From: Opitutales bacterium | GTDB lineage: Bacteria > Verrucomicrobiota > Verrucomicrobiia > Opitutales > UBA2987 | Direction of reading: 5' to 3' | Assembly (NCBI GenBank): GCA_965226885.1 | Contig: CBDDEL010000010.1 | Location: forward strand, 96,001 to 160,000 | DNA length: 64,000 nucleotides | In this document: positions 1-64,000 of the stretch, piece by piece | How the letters are laid out: each line of letters opens with the position of its first letter | How positions within the stretch are numbered: position 1 is the first letter of the stretch | Notes under the pieces: generated by a model | Databases searched by the model: none | What the model was told of the DNA's origin: nothing | Seen by the model: the letters and a program-made list of their open reading frames with translations, nothing else | Position numbers and translations under genes: made by a program

Positions 1-1191
1 AACGCCAAAGGAAAGATCGTCATGCCGGGTTTTCTTTCGGGCCACTCGCACCCCTGGCAGAGCGCCTGGCGAGGTCTCACACCAGATGGAGAATTGTGGC
101 CCTGGTTGACGAGTCTCCACTTTACCTACACTGCAACTATCGGTGAAGGGGATTGGTACGCTTTTGCTCTGCACGGCGATTTGGATCACTTGCGACACGG
201 CATTACAACCTGGATCGACTACTCCCAGCGCTTCGGGGCGCCCGAGGATGTTTACCTGGAGCAATTTCAGGCAGACATTGATTCCGGTGGCCATTTCGTT
301 TTTTCCTACGTTATGGATATAAATACCATAGGAGATGCCGGGCCGGGCGGTGTGAATGCTTTTTTGGAGCGCAAAGCAGGGACTTCCGGTTCCGAGCGTT
401 GTCTCCGGGTCAATTTGAACAGCGTGGGGACTCATTTCAATAAAGAGGTTCTGAAACTAGAAGTGGCCATTGCCCATGAACAGGGATGGGAAATGCACTT
501 TCATTATTTGGAAACGCCTTCGATGGGTGACAGCGCCGACCATTTTTCGTGGTTCGAGGAAACCGGCGCCTTGAAAGAGAAGCTGGTTTTCGCTCATTTT
601 ATTCATCCCAACGATGAAATTCTCAGGAAATCGGCATCTGCTGGAGCGGCCATGATCTGGAACCCTCTTTCAAATGGCCGCCTTGCTTCCGGTTTGCCGG
701 ACATACCCCACTATTTGGAGATGGGCATCAAGGTTGGAATGGGTGTTGACGGGCAAGCCAGCGCCGACCTCGCGGACCCCTTCGAGAATATGCGCATGGG
801 TCTTTACGCGCTACGCATGAAGCATCAAAGCGCAAAGGTAATGCAGCCTATCGATATTCTTCGTCTCCATACCATACGGACTGCCGAAATTCTCGGTGTA
901 GCCTTTCAAGTCGGGAATCTGGAAGAGGGAAAATTCGCGGATTTTCTCATCATCGATCCCCAAAAGCCCGGCACCGGGCCGATCAACGATCCCGTCGCAA
1001 CTCTCGTATTCTCTTGTAGCGCGAACAATATCGAGGCGGTTTACGTGGCCGGAAAGGCCAAGGTTCTTGGGGGCGAGGTTCTCGGGCATGACTCGCGGGC
1101 CTTGGCCGCAGAAGTTGTTCGCCGTCGCGACGCTGTAATTGCCCGCCGGCCTCCGGGACCGCCCAAACCGCCGTTTCCGGTTAATGAGTAA
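1..1191 (+). CDS. Metal-dependent amidohydrolase (purine/triazine deaminase-like), 5' end outside window
   Basis: HxH (GHSH), HYLE, FAH, NPLSNGRLASG, GVDG and G..ADF motifs; frame is open upstream of base 22; next to an NCS1 permease. Confidence 0.85.
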   Translation, partial: NAKGKIVMPGFLSGHSHPWQSAWRGLTPDGELWPWLTSLHFTYTATIGEGDWYAFALHGDLDHLRHGITTWIDYSQRFGAPEDVYLEQFQADIDSGGHFVFSYVMDINTIGDAGPGGVNAFLERKAGTSGSERCLRVNLNSVGTHFNKEVLKLEVAIAHEQGWEMHFHYLETPSMGDSADHFSWFEETGALKEKLVFAHFIHPNDEILRKSASAGAAMIWNPLSNGRLASGLPDIPHYLEMGIKVGMGVDGQASADLADPFENMRMGLYALRMKHQSAKVMQPIDILRLHTIRTAEILGVAFQVGNLEEGKFADFLIIDPQKPGTGPINDPVATLVFSCSANNIEAVYVAGKAKVLGGEVLGHDSRALAAEVVRRRDAVIARRPPGPPKPPFPVNE

Positions 1192-1264
1192 GTAAAAACA
1201 ATGTGCAAGCTCCTTTACCTCCTCCTTTGAGAATACCTATTCCTCTATCAATTTAGCAGCGGTC

Positions 1265-2776
<1,512 letters not shown>

Positions 2777-2828
2777 CCGGCGATTTAACTTACCGGAAAA
2801 CGCGGAAAGAGGGAAAACTTCTTTTATT

Positions 2829-4220
2829 TTATAAAAGACGTTTGGAAAGAGCGGCATGTTCCACCGCTTCCAGGTATTTCTGGATGCGGGCTTCAGGCTC
2901 AAGCTCGTTGGCTTCTTTGAGCAGCGGAATGGCCTCCTCGTATTCGGCCTGGCGCACATGCATCTGGGCCTGTCTCATGAGGGCACGGTGTTGATATTCA
3001 TCGATTTTGCGCGCCGCCTCGTAGTTGAGGATGCATTCCTCGAAGTCCCCATGATCGGCCTGTATCCCGGCCAATTCAAGAAGCGCTTCCCCGGCCAGGG
3101 GATTGCGCCCAATGATCAATTTAAGAATTTCTTCCGCCTTGGCATCATCGCCGGTGGCGCGCGCAATGCGGGATTCCATGGTTAGAAGGGTGAGCTCCTC
3201 GTCGTCCTTCAGTCGGCCGTTAAAGGTACTTTTGATGGAAGCGATATAGAGAGTAGCATCGTCCCAGACGCCCCGGTCGGTCAGGATTCTTGCGACCATC
3301 ATGGGTCGGCGCACATTTTGCTTGGGATCGGCCTTGAGGGCTTCCACATAGACCGGGTAGGCCAGATTGGCGAGGCCATCATTCATGTAGATGTCTCCGA
3401 GTTGGAAAAGGCTGTCCGGGCGGGCTTTTTTCATCCGGCGCAGAATTTCGTAATTGGCGGCCGATTGAGCAGTTTCTCTGATTCCCAGATAAGCGTTGGC
3501 TTGCAGCAGCCAGTATTCCGCCTTGTCCGGATCTACAGCGATCATTTCTTCAAAAATTCCGATCGAATCCTCCCATTTCTGAAGAATGAGCAGGGCCTGC
3601 GCTTTGCCTAGCTTCCAGTCCTTGTTGTCGGGATCGTAGAGCAGCGCCTGTTCATAGGCCGAAAGGGCCGAAACGGTTTTTTCCTGACTGAGATAACAAT
3701 ACCCGAGCAGCCCATATATATCGCTGTCTGCCCCGCCCAACTCGATGGTCTTGACCAGGTAAGGAGCGGCTTTGCCCAATTCTCCAATGCGGACATGGAC
3801 TTTCCCCAACAGGCTGAATCCGCGCAAGAAATTGGGGAGTTTCTGGATGGATATGAGGTATTGCCGAATGGCTCCCTGAAAATCTCCCGTCTCGAAATAG
3901 AGATTGCCGAGAGTGAAATCGAGGGCTGCGCTTGATTCTGGCAAAATGCTGGCGCGCAGGGTGTTAATGGCCGCATTGACGTCCGAGCGTATCAAGGGAA
4001 CGAGAATATCAAAAAGTTCTTTCTCCTCCGAAGTGATACTAGGCTCGGTGGTCGTGTTGGGCGCATAGCCGTAGGTAAACTTTTTAATAAACTCAGCGTC
4101 GGACCAATAGTCCGGGCGCAAGGGGATGATTTCATTTTGCCCCCCGGCCTGTGTAAATGAGACTGCCAGGATGGCCGCGAGTAAGGTCAATGGATTAAAT
4201 AATTTCTTCATTACCAACAA
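2829..4220 (-). CDS. Secreted TPR-repeat protein of the TonB operon (start probably at MKKLF)
   Basis: Signal peptide plus repeated TPR-like helices (LG..Y...G...A). Confidence 0.85.
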   Translation of the reverse strand: MLVMKKLFNPLTLLAAILAVSFTQAGGQNEIIPLRPDYWSDAEFIKKFTYGYAPNTTTEPSITSEEKELFDILVPLIRSDVNAAINTLRASILPESSAALDFTLGNLYFETGDFQGAIRQYLISIQKLPNFLRGFSLLGKVHVRIGELGKAAPYLVKTIELGGADSDIYGLLGYCYLSQEKTVSALSAYEQALLYDPDNKDWKLGKAQALLILQKWEDSIGIFEEMIAVDPDKAEYWLLQANAYLGIRETAQSAANYEILRRMKKARPDSLFQLGDIYMNDGLANLAYPVYVEALKADPKQNVRRPMMVARILTDRGVWDDATLYIASIKSTFNGRLKDDEELTLLTMESRIARATGDDAKAEEILKLIIGRNPLAGEALLELAGIQADHGDFEECILNYEAARKIDEYQHRALMRQAQMHVRQAEYEEAIPLLKEANELEPEARIQKYLEAVEHAALSKRLL

Positions 4221-4265
4221 GTTTGTTTTCTATTTTTAGGGTGTAAAATTTTACCGTTTGGGAGG

Positions 4266-4931
4266 TTAGTTAAGTTTAAAGCTCAAGGGCTGGATGCGGC
4301 GCACTTTTACAGCTTTGCCGTTTTTGGTGCCGGGCTCGAATTTCCATTGCAAAACTGCTTCCATGGATGGTTTTTCGAACTCGCGGTGGCTGGATTCCTT
4401 GATAGTGGCTTTGATTACCTTGCCCCGCTCGTCGATGATGACGACCAGCTTGACCCAGCCTTCGATGCCCTCTCTTTTGAATTGAAAGGGATAAACAGGT
4501 GGAATGGCTACCAACCGCCGGGGATTGTTATCGAGGTCCTTGAGTTCAAAAATATCCATCATTCCAATGGTATCCGGGGTCACTCCGAATTGCCCGATGG
4601 CGCTGCCTACATTGAGGGAATCGCCAACTCCCGGATTGAGGGCCACATCCAGCTGGCTCAAGTCCAAAGGCTGAATTTCTTCCTGTAGTTCCGGTTTTTC
4701 TTCCTCTTCCTCTTCCTCTTCCTTGGGTGGAGGCTCCGGCGGGGGCGCTGGCGGTGGAGTAATGCTGGGGGGCGGAACAATCTGGTGGGATGGCGGCTTA
4801 TTGAGATTGGAGAGCAATTGGGTCAGGGGCAAAGCCAGGAATATCAAGGCGGATAGAATCAATGCGCCACCAAAGGAGAGAAATGGACCTTTGCTGAGGT
4901 TGGGCGGATGATATACTTTTTTCTCACTCAT
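4266..4931 (-). CDS. tonB: Energy transducer TonB
   Basis: N-terminal TM, Pro/Glu-rich linker, C-terminal YP...GIEG.V...WKFEPG. Confidence 0.9.
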   Translation of the reverse strand: MSEKKVYHPPNLSKGPFLSFGGALILSALIFLALPLTQLLSNLNKPPSHQIVPPPSITPPPAPPPEPPPKEEEEEEEEKPELQEEIQPLDLSQLDVALNPGVGDSLNVGSAIGQFGVTPDTIGMMDIFELKDLDNNPRRLVAIPPVYPFQFKREGIEGWVKLVVIIDERGKVIKATIKESSHREFEKPSMEAVLQWKFEPGTKNGKAVKVRRIQPLSFKLN

Positions 4932-5049
4932 ACTGGTTATTTCTCTAACTTTGTCTCATCCAATGGCAATATCAGGCGTTCGCAGGGTAGATTCTATATT
5001 CATTAATACGGTCCACTATCCAAAATATTAGAAAATATCGAAAAATTGT

Positions 5050-5454
5050 TCAATTTGTGGCGTTAATGCTGATGGCGACTTCAGGTTTGGCAAATTTCGC
5101 TTCGTCCATAACCCTGACCATTATCCCGGAGGGGGCTTCAGGTTCCACTTCCAGTATGAGTGGCAGCACTTCGCGCTGCATTTTATTACGCACGGTGGCG
5201 CGCACGCCGCTCAGGCCGATTTCCTTGCCTTCATATATGACGGATCCGCCTTTGGTTATGTGAAAAACGACCGTTTCATTGTCGAGGTTGTTGGCGCCTC
5301 CCGGTGACGGCTTGTTCACATCAAGGCCCTCCTCCTCCACAAAAACCGTGGTCACAATAAAAAAGATCAGGAGAATGAAGACCATATCGATCATCGGGGA
5401 GATATTGATGTCGATCCCTTCGTCCGCTCCGGAAACGTTTCTTCGATTACTCAT
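5050..5454 (-). CDS. exbD: ExbD/TolR biopolymer transporter
   Basis: INISPMIDMVFILLIFFIVTT motif. Confidence 0.92.
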   Translation of the reverse strand: MSNRRNVSGADEGIDINISPMIDMVFILLIFFIVTTVFVEEEGLDVNKPSPGGANNLDNETVVFHITKGGSVIYEGKEIGLSGVRATVRNKMQREVLPLILEVEPEAPSGIMVRVMDEAKFAKPEVAISINATN

Positions 5455-5457
5455 ATT

Positions 5458-6093
5458 TTAGACAATCCCCTCATGCTGGCTTTTTGGCAATCTGGTGAAA
5501 TGCTGCAATGTAAGGCTTTCCACTCGTTCAATAAAAGCGGCCTGCTCCTGCCTGCGCCGGGTCAGCATATAAACAAGTATATAGCCGGGTATGGCGATAA
5601 TCAAACCGGTCTGAGTGGTAATGAGGGCTTCGGATATACCCTTGGCCACGACGTCGATTACCTGTCCCGAACTGTGGGCCAATCCCTTGAAGGTGGTCAA
5701 CATCCCCATCACCGTGCCGAGCAGCCCCATGAGAGGGGACACCGTTACAAGTATGCTTAAAAATATGATCTTGCGCTGAACCCGAGGAAGGTGGGCGGTT
5801 TTAATTTCCTCAAATCGACTCTCCACATCCCGCAAGGTTTTTACGCCGGTTTGGCTGTATTTGATGATCGCGCCGATGGTTCCTTTGCTCTTTGCAGGAT
5901 TTCTGATCCATTCCTCCCAGATGAGTTCATCTACGGTGCGGTATTCTTCGCGCCGGAAATATATGAGCATTTCCAAGGCGTAAAAATAGATGACGAATGC
6001 CAGCATGGCCAAAGGGTACATGAGCGGACCCCCGTCCTGCCAGATGCTCTCGGCATCCTTAATGAAATCCAGAAATGTCGAATCTCCTTCCAT
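5458..6093 (-). CDS. exbB: MotA/TolQ/ExbB proton channel protein
   Basis: PLMGLLGTV.GM and GISEALITTQ.GL motifs. Confidence 0.88.
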   Translation of the reverse strand: MEGDSTFLDFIKDAESIWQDGGPLMYPLAMLAFVIYFYALEMLIYFRREEYRTVDELIWEEWIRNPAKSKGTIGAIIKYSQTGVKTLRDVESRFEEIKTAHLPRVQRKIIFLSILVTVSPLMGLLGTVMGMLTTFKGLAHSSGQVIDVVAKGISEALITTQTGLIIAIPGYILVYMLTRRRQEQAAFIERVESLTLQHFTRLPKSQHEGIV

Positions 6094-6095
6094 GC

Positions 6096-7484
6096 TTAAA
6101 TTTTGGTTTCAAGACCATTCTTGAAGGCCACCGCTGTTTGTTCCATGCTGGCCAGCACCCCTTTGGTTTTGCGCAAAAGCAATGCGTGGATGATGAGAGA
6201 CGGGATGGCCACAAATAGGCCGAACTCGGTCGTAATGAGCGCTTCGGAAATACCGCTGGAGAGTGAGCGGGCATCTCCGGTGCCGAATACGGTGATGAGT
6301 TTGAAGGTTTTGATCATTCCGGTTACGGTGCCGAGCAGACCGAGCAAGGGGGAGGTTGCCGCTACCACGGCAATAAATGGGATGAGCCTCTCCAGTTTGG
6401 GCTGCGTTTGTAGAAGCCGTTCGTAAAGAACCTCTTCCAGTAAATCCTTGCTTTCCCCTGCATTGTTGACGGCGTCGGTCAGCAGCAGCCCGACCGGGCC
6501 CTTGATTTTTTTCGCCCTTAACAAAGCGGCCTCGCTGTCGTTATTGCGCAGCAAATCCAGAATGTCGTGCAGGTCTTCGGGGCGGGCCCTTTTCACACCT
6601 GAAATTTCAAACCATTTAAACAGGGCGATAATCAAGGCCAAGGCAGCAAGGCCGAGAATAAAATAGATGACCACGCCGCCCTTTTGCACATGCTCGATAA
6701 AGGTTTCCTTGGTCTGAATGACCAGCCTGGCATTGCCCATGGTGGGATCGACGGGGATGGATCCGGTCCTGCTTTCGGAAACCTGCCGGATGGCCGCAGC
6801 GGCTTCTTCACCTAGGGCGTATACGGATGGCTCGGGAGAATCGTTTCTAAGAACGACTTCTCCGGCCGTAGGGGAATTATTGCCCGAAAAAAGGGCTACC
6901 GGTCCCACCAATGTGAAAATGCCCTCTTCCAGTACTTTCTCCGGAGAAAGCGCCTGGCCTTCGAAAATATGACCGCCGGCCAGTTCCCCGATACGATTAA
7001 GGGCCGAATCCACGACCGATACCTGGCGCATGAGTTTTTCCTCTTCGCTCAGAGATGTATTTTCCCCAGTGGATTTGGCGGAACTGATGACATCTTTATA
7101 CAGCTGCACTTCACTGATATGGATTTGCGTCTCGAAACGCTGGATGTAGTCGCCCATAAGGCTCTTGAGGTAGGAGACTTCATCCTCCCTTTTCTTGATT
7201 TCCAGTTCCAGCCCTTGCAAATCGACCGATTTATTGTCCCGCAAACGGGAGGACTGCTCCATTTCCCGGCGCAGGCTCATGACCCGCCCCATCAAACGGC
7301 TTCTCTCATTGGAGAGGGGGATGCGCTCATCGGCAATCCTGTTGCGGGCCTCATCCAACCTTATATTGGCGCTGTTAAGGTCTCTTAGCGAGGAGGAGGA
7401 GGCTCCCTGGAAATCCTGGCCAGGCAGAGAAACCACCGCGGTCAGAAATAGACTCAAATATAATAGGCAATGCGCTTTTTTCAT
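6096..7484 (-). CDS. Long MotA/TolQ/ExbB protein with periplasmic coiled-coil N-terminus
   Basis: Signal peptide, coiled coil, PLLGLLGTVTGMI and GISEALITTEFGL. Confidence 0.88.
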   Translation of the reverse strand: MKKAHCLLYLSLFLTAVVSLPGQDFQGASSSSLRDLNSANIRLDEARNRIADERIPLSNERSRLMGRVMSLRREMEQSSRLRDNKSVDLQGLELEIKKREDEVSYLKSLMGDYIQRFETQIHISEVQLYKDVISSAKSTGENTSLSEEEKLMRQVSVVDSALNRIGELAGGHIFEGQALSPEKVLEEGIFTLVGPVALFSGNNSPTAGEVVLRNDSPEPSVYALGEEAAAAIRQVSESRTGSIPVDPTMGNARLVIQTKETFIEHVQKGGVVIYFILGLAALALIIALFKWFEISGVKRARPEDLHDILDLLRNNDSEAALLRAKKIKGPVGLLLTDAVNNAGESKDLLEEVLYERLLQTQPKLERLIPFIAVVAATSPLLGLLGTVTGMIKTFKLITVFGTGDARSLSSGISEALITTEFGLFVAIPSLIIHALLLRKTKGVLASMEQTAVAFKNGLETKI

Positions 7485-7535
7485 AAATTCTATCTATTTT
7501 ACTTATTTTTTCATAAATTCTATCTATTTTACTTA
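7476..7535. repeat. Perfect 30-bp tandem duplication spanning a stop codon, spacer and start codon
   Basis: ttttttcataaattctatctattttactta at 7476-7505 and 7506-7535. Confidence 0.95.
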
Positions 7536-8312
7536 TCTTATAGTTACCGGAAGGTTGATGTAGCTCGCCTTTTGGGGATCCTTATAAACCTGCACCGCAT
7601 CGTAAATGACTTGAGCCATGCTTTGATCGCGGACCCAATTCCATCCATCCTCCTCGGGAACGCCGTAGCCGGCATAATCCTTCGTGGAATCGATAAAATA
7701 GGCATAGGCGATTCCCAAATAGAGGGTCTCGATGATAACCTGCTTTCCATTCTCCAGCTCGTGCAAGCCGGAATCGAGGTAGATGCTGCCGTTGAACTTA
7801 TCGACTTGGGAAAGAATTCCGATCACGTTTTGCATGCGGGCGGAAAGGGATTGTTTGTTAGCCGCATCCGATTTGGATTTCGGCATGCGCGAATATAATG
7901 GGGCGATGGTGTCTTGCAAAGGTTTCGGCAGCAGCGGGTAGATGGAATGTACCTTTTTTTCCAGTTCCACAATCCTGGTCTGGATTACGGCCGAAGCATT
8001 TTTTAATTCCTCCTTTTGTTCCAACAGCTCGGCCCGCTTGGCATCGGCCTTGGATACTTCATCCTGGCTTTTTTCGATTTTTTCTTCGAGGATCGAAATT
8101 TCGCTGTTAATGACTTCGATAATGCCCTCCAGAGTAATCTTATCTTTTTCCCATGCCGATTCCACCTGAGTCAGTGTTTTTTCTGTCTCAATCCAGGTTT
8201 TGAGGGTATTGCGGGTAGATTGCAGTTTGCTTGGAGCCGCCAGGGAGGTTGACAGTGCAAGGCAGCTTAAGCTCAGTGAAATTAATATTTTATTAAGGCA
8301 ATTTCCGGGCAT
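7533..8312 (-). CDS. DUF3450-like periplasmic coiled-coil protein
   Basis: Signal peptide, coiled coil, LYLG...YF, C-terminal LPV; typical first gene of such TonB operons. Confidence 0.75.
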   Translation of the reverse strand: MPGNCLNKILISLSLSCLALSTSLAAPSKLQSTRNTLKTWIETEKTLTQVESAWEKDKITLEGIIEVINSEISILEEKIEKSQDEVSKADAKRAELLEQKEELKNASAVIQTRIVELEKKVHSIYPLLPKPLQDTIAPLYSRMPKSKSDAANKQSLSARMQNVIGILSQVDKFNGSIYLDSGLHELENGKQVIIETLYLGIAYAYFIDSTKDYAGYGVPEEDGWNWVRDQSMAQVIYDAVQVYKDPQKASYINLPVTIR

Positions 8313-8463
8313 GATGGATATTGTTGGTTGTGTGAATGAGTTAAAATCCCGGCCTTTGAGCCGAGCCGTGCAAGCTTTTATGCTAAAGATTATGGTAGTT
8401 TACTTTATGGGTGAGAATTTACCGGTCAAGAAATTAGATAAACAAAAAAGTCAAAAATCAATG

Positions 8464-10137
8464 TTATCTCGGACTGAACGTGTCAACATTTGAATCGTTT
8501 AATTTTTGAAGTTGCCCCTGAAAAGTCGGCATTAACCATAAAAGGACCGCTCCGGCCGCCAATGCCGCCACCGGGGGAAGGCCCAATCCGGTTCCCACAA
8601 AACCAGCCAAGATCGCCACTGAAGCGGCAATGAGGGCGTAGGGCATTTGAGTGCGGACGTGATCATGCGGCTCCACACCGCAGGCGATGGAAGAAACAAT
8701 CGTCGTATCGCTGATGGGGGAACAGTGGTCGCCGAAGACCGCCCCGCTAAAGACCGCCCCCACCACGGCCGGCATCAGTGAATTGATGGGAAGCGTGAGG
8801 GAATCGAGCGGATAGGCAAAAACCATGGGAACGGCCAGGGGCATGAGAAGTATCATGGTTCCCCAGGCCGAGCCGGTGGAAAAAGATATTAAAGCGCCGA
8901 TGAGGAAAACGACTGCCGGGAAAAGAGCCGATGGCACATTCCCGGCCAATAGCCCTGACAAGGCCTCGGCCGCTTTCAACTCCCCCAGAATACTGCTCAA
9001 CACCCACGCCCCGACCAATATCAAGATGGGCACAAAGAGCGCCTGAGCGCCTTCCTGAAAAACTTGCCCGGGCGGTTCCATCCCTTCGCCCTTGGGGTAG
9101 AGCAGGTAAGCTGCTATGGAGCCAAAAGCACTCGAACATACCAGAACCGTGACAACATGATCGCCCCCGAAGGCTGCCACCAGTTTCTCCATTGTGAGAG
9201 GCCAGGCTGCTTCCGTTCCCGAAAAATATATTCCGCAAAAAAATGATACCACCAGCGCCGCCACCGGGATTGCCGCCATCAGCCAATGCCCCTCCGAGGC
9301 CCCGTCTCCCTCCATTTCGTTGACCGAGCCGCCGCCGGCCACGGCCTTCCGGCGGGCCTGGGCCGCTTTTTCGAACTTTTTCATGGCCCCGGGCAAAAAA
9401 TTTCTATGAATGGACACAGCCAGCAGAATGAGGGTGAACCAGCAGTAAAAGTTATAAGGAATTGATCTGAAAAAGAGGGCATAAGGGGCGGCCTCATCAA
9501 GCCTTCCGGCCAAGGCATATCCCTCCCGGATCATGGAAAGCTGGACCGCGATCCAGGTGGAGAGAAAGGCCACGCAGGCCACCGCCGAACTGGTGGAATC
9601 TGCTAGGTAGGCCATCCTCGGGGCGGAAACGCCGCAGCGCCGGGCGGGCCCCCGCATCATGCGGCCCACCATCATGCTGTTGGCCAGCCCGTCAAAAAAC
9701 AAAACGATTCCCATGCCGTAGGCGCACCACTGCAATCGGCGGGCTGGGGCCTTGCTGCGGATGAGAAATCCCTTCACCAGAGCCTGCATTCCCCCTCCTT
9801 TTTCCACCAGGGCGGAAAATCCACCCAGCATAAAGGTAAAAAGAATGGCGCCGATTTTCCACGGGCTTTGCAGGGACGGAATGAGGTGGTCCCGGAAAAA
9901 AGAGACAAATGCCTCCAGAAGGTTGCCCTGGGCCAGAATAATGACTCCGGCCAGGCTTCCCGCCATCAATCCCAAAAGGACCCGGCGCAGCAGCAGGGCC
10001 ACGGCCAGAGTCACCACACTGGGCCAGATCGAGCGCAAGGGGCCGGCGCCCTCGAAAAATACCCATGCAAAGGCTGATGCCACCAGCAGCCAGGCAATCC
10101 ACGAACGCAATCTGGAATCAGGAAATCTCAATAGCAA
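8464..10137 (-). CDS. NhaC-family Na+/H+ antiporter-like transporter
   Basis: FFDG.AN, AY.ADSTSS, SFSTGSAWGT, GAVFGDHCSPISDTTI.SS motifs. Confidence 0.88.
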   Translation of the reverse strand: MLLRFPDSRLRSWIAWLLVASAFAWVFFEGAGPLRSIWPSVVTLAVALLLRRVLLGLMAGSLAGVIILAQGNLLEAFVSFFRDHLIPSLQSPWKIGAILFTFMLGGFSALVEKGGGMQALVKGFLIRSKAPARRLQWCAYGMGIVLFFDGLANSMMVGRMMRGPARRCGVSAPRMAYLADSTSSAVACVAFLSTWIAVQLSMIREGYALAGRLDEAAPYALFFRSIPYNFYCWFTLILLAVSIHRNFLPGAMKKFEKAAQARRKAVAGGGSVNEMEGDGASEGHWLMAAIPVAALVVSFFCGIYFSGTEAAWPLTMEKLVAAFGGDHVVTVLVCSSAFGSIAAYLLYPKGEGMEPPGQVFQEGAQALFVPILILVGAWVLSSILGELKAAEALSGLLAGNVPSALFPAVVFLIGALISFSTGSAWGTMILLMPLAVPMVFAYPLDSLTLPINSLMPAVVGAVFSGAVFGDHCSPISDTTIVSSIACGVEPHDHVRTQMPYALIAASVAILAGFVGTGLGLPPVAALAAGAVLLWLMPTFQGQLQKLNDSNVDTFSPR

Positions 10138-11292
10138 AAAGGAGGCACACTATATATAGAGGCTGTCCCAAAAGGGTGATTTTTGCGAGGGCTTTTGATA
10201 GGCGCTCATTTTAGAGGTATTTGCATTTGGGAGAGTATCAACTTTGCTCTCCTATGACGTTAGGATACTGGTTTTGGGGTCCGGTTGCCTGGTTTTCTTT
10301 GTATGAGCCGACAGTAAGGCTGTGAAAAAGTATTGTCCTTGCTTTTCCGCTCTCTAGGCCGCCGCTTTGGTTTTTAGTTCGTCTTGCTGGGCCAGCATCT
10401 TGGCTACTTTCCATAGGTTGTGCGAGAGTACCGACCAGGCTACGCTGATCGAGCGGTTGGCAAAGCCTTTGCTGCGCAACCGCCCGGCCTGCCAGCGATT
10501 CTTCAATACCCCGATCCGCCCTTCGGTGCTGGCCCGGCGCTTTTGCAATTGTCTGAACAGTGGCTCCTCCATCCGTTTTTTCAACTGCTTCGGATCGCGT
10601 GGACAGAGCGCGTCGTAGATTCCCTCCTGGGCTAACTGCCGGCGGGCCCGCTGGGAGGCAAATCCCCGGTCCGCGCACATGGCCGCTATGGGTTCTTCCA
10701 GGTTGAAGCGGTTCTGTCTTTGCAAACTCTCTTGCATTTGTTCATTTTCGCTTGGAGTTCGGCTGCCGTAGAGTTTCCAGTCCAGCAGGTACCCTTCAAC
10801 GCTTTCTCCCAAAAACAGGGTGTTGCCGAACTCGACCTCTTGGCCCGCTTTACCTCGCACAATCACCTGCCCATCGAGTTCGTAAACACTCAAGACTTTC
10901 TCTGCGTTTTTCACCTGGCGGCCGCCAATGATCCGCTCGTGCGCCTGTTTGATGACCACCGGGATTTGCTCGCTCATGCGCTCCATCCGGGCGAGGATCT
11001 GTTGGACCTGTTTTTCGCTGTAATCGCTTTGCTCCCAGCAGGCTTGCAATAATTCCCGGTGACTGCGGGCATGCTCCCCGATCCGTTTGAGCAGCTTTTT
11101 CATCTGCCTCAAGATACCCTTGCGCTGCCGCGCGCTGTCCTTTCGCCGCCGGCTGTGGGTCATCTGTATGCACAGCCGATTCATCTGCCGAGCCAAGGGC
11201 TCCGGTTCGATCGGCATGCGATGGCGCAAACCGGCCTTCTCGCGGATCAGCCGGATCGCTTTGAGCAACGTGCCGGCTACATCCTTGAGTAA

Positions 11293-12423
11293 TACCAAAT
11301 CGCAAAAGGATTGATAAAGATTAAAAAACAGCTATAAAGGCGGAATGAGAAGATATATGGGAACCGATGAAGACCGTGAACGTATCAAGAAATTGCTCAA
11401 CAAAGAGGCTGTCGGCTGGCGTAAAGAGCGTTTGGTGGCATTAAAAATGGGCTTCCAGCCGCACCACAGCATTGATGAAATTGGAGCCATCGTGGGCCGA
11501 GGCAAAGCGACGATCCAGCGTTGGTTTGACAAATATCGTGCTGCAGGGCTCGGGGCGGTGCTTACACGCGCCTACAAAGGCGGGATCAAAAGCCGTTGCG
11601 ACAAAGAGGTGGAGGCCTTCTTGCTCAATGGTTTGAAGGTCGCGCGCTGGAACACAGCCGTTCAGGCGGGGCAAGAGCTGGAGCGACATTTCGGGCGCTC
11701 CTTCGCCTACAAGACGGTGTGGCGATGGCTAAAAAAATGCGCCGGGGTGCTTCGAGTCCCTCGCCCCGTGCATGAGAAACGGGACTCGGCAAAAGCGGAA
11801 GCGTTCAAGCGAGACTTTTCTAAGATCCTCCAGGAGCTTTCCCTCACCCGAGGCAATCGGATTCGGGTGTGGTTTGCCGATGAAAGCCGTTTTGGTTTGC
11901 TTCCGGTGTACCGCCGGTGCTGGACGCAAAGAGGGCTTCGGCCGCACAAAAAATATCAGACAAGATACCAGTGGAGCTACTGTTACGGAGCCCTCGACGT
12001 GGTCAACGGCGAGATGGTATGCATCCAAACCCCTAGCACGAATCTACAGTGGACGGAGGCTTTCCTCCAACAGATCAAAAAGCAATATCCTGAGGAGGAA
12101 CATGTGGTTGTATGGGACGGGGCAGGCTTCCATCCGCACGACTCGGAGCACCCCAACGTCCCCCCGGGCATACATATCGTGAATTTGCCGCCGTATAGTC
12201 CTGAACTCAACCCGATTGAAAGACTTTGGGATATGATACAGGATCAAACGGCCAACAAACTGTGGCCGAGCATTGAGCGACTCGAAGAAGTCGTCGCAAC
12301 CCATCTCAAAGACTGGTGGGAGGACACTGAAAAAGTCCTCTCTTTAGTTGGCGGAGGCTGGCAGCACATTCAAGCAAACGCTTCTGCCAAATAACTTATT
12401 ATCATACCTAATGAGATTTGGTA
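11293..12423 (+). mobile_element. IS630-family element nested in IS-A
   Basis: TIR TACCAAATC/GATTTGGTA flanked by duplicated TA(A). Confidence 0.92.
11345..12394 (+). CDS. IS630 transposase
   Basis: WFADESRFG, WDGAGFH, LPPYSPELNPIE motifs. Confidence 0.95.
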   Translation: MRRYMGTDEDRERIKKLLNKEAVGWRKERLVALKMGFQPHHSIDEIGAIVGRGKATIQRWFDKYRAAGLGAVLTRAYKGGIKSRCDKEVEAFLLNGLKVARWNTAVQAGQELERHFGRSFAYKTVWRWLKKCAGVLRVPRPVHEKRDSAKAEAFKRDFSKILQELSLTRGNRIRVWFADESRFGLLPVYRRCWTQRGLRPHKKYQTRYQWSYCYGALDVVNGEMVCIQTPSTNLQWTEAFLQQIKKQYPEEEHVVVWDGAGFHPHDSEHPNVPPGIHIVNLPPYSPELNPIERLWDMIQDQTANKLWPSIERLEEVVATHLKDWWEDTEKVLSLVGGGWQHIQANASAK

Positions 12424-12795
12424 TAATACCCAGTCCGTCGGCCAATGAATGTTAGCCTCCAAACAGGTGCCGTCGATCAGGCAAATGGTGGTGTCAATCG
12501 GCTTGTCCAATCCCACCTGCCGGGCCAGAAGGGCATCGGCCACCACCTCAGTCAAGGTCCGGTGCAAGGCCCTCAACTGCTCTTCGCTGAAAAACTTCGA
12601 GGCCCGCTCCAGGGTGCTTCTGGAGATGCCCCTGATGCCATCGATCTGCCGGACACGGCAAAAGTCGGCCAACAGATCGCTGCTGCCCAGAGCCCGCGAC
12701 AAATGCCGAAACGAAATCCCTCCGAGCAGACGGCCCAGCGTATCCATGCGCAGTGCCTTGATGGCAAAACTGGCCCGCTGCCGCCGGGCCTTTAG

Positions 12796-14362
12796 CCCGG
12801 ATATTTCGTAAAAAAAGTATCGTTGATATGCTTAACTGCTGATATACAGCAGGATAGATCAATAATTAAAGCAATATCAGCGATGACAAAAGGTAAACAA
12901 TTAAAGCTACAGTTGACAAGGGTAAAAGGCCGCCGTGTGCGGGTTGATTTCAAGGGCGGAGAGGTTACTTCGGATGCCGGACTGCTTTTGATCCGGGAAG
13001 TGGATCGGCAGTTGGGCTTGACCGAACGAGCGGCCCGACAGTTAGTGGACAAACGGCAGAAGGGCAAAGTACGCCATGAGGTATTGGGGATGCTGCGGCA
13101 GCGCGTTTACGGGCTGGTGGCGGGCTATGAGGATTTGAACGACTTTGATACCCTGCGCCACGATCCATTGTTGCCAACGGTAACGGGGCGCATTGAAACG
13201 TTGGCCAGCGCGCCGACTTTGTGTCGTTTTGAAAACGGGCAGGATCGGCGGGCGGCCTTTGCGGTAAACGAGCTGTTGGTCGAACAGTTCATGGGCTCCT
13301 TTGCCGAGGAACCCGAAGAGATCATCCTGGACTTTGACGCCACCGACAATCCGGTGCACGGGCTCCAGGAGGGACGTTTTTTCCACGGTTATTATGATCA
13401 TTACTGTTTTCTGCCGCTATATGTTTTTTGCGGTGATCAGCTGCTGGTGGCCTACCTGCGGCCGAGCAAGATCGATGCCAGCAAGCATGCCGGGGCCATC
13501 CTCAAATTGCTGGTTAAACGGATTCGCCAAAGCTGGCCCCGTACGCGGATTATTTGGCGCGCCGACAGTGGATTTTGTCGAGACCGGATACTCTCTTGGT
13601 GCGACCGCAACGAAGTTAGTTACATCGTGGGGATGGCTCGCAATGCACGCTTGCAGCAAGACGCCCAGCAGTTGCAAAAGCAGGCCAAAGAATGGTTCGA
13701 ACTAAGGGGTAAAAAACAACGGTTATTCCAGGACTTCGTCTATGCTGCCGATTCGTGGCGATGGCTGCGGTTGGTCATCCATAAAGCCGAACACACCGCA
13801 CAGGGGTCCAACCCGCGCTTCGTGGTGACGAACCTGCCGGGCGATCCCCAGGAGCTTTACGACAAGGTATACTGTGGCCGCGGTGAAATGGAGAACCGAA
13901 TCAAGGAACAGATGCAATTGTTCAGCGAGCGCACCAGCGCCCATCAATGATGGGCCAATCAGTGGCGATTGCTCTTGTCGGCGCTGGCCTACACCTTGAT
14001 GGAAGCCATGCGCCGGTTAGCCTTAAAAGGGACGAAGTGGGCGCGGGCCCAATGCCACACCCTGCGGCTCAAATTAATCAAGATCGGAGCGGTCATCGTG
14101 CGCAACACCCGAACGATTCACTTTCACCTAAGTGAGAGTTATCCTTGGGCCAGTCTTTTCAACCATGCGGCCCGCCGATTGGTGCCAACCTAAAGGGTGC
14201 ATTGGTGCTGCCCCCGGCACTACCGAACCAATGGGGGAAAGGGGGCAGTGTCTCTACACCCTGAAAAACACCTAAAAATCAAGACGATCTGCTCAAAATA
14301 CAAAGAAATCCATCTCCAATAGCAATAACGAGCCAAACTTTACCCTTCATGAAATATCCGGG
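12796..14362 (+). mobile_element. IS1380-family element type A, copy 1 (transposase has a premature TGA at 13948-13950)
   Basis: TIR CCCGGATATTTC, TSD TTAG; TGG>TGA relative to other copies. Confidence 0.93.
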
Positions 14363-14714
14363 TTAGACCCATTGGCTGCCACCCCTCCAAGGCCAGCTCA
14401 ATGGCCTGCGATTCCACCTCCGAGTCGATCAGCAGCCGATCGATTCGATCAATGGTGGCGCGGAAGTTATCGTAATCGAGGCACCGGTCGACCACAGTTA
14501 AAGCTGGACGCAGGAGGCATTGGATGGCTATATTTTTCATAGAAAGGGCTATATTGATTTTCGCTAACTCAATTATAGAACCCTTTTTTGGCCGGATCGA
14601 GCAAAAACTTGCTCTTTCCGGCTCTTTTTATCAACGTCATCCAGTTGACTATAAAATCTTTATATTTTTGGGACAGCCTCTATATAAGATAGAATATTAA
14701 GATTAAAGAACAAT

Positions 14715-14751
14715 AAAAAGGGCGTCCCGATTGAATCGAGACGCCCTTTTT
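14715..14751. terminator. Rho-independent terminator after groEL
   Basis: aaaaagggcgtc..gattgaatc..gacgcccttttt hairpin with A/T tracts on both sides. Confidence 0.85.
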
Positions 14752-14790
14752 AACTGCGTTAAATGTTTTAGTTATGCGTTCGGGAACGGC

Positions 14791-16464
<1,674 letters not shown>

Positions 16465-16471
16465 TTAAGTG

Positions 16472-16765
16472 TTATTCTACGATTCCAAGAATGTCGTCCT
16501 CGCGCACCAGAGTATAGGTCACGTCGTCGAGCTTGACTTCCGTTCCTCCATACTTGCTGACGATTACGCGGTCGCCCACTTTGACGGAAAATTCGATCAC
16601 ATTGCCGTCATCATCCTTTTTTCCCGTGCCCAGGGCTACCACTTCGGCCTCCTGCGGTTTTTCCTTGGCGGTATCTGGAATGATAATTCCGCCCTTTACT
16701 TGTTCGTCTTCTTCAATCGCTTTGATGAGAACACGATCTCCGAGAGGTTTTATATTAACTTTCAT
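16472..16765 (-). CDS. groES: Co-chaperonin GroES
   Basis: [21 protein letters not shown]. Confidence 0.99.
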
Positions 16766-16873
16766 AATGAGTCGTTTATTTTATACTTTATTTTTAGGTT
16801 TTGAGATATTGATTAAGGTTGTTAGCTTTATGCTATTCGTTTGAAAAGTCTGTTGCCCGAATGAAATACTAAT

Positions 16874-18841
16874 TTACTTTTTATCGTCGTCGACCATTTC
16901 AAAATCGGCATCGACGACATCATCATCGTCCGGCTTCTTGGCTCCGGCCTCGGCTGAAGAATCCTGGCCGCCTTCCTCTCCTGGCTGATCGGCACTGGGT
17001 GCTGCGTCTCCCTGGGCTTGGGCCTGGGACTGGGCATACATTTCCTTTACGGCCGCTTCCATGTCGGGGTCGTTTTGCAGTTTATCCAAGGCCGCCTTTA
17101 TCTGATCCACATCATTGGATTCGAGAGCTTTCTTGGCCTCCGCAATCGTCGCTTCGATGGGGCCCTTTGTATCCTCGGAAATCTTATCGCCGCTTTCCTT
17201 GAGGAGTTTTTCGGTCTGGTAAATGGCGCTGTCCAGTTGATTGCGTGTTTCCACCGCTTCCTTGTTTTTGCGGTCTTCCTCTGCGTGGGTCTCCGCTTCC
17301 TGCTGCATGCGTTCGATCTCTTCCTGACTCAGGCCAGATGAGCCGCTGATGGTGATTTTCTGATCCCGGCCCGTGCCCAGATCTTTCGCCGTGACGTGCA
17401 ATATGCCATTGGCGTCGATATCGAAAGTGACTTCGATTTGCGGCACACCCCGGGACGATGGGGGAATCCCATCAAGCTTGAAATTACCCAGCATTTTATT
17501 GTCGCGGGCCATCGGGCGTTCGCCCTGCAAAACACGTATATCGACGCTCGGCTGGTTGTCCGAGGCGGTGGAAAAGGGTTGGGACTTTTTGGTCGGTATG
17601 GTGGTGTTGCGCTCGATCATGGGCGTCGAAATACCCCCTTCGGTCTCGATGTTGAGGGTCAATGGCGTAACATCGAGCAGCAGTACTGAATCCACTTCGC
17701 CACTCAAAACGGCTCCCTGGATGGCAGCGCCGATGGCCACCACTTCATCGGGGTTGACCCCCTTATGCGGTTCCCTTCCGGCCAATTCATGAGCCACTTC
17801 GAGAATCTTTGGGCTGCGCGTCATGCCGCCCACCAAAACGATGTTGCTGATATCGCCGACTTCGAGTTCGGCGTCCTTCAGGCACTCTTTGAACGGCCCT
17901 ATTGTGCGCGCATAAAGATCATCGCAAAGCTGCTCCAGCTTGGCCCGTGTAAAGGTCACATTCAAGTGCTTGGGCCCGGTGGCGTCAGCCGTTATAAAAG
18001 GCAGGTTAATTTCAGTCTGCTGGGCCGAAGAAAGAGCGATTTTTGCTTTCTCAGCTTCTTCTTTGAGTCTTTGCAAGGCCATCGGGTCCTGTTTAAGGTC
18101 GATACCGTTTTCCTTTCTAAAATCATCCACCAGCCAATCGATGATGGCGGTGTCCCAGTTGTCGCCTCCCAGATGCGTGTCGCCCTTGGTGGCATGCACT
18201 TCAAAAACACTCTCCGCGATCTCCAGAATCGATATGTCGTAAGTGCCGCCGCCCAGGTCGTAAACGGCGATCGTTTCATCGGCCTTCTTTTCCAGCCCGT
18301 AAGCCAGGGAAGCTGCCGTCGGCTCGTTGATGATGCGTTTCACATCGAACCCGGCGATGGCCCCGGCGTCCTTGGTCGCCTGCCGCTGGGCGTCATTAAA
18401 ATAAGCCGGCACGGTAATGACCGCTTCGATGATCTTTTCCCCCAGGTAGGCCTCGGCATCGGCCTTCATTTTGCTCAAGATCATGGAAGAAATCTGCTCT
18501 GGGGAGAATTTTTCAGTTTTGCCACCGGACTGGCATTCAATCCAGGCATCACCATTTTTCCCCTCCACTATCTTAAAAGGAATATTTCGGGACTCCTCTT
18601 GAACTTCGTTAAATTTGCGGCCAATGAGTCTTTTGGCGGAAAAAATCGTGTTTTGCGGGTTGGTCACGGCCTGCCTTTTGGCTGCCTGGCCGACCAGCCG
18701 TTCACCCGTTTTACTAAAAGCCACCACCGACGGCGTAGTCCGGGCGCCCTCTGAATTGGGCACCACGACCGGCTCTCCGCCCTCCATGATGGCCATACAG
18801 GAATTGGTGGTTCCCAAATCGATACCTAATACCTTGCTCAC
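16874..18841 (-). CDS. dnaK: Chaperone DnaK (GTG start)
   Basis: [29 protein letters not shown] tail. Confidence 0.99.
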
Positions 18842-18853
18842 GCCAACCCATAT

Positions 18854-18870
18854 AGCACTATACGTGCCAA
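18854..18870 (-). promoter_or_regulatory. Candidate sigma-54 (-24/-12) promoter of dnaK-groES-groEL
   Basis: Minus strand TTGGCACGTATAGTGCT, matching TGGCACG-N4-tTGCW with exact GG-N10-GC spacing. Confidence 0.65.
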
Positions 18871-19048
18871 CGGTTATAATATACTCACAACTACTTGTTT
18901 ACTAAGCAGTTATAAAATATTATCGACTATGTCGGAAACTTCGCTTTCCATGCAACCATGCCAAATTGTCCCATATTCTTGTCACAGTAAAGCGCCGCGC
19001 GCCCACTCTGTCACACTTGCACAAATTTCAATACGACCTGCTCAATAC

Positions 19049-19339
19049 GTGAGAACCTCCCAAAAAAAATCAAAAAAAGTTGACTACCAAGCCCTCAATT
19101 CCGGCTTGATGAAAATACCCCGCATCCAGGTAGCGGTCGTGCGCGACCTGCTTGATATTGGCTTCGAGGAAGTGGAAGAACTCAAAGGCCGCGCTCCCGA
19201 AGCTCTTTTTGAAGATTTGCGAAAAAAGAATCCCGAGGCCCCCAAAGACCGCCTTTACGCCTTCCGCATGGCCGTTTACTACGCCGAAACACCCGACCCC
19301 GACCCCAAACGCCTCCACCCCTGGGCCTGGCAAGACTGA
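19049..19339 (+). CDS. Small helix-hairpin-helix protein (Cdd1/'pathogenicity locus'-like); start uncertain
   Basis: IP.I...V..DL..IG...L.GR.PE.L, LY.FR.AVYYA, W.W.D end. Confidence 0.65.
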   Translation: MRTSQKKSKKVDYQALNSGLMKIPRIQVAVVRDLLDIGFEEVEELKGRAPEALFEDLRKKNPEAPKDRLYAFRMAVYYAETPDPDPKRLHPWAWQD

Positions 19340-19542
19340 GGCGGGCAGTGGCAAATGCAATTGTCAGTCCGCAGTCAAAGTGCCCCCCATTGTTTCATAA
19401 TTATTGAGTAGAAACATTCTGAATGCGGCATAAACAACCATAATAACGCTCTCTCAATCCATTTTTACGATTTTCAGGTTATTTCATCCATTTCTTGAGT
19501 TTGTGAGCTTGTATTTCAGAATTAGATAGTTAGTTTCTCTAA

Positions 19543-19815
19543 ATGGCTTCTTCTCCCAAGTTGTCACGACTTCTGCATTGGTGGTTCGCCATCATTTCAG
19601 GTTTTCTACTGCTCGCTTCCTCAATGAGAACAGAGTCTGAGGAATTTTCAGAACTCAAGGCGAGAGCGGTATCAAATGGAAATGTCACCTTAGGCTTTGA
19701 AGCAAATCTTGGCCAGATCCATGACGGCATCGATTTCCTTGCCCGGGGAAATGGATTATTCTGTATTTTTGAAACCTTCAGAAGCAGTAATCAAATCGCG
19801 GAAATCTCGGTTTAA
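19543..19815 (+). pseudogene. Truncated N-terminus of a secreted SBBP/beta-propeller-type protein
   Basis: Signal-like N-terminus then FEAN.GQ....FLARG.G, followed by frame loss. Confidence 0.45.
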
Positions 19816-19867
19816 AAATCTGACATTAGATACAGTAAAACGCCGATAGCGGGAAAAGAATACGACC

Positions 19868-22353
19868 ATGCAGATAAAGATTCATATGTTCTTGCTTTTT
19901 GCATTCATGGCAGTCTTCGCCTCTATCGGGCACGTCGCCAACGCGCAGACGCCTATCCCGGATAGCGCTCTTGAGGTTGCTATTCGCAATTCTTTAGGGA
20001 AACCTACGGGCGATATTACCGCCGCCGACATGGAATCGCTGACCAACCTTTCGGCCTCCTTCAGTGGCATCTCCGACCTGACCGGCTTGGAGGCGGCCGT
20101 GAATCTGACCTCGCTAGACCTCCCCGGCACCCAGATCAGTGATATCGGCACCCTGAGCGGACTCACCAACCTGACATCTCTAAACCTCTCCGTCAATCAG
20201 ATCAACGATATTAGCGCCCTAACCCGGATATTTCATGAAGGGTAAAGTTTGGCTCGTTATTGCTATTGGAGATGGAGATGGATTTCTTTGTATTTTGAGC
20301 AGATCGTCTTGATTTTTAGGTGTTTTTCAGGGTGTAGAGACACTGCCCCCTTTCCCCCATTGGTTCGGTAGTGCCGGGGGCAGCACCAATGCACCCTTTA
20401 GGTTGGCACCAATCGGCGGGCCGCATGGTTGAAAAGACTGGCCCAAGGATAACTCTCACTTAGGTGAAAGTGAATCGTTCGGGTGTTGCGCACGATGACC
20501 GCTCCGATCTTGATTAATTTGAGCCGCAGGGTGTGCCATTGGGCCCGCGCCCACTTCGTCCCTTTTAAGGCTAACCGGCGCATGGCTTCCATCAAGGTGT
20601 AGGCCAGCGCCGACAAGAGCAATCGCCACTGATTGGCCCACCATTGATGGGCGCTGGTGCGCTCGCTGAACAATTGCATCTGTTCCTTGATTCGGTTCTC
20701 CATTTCACCGCGGCCACAGTATACCTTGTCGTAAAGCTCCTGGGGATCGCCCGGCAGGTTCGTCACCACGAAGCGCGGGTTGGACCCCTGTGCGGTGTGT
20801 TCGGCTTTATGGATGACCAACCGCAGCCATCGCCACGAATCGACAGCATAGACGAAGTCCTGGAATAACCGTTGTTTTTTACCCCTTAGTTCGAACCATT
20901 CTTTGGCCTGCTTTTGCAACTGCTGGGCGTCTTGCTGCAAGCGTGCATTGCGAGCCATCCCCACGATGTAACTAACTTCGTAGCGGTCGCACCAAGAGAG
21001 TATCCGGTCTCGACAAAATCCACTGTCGGCGCGCCAAATAATCCGCGTACGGGGCCAGCTTTGGCGCATCCGTTTAACCAGCAATTTGAGGATGGCCCCG
21101 GCATGCTTGCTGGCATCGATCTTGCTCGGCCGCAGGTAGGCCACCAGCAGCTGATCACCGCAAAAAACATATAGCGGCAGAAAACAGTAATGATCATAAT
21201 AACCGTGGAAAAAACGTCCCTCCTGGAGCCCGTGCACCGGATTGTCGGTGGCGTCAAAGTCCAGGATGATCTCTTCGGGTTCCTCGGCAAAGGAGCCCAT
21301 GAACTGTTCGACCAACAGCTCGTTTACCGCAAAGGCCGCCCGCCGATCCTGCCCGTTTTCAAAACGACACACAGTCGGCGCGCTGGCCAACGTTTCAATG
21401 CGCCCCGTTACCGTTTGCAACAATGGATCGTGGCGCAGGGTATCAAAGTCGTTCAAATCCTCATAGCCCGCCACCAGCCCGTAAACGCGCTGCCGCAGCA
21501 TCCCCAATACCTCATGGCGTACTTTGCCCTTCTGCCGTTTGTCCACTAACTGTCGGGCCGCTCGTTCGGTCAAGCCCAACTGCCGATCCACTTCCCGGAT
21601 CAAAAGCAGTCCGGCATCCGAAGTAACCTCTCCGCCCTTGAAATCAACCCGCACACGGCGGCCTTTTACCCTTGTCAACTGTAGCTTTAATTGTTTACCT
21701 TTTGTCATCGCTGATATTGCTTTAATTATTGATCTATCCTGCTGTATATCAGCAGTTAAGCATATCAACGATACTTTTTTTACGAAATATCCGGGCTAAG
21801 CGGGCTCACCAACCTGACATCTCTAAACCTCTCCGGCAACCAGCTCAACGATATTAGCGCCCTGAGCGGGCTCGCCAGCCTAACATTGCTATTCCTCAAT
21901 TTCAGCCAGATCAGCGATATCAGCGCCCTGAGCGGGCTCACCAGCCTGATAGAGCTATACCTCTGGAACAACCAGATCAGGGATATCACCGCCCTGAGCG
22001 GGCTCACCAGCCTGAAAACGTTACGCCTTGGCGACAATCAGATCAGCAATATTAGCGCCCTGAGCGGGCTCACCAGCCTGATAGAGCTAAACCTCGGCTA
22101 CAACCAGAGCAACGATATCAGCGCCCTGAGCGGGCTCACCAGCCTGATAGAGCTATACCTCACCAACAACCAGCTCAGTGATATTAGTGCATTATCTGAA
22201 TTAACTAATCTTGTTTACCTGGATATTAGAACCAACTATCTCGATCTGCGGGAAGATTCGCGGGCACGGCAAGTTGTTGATGGACTACAAGTCAATGGCA
22301 CGGTAGTTGTTTATGACAATCAGCAGATTAAATTATCCCTACAAGTTCATTAG
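19868..22353 (+). pseudogene. Secreted internalin-like leucine-rich repeat protein split by IS1380
   Basis: Signal peptide, IPD..L...IR cap, 22-aa repeats LSGLTSL..L.L..NQI.DISA; removing the IS and one CTAA restores a 302-aa frame. Confidence 0.9.
20223..21795 (-). mobile_element. IS1380 type A copy 2 (transposase 20398-21768)
   Basis: TIR CCCGGATATTTC, TSD CTAA; open ORF with DFDATD, RADSGF, RGEMENRIKE. Confidence 0.95.
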
Positions 22354-23920
22354 CCCGGATATTTCGTAAAAAAAGTATCGTTGATATGCTTAACTGCTGA
22401 TATACAGCAGGATAGATCAATAATTAAAGCAATATCAGCGATGACAAAAGGTAAACAATTAAAGCTACAGTTGACAAGGGTAAAAGGCCGCCGTGTGCGG
22501 GTTGATTTCAAGGGCGGAGAGGTTACTTCGGATGCCGGACTGCTTTTGATCCGGGAAGTGGATCGGCAGTTGGGCTTGACCGAACGAGCGGCCCGACAGT
22601 TAGTGGACAAACGGCAGAAGGGCAAAGTACGCCATGAGGTATTGGGGATGCTGCGGCAGCGCGTTTACGGGCTGGTGGCGGGCTATGAGGATTTGAACGA
22701 CTTTGATACCCTGCGCCACGATCCATTGTTGCAAACGGTAACGGGGCGCATTGAAACGTTGGCCAGCGCGCCGACTGTGTGTCGTTTTGAAAACGGGCAG
22801 GATCGGCGGGCGGCCTTTGCGGTAAACGAGCTGTTGGTCGAACAGTTCATGGGCTCCTTTGCCGAGGAACCCGAAGAGATCATCCTGGACTTTGACGCCA
22901 CCGACAATCCGGTGCACGGGCTCCAGGAGGGACGTTTTTTCCACGGTTATTATGATCATTACTGTTTTCTGCCGCTATATGTTTTTTGCGGTGATCAGCT
23001 GCTGGTGGCCTACCTGCGGCCGAGCAAGATCGATGCCAGCAAGCATGCCGGGGCCATCCTCAAATTGCTGGTTAAACGGATTCGCCAAAGCTGGCCCCGT
23101 ACGCGGATTATTTGGCGCGCCGACAGTGGATTTTGTCGAGACCGGATACTCTCTTGGTGCGACCGCAACGAAGTTAGTTACATCGTGGGGATGGCTCGCA
23201 ATGCACGCTTGCAGCAAGACGCCCAGCAGTTGCAAAAGCAGGCCAAAGAATGGTTCGAACTAAGGGGTAAAAAACAACGGTTATTCCAGGACTTCGTCTA
23301 TGCTGCCGATTCGTGGCGATGGCTGCGGTTGGTCATCCATAAAGCCGAACACACCGCACAGGGGTCCAACCCGCGCTTCGTGGTGACGAACCTGCCGGGC
23401 GATCCCCAGGAGCTTTACGACAAGGTATACTGTGGCCGCGGTGAAATGGAGAACCGAATCAAGGAACAGATGCAATTGTTCAGCGAGCGCACCAGCGCCC
23501 ATCAATGGTGGGCCAATCAGTGCCGATTGCTCTTGTCGGCGCTGGCCTACACCTTGATGGAAGCCATGCGCCGGTTAGCCTTAAAAGGGACGAAGTGGGC
23601 GCGGGCCCAATGCCACACCCTGCGGCTCAAATTAATCAAGATCGGAGCGGTCATCGTGCGCAACACCCGAACGATTCACTTTCACCTAAGTGAGAGTTAT
23701 CCTTGGGCCAGTCTTTTCAACCATGCGGCCCGCCGATTGGTGCCAACCTAAAGGGTGCATTGGTGCTGCCCCCGGCACTACCGAACCAATGGGGGAAAGG
23801 GGGCAGTGTCTCTACACCCTGAAAAACACCTAAAAATCAAGACGATCTGCTCAAAATACAAAGAAATCCATCTCCAATAGCAATAACGAGCCAAACTTTA
23901 CCCTTCATGAAATATCCGGG
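22354..23920 (+). mobile_element. IS1380 type A copy 3 (transposase 22381-23751)
   Basis: Same TIRs, TSD TTAG overlapping the LRR stop codon. Confidence 0.95.
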
Positions 23921-24028
23921 TTAGGATCATGCTGGATGCCGCTATTTCTGAAATATTCATGCTTTCGTAGCCTTTTACGGCGGACGCTTCTTCCGGGGTT
24001 GGTTGGGTTTATTGAGTTTTGAGGGCGG

Positions 24029-24673
24029 TCAGTGGTTGAGCAGGCTGGAGCCTAGGTCCACTGCGAAGATGAGGATGAGGGCGTATAGGAGGAGGGCGAG
24101 GAGCCCGGCCAGGCAGGCCCCAGCGGCGAAGAGGCCGTCGTCTTCGGTCAGGCCGATGCCGATGAGGAAGATGACTCCGGCCGGGGCGGTGTTGGTCAGC
24201 GGGATGGGCAAAATCATGAGCAGGGACATGAGGATGACCAAGACGCCCATAAGCGGCAGACCCCAGGGGCCCGCGATCCAGGACAGGCGGGGGCGAATGA
24301 GGTGTTCGAAACGGGAAAAAACTTTATGCCCGGCGTGAAACATTTTAACGGCGAGAGTGCGGTTGATATTTTTTCGCCCGGCCCAGGCCGGCAGCCAGAG
24401 GGTTTTCCGCCCGAAGAGCATTTGCAGACCGATGATGGTCAAGAGCAGCCCGAAGGGTGTGCTATAACCGGCGGCTGGAATGGGCAGGGCGCTGGGCAGT
24501 GAGAGGACGATGAGCAACAGCCCGTAACCCTTGTCCCCGATCTGGCGGATGATTTGACCGAGGGATAGGTCGCCTTTCTGCGAATAGGCGGCCATGCGTT
24601 GGAGAATGGCGGACAGGCTTTCCTGGTGCATAAGAATGGGGACTTTATTCGGTTTTGGGCCAGGGATTGGCAA
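24029..24673 (-). CDS. exoD: ExoD family exopolysaccharide biosynthesis membrane protein
   Basis: G.GLLL..LSLP.ALPIP, QM..GR...WLP, LPIPLTNT.P, EDDG. Confidence 0.85.
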   Translation of the reverse strand: MPIPGPKPNKVPILMHQESLSAILQRMAAYSQKGDLSLGQIIRQIGDKGYGLLLIVLSLPSALPIPAAGYSTPFGLLLTIIGLQMLFGRKTLWLPAWAGRKNINRTLAVKMFHAGHKVFSRFEHLIRPRLSWIAGPWGLPLMGVLVILMSLLMILPIPLTNTAPAGVIFLIGIGLTEDDGLFAAGACLAGLLALLLYALILIFAVDLGSSLLNH

Positions 24674-24807
24674 GCCTTAAACGGGCATTGTTACCCTACC
24701 GCATGACGGCCTAAAGAAACGAGGGACGATTTCATATTGTCTCGCCTGGGGGAAGAGGTTGTTGCTATTTTAACGAATATGAATGTTGAAAAGGCGTTGG
24801 CGCAGAC

Positions 24808-25386
24808 GTGAGAATCGGGTTTTTAGGTGGCACTTTTGACCCCGTGCATTGGGGGCATCTGATAAAGGCCCAGGATGCTTTGGAGGCATTGGGTCTGGAG
24901 CGTGTGTATTTTATTCCCGCGGCTGCCAATCCTTTAAAGGAGGAACCGCCGGTGGCCGCATCAAGTGAGCGCAGGGCCTTGCTGGAATTGGCCCTGGAAG
25001 GGGAAAAAAAATTCGAGCTGCTGGACCTGGAATTGGGCTCGACAGGGCCGAGCTATACCGTCGATACGGTTCGGCGGCTGATTAGCCGGTTTCCCGGCGA
25101 CCGGCTTTTCTGGATCATTGGATCGGATCAGTTGAAGGGATTGCAGCGCTGGCGGGCCATTGAGGAACTGGCCGGATTGATTGAATTTGCCTGTCTGAGG
25201 CGGCCCGGTCATCCCTTTGAATATCCTGGCATTGCGGGATTGCGCCTGCATCCAATCGAAGGGCATGTCTGTGAGATCAGTTCCACCGAAATCCGGGAGC
25301 GGTCGAAAAAAGGGCAATACTTCGGCTTGTTTTTACCGAAAAAAGTCCTAAGTTATATAAAAAGTAATAAAATTTATAGTTGTTAA
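24808..25386 (+). CDS. nadD: Nicotinate-nucleotide adenylyltransferase
   Basis: GGTFDPVHWGH, SYTVDT, IIGSD, ISSTEIR. Confidence 0.95.
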   Translation: MRIGFLGGTFDPVHWGHLIKAQDALEALGLERVYFIPAAANPLKEEPPVAASSERRALLELALEGEKKFELLDLELGSTGPSYTVDTVRRLISRFPGDRLFWIIGSDQLKGLQRWRAIEELAGLIEFACLRRPGHPFEYPGIAGLRLHPIEGHVCEISSTEIRERSKKGQYFGLFLPKKVLSYIKSNKIYSC

Positions 25387-25401
25387 GTTAAGAACCACCG
25401 A

Positions 25402-25779
25402 ATGCCCGACGAGGAAATAAACGAAGAAATACTGGAGCAAGTCAGAACCTGCTGCCGGGCATTGGACGATAAAAAAGCGGACGACCTGGTGGTTCTCGAT
25501 CTACGAGAACGCTCCTCCATCACCGACTATTTCATTATAGCCTCGGGCAAGTCTTCACCCCACCTGAGGGCCTTGCAAAACAACCTGCGGGAAATCCTCA
25601 AGAAACGGAATATCGAGGTTTTGGGGACCGATTCAAACACGGACAGCGGGTGGGTCGTGGTCGATGCTTTCGATTTCATGGTCCACCTCTTCAACCCGGA
25701 AATGAGGGAGTATTACAGCCTGGAAAACCTGTGGAAGGATTCTCCCCGGGTTGCTGTCGAGGAGATCGTGGGCGTTTAA
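25402..25779 (+). CDS. rsfS: Ribosome silencing factor
   Basis: DDKKA.D, DYFIIASG, W.VVD, VHLF..E.R.YY.LE.LW; follows nadD. Confidence 0.95.
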   Translation: MPDEEINEEILEQVRTCCRALDDKKADDLVVLDLRERSSITDYFIIASGKSSPHLRALQNNLREILKKRNIEVLGTDSNTDSGWVVVDAFDFMVHLFNPEMREYYSLENLWKDSPRVAVEEIVGV

Positions 25780-25820
25780 GGGAGATTCGACCCGGCTTTT
25801 TATTAAAAATCGGGGTTGAA

Positions 25821-27212
25821 TCAAACGATGCGCTCGAATCGGGATTGAAAAAAGCGCAGGTATTTTGGCTCATAGGTCATCCGCAAGCCGCGAATTTTGT
25901 CCCGTTTGGAGCAAACCTCTTCCACCGATTCAGCCACTACGTCCATGTGGGCCTGAGTATAGACCCGGCGTGGAATCGTCAAACGAACCAATTCGAGTTT
26001 AGGGTAGTTGTGTGCTCCGGTTTCGGGGTTTCTGCCAGCCGAAACGACGCCCCGCTCCATCGCCCGCACACCGGAATCGAGGTAGATTTCAGCTGCCAGT
26101 GTCTGCGCTGGAAAAGCATCCTGGGATAGATGCGGCAAGATTTTCCTGGCATTGAGAAAAACTCCGTGGCCGCCAATCGGCCTGACCACCGGGATACCTT
26201 TCGCCATTAACTGGTCACCCAAATACAGCACCTGGCCTACACGGGCGCGTATGTGGTCTTCGTCAACCGATTCGGCAATGCCTATGGCGAGGGCCTCCAT
26301 GTCTCGTCCGGCCATGCCGCCGTAGGTGTGCAAGCCCTCGAAGATCACGACCATATTTCTGGCTTTGTCGTAAAGGTCTTCGTCATTGACGGCCAGGAAT
26401 CCGCCGATATTCACCATCGCGTCCTTTTTGGCGCTCATGGTTGCGCCATCGGTCAGCGAGCAGATTTCCTTTACAATGGCGGCCGAGGAGAGGTTTTCGC
26501 AGCCTTCTTCCCTTTGCCTTATAAAATAGGCGTTTTCCGTCACCCTGGTCATATCGTGCATGATCGGAATGCCGTGTTTCTGTGTCAGCTCGCGTAAATC
26601 TCTCAGATTCCGCAGGGAAATCGGCTGCCCGCCCGCCATATTGACGGCGGTCGCAATGCAAACGTATGGAATCCTCTCCGGGCCGTATTTTTCGATAAGC
26701 GCTTCGAGCTTGTTCAAGTCCACATTGCCTTTAAAGGGGTGTTCGCTCTCTGGATCGTGCGCTTCGTCGATTATGATGTCGGCAAATTGACCGCCCGCCA
26801 ACTCCTGATGCAGCTTCGTGGTGGTGAAATACATGTTGCCCGGGATGATGTCGCCTTGCTTGATCATTATCTGTGAAATGATGTGCTCGGCGCCGCGACC
26901 CTGGTGGGTCGGCACGATATACTTGTAGCCATAGAAGTCCTGAACCGCTTTTTCCAGATGGTAGAAATTGTCGCTGCCGGCATAGGACTCATCTCCTCTC
27001 ATCATGCCGGCCCATTGCCGGTCGCTCATGGCGGAAGTGCCGCTGTCGGTAAGCAAATCAATATAAACATCCTTTGATTTGAGGAGAAATGTATTAAAGC
27101 CGGCCTGGCAAATGGCGGCTTCACGTTCTTCCGCAGTGCTCATCTTGAGCAGCTCGACCATTTTGATTTTAAAAGGCTCAGCCCAGGAACGCTTTCTTTG
27201 TTCAGATGCCAT
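25821..27212 (-). CDS. tpl: Tyrosine phenol-lyase
   Basis: IDLLTDSGT, PTHQGRGAE, PLP lysine in SAKKD; TPL-type YFTTT, MERG..SAGR and LRFF (tryptophanase has FDTT and LRHF). Confidence 0.88.
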   Translation of the reverse strand: MASEQRKRSWAEPFKIKMVELLKMSTAEEREAAICQAGFNTFLLKSKDVYIDLLTDSGTSAMSDRQWAGMMRGDESYAGSDNFYHLEKAVQDFYGYKYIVPTHQGRGAEHIISQIMIKQGDIIPGNMYFTTTKLHQELAGGQFADIIIDEAHDPESEHPFKGNVDLNKLEALIEKYGPERIPYVCIATAVNMAGGQPISLRNLRDLRELTQKHGIPIMHDMTRVTENAYFIRQREEGCENLSSAAIVKEICSLTDGATMSAKKDAMVNIGGFLAVNDEDLYDKARNMVVIFEGLHTYGGMAGRDMEALAIGIAESVDEDHIRARVGQVLYLGDQLMAKGIPVVRPIGGHGVFLNARKILPHLSQDAFPAQTLAAEIYLDSGVRAMERGVVSAGRNPETGAHNYPKLELVRLTIPRRVYTQAHMDVVAESVEEVCSKRDKIRGLRMTYEPKYLRFFQSRFERIV

Positions 27213-27247
27213 GATATTTCTCCTTTCTTTCTACAAATCAAATGTAC

Positions 27248-27972
27248 TCAACGTTCATAATTCATATTATCCAAGGATTGAAACAGTTCGATGTAGTTGT
27301 ACAAAATTTTCACGTTGTTGTTGAATAGTTTGCTGCTGATTCTATCTTTGGTTTCGTATAGGCCACCCCACTTGTGGCCGGGTTTGATTTTGTAACGATT
27401 GTTTTTCAATATCCATCGACCGGCTTCATCCTGGGTTGAGATGACTTCACCGACTTCTTCTAGCGAAGCTTCCAGTTTTTCCAGAATCTCATCTTGGGAA
27501 AGCTTGCGGTCGCGCTGATTCAGATAAGCGTCTCTTTTCAATTCCGTTATGCGTGCAAATCTTTTTTCCGTTTGTTGTAACCGGTCGATCAAATCCGATT
27601 CGTATCCATATCCGGTGCGGCGTTCGGCGCTGAGTTCAGCAGTAGAATTGACGCGGATTCTACCCCTGTCATAATACAGAGGCCGGCCTGTCCCAATCTC
27701 GACAAACCTGGCCCATTTGCCGTTGGGTAATCGGCTTGAATACAGCCAGTCGATGGCATCCGGAATAGGTTCAAGATAGCGGTCCCGTCCCGTATAGAGG
27801 TAAAGATCCATCAGTGTGCCGATGTTGCGAACCGTTACCATTGGGCAAACTGCGGGCGGCTCAAACACTCTGGCCCAGGCCGGCTGGAGGTAATCGTTAT
27901 ATTGCTGTATCCAACCGGTCTGAGGCGGGGGCAGTTGAGAGATCATGATGAACCAGCCGGCTTTGTTTATGG
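27248..27972 (-). pseudogene. C-terminal part of a PL10/PelA-like pectate lyase, 5' end removed by IS1
   Basis: GW.QQY...QPAWAR.FEPPA, WARF.E.GT..P; frame runs into the IS1 end. Confidence 0.7.
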
Positions 27973-27995
27973 GGTAGTGTATAAAAAGTTTATGG

Positions 27996-28722
27996 GGTAG
28001 TGTATAAAAAAAGAATGTTATTTTGTATTTTTAGCTGTACAAATAGCGTTAGGCAGTTTATTCTTAGTGCATGGTTACTAAAATTATTAATTGTCGGCAC
28101 TGTGGAAGTGAAAATATCATTAAATTTGGCAAGACGCCCAACCATAAACAGCGCTACCGCTGCCATGATTGTGGTAAACAAAGCCGCGAAAACCCCACAG
28201 TGAAATACACCGAAGAGCAAAAAGAAATGATCCTTCGAGTCTATCAGGAACGCAGCAGTCTACGCGGTTTACAGCGCGCCTTCGGGGTGAGTCCCAACAC
28301 CGTTTTGAGTTGGTTAAAAAAAACGACAATCGCTGCGACCGCTCAAAAGCACGATTCTTGCGGCCCGCCGCCATGATGTCATTGAACTGGACGAACTGTG
28401 GTCTTTTGTGGGGCGCAAGAGCGATGCCCAATGGGTTTGGATCGCTCTTTGCCGACGCACCCGTCAAATCCTCTCCTATGCCATTGGGCCTCGGGATTGG
28501 TATCGTTGCCGGGAACTTTACGAGCGTCTGCCACGGGCCTACAAAAGATGTGCCACCTACAGCGACTTTTGGAGCACTTATGATGAAGTCTTTCCTCATA
28601 ACCGATCCGTGGGAAAAGAAACCGGTGAAACGGCCCATGTGGAACGATGGAACAATACCCTGCGCCAACGACTGGGTCGTTTCACACGCAAAACCCTCTC
28701 CTTTTCCAAGCTTAAGAGTATG
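27996..28722 (+). mobile_element. IS1-family element copy 1 (insA 28071-, insB to 28722), truncated by IS21
   Basis: End GGTAGTGTAT; InsA zinc finger CxxC..CxxC; A8 frameshift site; ELDELW, HVERWNNTLRQR. Confidence 0.9.
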
Positions 28723-28895
28723 TGTAAACGCCGGGATGAAACCGGTAAGGGGGTCGGGGTAAAACCGGTACGCTTGGAATAAGGTTTAGGTTAGTAATTG
28801 CAGGTACGTCAAGGTTTAGGGTTTGGGAGTTGGTTTTGGGGATTGGCTTGGGGTCGGTGAGGAGGCCGGAGGCCGACGAGCCGGGCCCAAGGCGT

Positions 28896-29663
28896 TTATT
28901 GTTTTGTGCCACGGCGACGGCGTCGAGCATCGCGCAAGCGGTAGCTTTGCCCGTTGGCTTCGAGGATATGCACCCGATGGGTGAGTCGGTCCAGCAGAGC
29001 TCCGGTGAGCCGTTCGGAACCGAGCACTTCGATCCAGTTCTCAAAGGGCAGGTTGGTGGTGACGATGAGACTGGTGCGCTCGTAAGCGCGGCTGACCACG
29101 TCGAAGAGCAGTTCGGAACCGGTCTTGGAAAAAGGGACGTAACCGAGTTCGTCGAGGATGAGTAGGTCGAGCCTTTCGAGTTGCTTCATGAAGCGCTGCA
29201 GGTCGTGGTTGTCGCGTTGCTCGAGCATATGGGTAACCAGGGCGGTGACCCCGAAGAAACGGATCCGCCGGCCCTGGGCACAGGCGGCAAAGCCCAGGGC
29301 GGTGGCCAGGTGCGTTTTACCGGTACCGGCGTTACCGAGGAGCAGCACGTTTTCGCGCTGGTCGACATACTCCCCGCGCATGAGCTCTCGGATGAGCGCT
29401 TCGTTGATCGAGGGCTGCGCTTCAAAGGCGAAGCTCTCGAGGGTCTTGAGCACGGGGAAACGGGCGTTTTTGATCCGCCGCTGGGCGGCCCGCTGTTCGC
29501 GTTCAATGAGCTCCCGTTCGACCAGATGCAACAAAAAGGCGGCGTAATCGAGCCGGTCCCGGGAACAAGCCGCGGCCACCGCCGGCCATTCGCGCAGGAT
29601 GGTGGGCAACTTCAGTTTCTTGAGGTGATGGTGTAACAGCAGCTGGTTTTTTTCTTCCTTCAT
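28896..29663 (-). CDS. istB: IS21 helper ATPase IstB
   Basis: GNAGTGKTHLA, LLILDELGY, TTNL.F, LLDRLTH. Confidence 0.95.
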   Translation of the reverse strand: MKEEKNQLLLHHHLKKLKLPTILREWPAVAAACSRDRLDYAAFLLHLVERELIEREQRAAQRRIKNARFPVLKTLESFAFEAQPSINEALIRELMRGEYVDQRENVLLLGNAGTGKTHLATALGFAACAQGRRIRFFGVTALVTHMLEQRDNHDLQRFMKQLERLDLLILDELGYVPFSKTGSELLFDVVSRAYERTSLIVTTNLPFENWIEVLGSERLTGALLDRLTHRVHILEANGQSYRLRDARRRRRGTKQ

Positions 29664-31165
29664 AAAGCCCCTCCTGGAATCTTGAGCAGTTCGCTGTAGG
29701 CACCGAGGTCAGGGGCGGCCACACGGACGTGACGCAGGTGTGGATGGCCGTCCAGCCGGAAGGTTCTGCTCCCGTAGTCTTCCTGAGGATAGAGATACTG
29801 GGCGATGGCCTCACGAGTCAGTCCCCCCACCCGCAGGGCCGAGACGACGGCCTGCTGCAAGGCCGCCATGGGGTGTTTCTCCAACAGCCGCAGCACCCGG
29901 ATATACTCCCGGGTGCCTTCGCCCCCGCATTGGCTTTCGAGCCGGCGTCTGAGGACCTGCAGGCACTGCGGCAACTGCCAGCCCGAGAGTGGGCGGGCGA
30001 AGTCCAAAGCGCCCGGTTTTTTCTCCAGCAAAGCCAGGTAGTGCACCGGCTCGAAAGAGACTTGCTCTTTATCCCAAATGCGGCGGTGCCGGGCCACCTC
30101 TTGGCCCCCACAGAAGATCACCACCTGCCGACAGGACCCTTCCACCACCACCGGATGGTGGGCGCAGCGCACCGGCACCGAATAGTCGTTGCACTCGAAG
30201 CGCACCAGCGAGAGGCTGCTGACGCAGGTCGAGCGTTTGCGGCTCGCTTCAAAGGGTATGGGCGGCAACGCCAGCATGACGGCGCGCTCCTCGGCCAGCA
30301 GTTCCTTTTTCACCGCCCTTTTCCCGCGTAATTTACGCTCCATGTCCCGCTCACATGCCTCCAACAGCTTTGCGTTGAGTTCCTCCAGGTCCCGAACCTG
30401 CGGTACCGGTACCAGGAAGTTGGCCCGGGCATAACGCACGATCCCCTCGACCACGCCCTTCTCGTTGGGCCGGGCGGGCAGACAGAAGTGTTCCTCGAAC
30501 AGGTAATGGCTCTGTAGCTGCAGAAACCCGTCGGTCAGCTTGCGTTCACGCGAACCGATAATCTTACCCACCGCCACCTTCGAGTTGTCATAGCTGATGC
30601 GCCGGGGCACCGCCCCGAAAAACTCAAAAGCTCGCAGGTGCCCCTCCCAGAAGCTCTCCGTGCACTCCCGTTCGAACACCTGCACGAAAAAGGCATCGCT
30701 GTAGGGCAGGCTCATGGCAAAAAATGGCCGCCTACGCAATTGCCCCGCCTCCTTCACCAGGGCATGACCGAAGTCCACCTGTCCCTCCCCGGGGCGGTGC
30801 TCCAGCGGCACGAACACTTCCCGCCGCCTCGCTCGCAGCTCGGCCACCACCTCCTTGACCGCCGTGTAGCCCCCTTGGTAGCCCTTCTCCCGACCCAAAC
30901 GCTGGTAGATCCGTTTGGCCGTATGGCGCTGCTTCTTGGGCACGTTCCGGTCCGCTTTGAGCACCTCCTCGATCCAGCCCACATACGGATCGATCTTGCG
31001 CTCTCGCCTCTTCTTGCGCCGGTATCCCGGCGGCTGGGAATAGGCCAGCATCTTTCCCAGGGTCTCCCAGTGCAGTCCCTCTTCTCGCATTACAGAGCGC
31101 TTGCTCTGCTTGTCCCGCAGCACTTTGTGCCGCACTCTTGTCCATTGCTTCATATCTCGATACAC
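29660..31165 (-). CDS. istA: IS21 transposase IstA
   Basis: QVDFG, YDN, EKG.VE, N.YSVP. Confidence 0.95.
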   Translation of the reverse strand: MYRDMKQWTRVRHKVLRDKQSKRSVMREEGLHWETLGKMLAYSQPPGYRRKKRRERKIDPYVGWIEEVLKADRNVPKKQRHTAKRIYQRLGREKGYQGGYTAVKEVVAELRARRREVFVPLEHRPGEGQVDFGHALVKEAGQLRRRPFFAMSLPYSDAFFVQVFERECTESFWEGHLRAFEFFGAVPRRISYDNSKVAVGKIIGSRERKLTDGFLQLQSHYLFEEHFCLPARPNEKGVVEGIVRYARANFLVPVPQVRDLEELNAKLLEACERDMERKLRGKRAVKKELLAEERAVMLALPPIPFEASRKRSTCVSSLSLVRFECNDYSVPVRCAHHPVVVEGSCRQVVIFCGGQEVARHRRIWDKEQVSFEPVHYLALLEKKPGALDFARPLSGWQLPQCLQVLRRRLESQCGGEGTREYIRVLRLLEKHPMAALQQAVVSALRVGGLTREAIAQYLYPQEDYGSRTFRLDGHPHLRHVRVAAPDLGAYSELLKIPGGAL

Positions 31166-31239
31166 TCCTCCTTTCTAGGATAAGCGTACCGGTTTTAAAG
31201 CGCCCTCTTTACCGTACCGGTTTTTCCCCGGCGTTTACA

Positions 31240-31660
31240 CTTCGTCCCTTTTAAGGCTAACCGGCGCATGGCTTCCATCAAGGTGTAGGCCAGCGCCGAC
31301 AAGAGCAATCGCCACTGATTGGCCCACCATTGATGGGCGCTGGTGCGCTCGCTGAACAATTGCATCTGTTCCTTGATTCGGTTCTCCATTTCACCGCGGC
31401 CACAGTATACCTTGTCGTAAAGCTCCTGGGGATCGCCCGGCAGGTTCGTCACCACGAAGCGCGGGTTGGACCCCTGTGCGGTGTGTTCGGCTTTATGGAT
31501 GACCAACCGCAGCCATCGCCACGAATCGGCAGCATAGACGAAGTCCTGGAATAACCGTTGTTTTTTACCCCTTAGTTCGAACCATTCTTTGGCCTGCTTT
31601 TGCAACTGCTGGGCGTCTTGCTGCAAGCGTGCATTGCGAGCCATCCCCACGATGTAACTA
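31240..31660 (-). pseudogene. Internal fragment of IS1380 type A
   Basis: Matches other copies; bounded by IS21 and IS-A ends. Confidence 0.9.
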
Positions 31661-31855
31661 GAGGCTGTCCCAAAAGGGTGATTTTTGCGAGGGCTTTTGA
31701 TAGGCGCTCATTTTAGAGGTATTTGCATTTGGGAGAGTATCAACTTTGCTCTCCTATGACGTTAGGATACTGGTTTTGGGGTCCGGTTGCCTGGTTTTCT
31801 TTGTATGAGCCGACAGTAAGGCTGTGAAAAAGTATTGTCCTTGCTTTTCCGCTCT

Positions 31856-33337
31856 CTAGGCCGCCGCTTTGGTTTTTAGTTCGTCTTGCTGGGCCAGCAT
31901 CTTGGCTACTTTCCATAGGTTGTGCGAGAGTACCGACCAGGCTACGCTGATCGAGCGGTTGGCAAAGCCTTTGCTGCGCAACCGCCCGGCCTGCCAGCGA
32001 TTCTTCAATACCCCGATCCGCCCTTCGGTGCTGGCCCGGCGCTTTTGCAATTGTCTGAACAGTGGTTCCTCCATCCGGTTTTTCAACTGCTTCGGATCGC
32101 GTGGACAGAGCGCGTCGTAGATTCCCTCCTGGGCTAACTGCCGGCGGGCCCGCTGGGAGGCAAATCCCCGGTCCGCGCACATGGCCGCTATGGGTTCTTC
32201 CAGGTTGAAGCGGTTCTGTCTTTGCAAACTCTCTTGCATTTGTTCATTTTCGCTTGGAGTTCGGCTGCCGTAGAGTTTCCAGTCCAGCAGGTACCCTTCA
32301 ACGCTTTCTCCCAAAAACAGGGTGTTGCCGAACTCGACCTCTTGGCCCGCTTTACCTCGCACAATCACCTGCCCATCGAGTTCGTAAACACTCAAGACTT
32401 TCTCTGCGTTTTTCACCTGGCGGCCGCCAATGATCCGCTCGTGCGCCTGTTTGATGACCACCGGGATTTGCTCGCTCATGCGCTCCATCCGGGCGAGGAT
32501 CTGTTGGACCTGTTTTTCGCTGTAATCGCTTTGCTCCCAGCAGGCTTGCAATAATTCCCGGTGACTGCGGGCATGCTCCCCGAGCCGTTTGAGCAGCTTT
32601 TTCATCTGCCTCAAGATACCCTTGCGCTGCCGCGCGCTGTCCTTTCGCCGCCGGCTGTGGGTCATCTGTATGCACAGCCGATTCATCTGCCGAGCCAAGG
32701 GCTCCGGTTCGATCGGCATGCGATGGCGCACACCGGCCTTCTCGCGGATCAGCCGGATCGCTTTGAGCAACGTGCCGGCTACATCCTTGAGTAATACCCA
32801 GTCCGTCGGCCAATGAATGTTAGCCTCCAAACAGGTGCCGTCGATCAGGCAAATGGTGGTGTCAATCGGCTTGTCCAATCCCACCTGCCGGGCCAGAAGG
32901 GCATCGCCCACCACCTCAGTCAAGGTCCGGTGCAAGGCCCTCAACTGCTCTTCGCTGAAAAACTTCGAGGCCCGCTCCAGGGTGCTTTTGGAGATGCCCC
33001 TGATGCCATCGATCTGCCGGACACGGCAAAAGTCGGCCAACAGATCGCTGCTGCCCAGAGCCCGCGACAAATGCCGAAACGAAATCCCTCCGAGCAGACG
33101 GCCCAGCGTATCCATGCGCAGTGCCTTGATGGCAAAACTGGCCCGCTGCCGCCGGGCCTTTAGACCCATTGGCGGCCACCCCTCCAAGGCCAGCTCAATG
33201 GCCTGCGATTCCACCTCCGAGTCGATCAGCAGCCGATCGATTCGATCAATGGTGGCGCGGAAGTTATCGTAATCGAGGCACCGGTCGACCACAGTTAAAG
33301 CTGGACGCAGGAGGCATTGGATGGCTATATTTTTCAT
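31856..33337 (-). CDS. IS5-like DDE transposase (true start MKNIAIQ)
   Basis: IDGTCLEANIHWPTD..LL, RGKAG..VEFG, ADRGF, R...EG.IG.LK. Confidence 0.85.
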   Translation of the reverse strand: MKNIAIQCLLRPALTVVDRCLDYDNFRATIDRIDRLLIDSEVESQAIELALEGWPPMGLKARRQRASFAIKALRMDTLGRLLGGISFRHLSRALGSSDLLADFCRVRQIDGIRGISKSTLERASKFFSEEQLRALHRTLTEVVGDALLARQVGLDKPIDTTICLIDGTCLEANIHWPTDWVLLKDVAGTLLKAIRLIREKAGVRHRMPIEPEPLARQMNRLCIQMTHSRRRKDSARQRKGILRQMKKLLKRLGEHARSHRELLQACWEQSDYSEKQVQQILARMERMSEQIPVVIKQAHERIIGGRQVKNAEKVLSVYELDGQVIVRGKAGQEVEFGNTLFLGESVEGYLLDWKLYGSRTPSENEQMQESLQRQNRFNLEEPIAAMCADRGFASQRARRQLAQEGIYDALCPRDPKQLKNRMEEPLFRQLQKRRASTEGRIGVLKNRWQAGRLRSKGFANRSISVAWSVLSHNLWKVAKMLAQQDELKTKAAA

Positions 33338-33679
33338 AGAAAGGGCTATAGGCGGATCCTCCAGCAGTTGGTCTTCGAGCCCCTGCCGGAACTCTCCGTC
33401 CCAGGCATTTTCTCCGGGCAGGCACTTGATCCGCTCCACCAAAAACTCCCCGCCCTGCGCGCGAGATCAAGCATGAGTTCAGGCCCCACCTGACTCTTCA
33501 TCGCTCCGCGTCGAGTCCGTATGACGTTTCTCGTCTTCTATATTCGGTGTCACAACTAACTGCGGCGTGATGCTTTAGATAACACAACAGAATTTTCGAT
33601 GGGTTTCGTTTCCCATGGCCCGTTTCTCGAACTGCCTTTCGACCCGCTCACTCCTCCTTCGTCGAGCCGCCCCGCCCAA

Positions 33680-33825
33680 TACGAACCGTCCCGGACTGTC
33701 GCAAAGATAAACGGCCACCTGGGCCACCTGATGAGCACTCGTCCCCTGGCTACCAACAATAGGCCATGAAGGCGATGCTCGTAGGAAGATTGCTCGCTTC
33801 GACGGATTTCACCTTGCAAGACCAA
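33680..33825 (-). pseudogene. IS630-like transposase N-terminal remnant
   Basis: EIRRSE.S.Y.HRLHG.LLVA.G. Confidence 0.5.
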
Positions 33826-33899
33826 GCTAGGGGCGCGCCACGGGCAGCCATCCCTGCACCGGCGTGCCCAACCGGATAGCGCCCCGCGTCTTCAGCGAT

Positions 33900-34075
33900 G
33901 CGGCTTGCGATACGGTTGGCGGCGGCCTTGAGGGAACCGTAGGCGAGGTGGGTGTAGCGGCGGCGGTCTGCACCTTGTTGTGCCGGAGCAGGTTTCCAAT
34001 CATGGGCAGCGCCTCGCCGACCGGAAACCCGTTTCTGGCATAGCTATGTCCAAAAGGTCGTAAATGCGCTACCAA
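33900..34075 (-). pseudogene. Tyrosine recombinase C-terminal remnant
   Basis: Degenerate HS.A....GE.LPMIG.LL.H..VQT box. Confidence 0.55.
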
Positions 34076-34163
34076 AGCTCACGAAAAGAGGCGTGCCGCG
34101 CTTGAAGTCGGGCATCACCCGGGGGGGTTGCCTTCCTAAAGTGCGCCGCGGCGCTGAAGCTCT

Positions 34164-36689
34164 TCAAAAACTGTAGCCGAGCTTTCCGTACCAGAAGGCG
34201 CCATCAAACCCAAAGGGGCAGAACTGGCCGTATTTGTTGCCAGTAGTCGCGGCGGACTTCGGATTTTCGTCAGGGTAATTGTTGAAGACGTTCTGAGCGC
34301 CCGCCGTTAAGGTGATTCGATCCGTAAGGGAGTAGTTGACTTCGAAATCAACGAGGAATTCGTCTCCGTAGGTTTGACTATCCTCGGAATCATGCCAGGA
34401 ACTATAGTAACGGCCGCGGCCCAGCAGATTCCAGCGATCCAGCATGGGCTGCGTCAGGGTTATGGTTGCCCGATGCCTGGGAAGACCCTCCTGTAATTCC
34501 CGGATGCGGACGTCGTTTATCGTCTCGGGGCTGAACTGGGTGACTTCCGTATTCGTGTAGTTATAACCGAGGCTCAGTTCACCCTCCCGCACTCCGGTCG
34601 ACAGAACGACGTCGATGCCGCGGGTTTCCGTGTCAAAGTCATTGATGAAAAAGACGTACTCCACCAGATTGTAGGCGTCGGTGATGCCCGTAGCGAACAA
34701 TTGATCGCGCTCTGCATCCGTAAACTCGAAGTCCTGTGAGAGCGACATGCGGTTCTTCACGTCGATGCCGAAATAATCGACCGTGATTACCGTATTGCCC
34801 ATATCGACAACGAAGCCGATACTGAAGTTGGTCGATTTTTCAGGCGTGAGCGCCTCGCCGCCCCTCCCCATCGCAACGGGATTGGTGGGAGGAATCACGG
34901 CCCTGGTGATTAGTTCCATTCGGTCCGCTTGAAATTCAGTGGTTACGTTGAAAGCGTTTTGCTGACCGGGAGTGGGGGCCCGGAAACCGGTGTTGAAGCT
35001 CCCGCGCACCTTCAGATTCTCGTTGATGCCGTAGGTGGTCGCCAGCTTATAGTTGATTGTGCCTCCGAAATCATTGAATTCTTCATAGCGCAAAGCGGCG
35101 GCAACCAACCAGTCGTCGGTCAGCTCGTATTCCGCGTCCACGTAGACGGCATAGTTGGAGCGGTCCCATATACCGGCGGCGCTATCACCGAAACCCGAGA
35201 AACCGTTGGAAGCACCCCTGAATCCCTGCTGATGCAGAGCCTGGCCGATCGCATATGACTCGGGTTGCCCCCTCACGATTTCAAACTCCTCGACACGGTA
35301 TTCGAAGCCACTGGCGAGGAACAACTGCTCGCTTAGCGGATAGGTCACGCCAAAGTTGAGGTTGATTTCGGTCTGAATATAATCACCGGGATCGAAATAA
35401 GTCGGAGTATCGGGGCCGAGAGAGGCGTTGACGGTATTAAAGATAAAGAAATCAGTGTGATGACGCCCGTAAGCAGCGCTGAAATCCAAGCCGAGTTTCG
35501 ATCCGGTTGTTCTCACCCCGGCGACAATGGATTGGTCCTTCGCGTACCCGCCAAAGCGGGGCGTGAAACCGCCGGGGAAGAGTTCCTGAAAGGTGAACAG
35601 ATTGGGATCGTCGAACACCTGTTGCAAAGCGACGGGGTCCGGCACATGGTTAGTTATCGTTACCACAGGGACCTTGGACTCATCGCCATCCAAAGCGCCC
35701 ACCAGCAACGTTTTTCCGGCGTCATTACTGAATACGCCGCGTCGCGTATTGGGATTGCGGTAATAGAACCCGCCCTCCACTTCCTTGCTCGCGTAGTTGG
35801 CATGACCGTAGAACTCGAGGTTCCCGCCTATGGCGGCGCCGTAATTGGCAAACAATTTGAGATCGTCCCGAACGAAGGGTTGACCCCAGATTTGAGCGGG
35901 ATTCGCCACCTCGCTGTTTCCCACCGCGATCAGAGCAGCGGCGTCATCTCGCTGCACGGAGCGGATGGTCTCGCCAGAGTTGCCGTACTCCCCGCTGAGA
36001 TTGATCCAGGCCTTTTCGCTGCCCAAGCCGATATTGCCGGCGATGGAAACTGCTTCGCCGCCACCGTCCTGGTAAATCCCCGTTCGAACGATGAGAGACC
36101 CTCCTTCGTAACTGTCGTTGAGCTCGAAGTTCAACACCCCCGCAATGGCATCGGAACCGTACTGCGCCGAAGCTCCGTCGCGCAGCACTTCAATCCGTTT
36201 CAGAGCGAGCGCGGGAATGGGGGCTACATCGGGCCCCTGTGCGCCATCGGCGACGCCGTTGCCCAACCAGTGAATCACGGACGCGCGGTGGCGGCGCTTG
36301 CCGTTGATGAGCACCAGCGTATGGTCCGGCGGCAGCCCGCGTATATTGAGCGGCCGAACGATCGTCGAGGAGTCGCTGATCGGCTGGGTATTGACGTTGT
36401 AAGAGGGGATGACGTTCCTCAATAGATCCTGTAAATCAGTGAAGCCTTGCATGGTGAGGGATTCGCCGGCGAATGTATCGACGGGCACCGCTGAATCAAC
36501 CACCGAACGCGGCTCCGCCCGCGAACCGATGATGACCAGTTCTTCGAGGACCTGCAGATTCTCGGAGTCGTCCCGGGGCTCGGACGGGGCTGGGGTCGAG
36601 TGAACGCTTTCGGGCTGCAGCACCTCCTGCGCGAAGGCATTTAAAGGAAGCAATGCAAGTATGGTAAGAGTAATTGTAGAAAGTCTCAT
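34164..36689 (-). CDS. TonB-dependent outer-membrane receptor
   Basis: Signal peptide (MRLSTITL), TonB box LEELVIIGSR, plug (RGL..DHTLVLINGKR, IEVLRDGASAQYGSDAIAGV), terminal YSF. Confidence 0.95.
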   Translation of the reverse strand: MRLSTITLTILALLPLNAFAQEVLQPESVHSTPAPSEPRDDSENLQVLEELVIIGSRAEPRSVVDSAVPVDTFAGESLTMQGFTDLQDLLRNVIPSYNVNTQPISDSSTIVRPLNIRGLPPDHTLVLINGKRRHRASVIHWLGNGVADGAQGPDVAPIPALALKRIEVLRDGASAQYGSDAIAGVLNFELNDSYEGGSLIVRTGIYQDGGGEAVSIAGNIGLGSEKAWINLSGEYGNSGETIRSVQRDDAAALIAVGNSEVANPAQIWGQPFVRDDLKLFANYGAAIGGNLEFYGHANYASKEVEGGFYYRNPNTRRGVFSNDAGKTLLVGALDGDESKVPVVTITNHVPDPVALQQVFDDPNLFTFQELFPGGFTPRFGGYAKDQSIVAGVRTTGSKLGLDFSAAYGRHHTDFFIFNTVNASLGPDTPTYFDPGDYIQTEINLNFGVTYPLSEQLFLASGFEYRVEEFEIVRGQPESYAIGQALHQQGFRGASNGFSGFGDSAAGIWDRSNYAVYVDAEYELTDDWLVAAALRYEEFNDFGGTINYKLATTYGINENLKVRGSFNTGFRAPTPGQQNAFNVTTEFQADRMELITRAVIPPTNPVAMGRGGEALTPEKSTNFSIGFVVDMGNTVITVDYFGIDVKNRMSLSQDFEFTDAERDQLFATGITDAYNLVEYVFFINDFDTETRGIDVVLSTGVREGELSLGYNYTNTEVTQFSPETINDVRIRELQEGLPRHRATITLTQPMLDRWNLLGRGRYYSSWHDSEDSQTYGDEFLVDFEVNYSLTDRITLTAGAQNVFNNYPDENPKSAATTGNKYGQFCPFGFDGAFWYGKLGYSF

Positions 36690-36770
36690 TGGTATCTGAA
36701 TATGACCATTACACCACTCAACCAACTCGAGGTCAAGTCCGGATTCTACTGCCAGGGTAGAAAGATTCTA

Positions 36771-37114
36771 GGTTCCTCGACGTTTTCAGTGGTACATTGC
36801 GGAGGGGATGTTGAGTTTACCGACGGCGAAGTGGAGCATGGTGATTAGCTTCTTTAGTGGTGTGATGGCCTCTGGCTTTGCGTTTGGTTGCGCTAAAGAC
36901 ACTGTTGAGTTCTTCAATGCAGGTATTGGTGAAGTGCGATTCCCAGTGGGCGAGGGTTTCCTCTTGGTGATTTTCGATTATGTTGGCCCATGGGTTTAAG
37001 GAAGCCTCGCCATGATGCTTACACATTGCGGTAATAACGTTCGAAATAGGTACTCAGGTTGCGTCTTCTCAGTAAAGGATATTGTGCCAGTACCACTGAA
37101 AACGTCGAGGAACC
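36771..37114. mobile_element. Internally deleted (MITE-like) ISL3 element
   Basis: 25-bp perfect TIR GGTTCCTCGACGTTTTCAGTGGTAC, 8-bp TSD AGATTCTA, remnant E.LNS.F...KRKARG. Confidence 0.88.
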
Positions 37115-37217
37115 AGATTCTAAGACGCAACTAGCTGATAAGCAGCTGATAAGCAAAAAGATAAAAAAAGAGCTAGACAATCCCGAATAAATCAGTCATG
37201 TTAAGATGGTATGAAAG

Positions 37218-38917
37218 CCGAGATTTCCCATATGAACATTCGTAATCGTTGAAAATAGCTACTTTCTAATATTTCGATCCAATTTTCTGCTTTCAATGTG
37301 ATTTTGCAATCCTTTCCTTGGTTATTTGATGATCAAATCGGCAGTATTTAACAATTATTGCTGATTTTCCCTTTGCTTGGTCAAATCAGGGAAAGATATT
37401 TCCTTCTGTTGGAGGTTTCCACAGCACTGATTCCCACAGCACTGATTCCTTTTGTATCGAAAAATCTTCTTACTCACCCCGTATCAGGTGCGAGTCGCAG
37501 TCGCTCTACTCGCTTGAGCATGGTTCGAAACATTTCTCTTGGGATGGCCACCTCAGCCATCTGGAAAGTGATATACTTGGCATGGTGGATCACCTTTGCT
37601 CCGATTTTGATGAGTTTCTCCCGCAAAGAGCTCAGCATCTAGTGCTTCACCTTGCCAGGAAGAATCAACCGGCGCATGAAGTTGCCCAGATTGTAGGCTA
37701 AGCCGAAGAGCTGAAGCCGAACGGCATTGTCCTCAAAGTCATGGCAGGACAAGCGGGTCCAGTGGATGGCATGTTTGCCCTCTTTGATCCACTGCTCTGC
37801 GGTGCCCCGGTGGTTGTAAAATTTCACTACCTTCCTGGGTGGCCAGTTCAGATTTGTCACGATGAAACCGACCCGCGCAAATAACTCTCCGGCCTGCCAC
37901 TCGACCTTGGCCACCACCCGGCGAGGTCTCTGCCAACTAGCGGCTTGATACGGAAAACTGGCATAAAACACCTTGGGTGCCCACGAGGGTCGCCCCACTG
38001 GCCGAGTGAGTAAAGGGGCGATATGTTTTTGTAAAATCGTGTTGCTCTGCAGCCGAATGGCATAGGAGAAGTTCTCTTGCTCAAGGTAACCGTAGAGGTC
38101 CGGATTGGCGAAGGCTGCGTCACCTCGGAAAAATCGTTTCAGGGGACAGTCACGATAGCGGGCAACGACCGGTTGGAGCACCGACAACCAATCGTCGGCA
38201 CTGTGCACATTGCCTTTACGCAGGTTGGCCCGTTCCAGATCACCAAACTGGTTGAAGCAGAACAGGGGATGGTAACAGGTGCAGCCGAAATGACCGTTGA
38301 AGGCTGAGCCTTCCTGCTTCCCGTAAGTAGGGCTCTCCGAACTATCCATATCGAGAATCAATTTTTTCATCCCCACTCGCCTATTCACCTGGTCGATCCA
38401 TTGACCACTCATGTCCATCAGTGCGCTCAGATTCGCAGGCTTGGTTAACATCTGTGTTTCAAAGCGGCTCATTTCACTGGGCGAAGCCGCCGGTTGCCAA
38501 TCGGCACGACCCCCGACAATCTGCCTCATGACCGGATCAAAGCGCAGGCGCTCCGCATCGTTCGTATCTTTGTATCCTGCCAGGCGACTAAAGACAGACT
38601 GCCGAAGCAGAGCCGTTCTGCCGTGCTGGATATTTTTGCCCGTGCGCTCCTCCACCACATTTTTGCTTCCTATTGCAGTCAGCCCGAAAGCCTCATCGAG
38701 TTCCCGGTAGAGTAACAATCCTGCATCACTGGTAACCTTCGCACCGTGGAACTCCAACTTGATTCGGCGGTTGAATTGAACCCGAAAACTGCTCTTTTTT
38801 GCGTCACCCATTGGATTTTAAGAATTTGCTCGTTATAAGTATATTTAAGTAACTTATTATTAAACACATAGCGCTTATTTCAAGCTAATTTTCTTATGAT
38901 GAAATGGGAAATATGGG
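37218..38917 (-). mobile_element. IS1380 type B copy 1 (transposase 38811-37639 with premature TAG)
   Basis: Imperfect TIRs CCGAGATTTCCCAT / ATGGGAAATATGGG; TSDAG, LDMDSS, RGDAAF, RGTAEQWIKE. Confidence 0.9.
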
Positions 38918-39049
38918 CTATATTGATTTTCGCTAACTCAATTATAGAACCCTTTTTTGGCCGGATCGAGCAAAAACTTGCTCTTTCCGGCTCTTTTTAT
39001 CAACGTCATCCAGTTGACTATAAAATCTTTATATTTTTGGGACAGCCTC

Positions 39050-39143
39050 TAGGTACAGATTGTTTTGCGTTCCGACTGCAAGACGTTAGGGAACCGGTTA
39101 AAATGGCACATAAGCAAAGACTGCTTACTATTCGAGTATTCAT
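39050..39143 (-). pseudogene. Lipoprotein 5' end truncated by IS-A (possible first integron cassette)
   Basis: MNTRIVSSLCLCAILTGSLTSC with LTSC lipobox, AGGTGG RBS. Confidence 0.55.
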
Positions 39144-39167
39144 AATGTTCCACCTGTTGTTATTTTC

Positions 39168-39188
39168 ATCTAACTATATGTAGGCGGC
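39168..39188 (-). other. Candidate attI core (GTTAGAT)
   Basis: GTTRRRY on the minus strand about 235 bp upstream of intI, 25 bp before a divergent gene. Confidence 0.45.
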
Positions 39189-39410
39189 AAATACGCCGCG
39201 ACAATTATGTACATTATCCTTTCGGCCAATTTATTCAATAATATTCGTAAATCTATGATAAACAACAGGATCACAAGGTTATGCCTGAAAAGGAGCAAAA
39301 TGATATGCGTCATTTCTGCCGCCTAATTGAAAACAATTACGCCGCCTATTAAATAAATTAATTAAATGCGTTGACGCATCATTTTATATATATACATTTG
39401 TTCACTTATT

Positions 39411-42400
39411 ATGCAATTTACTTCTCCAAAATTGAAATTTCTCGACCTTCTACGACATGAGATTCGCGGCCGGCACTACAGCTACAGAACCGAGCAAGCC
39501 TATGTTTACTGGACCAAAAGGTATATCCTGCACCATCACAAAAGACATCCTAAGGATATGGTGGCCAAAGAGATAAAGGAATTCCTAGCTTATTTAAGCG
39601 TCAATAAGCATGTTTCGGCAAGCACACAAAACCAGGCTTTCAGCGCCCTAATTTTCCTCTACCGGGAATTCCTTAAGGTCGATCCGGAGCGAATTGAAGG
39701 GGTGATACGTTCAAAAAGACCAAAGCGAATACCTACAGTATTGTCACGCGAAGAGGTTCAAGCGATTTTCAGCAGTATGGAAGGAGTTCCACAGTTGATT
39801 GCCAAATTGTTGTATGGTAGCGGATTGCGTCTGAGGGAGGCTCTCTGTTTAAGAATTAAAGATGTCGACTGGCACCTGAATCAAATCACCATAATCGACG
39901 GCAAAGTGTAAACGCCGGGATGAAACCGGTACGGGGGTCGGGGTAAAACCGGTACGCTTGGAATAAGGTTTAGGTTAGTAATTGCAGGTACGTCAAGGTT
40001 TAGGGTTTGGGAGTTGGTTTTGGGGATTGGCTTGGGGTCGGTGAGGAGGCCGGAGGCCGACGAGCCGGGCCCAAGGCGTTTATTGTTTTGTGCCACGGCG
40101 ACGGCGTCGAGCATCGCGCAAGCGGTAGCTTTGCCCGTTGGCTTCGAGGATATGCACCCGATGGGTGAGTCGGTCCAGCAGAGCTCCGGTGAGCCGTTCG
40201 GAACCGAGCACTTCGATCCAGTTCTCAAAGGGCAGGTTGGTGGTGACGATGAGACTGGTGCGCTCGTAAGCGCGGCTGACCACGTCGAAGAGCAGTTCGG
40301 AACCGGTCTTGGAAAAAGGGACGTAACCGAGTTCGTCGAGGATGAGTAGGTCGAGCCTTTCGAGTTGCTTCATGAAGCGCTGCAGGTCGTGGTTGTCGCG
40401 TTGCTCGAGCATATGGGTAACCAGGGCGGTGACCCCGAAGAAACGGATCCGCCGGCCCTGGGCACAGGCGGCAAAGCCCAGGGCGGTGGCCAGGTGCGTT
40501 TTACCGGTACCGGCGTTACCGAGGAGCAGCACGTTTTCGCGCTGGTCGACATACTCCCCGCGCATGAGCTCTCGGATGAGCGCTTCGTTGATCGAGGGCT
40601 GCGCTTCAAAGGCGAAGCTCTCGAGGGTCTTGAGCACGGGGAAACGGGCGTTTTTGATCCGCCGCTGGGCGGCCCGCTGTTCGCGTTCAATGAGCTCCCG
40701 TTCGACCAGATGCAACAAAAAGGCGGCGTAATCGAGCCGGTCCCGGGAACAAGCCGCGGCCACCGCCGGCCATTCGCGCAGGATGGTGGGCAACTTCAGT
40801 TTCTTGAGGTGATGGTGTAACAGCAGCTGGTTTTTTTCTTCCTTCATAAAGCCCCTCCTGGAATCTTGAGCAGTTCGCTGTAGGCACCGAGGTCAGGGGC
40901 GGCCACACGGACGTGACGCAGGTGTGGATGGCCGTCCAGCCGGAAGGTTCTGCTCCCGTAGTCTTCCTGAGGATAGAGATACTGGGCGATGGCCTCACGA
41001 GTCAGTCCCCCCCCACCCGCAGGGCCGAGACGACGGCCTGCTGCAAGGCCGCCATGGGGTGTTTCTCCAACAGCCGCAGCACCCGGATATACTCCCGGGT
41101 GCCTTCGCCCCCGCATTGGCTTTCGAGCCGGCGTCTGAGGACCTGCAGGCACTGCGGCAACTGCCAGCCCGAGAGTGGGCGGGCGAAGTCCAAAGCGCCC
41201 GGTTTTTTCTCCAGCAAAGCCAGGTAGTGCACCGGCTCGAAAGAGACTTGCTCTTTATCCCAAATGCGGCGGTGCCGGGCCACCTCTTGGCCCCCACAGA
41301 AGATCACCACCTGCCGACAGGACCCTTCCACCACCACCGGATGGTGGGCGCAGCGCACCGGCACCGAATAGTCGTTGCACTCGAAGCGCACCAGCGAGAG
41401 GCTGCTGACGCAGGTCGAGCGTTTGCGGCTCGCTTCAAAGGGTATGGGCGGCAACGCCAGCATGACGGCGCGCTCCTCGGCCAGCAGTTCCTTTTTCACC
41501 GCCCTTTTCCCGCGTAATTTACGCTCCATGTCCCGCTCACATGCCTCCAACAGCTTTGCGTTGAGTTCCTCCAGGTCCCGAACCTGCGGTACCGGTACCA
41601 GGAAGTTGGCCCGGGCATAACGCACGATCCCCTCGACCACGCCCTTCTCGTTGGGCCGGGCGGGCAGACAGAAGTGTTCCTCGAACAGGTAATGGCTCTG
41701 TAGCTGCAGAAACCCGTCGGTCAGCTTGCGTTCACGCGAACCGATAATCTTACCCACCGCCACCTTCGAGTTGTCATAGCTGATGCGCCGGGGCACCGCC
41801 CCGAAAAACTCAAAAGCTCGCAGGGGCCCCTCCCAGAAGCTCTCCGTGCACTCCCGTTCGAACACCTGCACGAAAAAGGCATCGCTGTAGGGCAGGCTCA
41901 TGGCAAAAAATGGCCGCCTACGCAATTGCCCCGCCTCCTTCACCAGGGCATGACCGAAGTCCACCTGTCCCTCCCCGGGGCGGTGCTCCAGCGGCACGAA
42001 CACTTCCCGCCGCCTCGCTCGCAGCTCGGCCACCACCTCCTTGACCGCCGTGTAGCCCCCTTGGTAGCCCTTCTCCCGACCCAAACGCTGGTAGATCCGT
42101 TTGGCCGTATGGCGCTGCTTCTTGGGCACGTTCCGGTCCGCTTTGAGCACCTCCTCGATCCAGCCCACATACGGATCGATCTTGCGCTCTCGCCTCTTCT
42201 TGCGCCGGTCTCCCGGCGGCTGGGAATAGGCCAGCATCTTTCCCAGGGTCTCCCAGTGCAGTCCCTCTTCTCGCATTACAGAGCGCTTGCTCTGCTTGTC
42301 CCGCAGCACTTTGTGCCGCACTCTTGTCCATTGCTTCATATCTCGATACACTCCTCCTTTCTAGGATAAGCGTACCGGTTTTAAAGCGCCCTCTTTACCG

Positions 42401-42907
42401 TACCGGTTTTTCCCCGGCGTTTACAGCAAAGGCATGAAAAGCCGGGTCACCGTGCTGCCGGACCCGCTCAAACCCCCATTGCTAGAACATATTGATCGGG
42501 CGAGGTTACTTTATCAATTGGACCAGAGTAAGAAACATCCGGGGGTTCAAGTTCCATTCGCGCTGGATAGGAAATATCCGAATCTTGGTAAAGAATGGGG
42601 ATGGTTCTGGCTTTTCCCGGCCAGAACATTATCCCGAGACCCGGTGAGCGGAATCATTCGAAGACACCACTTTCATCCCACAACCCTCCAGAGGGCGGTA
42701 AAGAGAGCCTCACAGTTGGCTGGGATTATTAAACATATTAGCTGTCACACATTTCGGCACAGCTTTGCCACCCATCTACTTGAGGACGGCTACGATATTA
42801 GAACGGTTCAGGAACTGCTGGGACATAGCAATGTCACCACGACGATGATCTACACCCATGTTCTGAATCGCGGCGGACTATGCGTGAAGAGTCCGCTGAG
42901 GGTTTGA
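39411..42907 (+). pseudogene. intI: Integron integrase interrupted by IS21
   Basis: HYSYRTE.AY..W..RY....HP, LLYGSGLR, IntI-specific insert ALDRKYP....WGW.W.FPA...[32 protein letters not shown]. Confidence 0.93.
39907..42425 (-). mobile_element. IS21 copy 2 (istB 40080-40847 intact; istA frameshifted in the C-run near 41007)
   Basis: 6-bp TSD GCAAAG; near-identical to copy 1. Confidence 0.95.
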
Positions 42908-43034
42908 TTAACCGGTGATGGCTGCCTTCGATCAGATAGCCCAAAACGGAGTGCCAAAAAAGCTTGAATAAGGAGTCGCACCATTCATTGCAAACCCCTG
43001 AGACATTCCCAACAGTCAAGACCAATGATTAACG

Positions 43035-45533
43035 TCAAATAGGTCGGATCGGGCTCAAGAGGCTGGCGTAGTGCTTCTCAGTGGTGACGGTGACATAGGA
43101 GTCGCCGAGGAACTGTGCTGCCGTCAGGAGTCCATCCCGCGTTGCGATAACGCTGCCGGCGTGTTTACGCAACTCGTGCAACCGTTTAACTCGATCCGGT
43201 ATGAAACGCGCAATCCAGACGCACGCCTCTCGCTGGATTGCTTTCCGCCGATCTGTTGGCGTGTACCCAGGCACGATGTAATCCCAAGCCTTCTTAGGCG
43301 GACAGAGTTCCTTCCAATCTTCCACTCTCTTCTCCGATACGGGAATCCACCGGTCCCGGCTTTTTGGAGCAAAGTCCTGCACTTCGGCCGAAGGTGTACC
43401 GGCCGACCGTGCCACTACACCGAGTTGATACCAACCTTTCTGCTTTTCAATCCAATGCCAACGTGCCGCCAGGATCTCCGCTGATCGCATCCCCAGGTAA
43501 AACGCCATCTCAAAAATAACGAAAAGCCGCGGATTCTCCGTCCGTAATTTCGTGCGCGCCTCCTGCTCCATTTGTTCTAGCACATTGATGTGCACTGGAA
43601 AAAGTGGACACGAGATTCTCCTAAATGGAGAATCGAAGCATGGGAAGAAGACGCTTTAGTATAGAGTTCAAAAATGAGGCAGTTCAACTGATGATACTCG
43701 ATGGTCTGAGCGCCACCGAGGTATCGACCAAACTTGGGGTCAACACCAACCAATTGTATAGGTGGAAGAGGCTCTATCTGGACGATCAGCAGGGCGAAGC
43801 CACCTCAAAGCGACAGAGCAGTCCGAAGGAGATGGCGGCCGAGATAGATCGTCTTCGCAAAGAGCTGCGCCGCTCGGAGCGGATCAACCAGATACTAAAA
43901 AAAACGGTGGGCTACTTTGCCAAGGACGAACAATGAAGTACCAGTTTGTCAAAGACAACGAGGGGCGCTTCAAGATCGAGGAAATATGCTCGGCGATGGG
44001 GATTTGTCGCAGTGGCTATTACTGCTGGAGGCACCGAGCGCCCTCGGCCCGGCGGATCGAGGACGAGGGAATCAAGGGGGCGATCCTGATCCTGAAGGTA
44101 CACAAAGAGGCCAAGGGCCGCTATGGGCATCGGCCAATGCACCGCCATCTGAAGGATGATGAGGGCATCGATTGCGGCCGTGACCGGGCTCTGCGTCTGA
44201 TGCGTGAAATGGGAATCAAAAGCACCCAGAGTAAACGCTTTAAGCCATTAAAAACCAACAGTAACCATCCCCCTATGGTTACAGCCCCAATGTGCTTAAA
44301 AAGCATGGCCAGCCGACCCATATCGACGAGGTCTGGGTGGCGGACACGACCTACCTACGGACCCTGGCCGGTTGGATGTACTTGGCCACGGTGATGGACC
44401 TGTTCAGCCGACGCCTGCTGGGCTGGAGCGTTTCCAACCACAACGACGCGAAGCTGGTTGGCAAGGCCCTCAAAGCCGCGGCCATGACCCGCGGCACACT
44501 GCGCACCGGGATTATTCATCACAGCGATCGGGGCAGCCCCTACGCCAGCGACGACTATCAGAGGCTGGTCTCTGAACTAGGCATGAAGCCGAGCATGAGC
44601 GCCCAAGGCAACTGCTACGACAACGCGGCCATGGAATCGTTCTACGGCCGCTTCAAGACCAGCACGATTCGAGGCCGCCACTTTGCCGACGAGCGCGAAC
44701 TGCGATCAACTGTCTTCGAATACGTGGAAATCTTCTACAACCGATATCGCAAACATTCCTCTCTGAGTTACCAAAGCCCAGTCCAATTCGAGGAAAATAT
44801 TTGCCCCCCATGGGGGGCAACGAGAAAACAAAACCCTTTACCAAAACAAGCCGCCTGACACACTAATCAATAAACAATGAATATAAGAGAATCCCGTGTC
44901 CAACAAATCCAGTACACGTCACATCCGACTCGATCGGTGCGTAGTGGGTTTTGTGCACCTTCAGCTTGGATACCCCCAAAAATCCCCTCAAATCTGGCAA
45001 ATGCAACTCTCCGTAGAGATTCTCCCGCGCAGCCTTGCTAAAAACACTCTGCGCCTGCCGCAAAGTGGAGTTGAGCGAATAGTTGTGCCGTAGATCACCT
45101 TTAGGAGAAATTCCTTTTCTCTTTCTCCTCTGACGGCGAAATTCGATCACAAAATCGCGGGTGAGGACATCTCAACGTAAATCCCGCGCCTCCTTGCGCG
45201 GGTAAACCTCGCGCGCCATGGCCAGCAAATTGCCCACATTGCGCTGCATCGAATCGGGCTGGATGGAGGTATAATCGGCAATCCCCTTCATATAAATATC
45301 GCAAATCTTCCCTAGGGATGGGTAGAGGTTGCGCCTTAACGCCGGAGCCGGACCTATCCCTTGTCCGCTCTCATGTAAGGTAAGAAAATCTGCCAAGCCT
45401 GGTCCCGGGCTTCGCGCTCATGGAATTTTCCGGTGGATCTTCGGATCTCCCTCCTGTTGGTACGAAACCGCACATGGTAAACACCTCTTTTGCCGTGTCG
45501 AAAAACATTCAAATCTCTCTTGGATCGAATCAT
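43035..45533 (-). pseudogene. Phage-type tyrosine integrase, decayed (frameshift near 45390, in-frame TGA 45172-45174, IS3 insertion)
   Basis: N-terminal Y.VRF....IRRSTG arm-binding-like domain; GMRSAEI, PKS, LHELRK, HYA. Confidence 0.8.
43586..44921 (+). mobile_element. IS3-family type A copy 1 (orfB frameshifted)
   Basis: TG...CA ends, TSD CAT; WVADTTY, HSDRGS.Y, CYDNAAMESF. Confidence 0.93.
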
Positions 45534-45754
45534 TAGAAGTTCAAAATTCTTTTAAGATTGCCAATCTTTGAGGCATGTATTTGAATTGAAAATGAAGCAG
45601 ATGACCTAAAATCAACTGTTTATTTATCCCGTTTTTTATCCCATTTCATTTGACACACTTTAGCTTTTAAGACACACCTTGAAATCGAAAATAGCAAGAC
45701 AAAATTGCCTTAATCCGCATAATAAAGCGGTAAACAATTATTTATCAAGGGAAT

Positions 45755-45831
<77 letters not shown>

Positions 45832-45964
45832 TATTAATATCTTATTGTTTTTCAATATTTTACACATTTGATTCAATCAAATCTTTAATATTAAAGAATA
45901 AAAGTAAGAATAGACTCGCGAATAATCGTCAATGACGCCGAGTTAAATTATCCCTGATTATTTC

Positions 45965-46693
45965 TTGCCTATCAGCCTGTCAGAGCAAACATCTTCTCTT
46001 GTGTCCTCTCCCCCTCAAAAGAGAATTCGACTAAGTGATTATAAGGGAATTCCCGAGCAAGGGATAAGGGATTATTTTAATTACTCGGGTATAATAGACA
46101 AAAGTTTCCTAAAAAAGTCTGTTTGGTGGTGGCGAAGCATCGATGGAGTGCTCAAAAAATACAAAATTGGAACCTGCAAAGATTTTCAGAACCCTGATGA
46201 ATTTTTTTGCGGATTTCCTTTACGTTTCCTTGAGGACCTCAAAATACAACAGGAATACAATAGGATCGAACCTATAATGGATTTTATCTTTTATTTTGAG
46301 CTTTCGGGGAGGATCGACCCTCCAAAAAACTGGGGTCCCGCAATCTCTGAACTTCCTTATACCCGCAAAGGTGTTCCTCTCGTTGATGCTCGATTTTCCG
46401 AAAGAGAATTTGAATACATCTCCTGCGAAGATTTAAACATTTGCCTCAGTAGCCCCGATTCATATCTAAAAAAGCAATTTCTTGCCTTTGTTGACAGAAA
46501 ACAGAAAGAGTATGGGATTGAAAAAACCAAATGGAATAAAGGGCAAGCGAACCGCACAAAATACAACATATCCTCTAAATTTCAAGTCCTTGAGATTTTC
46601 GATAAAATAACGATTCTCGGGCAAAATAAAGACATCGGTAACGACAAAAAAGCAAATCTTCGGAAGGCTATTCGCAAGTTTTATCAGGGCTGA
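45965..46693 (+). CDS. Hypothetical protein of the integrative element
   Basis: 242-aa AT-rich ORF between tRNA and AlpA-like gene; no recognised motif. Confidence 0.6.
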   Translation: MPISLSEQTSSLVSSPPQKRIRLSDYKGIPEQGIRDYFNYSGIIDKSFLKKSVWWWRSIDGVLKKYKIGTCKDFQNPDEFFCGFPLRFLEDLKIQQEYNRIEPIMDFIFYFELSGRIDPPKNWGPAISELPYTRKGVPLVDARFSEREFEYISCEDLNICLSSPDSYLKKQFLAFVDRKQKEYGIEKTKWNKGQANRTKYNISSKFQVLEIFDKITILGQNKDIGNDKKANLRKAIRKFYQG

Positions 46694-46750
46694 TAAATTT
46701 TCTTACTTATACCCGTTGAACATGCCGCATGAAATGTTTTTCGTGGTGGC

Positions 46751-47008
46751 ATGAACCGAGAAAACTTAAGGTATGCGAGAGGGGTAGGGAAGCCTGAATG
46801 GATACGTTTGCCGCGTCCAGGCGGACGCTGTGAGCACACAGGTCTTTCAAGAACAACCCTTACAGAGCTGACTGTTCCTTCACCGGCGAATCAATCCTCA
46901 CCGCCTGTGAAATCCAGATATCTTAGGAAAAGAAATGCTCGGCGAGGAATCCGGCTAATCAATTACGATTCCCTAATGGAATACATTGAAAAACAAGGTG
47001 TACTATAG
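46751..47008 (+). CDS. AlpA/excisionase-like small DNA-binding protein
   Basis: WIRLP..G.RC..TGLSR..L.EL....RLI..DSL..YI; directly precedes the helicase. Confidence 0.65.
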   Translation: MNRENLRYARGVGKPEWIRLPRPGGRCEHTGLSRTTLTELTVPSPANQSSPPVKSRYLRKRNARRGIRLINYDSLMEYIEKQGVL

Positions 47009-47016
47009 GGCTGTAA

Positions 47017-48543
47017 TTGCAGAAAGGTAAATTCATGAAAGTTAAAAGACTTTATCCTTCTAAAAGGAAAAGGGCTATAAAAAGCAGGTTTCCGAGGAAA
47101 AAGAAGGTAAAAAGGAAATCTAAATCCTGTAATTTTCCTCGGCAAAAAGTTCTCGATAAAATTGAAGCCAAGGTTAGCTCTGCTGTCTATTTTAATAAAA
47201 AAAGCGGGACTGTAAGAAAGCTCAATGATAGATACTTCGCGAGGTTATTTACTAAAGTCCACTCGATTTTATTTGAGCCATCATTAAATGGATTTTACCG
47301 TTATAATGCAGCGAACGGGGTTTGGGGAAATACCACAGAGACGAAACTGCTCAACCAGATTGGCTCAGTGATCAAGATGTATGCGGATAATCAGGGTAAA
47401 CCTGAGATAAACGAGAAAAACGACACAAATTTTCAACGTAATGTTTTAACCCAATTGAAGGGAAATACTGAAAAAAAGGATGCCTTCAAAACCAAAAATG
47501 GAATCCTACACCTTGATAATTGCATGTTGGATATCAATGAATATCCGCCGTCTGAGAAAAAGTTTTCAAAAAAATATTATTCAACTTATCAGGTGCCTAT
47601 TCGCTATGATCCTAAAGCGATATGTCCGAAATTCATCGATAAACTTCTTATACCAGTCCTGTTAGCCTATGATCTCGACCTTCTTCAGAGAGTATCAGGG
47701 GCTATTTTGTATGGGGGAAATAAGGCTCAACGAGTAGAAATCATTGAAGGTTCGGGCGGAACCGGTAAATCTCAATTTGTTGAAATTTTGGAGGTAATAA
47801 TTGGAAAGGAGAAATGCCATGAACTTCGAATTCAAAATATGGATTCACGTTTTGAAATTTCACGACTACTGGGGAAGACACTTTTGGTGGGGGAGGATGT
47901 TCCAGGTGATTTCCTTAATCGCAAATTTTCACACAAAATCAAAGCATTAACAGGGGGAGGCCACCATTCAGTAGAATCGAAAAACTCAAATGCCACCCTC
48001 CAAATTCAAGGTAAATTCAATATCCTAATTACTTGCAACAGCGAACTTCAGGTCAAGTTAGATGGGGATTACTCCGCATGGGAGAGAAGATTGATAATAA
48101 TTCCGTTTCAATCTCATAAGCCAAAAAAGCGAATCCCAAATTTTGCGCAAATGCTTTTGCGCGAAGAAGGCCCCGGAATCCTGAACTGGATGATTGAAGG
48201 GTATAAAAAACATCGAACAGAATTGAAATCTTTTGCAGACTTCAATCTCAATATAACCCAAAAACGAAGGGTAAAGAATCTTTTGAATGAGAGTACCCCC
48301 CTACAGATATTCGGCCAAACCTGTGTAAAGAAAGCTAAAGGAGATGTGACAACCGATGAATTGGTTAATGCCTATTTCAAATTCAAATTTTCTCAAAATC
48401 GTAAATGGGAGGAATTGACTCGACGACAAGTAGAACGGGGCCTACCCGGTATCATACTAGAGCTGTTTCATGTAATTCGACGCAAAGACATTAAAAGGGG
48501 AGGCAAGGCTCGCCGTGGCTATAAAGGGATCAAGTTGAAGTAA
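47017..48543 (+). CDS. P4/D5-like SF3 helicase, with no evident primase domain
   Basis: Walker A G.GGTGKS, LLVGED, IKALTGG, ITCN, AWERR, E.PGILNW. Confidence 0.85.
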   Translation: MQKGKFMKVKRLYPSKRKRAIKSRFPRKKKVKRKSKSCNFPRQKVLDKIEAKVSSAVYFNKKSGTVRKLNDRYFARLFTKVHSILFEPSLNGFYRYNAANGVWGNTTETKLLNQIGSVIKMYADNQGKPEINEKNDTNFQRNVLTQLKGNTEKKDAFKTKNGILHLDNCMLDINEYPPSEKKFSKKYYSTYQVPIRYDPKAICPKFIDKLLIPVLLAYDLDLLQRVSGAILYGGNKAQRVEIIEGSGGTGKSQFVEILEVIIGKEKCHELRIQNMDSRFEISRLLGKTLLVGEDVPGDFLNRKFSHKIKALTGGGHHSVESKNSNATLQIQGKFNILITCNSELQVKLDGDYSAWERRLIIIPFQSHKPKKRIPNFAQMLLREEGPGILNWMIEGYKKHRTELKSFADFNLNITQKRRVKNLLNESTPLQIFGQTCVKKAKGDVTTDELVNAYFKFKFSQNRKWEELTRRQVERGLPGIILELFHVIRRKDIKRGGKARRGYKGIKLK

Positions 48544-49666
48544 TGTCTTATTTCTCCACCTCTTGGGCATTTCAGCCAATAAAATAGGCCATAATGTCCA
48601 CTTGGTAGTTTAGACCATGATGAATACAACAATAACAAAAGAAGCGTCCGAAGCGTCCGAGATGCCACATTTTTTAGTCCATCGACTAGGAAGGACAGTT
48701 CTGAGAGCAATATTTTTATCGATTCAGACCCTAAACATACACACGCTTGCTCCTAGTTTCCTTAATGAACCGACGGCCTGCCGGAAAACCGGTTTTGGTT
48801 CCAGTATTGTGTATAGGGTTAATAACATACATACGTTTATTCCCTGCTCTTTTGGCTACCGTCGTAGCACTTCCTTCCTATTCTCTCCTGGATATCTTTT
48901 ACTACTCTACTTACTATCTTTAATATTAAAGACTTTCTTTTCCGCCCTCTTTTTTAATTTTTCTAGGAACTCTGCGTACTCTTCATCGGAACTAAAGTGC
49001 ACTTAACATACCGATCTCCCCTATCTAGCTCTTTAAGAAATCCGCCTGTCTTAATTTCCATCAATAATCATAAAAAAACTATCATCCATCTCCGCGCATT
49101 TTGGGCAAAAAAGCCCTTCCCTCATACGGGGCCTTCTTAGCTCAATATGGCCGGTTTTTCTTCTCAGATTGATCGTCGTCCTCATTTTGTCTAAACCGCC
49201 CATTCTGGGGTCTCCGTTTAATTGTGTATAAGGTTATAATCCAAAAATTGCCTATTTTTCGACTATTTTGGTCGTTTGAAGTATTTTTTGCTTTTGTTGG
49301 CCTTATGTTAGAACGATTCTGTCGACCTCGAATTTTACTCTTAATTTTAACACAATTTTATAGCCAGGCCCTAGAGAAAAATTTCCGCGTTAAGTATGGG
49401 ATGACTACAAGGACGGCACGACCTATGGTTTTAAGGCTGGCACATACTCGTCCAATAGGCAATCTATCATATCCTAAGGTAAGTATGTTAAATTCAATAA
49501 TCTTTAATATTAAAGACTCGATTCAAGGATTTTTAAAAATGGCCCAGAAATTGTTTTATGTAGAAACAGGCACTTGGCTAGGGCTGGGCAATGAAAACGA
49601 TTTCTGGGGGCATATGAAGAGCTTTAGCGCATCATTTATAAGGCAATTAAACTGCATTCATTAACT

Positions 49667-50353
49667 ATGAAGAAAAAACAATTAAATGATACCGCTGCGG
49701 CGAATAAGATACTGAGAAGGTTCAACAATAAATATTTGAAGCAGGCAAGAGAACGCCATACTAACCTCAGGCGATTAATTGACCACAGAACGGAAGACCA
49801 TGTTCTGGAGCTTACCCTGACCTTTCCCAAAAGTTCTCAGCCGATAAGCCCACAAGAACTTGGCAAAAGATTTAACAGCTTTGCTACAAATCATCTTGAT
49901 AGAAAAACTTATCGGGGGAAAAAAATGTTTCCAGAATGGATTCGGTTTATTGAACCACACTCAAATGATTCAAAGAAAACGAGGTATACGAAAACTCTTC
50001 CCAGGAAATCTCTCCACGTCCATGTAATTCTTGGAGTTTCACCCAGTGTCAATCATCCTATGCGGGAATTTGAGGATTATGACGATTTCGATGCAGCATA
50101 TACGCCTCCTCAATGGTTGACTGATTGGATTGAGGAATTGAAAAAGGTTTTACCTAGATACGGATTTGGATTACAGTACTCGGTAAATCCCATAAAGAGT
50201 AATAGACGTTCGTTTGGAAAATACTTTGTAAAAACGATCCGAAAGTATGCTGGGAAAAATGGAAGACCTAAATACCTAAAGAGAGTACATCTTGTTACCT
50301 ACGGTGGTGGTTTTAAAAATAATATTACTTCTAAGTTGTGTTATCCTTTTTAG
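49667..50353 (+). CDS. HUH rolling-circle replication initiator-like endonuclease
   Basis: Motif I LTLTF, motif II LHVHVI, motif III KYFVK in canonical order. Confidence 0.72.
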   Translation: MKKKQLNDTAAANKILRRFNNKYLKQARERHTNLRRLIDHRTEDHVLELTLTFPKSSQPISPQELGKRFNSFATNHLDRKTYRGKKMFPEWIRFIEPHSNDSKKTRYTKTLPRKSLHVHVILGVSPSVNHPMREFEDYDDFDAAYTPPQWLTDWIEELKKVLPRYGFGLQYSVNPIKSNRRSFGKYFVKTIRKYAGKNGRPKYLKRVHLVTYGGGFKNNITSKLCYPF

Positions 50354-50805
50354 AACGAGATATCATTTCTAATATTTTAACATACACACCATTATCTCTC
50401 TTGGATAGTGTATTTCAAGGATTGGCTTTTAAGCGGGGTAAGACAAGGAATATAATATATATATACGCGAGGGAAATTTTTATGATTTTGGGCACATTCC
50501 CTCAGGCAGAATCATAGCAATTGGATACTTTGTGAGTGGATGACTATGGGGGTCAGCATTTATAATACCTTATCAGTCAGCCTTATAAGATAGCTTAGGG
50601 GCCTTTTTCTAAATTTCAATCGGTAACCTTAAGAGGTTCACTGTGTAACGTGTGTATGTCCCAAAATACTCCATTTTTGATTGAGTTGTTTCAAAATATG
50701 GGTTTCCTGCATTTTTATCGTTAGCTTCTTTAATATTAAAGAAATTCTACAAAACAGGGGGCAGAATGAGATTTTTTTTTGCCCATTCCGTGTGCAAGGC
50801 ACCCC

Positions 50806-51024
50806 TTAGTCATGCCTCAGCCTGTCATAAACCACTTGGTGGCACCGCGTCAAATACTCTGAAACACTTAACCGGCACATTTGAGCCGCCTGCTTCATTT
50901 CTGCTTTATCGTCCGCCGTCACTCGCATTTGCACGGTCTCCTCTTTTACCAGTGCCGCCCGAATTTTTTCCTCCGGGGTTCTGGAAAGTAGCTTTGATAG
51001 TTTTTCTTTCTTTTTTGCGCTCAT
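50806..51024 (-). CDS. Ribbon-helix-helix protein (DUF1778/MobC-like)
   Basis: VQMRVT..DK..M..AA....LSVSEYL; ATG overlaps the resolvase stop. Confidence 0.65.
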   Translation of the reverse strand: MSAKKKEKLSKLLSRTPEEKIRAALVKEETVQMRVTADDKAEMKQAAQMCRLSVSEYLTRCHQVVYDRLRHD

Positions 51025-51707
51025 GCTAATATTTTCTCCTGCCGGTCCAGGATGCCTTTGATTGTTCTGGCTCTCCATTGCCCGCCCTTCTTCGTTTTAA
51101 CATTTCGGCTTTCAAGGTGACGGGCAATTTTACGGAAACTTTTTCCGGCCCCCCTGAGCTTTTGAATCAAATATATTGCTTCCTCTTCGGCAGGGTTTCT
51201 GGTAAGTGTTCTCTTGTCGGGAGAGAGGTCATAGCCGAAAGGCACCTTGCTGGATATCCTGCGATTTTGTCTGCGTAAATGCTCCATAGCCGCTGTTGTC
51301 CGTTCACTGATTTGATCCCTCTCGAATTCGGCTAAAACAGCGAGCATACGGAATATCATTTTCCCGGCGGCGCTGGTGGTATCGATTTTCTCCGAGAGGC
51401 TTACTAAATCAGCCCCAGCTTTGTCTAGGCGCTCGCTGATAAGGATAGCATCCTTGGTTGAGCGGGCTAAACGGCTTAATGAGTAAACAATCAGGGCTCC
51501 TTTGGATTGGCAGACTTGTTGAATGGCTTTTTGAAGCTTTGGTCGATTGTCAGCCCTGCCGCCGCTCATGGTCTCAATGTATAGGCCTTCTAAGGTGCTT
51601 TCATTGGCTACACACCATGCCCTGATTTTAGCTTCCTGAGCCTCCAGACTTATTCCGTCTTTTGCCTGTCCCTTTGTGGAGACTCGTATATATCCTATTA
51701 CTGTCAC
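51021..51707 (-). CDS. Serine recombinase (resolvase family)
   Basis: YIRVST..Q, SG....RP.L, LSRLARS, IDT.SA.GK, LAEFER..I.ERT. Confidence 0.93.
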   Translation of the reverse strand: MTVIGYIRVSTKGQAKDGISLEAQEAKIRAWCVANESTLEGLYIETMSGGRADNRPKLQKAIQQVCQSKGALIVYSLSRLARSTKDAILISERLDKAGADLVSLSEKIDTTSAAGKMIFRMLAVLAEFERDQISERTTAAMEHLRRQNRRISSKVPFGYDLSPDKRTLTRNPAEEEAIYLIQKLRGAGKSFRKIARHLESRNVKTKKGGQWRARTIKGILDRQEKILA

Positions 51708-51789
51708 TTCTCATAAAGTAATGCCCTTAATCAATACAGTCAATGTGATTTTTGGAAGCGAGCTATGTCTTTAATGTTAAAGACGCATA

Positions 51790-52095
51790 TTGTTCGCGTC
51801 ATTTGGGCAAAACCGCTATATTCTTGATTCAGCCAGCGGATTAACTTCAACAGAGGCCGAGAATGCCTTTGCCTTGTCAATAATCGAGTGTGGAAAATTA
51901 TCCCCTCAGATTGTTGCACGGGAAAAGGCTGAGGAAGTCAAAAAGAACGGCCTTTTGGAAATTGTCTCTACACCTGAATCCTTAAAAAGTATCGGTGGCC
52001 TGGAACTTCTCAAAGAATGGCTCCTTCAACGGAGAGATGCTTTTGGAAAGGAGGCCAGAGAATACGGCCTGCCAGCGCCCAAAGGAATTCTTCTT
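51790..52095 (+). pseudogene. Fragment of a Ycf46-like AAA+ ATPase
   Basis: GLT..EAENAFAL, EK...V...GLLE, IGGL..LK.WL..R, YGLP.PKGILL cut just before Walker A. Confidence 0.7.
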
Positions 52096-53493
52096 TCATC
52101 CATCAAACCGGAACGAAAACATATCTGCGTTCTTGAGCGTGAAACGCAACTGAATAACGCCCTGTTTGAAACCTGGATCTTGAGCCCAATCCACGCGAGC
52201 ATCAACGGCGTCTCCCCTCAGCGGCTGTGATTTACCGACGACTTGCCCGGACTTGTTCAGGGCTTCGATCGTCAACGTGCCGTCGGCTCGTACGACGTAG
52301 TTGACAAGCAGACGCTGGCCCTCGTAACGCAGCGGCTTGGTCGTCATCTGTCCGCCGTCGCTACCCCCGCACAAAGCGACGAACCCGTCCACGCGATAGA
52401 CGAATCGCCGGACTCGGCCCGGTGTCGGTTCGAAGAAATTCTCCGTTGCGTAGACCGAGATTTCGTTCGGCTTGCCGGGCAGTTGGAACATGCCCCAGGC
52501 CATGTAATTGCTGCGGTTGTGGTTGCGGTCCTTGGGAGCCGTGCGCGGAATGACCGCTTCGGCGTAACGGTGGAATTCCGTCCCGTCGCGGCTGGTCATC
52601 AGGATCGGCTCGACCTGCTGGCTCTTGGGTTCGTAACGAGTGGGAAATCCGATGAACAAATGCGGCGCACGGAAATACTTCTGAATCGCATTTGTGTAAA
52701 GATGCTCGTTGGCCGTGCCTTGCGGATAAGTCAGCTCGGCTTCGTTCTCCCAGGTAATGAAGTCTTTGGAGGTCGCGGTGCGGATCGCTCGCACGCCGTT
52801 GCCGAAATAACGCCAGTAGGCGCGGTACTCGCCGCGGTCGGTATCCCAGAACGCGAGGTTCTGCGAGTCGAACGCTCCGTGGGTGATCACGGGTTCCTCC
52901 TGCATAAGCTTCCAGTTAATGCCGTCGGGAGACTGAAACGCATACAGGCCGAGCCGGTAGCTCTGGTCGCCTTGTGACCGCGCCAGCGCCTTATAGCGCG
53001 CTTCGGGTTGGCAGTCCGGGTTGGCATCTTTAAAAGGAGTGAAATTGTGGCTGAACATGCCGTCCCAGATGATATTGTTTGCCTTGGAGCCGTTAAACTC
53101 GACCAAGCCGAGGTTCGGTTTCGTCCACCGGATGCCGTCTTTGCTTTCGGCATAGCAGGTGACTTCCTCATGAGCGGCCTTCTGCTGCTCGTCGTGCTGC
53201 CAGCCGCGATAGATCATGCGGTAAACGCCGCCGTCTTGGAAAAAGGTGTAATAGCCGCTGCTGTTTCCCTCCCACGGCTGGTCGGCGACAAACACGACCT
53301 CTTTCGGTTCGGGCCTCATCAACTGCTGCTGAACGTCGCCCGTGATTTCGCCTATTACATGGTCGTCAACGAACAACTCCAGCCGGTTGTCAACGTCGAT
53401 CGGCTCTGCGGACTCAGCCAACGTGATCGTGCAGAGTGCGAGTACAAAAGCAGACACGGGAGTGTTCAAGAATTGGATGCAACGGAGCATGTT
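52096..53493 (-). CDS. Secreted beta-propeller glycoside-hydrolase-like protein (start uncertain)
   Basis: Signal peptide, RLELFVDD, Asp-box-like S.DG..W repeats, FDSQN.AFWD; GC-richer than the flanking element. Confidence 0.65.
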   Translation of the reverse strand, partial: NMLRCIQFLNTPVSAFVLALCTITLAESAEPIDVDNRLELFVDDHVIGEITGDVQQQLMRPEPKEVVFVADQPWEGNSSGYYTFFQDGGVYRMIYRGWQHDEQQKAAHEEVTCYAESKDGIRWTKPNLGLVEFNGSKANNIIWDGMFSHNFTPFKDANPDCQPEARYKALARSQGDQSYRLGLYAFQSPDGINWKLMQEEPVITHGAFDSQNLAFWDTDRGEYRAYWRYFGNGVRAIRTATSKDFITWENEAELTYPQGTANEHLYTNAIQKYFRAPHLFIGFPTRYEPKSQQVEPILMTSRDGTEFHRYAEAVIPRTAPKDRNHNRSNYMAWGMFQLPGKPNEISVYATENFFEPTPGRVRRFVYRVDGFVALCGGSDGGQMTTKPLRYEGQRLLVNYVVRADGTLTIEALNKSGQVVGKSQPLRGDAVDARVDWAQDPGFKQGVIQLRFTLKNADMFSFRFDG

Positions 53494-53554
53494 GTGTCCC
53501 TGCTGGTTGGAGTGTACACGAGACGGGCAGCAACAACGCAAAGATTGATATTGA

Positions 53555-54982
53555 CCGAGATTTCCCATATGAACATTCATAATCGTTGAAAATAGCTACT
53601 TTCTAATATTTCGATCCAATTTTTTGCTTTCATTGTGATTTGGCAATCCTTTCCTACATTATTTGATGATCAAATCGGCAGTATTTAACAATTATTGCTG
53701 ATTTTCCCTTTGCCCGGTAAAATCAGGGAAAGATCTTTCCTTCTGTTGGAGGTTTCCACAGCACTGATTCCTTTTGTATCGAAAAATCTTCTTACTCACC
53801 CCGTATCAGGTGCGAGTCGCAGTCGCTCTACTCGCTTGAGCATGGTTCGAAACATTTCCCTTGGGATGGCCACCTCAGCCATCTGGAAAGTGATATACTT
53901 GGCATGGTGGACCACCTTCGCTCCGATTTTGATGAGTTTCTCCCGTAAAGAGCTCAGCATCCAGTGCTTCACCTTTAGGGGAAGGATCAACCGGCGCATG
54001 AAGTTGCCCAGATTGTAGGCTAAGCCGAAGAGCTGAAGCCGAACGGCGTTGTCCTCAAAGTCATGGCAGGACAAGCGGGTCCAGTGGATGGCATGTTTGC
54101 CCTCTTTAATCCACTGCTCTGCGGTGCCCCGGTGGTTGTAAAATTTCACTATCTTCCTGGGTGGCCAGTTCAGATTCGTCACGATGAGACCGACCCGCGC
54201 AAATAACTCTCCGGCCTGCCACTCGACCTTGGCCACCACCCGGCGAGCTCTCTGCCAACTGGCGGCTTGATACGAAAAACTCGCATAAAACACCTTGGGT
54301 GCCCGCGAGGGCCGCCCCACTGGCCGAGGGGCGATCTGTTTTTGTAAAATCGTGTTGCTCTTCAGTCGGATGGCGAAGAAAAAGTTCTCTTCCTCAAGGT
54401 AACTGTAGAGGCCCGGATTGGCGAAGGCGGCGTCACCTCGGAAAAAACGTTTCAAGGGACGCTCACGATAGCGGGCAACGACCAGTTGGAGCACCGACAA
54501 CCAATCGTCGGCACTGTGCACGTTGCCTTTACGCAGGTTGGCCCGTTCCAGATCGCCAAACTGGTTGAAACAGAACAGGGGATGATAACAGGTGCAGCCG
54601 AAATGACCGTTGAAGGCCGAGCCTTCCTGCTTCCCGTAAGTAGGGCTCTCCGAACTATCCATATCGAGAATCAGTTTCTTCATCCCCACTCGCCTATTCA
54701 CCCGGTCTATCCATTGACCGCTCATGTCCGTCAGTGCGCTCAGATTCTCAGGTTTGGTTAACATCTGTGTTTCAAAGCGGCTCATTTCACTGGTCGAAGC
54801 CGCCGGTTGCCAATCGGCACGACCCCCCACAATCTGCCTCATAGCGGGATCAAACCGCAGGCGCTCCGCATCATTCGTGTCTTCGTAACCCGCCAGGCGA
54901 CTGAAGACAGACTGGCGAAGCAGAGCGGCTCTGCCGTGCTGGATATTTTTGCCCGTGCGCTCCTCCACGACATTTTCGCTTC
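53555..54982 (-). mobile_element. IS1380 type B copy 2 (divergent isoform), 5' end lost to IS3
   Basis: Same CCGAGATTTCCCAT end; ORF 53796-54968 similar to but not identical with copy 1. Confidence 0.9.
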
Positions 54983-56267
54983 TGATCGGACCCCATCTTT
55001 GCTACCACTTTAAGTGAGAGTATTTCCGTAGGTTTGGTATTGTAGGTTTTGCAGCGGGTGGCGCAATGAGGCCGTAGGCCGAATGGAGCCAGCCGCTGCT
55101 TTGTTGATTGTTCGCCAGAGTCTGGCAAATGTATTTGGGGAGAGAAAGCCTAATCGGCTGTGGGGGTGTTTCGCGTTGTATTTGTGTCGCCATTGTTCGA
55201 CCACCACACGCGCTTCGGTCACGCTCAGGAACAGTTCCTGGTTAAGGCATTCATCGCGCAAACGATTATGAAAGGATTCTATATGTCCATTCTGCCAAGG
55301 GCTTCCTGGATCAATGTATGCGATGGCAATTTCCTGTCGCTGCAGTTCTTCTTTGACTTGGTGGGCTATAAACTCCGATCCGTTGTCCGAGCGGATGCAC
55401 TGAGGTTTGCCGTTCTCTCTTATGGCATCGTTCAATACCTCTACCACATCGGCACTTTTCAGTGAGCGCGCAACCTTAATGGCCAGGCATTGACGGGTAT
55501 GTTCATCGATCAGTGTCAAGAGCCTGAGCGGACCGCCCCGGTCGGTGCGATCCGCCACGAAGTCCCAACTCCACACATGGTTGGGCTGCACTGCTCGGGT
55601 CGGGGTAGCCGTGGATTGGCCCTGCCGGCGACGGCGCTTGCCAGACGGGCGCACACCCAGTCCTTCGAAACGACGCACTTTTTGGACGAATTTGCGACTC
55701 ACGGGCCAACCTTCATGGGCCAACAAAGCGCGGATCCGACGATAGCCATAGCGCGGATGCTTCTTCGAAAAGGCAATGATGCGTGCCACCAGTTTATGCC
55801 TATACTCAGTAGCTTTCTTGGGTTCATACAGGTAGGTTGAGCGGTGCAACCCAAAATACTGACAGGCCCGACGCAGCGAGCACGACCCTTGGGCCAATAC
55901 ATGCTTCACCGCTTCCTTTTTCTGCTTCGGGCCTACCATTTTTTTGCGTTCACCTCCTTGAGCACACGGTTCTCCAGCATCTGCTCGGCTACTATCTTCT
56001 TAAGCTGCGTGTTTTCGCGCTCCAGCTCCTTCAGCCGCTTGGCGCCACGCAGCTCCATGCGGCCATACTTTTTACGCCAACGATGGTAGCTTTGAGGACT
56101 GATATTGTGGGACCGACAGACATCCTGAATGCCTTTGCCTGCGTCTACTTCGCGCAGTATCGTTATGATTTGTTCAGGGGTGTATCTTTTTTGCTTCATA
56201 GGTCTTTCCGGTAATTTCTCCAGAAAGACTCTCACTGGCAATGGTAGTGTTTTCGGCGGTCACATCA
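54983..56267 (-). mobile_element. IS3-family type B (orfA to 55933, orfB 55939-55010)
   Basis: TG...CA ends; A7 frameshift at KKW*/MV.P; WSWDFV.D, RSDNGSEF, PWQNG..ESF. Confidence 0.92.
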
Positions 56268-56466
56268 GAGGCTGTCCCAAAAGGGTGATTTTTGCGAGGG
56301 CTTTTGATAGGCGCTCATTTTAGAGGTATTTGCATTTGGGAGAGTATCAACTTTGCTCTCCTATGACGTTAGGATACTGGTTTTGGGGTCCGGTTGCCTA
56401 GTTTTCTTTGTATGAGCCGACAGTAAGGCTGTGAAAAAGTATTGTCCTTGCTTTTCCGCTCTCTAG
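56268..56466 (-). mobile_element. IS-A terminal fragment
   Basis: GAGGCTGTCCCAAAA end and 3' UTR up to the CTAG containing the stop codon. Confidence 0.9.
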
Positions 56467-57919
56467 CCCGGATATTTCATGAAGGGTAAAGTTTGGCTCG
56501 TTATTGCTATTGGAGATGGATTTCTTTGTATTTTGAGCAGATCGTCTTGATTTTTAGGTGTTTTTCAGGGTGTAGAGACACTGCCCCCTTTCCCCCATTG
56601 GTTCGGTAGTGCCGGGGGCAGCACCAATGCACCCTTTAGGTTGGCACCAATCGGCGGGCCGCATGGTTGAAAAGACTGGCCCAAGGATAACTCTCACTTA
56701 GGTGAAAGTGAATCGTTCGGGTGTTGCGCACGATGACCGCTCCGATCTTGATTAATTTGAGCCGCAGGGTGTGGCATTGGGCCCGCGCCCACTTCGTCCC
56801 TTTTAAGGCTAACCGGCGCATGGCTTCCATCAAGGTGTAGGCCAGCGCCGACAAGAGCAATCGCCACTGATTGGCCCACCATTGATGGGCGCTGGTGCGC
56901 TCGCTGAACAATTGCATCTGTTCCTTGATTCGGTTCTCCATTTCACCGCGGCCACAGTATACCTTGTCGTAAAGCTCCTGGGGATCGCCCGGCAGGTTCG
57001 TCACCACGAAGCGCGGGTTGGACCCCTGTGCGGTGTGTTCGGCTTTATGGATGACCAACCGCAGCCATCGCCACGAATCGGCAGCATAGACGAAGTCCTG
57101 GAATAACCGTTGTTTTTTACCCCTTAGTTCGAACCATTCTTTGGCCTGCTTTTGCAACTGCTGGGCGTCTTGCTGCAAGCGTGCATTGCGAGCCATCCCC
57201 ACGATGTAACTAACTTCGTTGCGGTCGCACCAAGAGAGTATCCGGTCTCGACAAAATCCACTGTCGGCGCGCCAAATAATCCGCGTACGGGGCCAGCTTT
57301 GGCGAATCCGTTTAACCAGCAATTTGAGGATGGCCCCGGCATGCTTGCTGGCATCGATCTTGCTCGGCCGCAGGTAGGCCACCAGCAGCTGATCACCGCA
57401 AAAAACATATAGCGGCAGAAAACAGTAATGATCATAATAACCGTGGAAAAAACGTCCCTCCTGGAGCCCGTGCACCGGATTGTCGGTGGCGTCAAAGTCC
57501 AGGATGATCTCTTCGGGTTCCTCGGCAAAGGAGCCCATGAACTGTTCGACCAACAGCTCGTTTACCGCAAAGGCCGCCCGCCGATCCTGCCCGTTTTCAA
57601 AACGACACAAAGTCGGCGCGCTGGCCAACGTTTCAATGCGCCCCGTTACCGTTTGCAACAATGGATCGTGGCGCAGGGTATCAAAGTCGTTCAAATCCTC
57701 ATAGCCCGCCACCAGCCCGTAAACGCGCTGCCGCAGCATCCCCAATACCTCATGGCGTACTTTGCCCTTCTGCCGTTTGTCCACTAACTGTCGGGCCGCT
57801 CGTTCGGTCAAGCCCAACTGCCGATCCACTTCCCGGATCAAAAGCAGTCCGGCATCCGAAGTAACCTCTCCGCCCTTGAAATCAACCCGCACACGGCGGC
57901 CTTTTACCCTTGTCAACTG
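56467..57919 (-). mobile_element. IS1380 type A copy 4, 5' end truncated by IS1
   Basis: TIR after CTAG; ORF 56636-57916 lacks its N-terminus. Confidence 0.92.
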
Positions 57920-58721
57920 GGTAGTGTATTAAGTAGGAATGGTGGCTAATTCTTGATTATATTGATGAATGAAAAGTCTCAGACAGGTTTCATGCATACT
58001 CTTAAGCTTGGAAAAGGAGAGGGTTTTGCGTGTGAAACGACCCAGTCGTTGGCGCAGGGTATTGTTCCATCGTTCCACATGGGCCGTTTCACCGGTTTCT
58101 TTTCCCACGGATCGGTTATGAGGAAAGACTTCATCATAAGTGCTCCAAAAGTCGCTGTAGGTGGCACATCTTTTGTAGGCCCGTGGCAGACGCTCGTAAA
58201 GTTCCCGGCAACGATACCAATCCCGAGGCCCAATGGCATAGGAGAGGATTTGACGGGTGCGTCGGCAAAGAGCGATCCAAACCCATTGGGCATCGCTCTT
58301 GCGCCCCACAAAAGACCACAGTTCGTCCAGTTCAATGACATCATGGCGGCGGGCCGCAAGAATCGTGCTTTTGAGCGGTCGCAGCGATTGTCGTTTTTTT
58401 TAACCAACTCAAAACGGTGTTGGGACTCACCCCGAAGGCGCGCTGTAAACCGCGTAGACTGCTGCGTTCCTGATAGACTCGAAGGATCATTTCTTTTTGC
58501 TCTTCGGTGTATTTCACTGTGGGGTTTTCGCGGCTTTGTTTACCACAATCATGGCAGCGGTAGCGCTGTTTATGGTTGGGCGTCTTGCCAAATTTAATGA
58601 TATTTTCACTTCCACAGTGCCGACAATTAATAATTTTAGTAACCATGCACTAAGAATAAACTGCCTAACGCTATTTGTACAGCTAAAAATACAAAATAAC
58701 ATTCTTTTTTTATACACTACC
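57920..58721 (-). mobile_element. IS1-family copy 2 (complete)
   Basis: TIR GGTAGTGTAT/ATACACTACC; insA 58646-, insB to 57929. Confidence 0.93.
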
Positions 58722-59954
58722 AAAATACCAATCCGGCAAATGCGATTAATACGCCGGTAGTGTATTAAGTAGGAATGGTGGCTAATTCTTGATTATATTG
58801 ATGAATGAAAAGTCTCAGACAGGTTTCATGCATACTCTTAAAAGCTTGGAAAAGGAGAGGGTTTTGCGTGTGAAACGACCCAGTCGTTGGCGCAGGGTAT
58901 TGTTCCATCGTTCCACATGGGCCGTTTCACCGGTTTCTTTTCCCACGGATCGGTTATGAGGAAAGACTTCATCATAAGTGCTCCAAAAGTCGCTGTAGGT
59001 GGCACATCTTTTGTAGGCCCGTGGCAGACGCTCGTAAAGTTCCCGGCAACGATACCAATCCCGAGGCCCAATGGCATAGGAGAGGATTTGACGGGTGCGT
59101 CGGCAAAGAGCGATCCAAACCCATTGGGCATCGCTCTTGCGCCCCACAAAAGACCACAGTTCGTCCAGTTCAATGACATCATGGCGGCGGGCCGCAAGAA
59201 TCGTGCTTTTGAGCGGTCGCAGCGATTGTCGTTTTTTTTAACCAACTCAAAACGGTGCTGGGACTCACCCCGAAGGCGCGCTGTAAACCGCGTAGACTGC
59301 TGCGTTCCTGATAGACTCGAAGGATCATTTCTTTTTGCTCTTCGGTGTATTTCACTGTGGGGTTTTCGCGGCTTTGTTTACCACAATCATGGCAGCGGTA
59401 GCGCTGTTTATGGTTGGGCGTCTTGCCAAATTTAATGATATTTTCACTTCCACAGTGCCGACAATTAATAATTTTAGTAACCATGCACTAAGAATAAACT
59501 GCCTAACGCTATTTGTACAGCTAAAAATACAAAATAACATTCTTTTTTTATACACTACCAATACGCCCAACCATTCTGTTATATGCAAACGAATTCCAGT
59601 AAAAAGGGATAATATAATTATGGTAATTTGTACTGAACCAAATAGAATGAGCGCACCTGTTCCAGTATCCAGCGTGGTATAGGCATAAGAGAAGGTAATG
59701 GCGTAAAGAAAGATCATGATGCTGGCAAACCAACTGCCTTTAGAGGACAAGTTCTTTTTATTGTTACTTATCTTTAATATGGCTAAAAAAACAAGGGCGC
59801 CTGAAAGTAAGCGTAGAACAGTAAAACTTGGTGCATCAATGGAATTTTCACCAAGCGCTAATCGGCACAACACAGAATTTGCTGCGAACGCAATTAGCGC
59901 CAAAGTAGTAAAAATCAGCGTTCTTTTAATGGTATGCCTTGATTTATCAATCAT
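58722..59954 (-). pseudogene. DMT/EamA transporter interrupted by IS1 and truncated
   Basis: LALIAFAANSVLCRLAL, FSYAY..L.TGTGALILFG.VQ; frame resumes (GVLIAFAGLVF) at 58755-58722. Confidence 0.88.
58756..59559 (-). mobile_element. IS1-family copy 3 (insB frameshifted near 58840)
   Basis: 8-bp TSD AATACGCC. Confidence 0.94.
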
Positions 59955-60024
59955 TTAAAATCTCATTTCGCAGATCAAAATGTACCATCTTGAGGGCAAG
60001 AATAGATACGTTATTGATTTTATG

Positions 60025-60156
60025 GACGTCAAGGTTTGATTTGGGTATTTTTGATTCTTCCCCTAGCCGGGGTGTAGGGGCGGGATCGGCTTGATGCTCA
60101 CTAAAATGAACGCGCATCAAAATCTTCCCGTAAAATCATCTTTTTGGGACAACCTC
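60025..60156. mobile_element. Orphan end of an IS-A-related element (left limit approximate)
   Basis: TTTTGGGACAACCTC+TA, one mismatch to the IS-A TIR, different internal sequence. Confidence 0.5.
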
Positions 60157-60165
60157 TAATCTAGA

Positions 60166-61490
60166 TGACGTGTACTGGATTTGTTGGACACGGGATTCTC
60201 TTATATTCATTGTTTATTGATTAGTGTGTCAGGCGGCTTGTTTTGGTAAAGGGTTTTGTTTTCTCGTTGCCCCCCATGGGGGGCAAATATTTTCCTCGAA
60301 TTGGACTGGGCTTTGGTAACTCAGAGAGGAATGTTTGCGATATCGGTTGTAGAAGATTTCCACGTATTCGAAGACAGTTGATCGCAGTTCGCGCTCGTCG
60401 GCAAAGTGGCGGCCTCGAATCGTGCTGGTCTTGAAGCGGCCGTAGAACGATTCCATGGCCGCGTTGTCGTAGCAGTTGCCTTGGGCGCTCATGCTCGGCT
60501 TCATGCCTAGTTCAGAGACCAGCCTCTGATAGTCGTCGCTGGCGTAGGGGCTGCCCCGATCGCTGTGATGAATAATCCCGGTGCGCAGTGTGCCGCGGGT
60601 CATGGCCGCGGCTTTGAGGGCCTTGCCAACCAGCTTCGCGTCGTTGTGGTTGGAAACGCTCCAGCCCAGCAGGCGTCGGCTGAACAGGTCCATCACCGTG
60701 GCCAAGTACATCCAACCGGCCAGGGTCCGTAGGTAGGTCGTGTCCGCCACCCAGACCTCGTCGATATGGGTCGGCTGGCCATGCTTTTTAAGCACATTGG
60801 GGCTGTAACCATAGGGATGGTTACTGTTGGTTTTTAATGGCTTAAAGCGTTTACTCTGGGTGCTTTTGATTCCCATTTCACGCATCAGACGCAGAGCCCG
60901 GTCACGGCCGCAATCGATGCCCTCATCATCCTTCAGATGGCGGTGCATTGGCCGATGCCCATAGCGGCCCTTGGCCTCTTTGTGTACCTTCAGGATCGCC
61001 CCCTTGATTCCCTCGTCCTCGATCCGCCGGGCCGAGGGCGCTCGGTGCCTCCAGCAGTAATAGCCACTGCGACAAATCCCCATCGCCGAGCATATTTCCT
61101 CGATCTTGAAGCGCCCCTCGTTGTCTTTGACAAACTGGTACTTCATTGTTCGTCCTTGGCAAAGTAGCCCACCGTTTTTTTTAGTATCTGGTTGATCCGC
61201 TCCGAGCGGCGCAGCTCTTTGCGAAGACGATCTATCTCGGCCGCCATCTCCTTCGGACTGCTCTGTCGCTTTGAGGTGGCTTCGCCCTGCTGATCGTCCA
61301 GATAGAGCCTCTTCCACCTATACAATTGGTTGGTGTTGACCCCAAGTTTGGTCGATACCTCGGTGGCGCTCAGACCATCGAGTATCATCAGTTGAACTGC
61401 CTCATTTTTGAACTCTATACTGCGTCTTCTTCCCATGCTTCGATTCTCCATTTAGGAGAATCTCGTGTCCACTTTTTCCAGTGCACATCA
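60166..61490 (-). mobile_element. IS3-family type A copy 2
   Basis: TSD TAGA; orfA 61451-61143, orfB open to 60229. Confidence 0.94.
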
Positions 61491-62356
61491 TAGAGGCATT
61501 GGGGCAACTGGCGAAGGGCGGTGATTATAACGTCTGGAATGAGGCCTTGGCAGTGGGGGTGATTTTCCCGAATCCTCAATGAACGCTTGTCGCCAGCATA
61601 GAGGGCGGTGCGAAAACCGGTTTGTGCGGCGGGGAGAATGTCGTTGAGAAGGTCGTTGCCGAGGTAGAGGGTTTGCTTTGGAGCTATCTGTCTTTTGGCA
61701 AGTTCATTTCTTAATTTGGCAAAGAGGCTAACTGAGGGTTTGGCTTCGCGCTCAAGGTAAGACCACACGCAGAGGGTGGGGTCGAAACATTGGGCCAGGT
61801 TTTCTTTTTCCCTGAAATATTCGAGCATCAAGGGGGTGTAAAATTGGGCGTTGGAAACGATGCCGAGGGGCAATCCCGACGCCCGAAGTTTAGACAGGGC
61901 TTGATGAATTCCCGGCATGGGCCAGACGGGGTTGGCTTTGCATTCGTAGGTGAGGGCAAGGGCTTCAATGGCGTCCGGAGGGATGTTTTGGTGTAGGCTG
62001 TGGAGGAAATCTTGCCAGACATCCCGTATTTCCACTTCTGGATGCTCAATGCATTGGGATCTGCGGCGCTGCCAGGCGGCCTTGATTTGAGCCTGAAAGC
62101 GGTTGGACAGTGCGGCGGAATTTTCGTCAGGGTTGAGGCCAACGCTTTGCAGGCTGGAGCGCATGGCTTCGGCCTTAGCGGGGTCATTTTTTTGGTGCGT
62201 TCCGATGTCGCCGGAGCCTGAAATGAGAAGCGTTCCATAAATATCGAAGGCGACCGCCCGGATGTTGGGCAATTTTTTCAGACGGGGCTCCAGGCCGGTC
62301 GGGATGGGCTGGAGGGGGAAGCAATTTTCTTTGATGATGGCCGACTGGTCGCTCAT
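61415..62356 (-). CDS. HAD-superfamily hydrolase (C-terminus extended into IS3)
   Basis: FDIYGTL, IVSNAQFYT, KPS, YLGND..NDI. Confidence 0.88.
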   Translation of the reverse strand: MSDQSAIIKENCFPLQPIPTGLEPRLKKLPNIRAVAFDIYGTLLISGSGDIGTHQKNDPAKAEAMRSSLQSVGLNPDENSAALSNRFQAQIKAAWQRRRSQCIEHPEVEIRDVWQDFLHSLHQNIPPDAIEALALTYECKANPVWPMPGIHQALSKLRASGLPLGIVSNAQFYTPLMLEYFREKENLAQCFDPTLCVWSYLEREAKPSVSLFAKLRNELAKRQIAPKQTLYLGNDLLNDILPAAQTGFRTALYAGDKRSLRIRENHPHCQGLIPDVIITALRQLPQCLYDVHWKKWTRDSPKWRIEAWEEDAV

Positions 62357-62359
62357 CTT

Positions 62360-63820
62360 TCAATTGCGCAAGAGGGAGAAGGATTCAGGGGCGAGAAAAC
62401 CGTCGAGCAGTTTTTTGGGGTCGAGGGCGTCGATTTTTTCGACGGGCTGCTCAAGGAGGTTTCGATAAAGCATTTCGAGGCGGACGCCGTAGGAATCCAG
62501 GCTGTAATTTTCCGTTACGATCCGTTTGTTTTCATGGAGGCGTTTTTCGCCCGGGCCGTCGCCGAGAATGGATGGGCATAATTCGGTGCGGAGTGGCGGA
62601 TTTTCGAGGAGGGTTTTAATGACTATTTCCTGCAACGATTCGTCGAGCCGTCCGAAATCGACACGGTCTTTTTTGACAATTTCATTCAATGCTCGTTCGA
62701 GAGCCTGTTCGGGCGGATTTCTACCGTAGGCTGGATAAAAATTCTCAATGGCCGTCTGGAGGCGTTGGCGGAGTTGTTGCCGGCCCACCCATGGCAGGGG
62801 AATATCGAGCCGTTGATAGAGATTTGAAAGGTCGATGCCGAAATCTGCAGTGATATCCGGCAGGTTGCGGCCCACGAGCGGCTTAGACAGAAGGCAGGGT
62901 TCCAAAAAGGCCATGCCGAAGCCCTCCGCAACACTGGTGGTGATCAGGCGGTGGGAGGATTCGAGCCATTCCGAAAATGAACCGCCGTGGCTTTCGATTA
63001 ATCCGAAATGGGCGGGCAGACAGAGTTCGTGACTGAACTGCACCCAGCGATTGTGGCAAGATTGCCAGATGGGATTATCGGGAACCAGGGTGGTGGCGAA
63101 AGATTCGTCTTTTTCGGCCAGGGCAGCCCAGAGGAGAAATTCGCCGAGGTTTTTACGCCTGATGCCGCGTGTTGGGTAGAGGGTGAGGCGCATTCCTTGG
63201 AAGGCTTGCAGGGCATCCTTTTTCCCACCGTGGCCGAGTTGGGATGGTGGCAGGGAGACAGGATTGGGCAAGACATGCAATTGTTCTTTGGTCAATCCGG
63301 CCTTGGACAAGATTCCGGCGTCTCGGGGGTTGAGAACGGCGTAGTGGATTTGGGGGGCCGAGGGGTAGGGTATTTTGGCCGGTTTTTGATCCCATTTAAT
63401 TAACAGATCGAAAAGGTGTCGGTAATTGGCGGGTCGGCCGTCCTCTGGAAAATCATGCATCTGCAGGAGGAGGCGATGCCCATTTTCGGCCAGTAAACGG
63501 CAGGCGGCGGGGAGGGCGGGATTTTTGCCCAGGGAATGGTTGTGGAAGTGCCAGAGGTCGGGCGGGCCTTCCAGCCGGGCGCAGGCGGATTGTTGGAGGG
63601 CATTATAAAGTTCCCGGGGAGCGGGCGTGGCGGAATTTTCGGTATAACCGAGCCCTTCGACATATTGCGACTGGGACAGGCAGGATGTTGGGGCGGGTTC
63701 ACCATGAAGAACTACGGCATGAATATTCCGCCGGGCGAGGGCGGCGACGGCGTTTTCGATCACCCGTGAGACCCCGCCCGGTCTGAGGTGATAATGGACA
63801 ATGGCGACCTTTGGAGACAT
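62360..63820 (-). CDS. GT-B glycosyltransferase-like protein
   Basis: HYHLRPGGV..VI, HNHSLGKN, R.IRRKN.GE, TTS.AEGFG..FLEP. Confidence 0.75.
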   Translation of the reverse strand: MSPKVAIVHYHLRPGGVSRVIENAVAALARRNIHAVVLHGEPAPTSCLSQSQYVEGLGYTENSATPAPRELYNALQQSACARLEGPPDLWHFHNHSLGKNPALPAACRLLAENGHRLLLQMHDFPEDGRPANYRHLFDLLIKWDQKPAKIPYPSAPQIHYAVLNPRDAGILSKAGLTKEQLHVLPNPVSLPPSQLGHGGKKDALQAFQGMRLTLYPTRGIRRKNLGEFLLWAALAEKDESFATTLVPDNPIWQSCHNRWVQFSHELCLPAHFGLIESHGGSFSEWLESSHRLITTSVAEGFGMAFLEPCLLSKPLVGRNLPDITADFGIDLSNLYQRLDIPLPWVGRQQLRQRLQTAIENFYPAYGRNPPEQALERALNEIVKKDRVDFGRLDESLQEIVIKTLLENPPLRTELCPSILGDGPGEKRLHENKRIVTENYSLDSYGVRLEMLYRNLLEQPVEKIDALDPKKLLDGFLAPESFSLLRN

Positions 63821-63824
63821 GCCC

Positions 63825-64000
63825 TTAAGAATCCGGCAATCCAAATTTACGGCGGTAGGCGGGAATCGTGATCATGGGCGGGCGCTCCTCCTCTACGATT
63901 TCATTGACGACCTGTTTGTAATGGCGGTGTTGGGCCTGAAAATGCCTGTAAAGGGTGCTTATTTCCGAATCTTTTCCAACAAAATCGTCTTTCTCCAAGC
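63825..64000 (-). CDS. 3' end of an unidentified CDS
   Basis: Open frame from the window edge to a TAA 4 bp before the next ATG. Confidence 0.5.
   Translation of the reverse strand, partial: LEKDDFVGKDSEISTLYRHFQAQHRHYKQVVNEIVEEERPPMITIPAYRRKFGLPDS

Follow-up and report, generated by a model that had tools for sequence, protein, structure and literature searches.

A TonB-dependent receptor gene beside an IS1380-family element in a probable one-ended transposition unit of an Opitutales bacterium

We analyzed a 64,000-nucleotide stretch of the genome of an Opitutales bacterium (hereafter the window), in which a copy of the insertion sequence that we call IS-A is interrupted by a 5,567-bp insert at 33351-38917. 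The left part of this IS-A copy (31659-33350, reverse strand) makes up 1,692 bp of a 1,821-bp ISNCY/IS5-like element, and the right part (38918-39051, reverse strand) consists of one copy of the target duplication and the 129 bp to the IS-A end; IS-A sequence is read up to 33350 and then again from 38915. The ends of IS-A (GAGGCTGTCCCAAAA) are common to 109 near-full copies among 241 BLAST pieces, and comparison with NCBIfam gave 206 bits for ISNCY, which is under the 325-bit cut-off, and 117 bits for IS5. The ATG of its transposase gene (33338-33336) lies ~12 bp from the insertion point, and the whole IS-A copy is held by a piece of a second IS1380-family element, IS-D (31238-31658). When the filled site was compared with the empty one, the same 5-bp target, CTATA, was found on both sides of the insert, at 33346-33350 and 38918-38922. 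The empty site, AAAGGGCTATATTGATTT, occurs a single time in the window, at 14543-14560 (number expected from 100 shuffles, 0), and has 157 exact occurrences in the 5.48-Mb genome. Three occurrences of the left junction (IS-A/CTATA/GGCGGATCC) and four of the right junction (..ATATGGG/CTATA/TTGATTT) were found in the genome, the fourth left junction being cut off by a contig end. A preliminary description of this DNA had proposed an interrupted IS-A with an empty site in another copy and CTATA at both borders of the insert, and the genome-wide counts bear this out.

The right-hand portion of the insert is IS1380-B, an element of 1,700 bp (37218-38917, reverse strand), the ends of which were compared with those of other copies in the genome. 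Its upstream inverted repeat (IR), at 38898-38917 (reverse complement CCCATATTTCCCATTTCATC), matches the downstream IR (CCGAGATTTCCCATATGAAC, 37218-37237) at 15 of 20 positions. At ten other distinct genomic sites (counted as sites, one of them being listed as two identical rows), the upstream (IRL) end of IS1380-B likewise terminates in GGG, and the flanks are all different. This indicates that the right end of the insert is the genuine IS1380-B end at 38917, as the preliminary description had claimed, and that the 8-bp overlap GGGCTATA comprises the 5-bp target CTATA and the terminal GGG of IS1380-B, although the repeat may formally be read as 8 bp. From 37218, other IS1380-B copies share CCGAGATTTCCC but adjoin unrelated DNA, and a genome from another family, G032, crosses this point without the IS; 37218 is thus the downstream end of the element. 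We note that no uninterrupted full-length IS1380-B was found in the genome outside the four copies of the insert, and ~28 solo fragments of its downstream end (~93-100 bp) are dispersed over the genome. Matching flanks were seen at none of five other loci with both IS1380-B ends, and a search of the genome for an empty site corresponding to the flanks of 12 upstream ends succeeded for the flank of the insert only. The sole instance of a 5-bp duplication for IS1380-B is therefore the one around the whole insert, and the duplication length of this element is not independently established.

The transposase reading frame of IS1380-B (37474-38811, reverse strand) consists of 390 codons, a TAG, and 53 more in-frame codons. 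The nonsense codon (37639-37641) represents a TGG-to-TAG change present in 4/4 copies of the insert; the seven other relatives that cover the codon all have TGG, every one of these copies is interrupted or truncated, and nowhere in the genome was the IS1380-B transposase gene found intact. The product scored 334.9 bits with the NCBIfam model IS1380 (NF033539; cut-off, 180) and matched Pfam DDE_Tnp_1_4 (PF13701) with an E value of 4e-115; in tblastn comparisons, its identity was 60-63% with transposases of the IS1247 type and 24% with that of ISEcp1. Elements of the IS1380 family are ~1.5-2 kb long, have short terminal inverted repeats starting with CC, and duplicate 4-5 bp of their target. IS1380-B conforms in its length of 1,700 bp and its terminal repeats and, as judged from sequence, is an IS1380-family element of the IS1247 group. 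IS1247 itself is given in Table 2 of PMC3281130 as 1,672 bp long, with an IR of 16/13 and a 5-bp duplication.

The remainder of the insert is cargo, contiguous with the downstream IR on the 3' side of the transposase gene. Its main constituent is a TonB-dependent receptor gene (34164-36689, reverse strand), which was described earlier as intact and does have both Plug (68.5 bits) and barrel (122.2 bits) domain matches. The receptor is 841 amino acids long from the ATG at 36689, or 853 from an alternative TTG at 36725, and starts with a signal-peptide-like MRLSTITLTI. No NCBIfam model assigned it to a subfamily at or above its cut-off, and gene context gave no clue to the substrate, the homologues in G008 and G032 also lying amid transposases. 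The proposal that the genome has a TonB/ExbBD system holds, with matches to TonB_C and ExbD and 21 Plug-domain matches. Between IS1380-B and the TTG start are 492 bp, which include a 344-bp MITE (36771-37114); its terminal repeats are perfect over 25 bp, it contains a scrap of an ISL3 transposase, and it is flanked by the 8-bp duplication AGATTCTA (36763-36770 and 37115-37122). Directly next to IS1380-B, at 37123-37217 (forward strand), lies the beginning of an ISAs1-family transposase gene that IS1380-B has cut off: its upstream region and its first seven bases, ATGAAAG. Inside the downstream end of IS1380-B and directed outward to the cargo is a promoter-like site (TTGAAA-17-AATATT, 9/12; 37268-37296, reverse strand), which is a consensus match only, six such sites being found versus 3.6 +/- 1.9 in shuffles. 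On the other side of the receptor gene, a spacer shared with G032 (33827-34163) separates it from an internally deleted and truncated remnant of an IS630-like element (33537-33826, reverse strand), recognized through a ~1.2-kb repeat of G008, both ends of which it matches at 74-78% and the ORFs of which match DDE_3 and HTH_23. The transposase scraps reported earlier are thus real (the ISL3 scrap and the IS630-like remnant), but the integrase scrap placed in the spacer is not upheld: 33827-34163 matched nothing in Pfam at E values up to 5, was not similar to a G032 integrase by BLASTP, and had no tblastn match in plasmids.

Further insight came from other genomes. G032 contains 33818-37217 of the window at 96% identity without IS1380-B, and, past 37217, its sequence continues into a 453-amino acid ISAs1-family transposase ORF (NCBIfam ISAs1, 110.6 bits; cut-off, 70). 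A contig from run X15 also reads on past 37217, with ACAAAAAATC.., in the absence of IS1380-B. Because both sequences cross this position without the IS, the junction 37217/37218 marks a true insertion of the IS. At the other border, an 892-nt contig from run X15 is identical to 33351-33569 over its first 219 letters, and its remaining 673 letters have no counterpart in the window. The receptor DNA is 96% identical to that of G032 and 91% identical to that of G008. Neither this genome nor any of 41 relatives was seen to contain a donor locus, and none turned up among 401 genomes from the same order or 401 from the same class. When the left 480 bp of the cargo was searched separately, 12 of the 401 order genomes had matches, none above 79% identity besides G000 itself, and among the 401 class genomes (E <= 1e-10), G000 itself was the only match. 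Exact scans of genome and metagenome contigs, from which the bacterium's own records were perhaps excluded, returned no match to a 30-mer at the left end or to a 25-mer across the cargo/IS junction. 

The left end of the insert, at 33351, is 3,867 bp past the downstream end of IS1380-B, which agrees with the ~3.9 kb given previously and rests on a downstream end confirmed by the other copies and by G032. It falls in what is left of the 5' part of a pseudogene for a PLP-dependent decarboxylase (33351-33536, reverse strand), cut at about codon 78. Thirty-eight amino acids of this fragment match residues 44-78 of a 498-amino acid Pyridoxal_deC protein of G112 (24/35 identical, E value of 2e-15), and homologous decarboxylase sequence continues past the boundary in G045, G209, G248, and G112. 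The far end therefore represents an arbitrary cut within a gene and not the terminus of an element. Consistent with this, BLAST of 33351-37200 against the genome returned the four copies of the insert alone, so that no other genome repeat terminates at 33351, and neither a copy nor an end of IS1380-B was found by BLAST at or near 33351 or anywhere in 33351-37217. The preliminary description had pointed to GGCGGATCCTCCAG at the far end as a 6/14 match to the IR. The count is correct, but as evidence it fails: 11% of 3,850 cargo positions match at least as well, which is chance level, and better positions (9-10/14, one of them 10/14) exist unused. The weak match is no evidence for surrogate recognition; in published cases, too, surrogate ends are said in PMC9330008 only to "resemble" the IR.

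The insert is present at four loci in the genome, each time in the identical IS-A site, and these copies differ by three indels and by no base substitution. Four copies at one insertion site point to one single IS1380-B event, and the later copying is accordingly attributed to the outer elements or to recombination rather than to IS1380-B. IS-D duplicates a 4-bp YTAR target in 159 of its 218 copies and has non-identical flanks in the other 59; among IS-A copies, the flanks of three sites are found in permuted combinations. Of the IS-A copies with the insert, those designated C10 and C11 have flanks that do not match, and the duplication at C9 is an IS-D site also occupied by three insert-free IS-A copies; the 7.4-kb IS-A::insert structure was not found at new sites with its own IS-A duplication at each. 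In an in silico trap of 108 insertions in IS-A, IS-C, and IS-D copies, low-copy DNA was seen in this insert only. In one extra case, IS-D has a 13.5-kb gap containing single-copy segments, which was read as two IS halves flanking chromosome.

Overall, the data show the anatomy of the unit (33351-38917, reverse strand: IS1380-B and 3,867 bp beyond its downstream IR), the empty site, both junctions, and the arbitrary far end. A single IS stands at one border, its upstream IR forms the terminus of the unit, and every structural feature that a one-ended IS1380 unit predicts, and that could be looked for here, was observed. These findings support one-ended transposition of IS1380-B with 3.9 kb of cargo, of the transposable-module (TMo; ISPme1/IS1247a) or ISEcp1 type, which we consider the probable origin of the unit. 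Under this scenario, IS1380-B would first have entered an ISAs1-family transposase gene at its third codon, beside the receptor gene, in an IS-rich patch of DNA common to bacteria of different families. Later, in one event, the transposase would have taken the genuine upstream IR (now at 38917), bypassed the genuine downstream repeat at 37218, and acted at a surrogate end 3,867 bp farther along, in the decarboxylase pseudogene (33351). The 5,567-bp unit would then have inserted 12 bp upstream of the IS-A transposase start codon, duplicating CTATA, and the TAG codon would have arisen after integration. The unit would have reached the four loci as a passenger within IS-A, which in turn sits inside the abundant IS-D, either by transposition of an outer element or by homologous recombination between IS copies. 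We infer that the IS1380-B transposase was the agent and that the far end was picked by mis-recognition. Units of further lengths from IS1380-B were not found in the genome or among the 108 trap insertions; this is the only unit, and such systems are defined experimentally by variable end points. The one-ended mechanism proposed in the preliminary description thus stands on structure, but its statement that the mechanism "is moving" genes does not, given a TAG in all four copies and one insertion event.

Other origins of this arrangement were weighed against one-ended transposition. IS1380-B could have entered the CTATA of IS-A alone, with the cargo added later by recombination with a cargo-adjacent IS1380-B copy. 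The permuted IS-A flanks and the 59 mismatched IS-D copies speak for recombination between IS copies in this genome, but only one of the two crossovers could be homologous, in IS1380-B; the other would have required illegitimate recombination with its breakpoint precisely at the border of the 5-bp duplication. Moreover, insertion of the IS in the ISAs1 gene explains the cargo/IS junction and makes cargo and IS neighbors before the move, and none of the 157 empty and four filled sites has IS-A with IS1380-B alone. We consider such a two-step origin quite improbable. A composite or two-ended element would have been closed on the left by another IS1380-B copy, by a solo end, or by a MITE that has since been lost. 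The ~28 solo downstream-end fragments could act as such ends, but CTATA adjoins 33351 directly, which means that any lost end would have had to disappear to the base, and 33351-37217 contains no IS1380-B-like sequence; this origin appears very unlikely.

The repeat as it stands is 8 bp, and ISL3-type elements make 8-bp duplications here, which would suit a different element with ends at 33351 and 38914 and duplications of GGGCTATA, next to which the IS1380-B end would lie by coincidence. This alternative, raised in the preliminary description, we regard as extremely improbable: the ten other upstream ends next to unrelated DNA assign the GGG to IS1380-B, a target GGG by chance (1/64) is unremarkable, 33351 is within decarboxylase coding sequence and at no repeat terminus, and no further copies with other flanks were found in the genome. 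Finally, in a genome as extremely repeat-rich as this one, mis-joins among hundreds of IS copies might be suspected, and the Logan contigs of 4/4 public runs have no visible bridge at 33350/33351 among the matches listed. However, both junctions are assembled alike at three loci and the right junction at four, in different contexts; the three indels argue against one collapsed repeat; and a target duplication would not arise from a mis-join. An assembly artefact is therefore barely credible.

With one-ended transposition as the preferred reading, the locus provides a natural and well-documented case of IS1380 gene capture outside clinical bacteria, the strengths of which are an abundant internal empty-site control, an IS-free donor junction in G032, and a far end within a gene. 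It indicates that uptake genes of the outer membrane are moved in this way in bacteria that are environmental and host-associated, and that a captured gene can go on spreading as a passenger of other ISs after the death of its own transposase. A more far-reaching reading takes the three-layer nest, in which the ISNCY-like IS-A holds the IS1380 module and is held in turn by the highly active IS1380-family IS-D, as a selected vehicle for dosage and exchange of uptake genes, with amplification of the receptor to four copies being other than neutral debris. The host would in this view be an IS-laden, sponge-associated bacterium that also exchanges the receptor gene with other families; we regard this reading as doubtful. 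The IS1380-B unit reveals no new mechanism.

Mobilization of adjacent genomic DNA by single IS1380-family elements is already known and published in the form of TMos. Those of ISPme1 and IS1247a in Paracoccus carry ordinary genomic DNA (Bartosik et al. 2008; Szuplewska & Bartosik 2009, as described in the TMo passages of PMC3281130 and PMC9330008), which corrects the preliminary description's view that capture mainly concerns resistance genes, and in ISPme1 modules, the cargo is on the 3' side of the transposase gene (PMC9330008, section 7.3). The present unit resembles the TMos of these passages in its ordinary genomic cargo, its 5-bp duplication, as in IS1247, and a transposase 60% identical to an annotated IS1247-family transposase; an ISAs1-family element is involved both here and in a published mosaic TMo. 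Unlike TMos, which these passages describe from trap plasmids, it is a single unit found in a natural genome; its transposase is now broken, and the unit is nested in two further ISs and present in four copies. The likeness to ISEcp1 (ISEc9) units lies in the IS family, in the order of upstream IR, transposase, downstream IR, cargo, and surrogate end, in the 5-bp duplication, and in a cargo gene co-directional with and downstream of the transposase. ISEcp1 units carry blaCTX-M, blaCMY, and similar genes, whereas this one carries a TonB-dependent receptor gene; it differs further in the 24% protein identity, in an outward promoter that is here a consensus match only, and in the 492 bp, including a MITE, between IS1380-B and the receptor start at 36725. 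Reportedly, van der Ploeg et al. in 1995 observed, under laboratory selection of Xanthobacter autotrophicus GJ10, IS1247 together with dhlB, a gene for haloacetate dehalogenase. In that case as in ours, an IS1247-type element mobilizes a neighboring non-resistance gene, and host and cargo differ.

Insertion sequences are dense across the window. One of them, IS-A, is an ISNCY/IS5-like element of 1,821 bp with ends GAGGCTGTCCCAAAA, which is near full length in 109 of its 241 BLAST pieces in the source genome (G000) and whose transposase scored 206 bits with the NCBIfam ISNCY model, under the model cut-off. An IS-A copy at 31659-33350, resuming at 38915-39051, is interrupted by an insert of 5,567 bp (33351-38917; the unit). 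The preliminary description had reported that this insert is flanked by CTATA on both sides, and this was borne out: the empty IS-A site, AAAGGGCTATATTGATTT, is seen at 14543-14560 and 157 times genome-wide, and the filled site is represented in G000 by three left and four right junctions. Further, the empty site was present in contigs from three of the four public sequencing runs compared. We also note that contigs from runs X16 and X19 (window 33001-33350; 33483-33493) have an addition of 24 letters between 33493 and 33483, and that 33057 is joined to 38933 in one contig from each of three runs; these contigs are presumably variant forms of IS-A or the unit.

The right border of the unit is formed by IS1380-B (37218-38917; 1,700 bp), which has a single reading frame on the minus strand and inverted repeats (IRs), CCGAGATTTCCCATATGAAC and CCCATATTTCCCATTTCATC, matching at 15 of 20 positions. 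Its protein scored 334.9 bits with the NCBIfam model 'IS1380 family transposase' (cut-off 180) and matched Pfam DDE_Tnp_1_4 with an E value of 4e-115; in tblastn searches of plasmids, it was 60-63% identical to IS1247-type transposases and only 24% identical to ISEcp1. An in-frame TAG at 37639-37641 interrupts the frame, which then continues for another 53 codons. Seven related copies in G000 have TGG at this position, each of them interrupted, truncated or internally deleted, and no uninterrupted full-length IS1380-B was found in G000 outside the four copies of the unit. Genome-wide, about 28 solo fragments comprise nothing but the terminal ~93-100 bp at the downstream end (window element positions 37218-37310), six of them within G000:C12:55453-68293; their inner boundary is consistent (..TTTCAATRYGMTTTGGCAAT), with unrelated DNA beyond it, and they contain a promoter-like site that points outward. 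Upstream ends were found far less often, at 11 distinct sites.

The inner junction (37217/37218) can be compared with uninterrupted forms. Window positions 33818-37217 were found at 96% identity in G032, a genome from another family of the same order, which, where the window has the start of IS1380-B, continues ..GGTATGAAAG|ACAAAAAATC.. into the beginning of an ORF for a 453-aa ISAs1-family transposase. A contig from run X15 continues past the junction in the same way. Therefore, IS1380-B was inserted in codon 3 of an ISAs1-family gene, and all DNA leftward of 37218 adjoined it on the 3' side of its transposase gene. At the far end (33351), the leftmost 115 bases of the unit encode, on the minus strand, 38 residues that align with positions 44-78 of a PLP-dependent decarboxylase (498 aa) from genome G112 (24/35 identical, E 2e-15; Pfam Pyridoxal_deC). 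Because homologous sequence runs uninterrupted across the equivalent position in G045, G209, G248 and G112, the terminus of the unit lies within a gene. The 6/14 match to the IR noted previously at this end stands as a count but is at chance level, since 11% of 3,850 cargo positions equal it; cargo positions with 9-10/14 matches are present yet unused as ends. No other G000 repeat ends at 33351, and BLAST of 33351-37200 returned only the unit's own copies.

The 3,867-bp cargo thus bounded begins at the left with the decarboxylase 5' fragment and ends at the right with the ISAs1 gene start. Between these lie a deleted IS630-like remnant (33537-33826), a 337-bp spacer, an intact TonB-dependent receptor gene (841 aa from ATG, with Plug and barrel domains) and a 344-bp ISL3-derived MITE (within 36763-37122) that contains an ISL3 scrap and is flanked by an 8-bp duplication. 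The receptor and transposase scraps of the preliminary description are therefore present, whereas no integrase similarity could be confirmed in the spacer. The receptor matched no curated subfamily model at its cut-off. As also claimed, the genome has a TonB system (eight TonB_C matches; seven ExbD matches above cut-off), and 21 Plug-domain matches were found in G000, four of them unit copies. The MITE is 99-100% identical among G000, G006 and G032, and G032 holds it at the identical site in reversed orientation (window 36763-37122; G032 stretch L009, 13267-13627). The target duplication is each genome's own allele, AGATTCTA in the window and GGATTCTA in G032, which, with the opposite orientation, suggests two independent insertions at a single hot spot. 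In a sponge-metagenome run, word depth was 347 for the MITE compared with 3-5 for the cargo.

The complete IS-A::unit arrangement occurs on contigs C10 (the window, G000:C10:96001-160000), C11 and C9, and a fourth copy, on C16, is cut by the contig end and contributes only 4,337 bases of its own. All four are at the identical IS-A position, have the TAG codon and show no substitution over 5,577 aligned columns, which indicates a single IS1380-B event followed by copying by other means. The only differences are perfect tandem duplications, of 11 bp in C10 and C11 (window 37133-37143) and of 30 bp in C9 (G000:C9, about 19960-19989), and a 14-bp deletion in C16 (G000:C16, about 948100). The window copy is nested within IS-D, a second IS1380-family element (1,573 bp; 218 end-to-end copies in G000) with a protein 33% identical to that of IS1380-B. 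Other IS-D copies in the window lie at 12792-14367, 20264-21799, 22350-23885 and 56462-57919. The region 20087-22245, which has 66-nt periodic repeats with leucine-rich-repeat-like coding (families D1 and D4), also contains IS-D copies. The C9 unit copy retains both IS-D flanks and those on C10 and C11 one each, and the IS-D site holding the unit-bearing IS-A is also occupied by three unit-free IS-A copies. In three IS-A copies (right flank at window 39052; left flank at G000:C11:161817; G000:C14:338480-340300), the flanks are cyclically permuted among the three original targets TAGGTA, TAATTA and TAACTA. Such shuffling indicates rearrangement via recombination between IS-A copies and points to a homologous process acting on the IS copies. 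The unit itself would have spread either by transposition of the outer elements or by recombination.

We scanned IS-A, IS-C and IS-D copies as an in silico trap for insertions with 0-15-bp overlap. Among 108 insertions, only the unit (three full entries and a nested C9 listing) carried low-copy DNA; single-copy segments were seen in one further entry, a 13.5-kb 'gap' in IS-D that is probably chromosome lying between two IS halves. The window stretch was found in sponge-metagenome-labelled runs and several organisms, with 96% cargo identity to G032 and 91% receptor-gene identity to G008, in both of which the shared part is surrounded by transposases. A second segment common to G032 and G000 (3 kb, 99.5% identical; L009 5381-8393 and G000:C14:435228-438212), which encodes two outer-membrane beta-barrel proteins and holds a scrap of an IS1380-type transposase, adds to the recent exchange between these lineages.

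Several findings count against one-ended capture by IS1380-B. Matching flanks, which would show the element's own duplication length, were found at none of five other two-ended IS1380-B loci; the sister element IS-D duplicates 4 bp, with identical YTAR flanks in 159 of 218 copies (CTAG 62, TTAG 52, CTAA 38, TTAA 5, CTAT 2) and differing YTAR tetramers on both sides in the other 59; variable end points cannot be demonstrated from a single unit; and no donor locus was found in G000 or in searches of 401 genomes of the order and 401 of the class. The arrangement could instead have arisen in two steps, by insertion and later recombination, or from an element whose second end has since been lost, or by mis-assembly. 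A different element making 8-bp duplications would fit the apparent 8-bp repeat GGGCTATA, but this repeat appears because the inserted element's own terminus is ..ATATGGG, and the GGG terminus is next to unrelated DNA in all 10 other distinct-site upstream ends in G000. Each of these explanations requires a base-level coincidence or is contradicted by the data.

Capture by a single IS1380-B is supported, with corrections, by the upstream-IR terminus, the arbitrary far end and the flanking 5-bp duplication, and the unit is probably an IS1380-family transposable module or an ISEcp1-type transposition unit. Like these, it has one IS, the upstream IR of which is one terminus, and cargo that extends past the downstream IR to an arbitrary end. 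The duplication flanking the whole unit has the length given for IS1247 (5 bp) in Table 2 of PMC3281130, which describes modules as one IS1380-family copy plus adjacent genomic DNA of various lengths. Exactly such anatomy is described for ISPme1 and ISEcp1 in section 7.3 of PMC9330008. We conclude that the observation is confirmed and that this kind of capture is already known.
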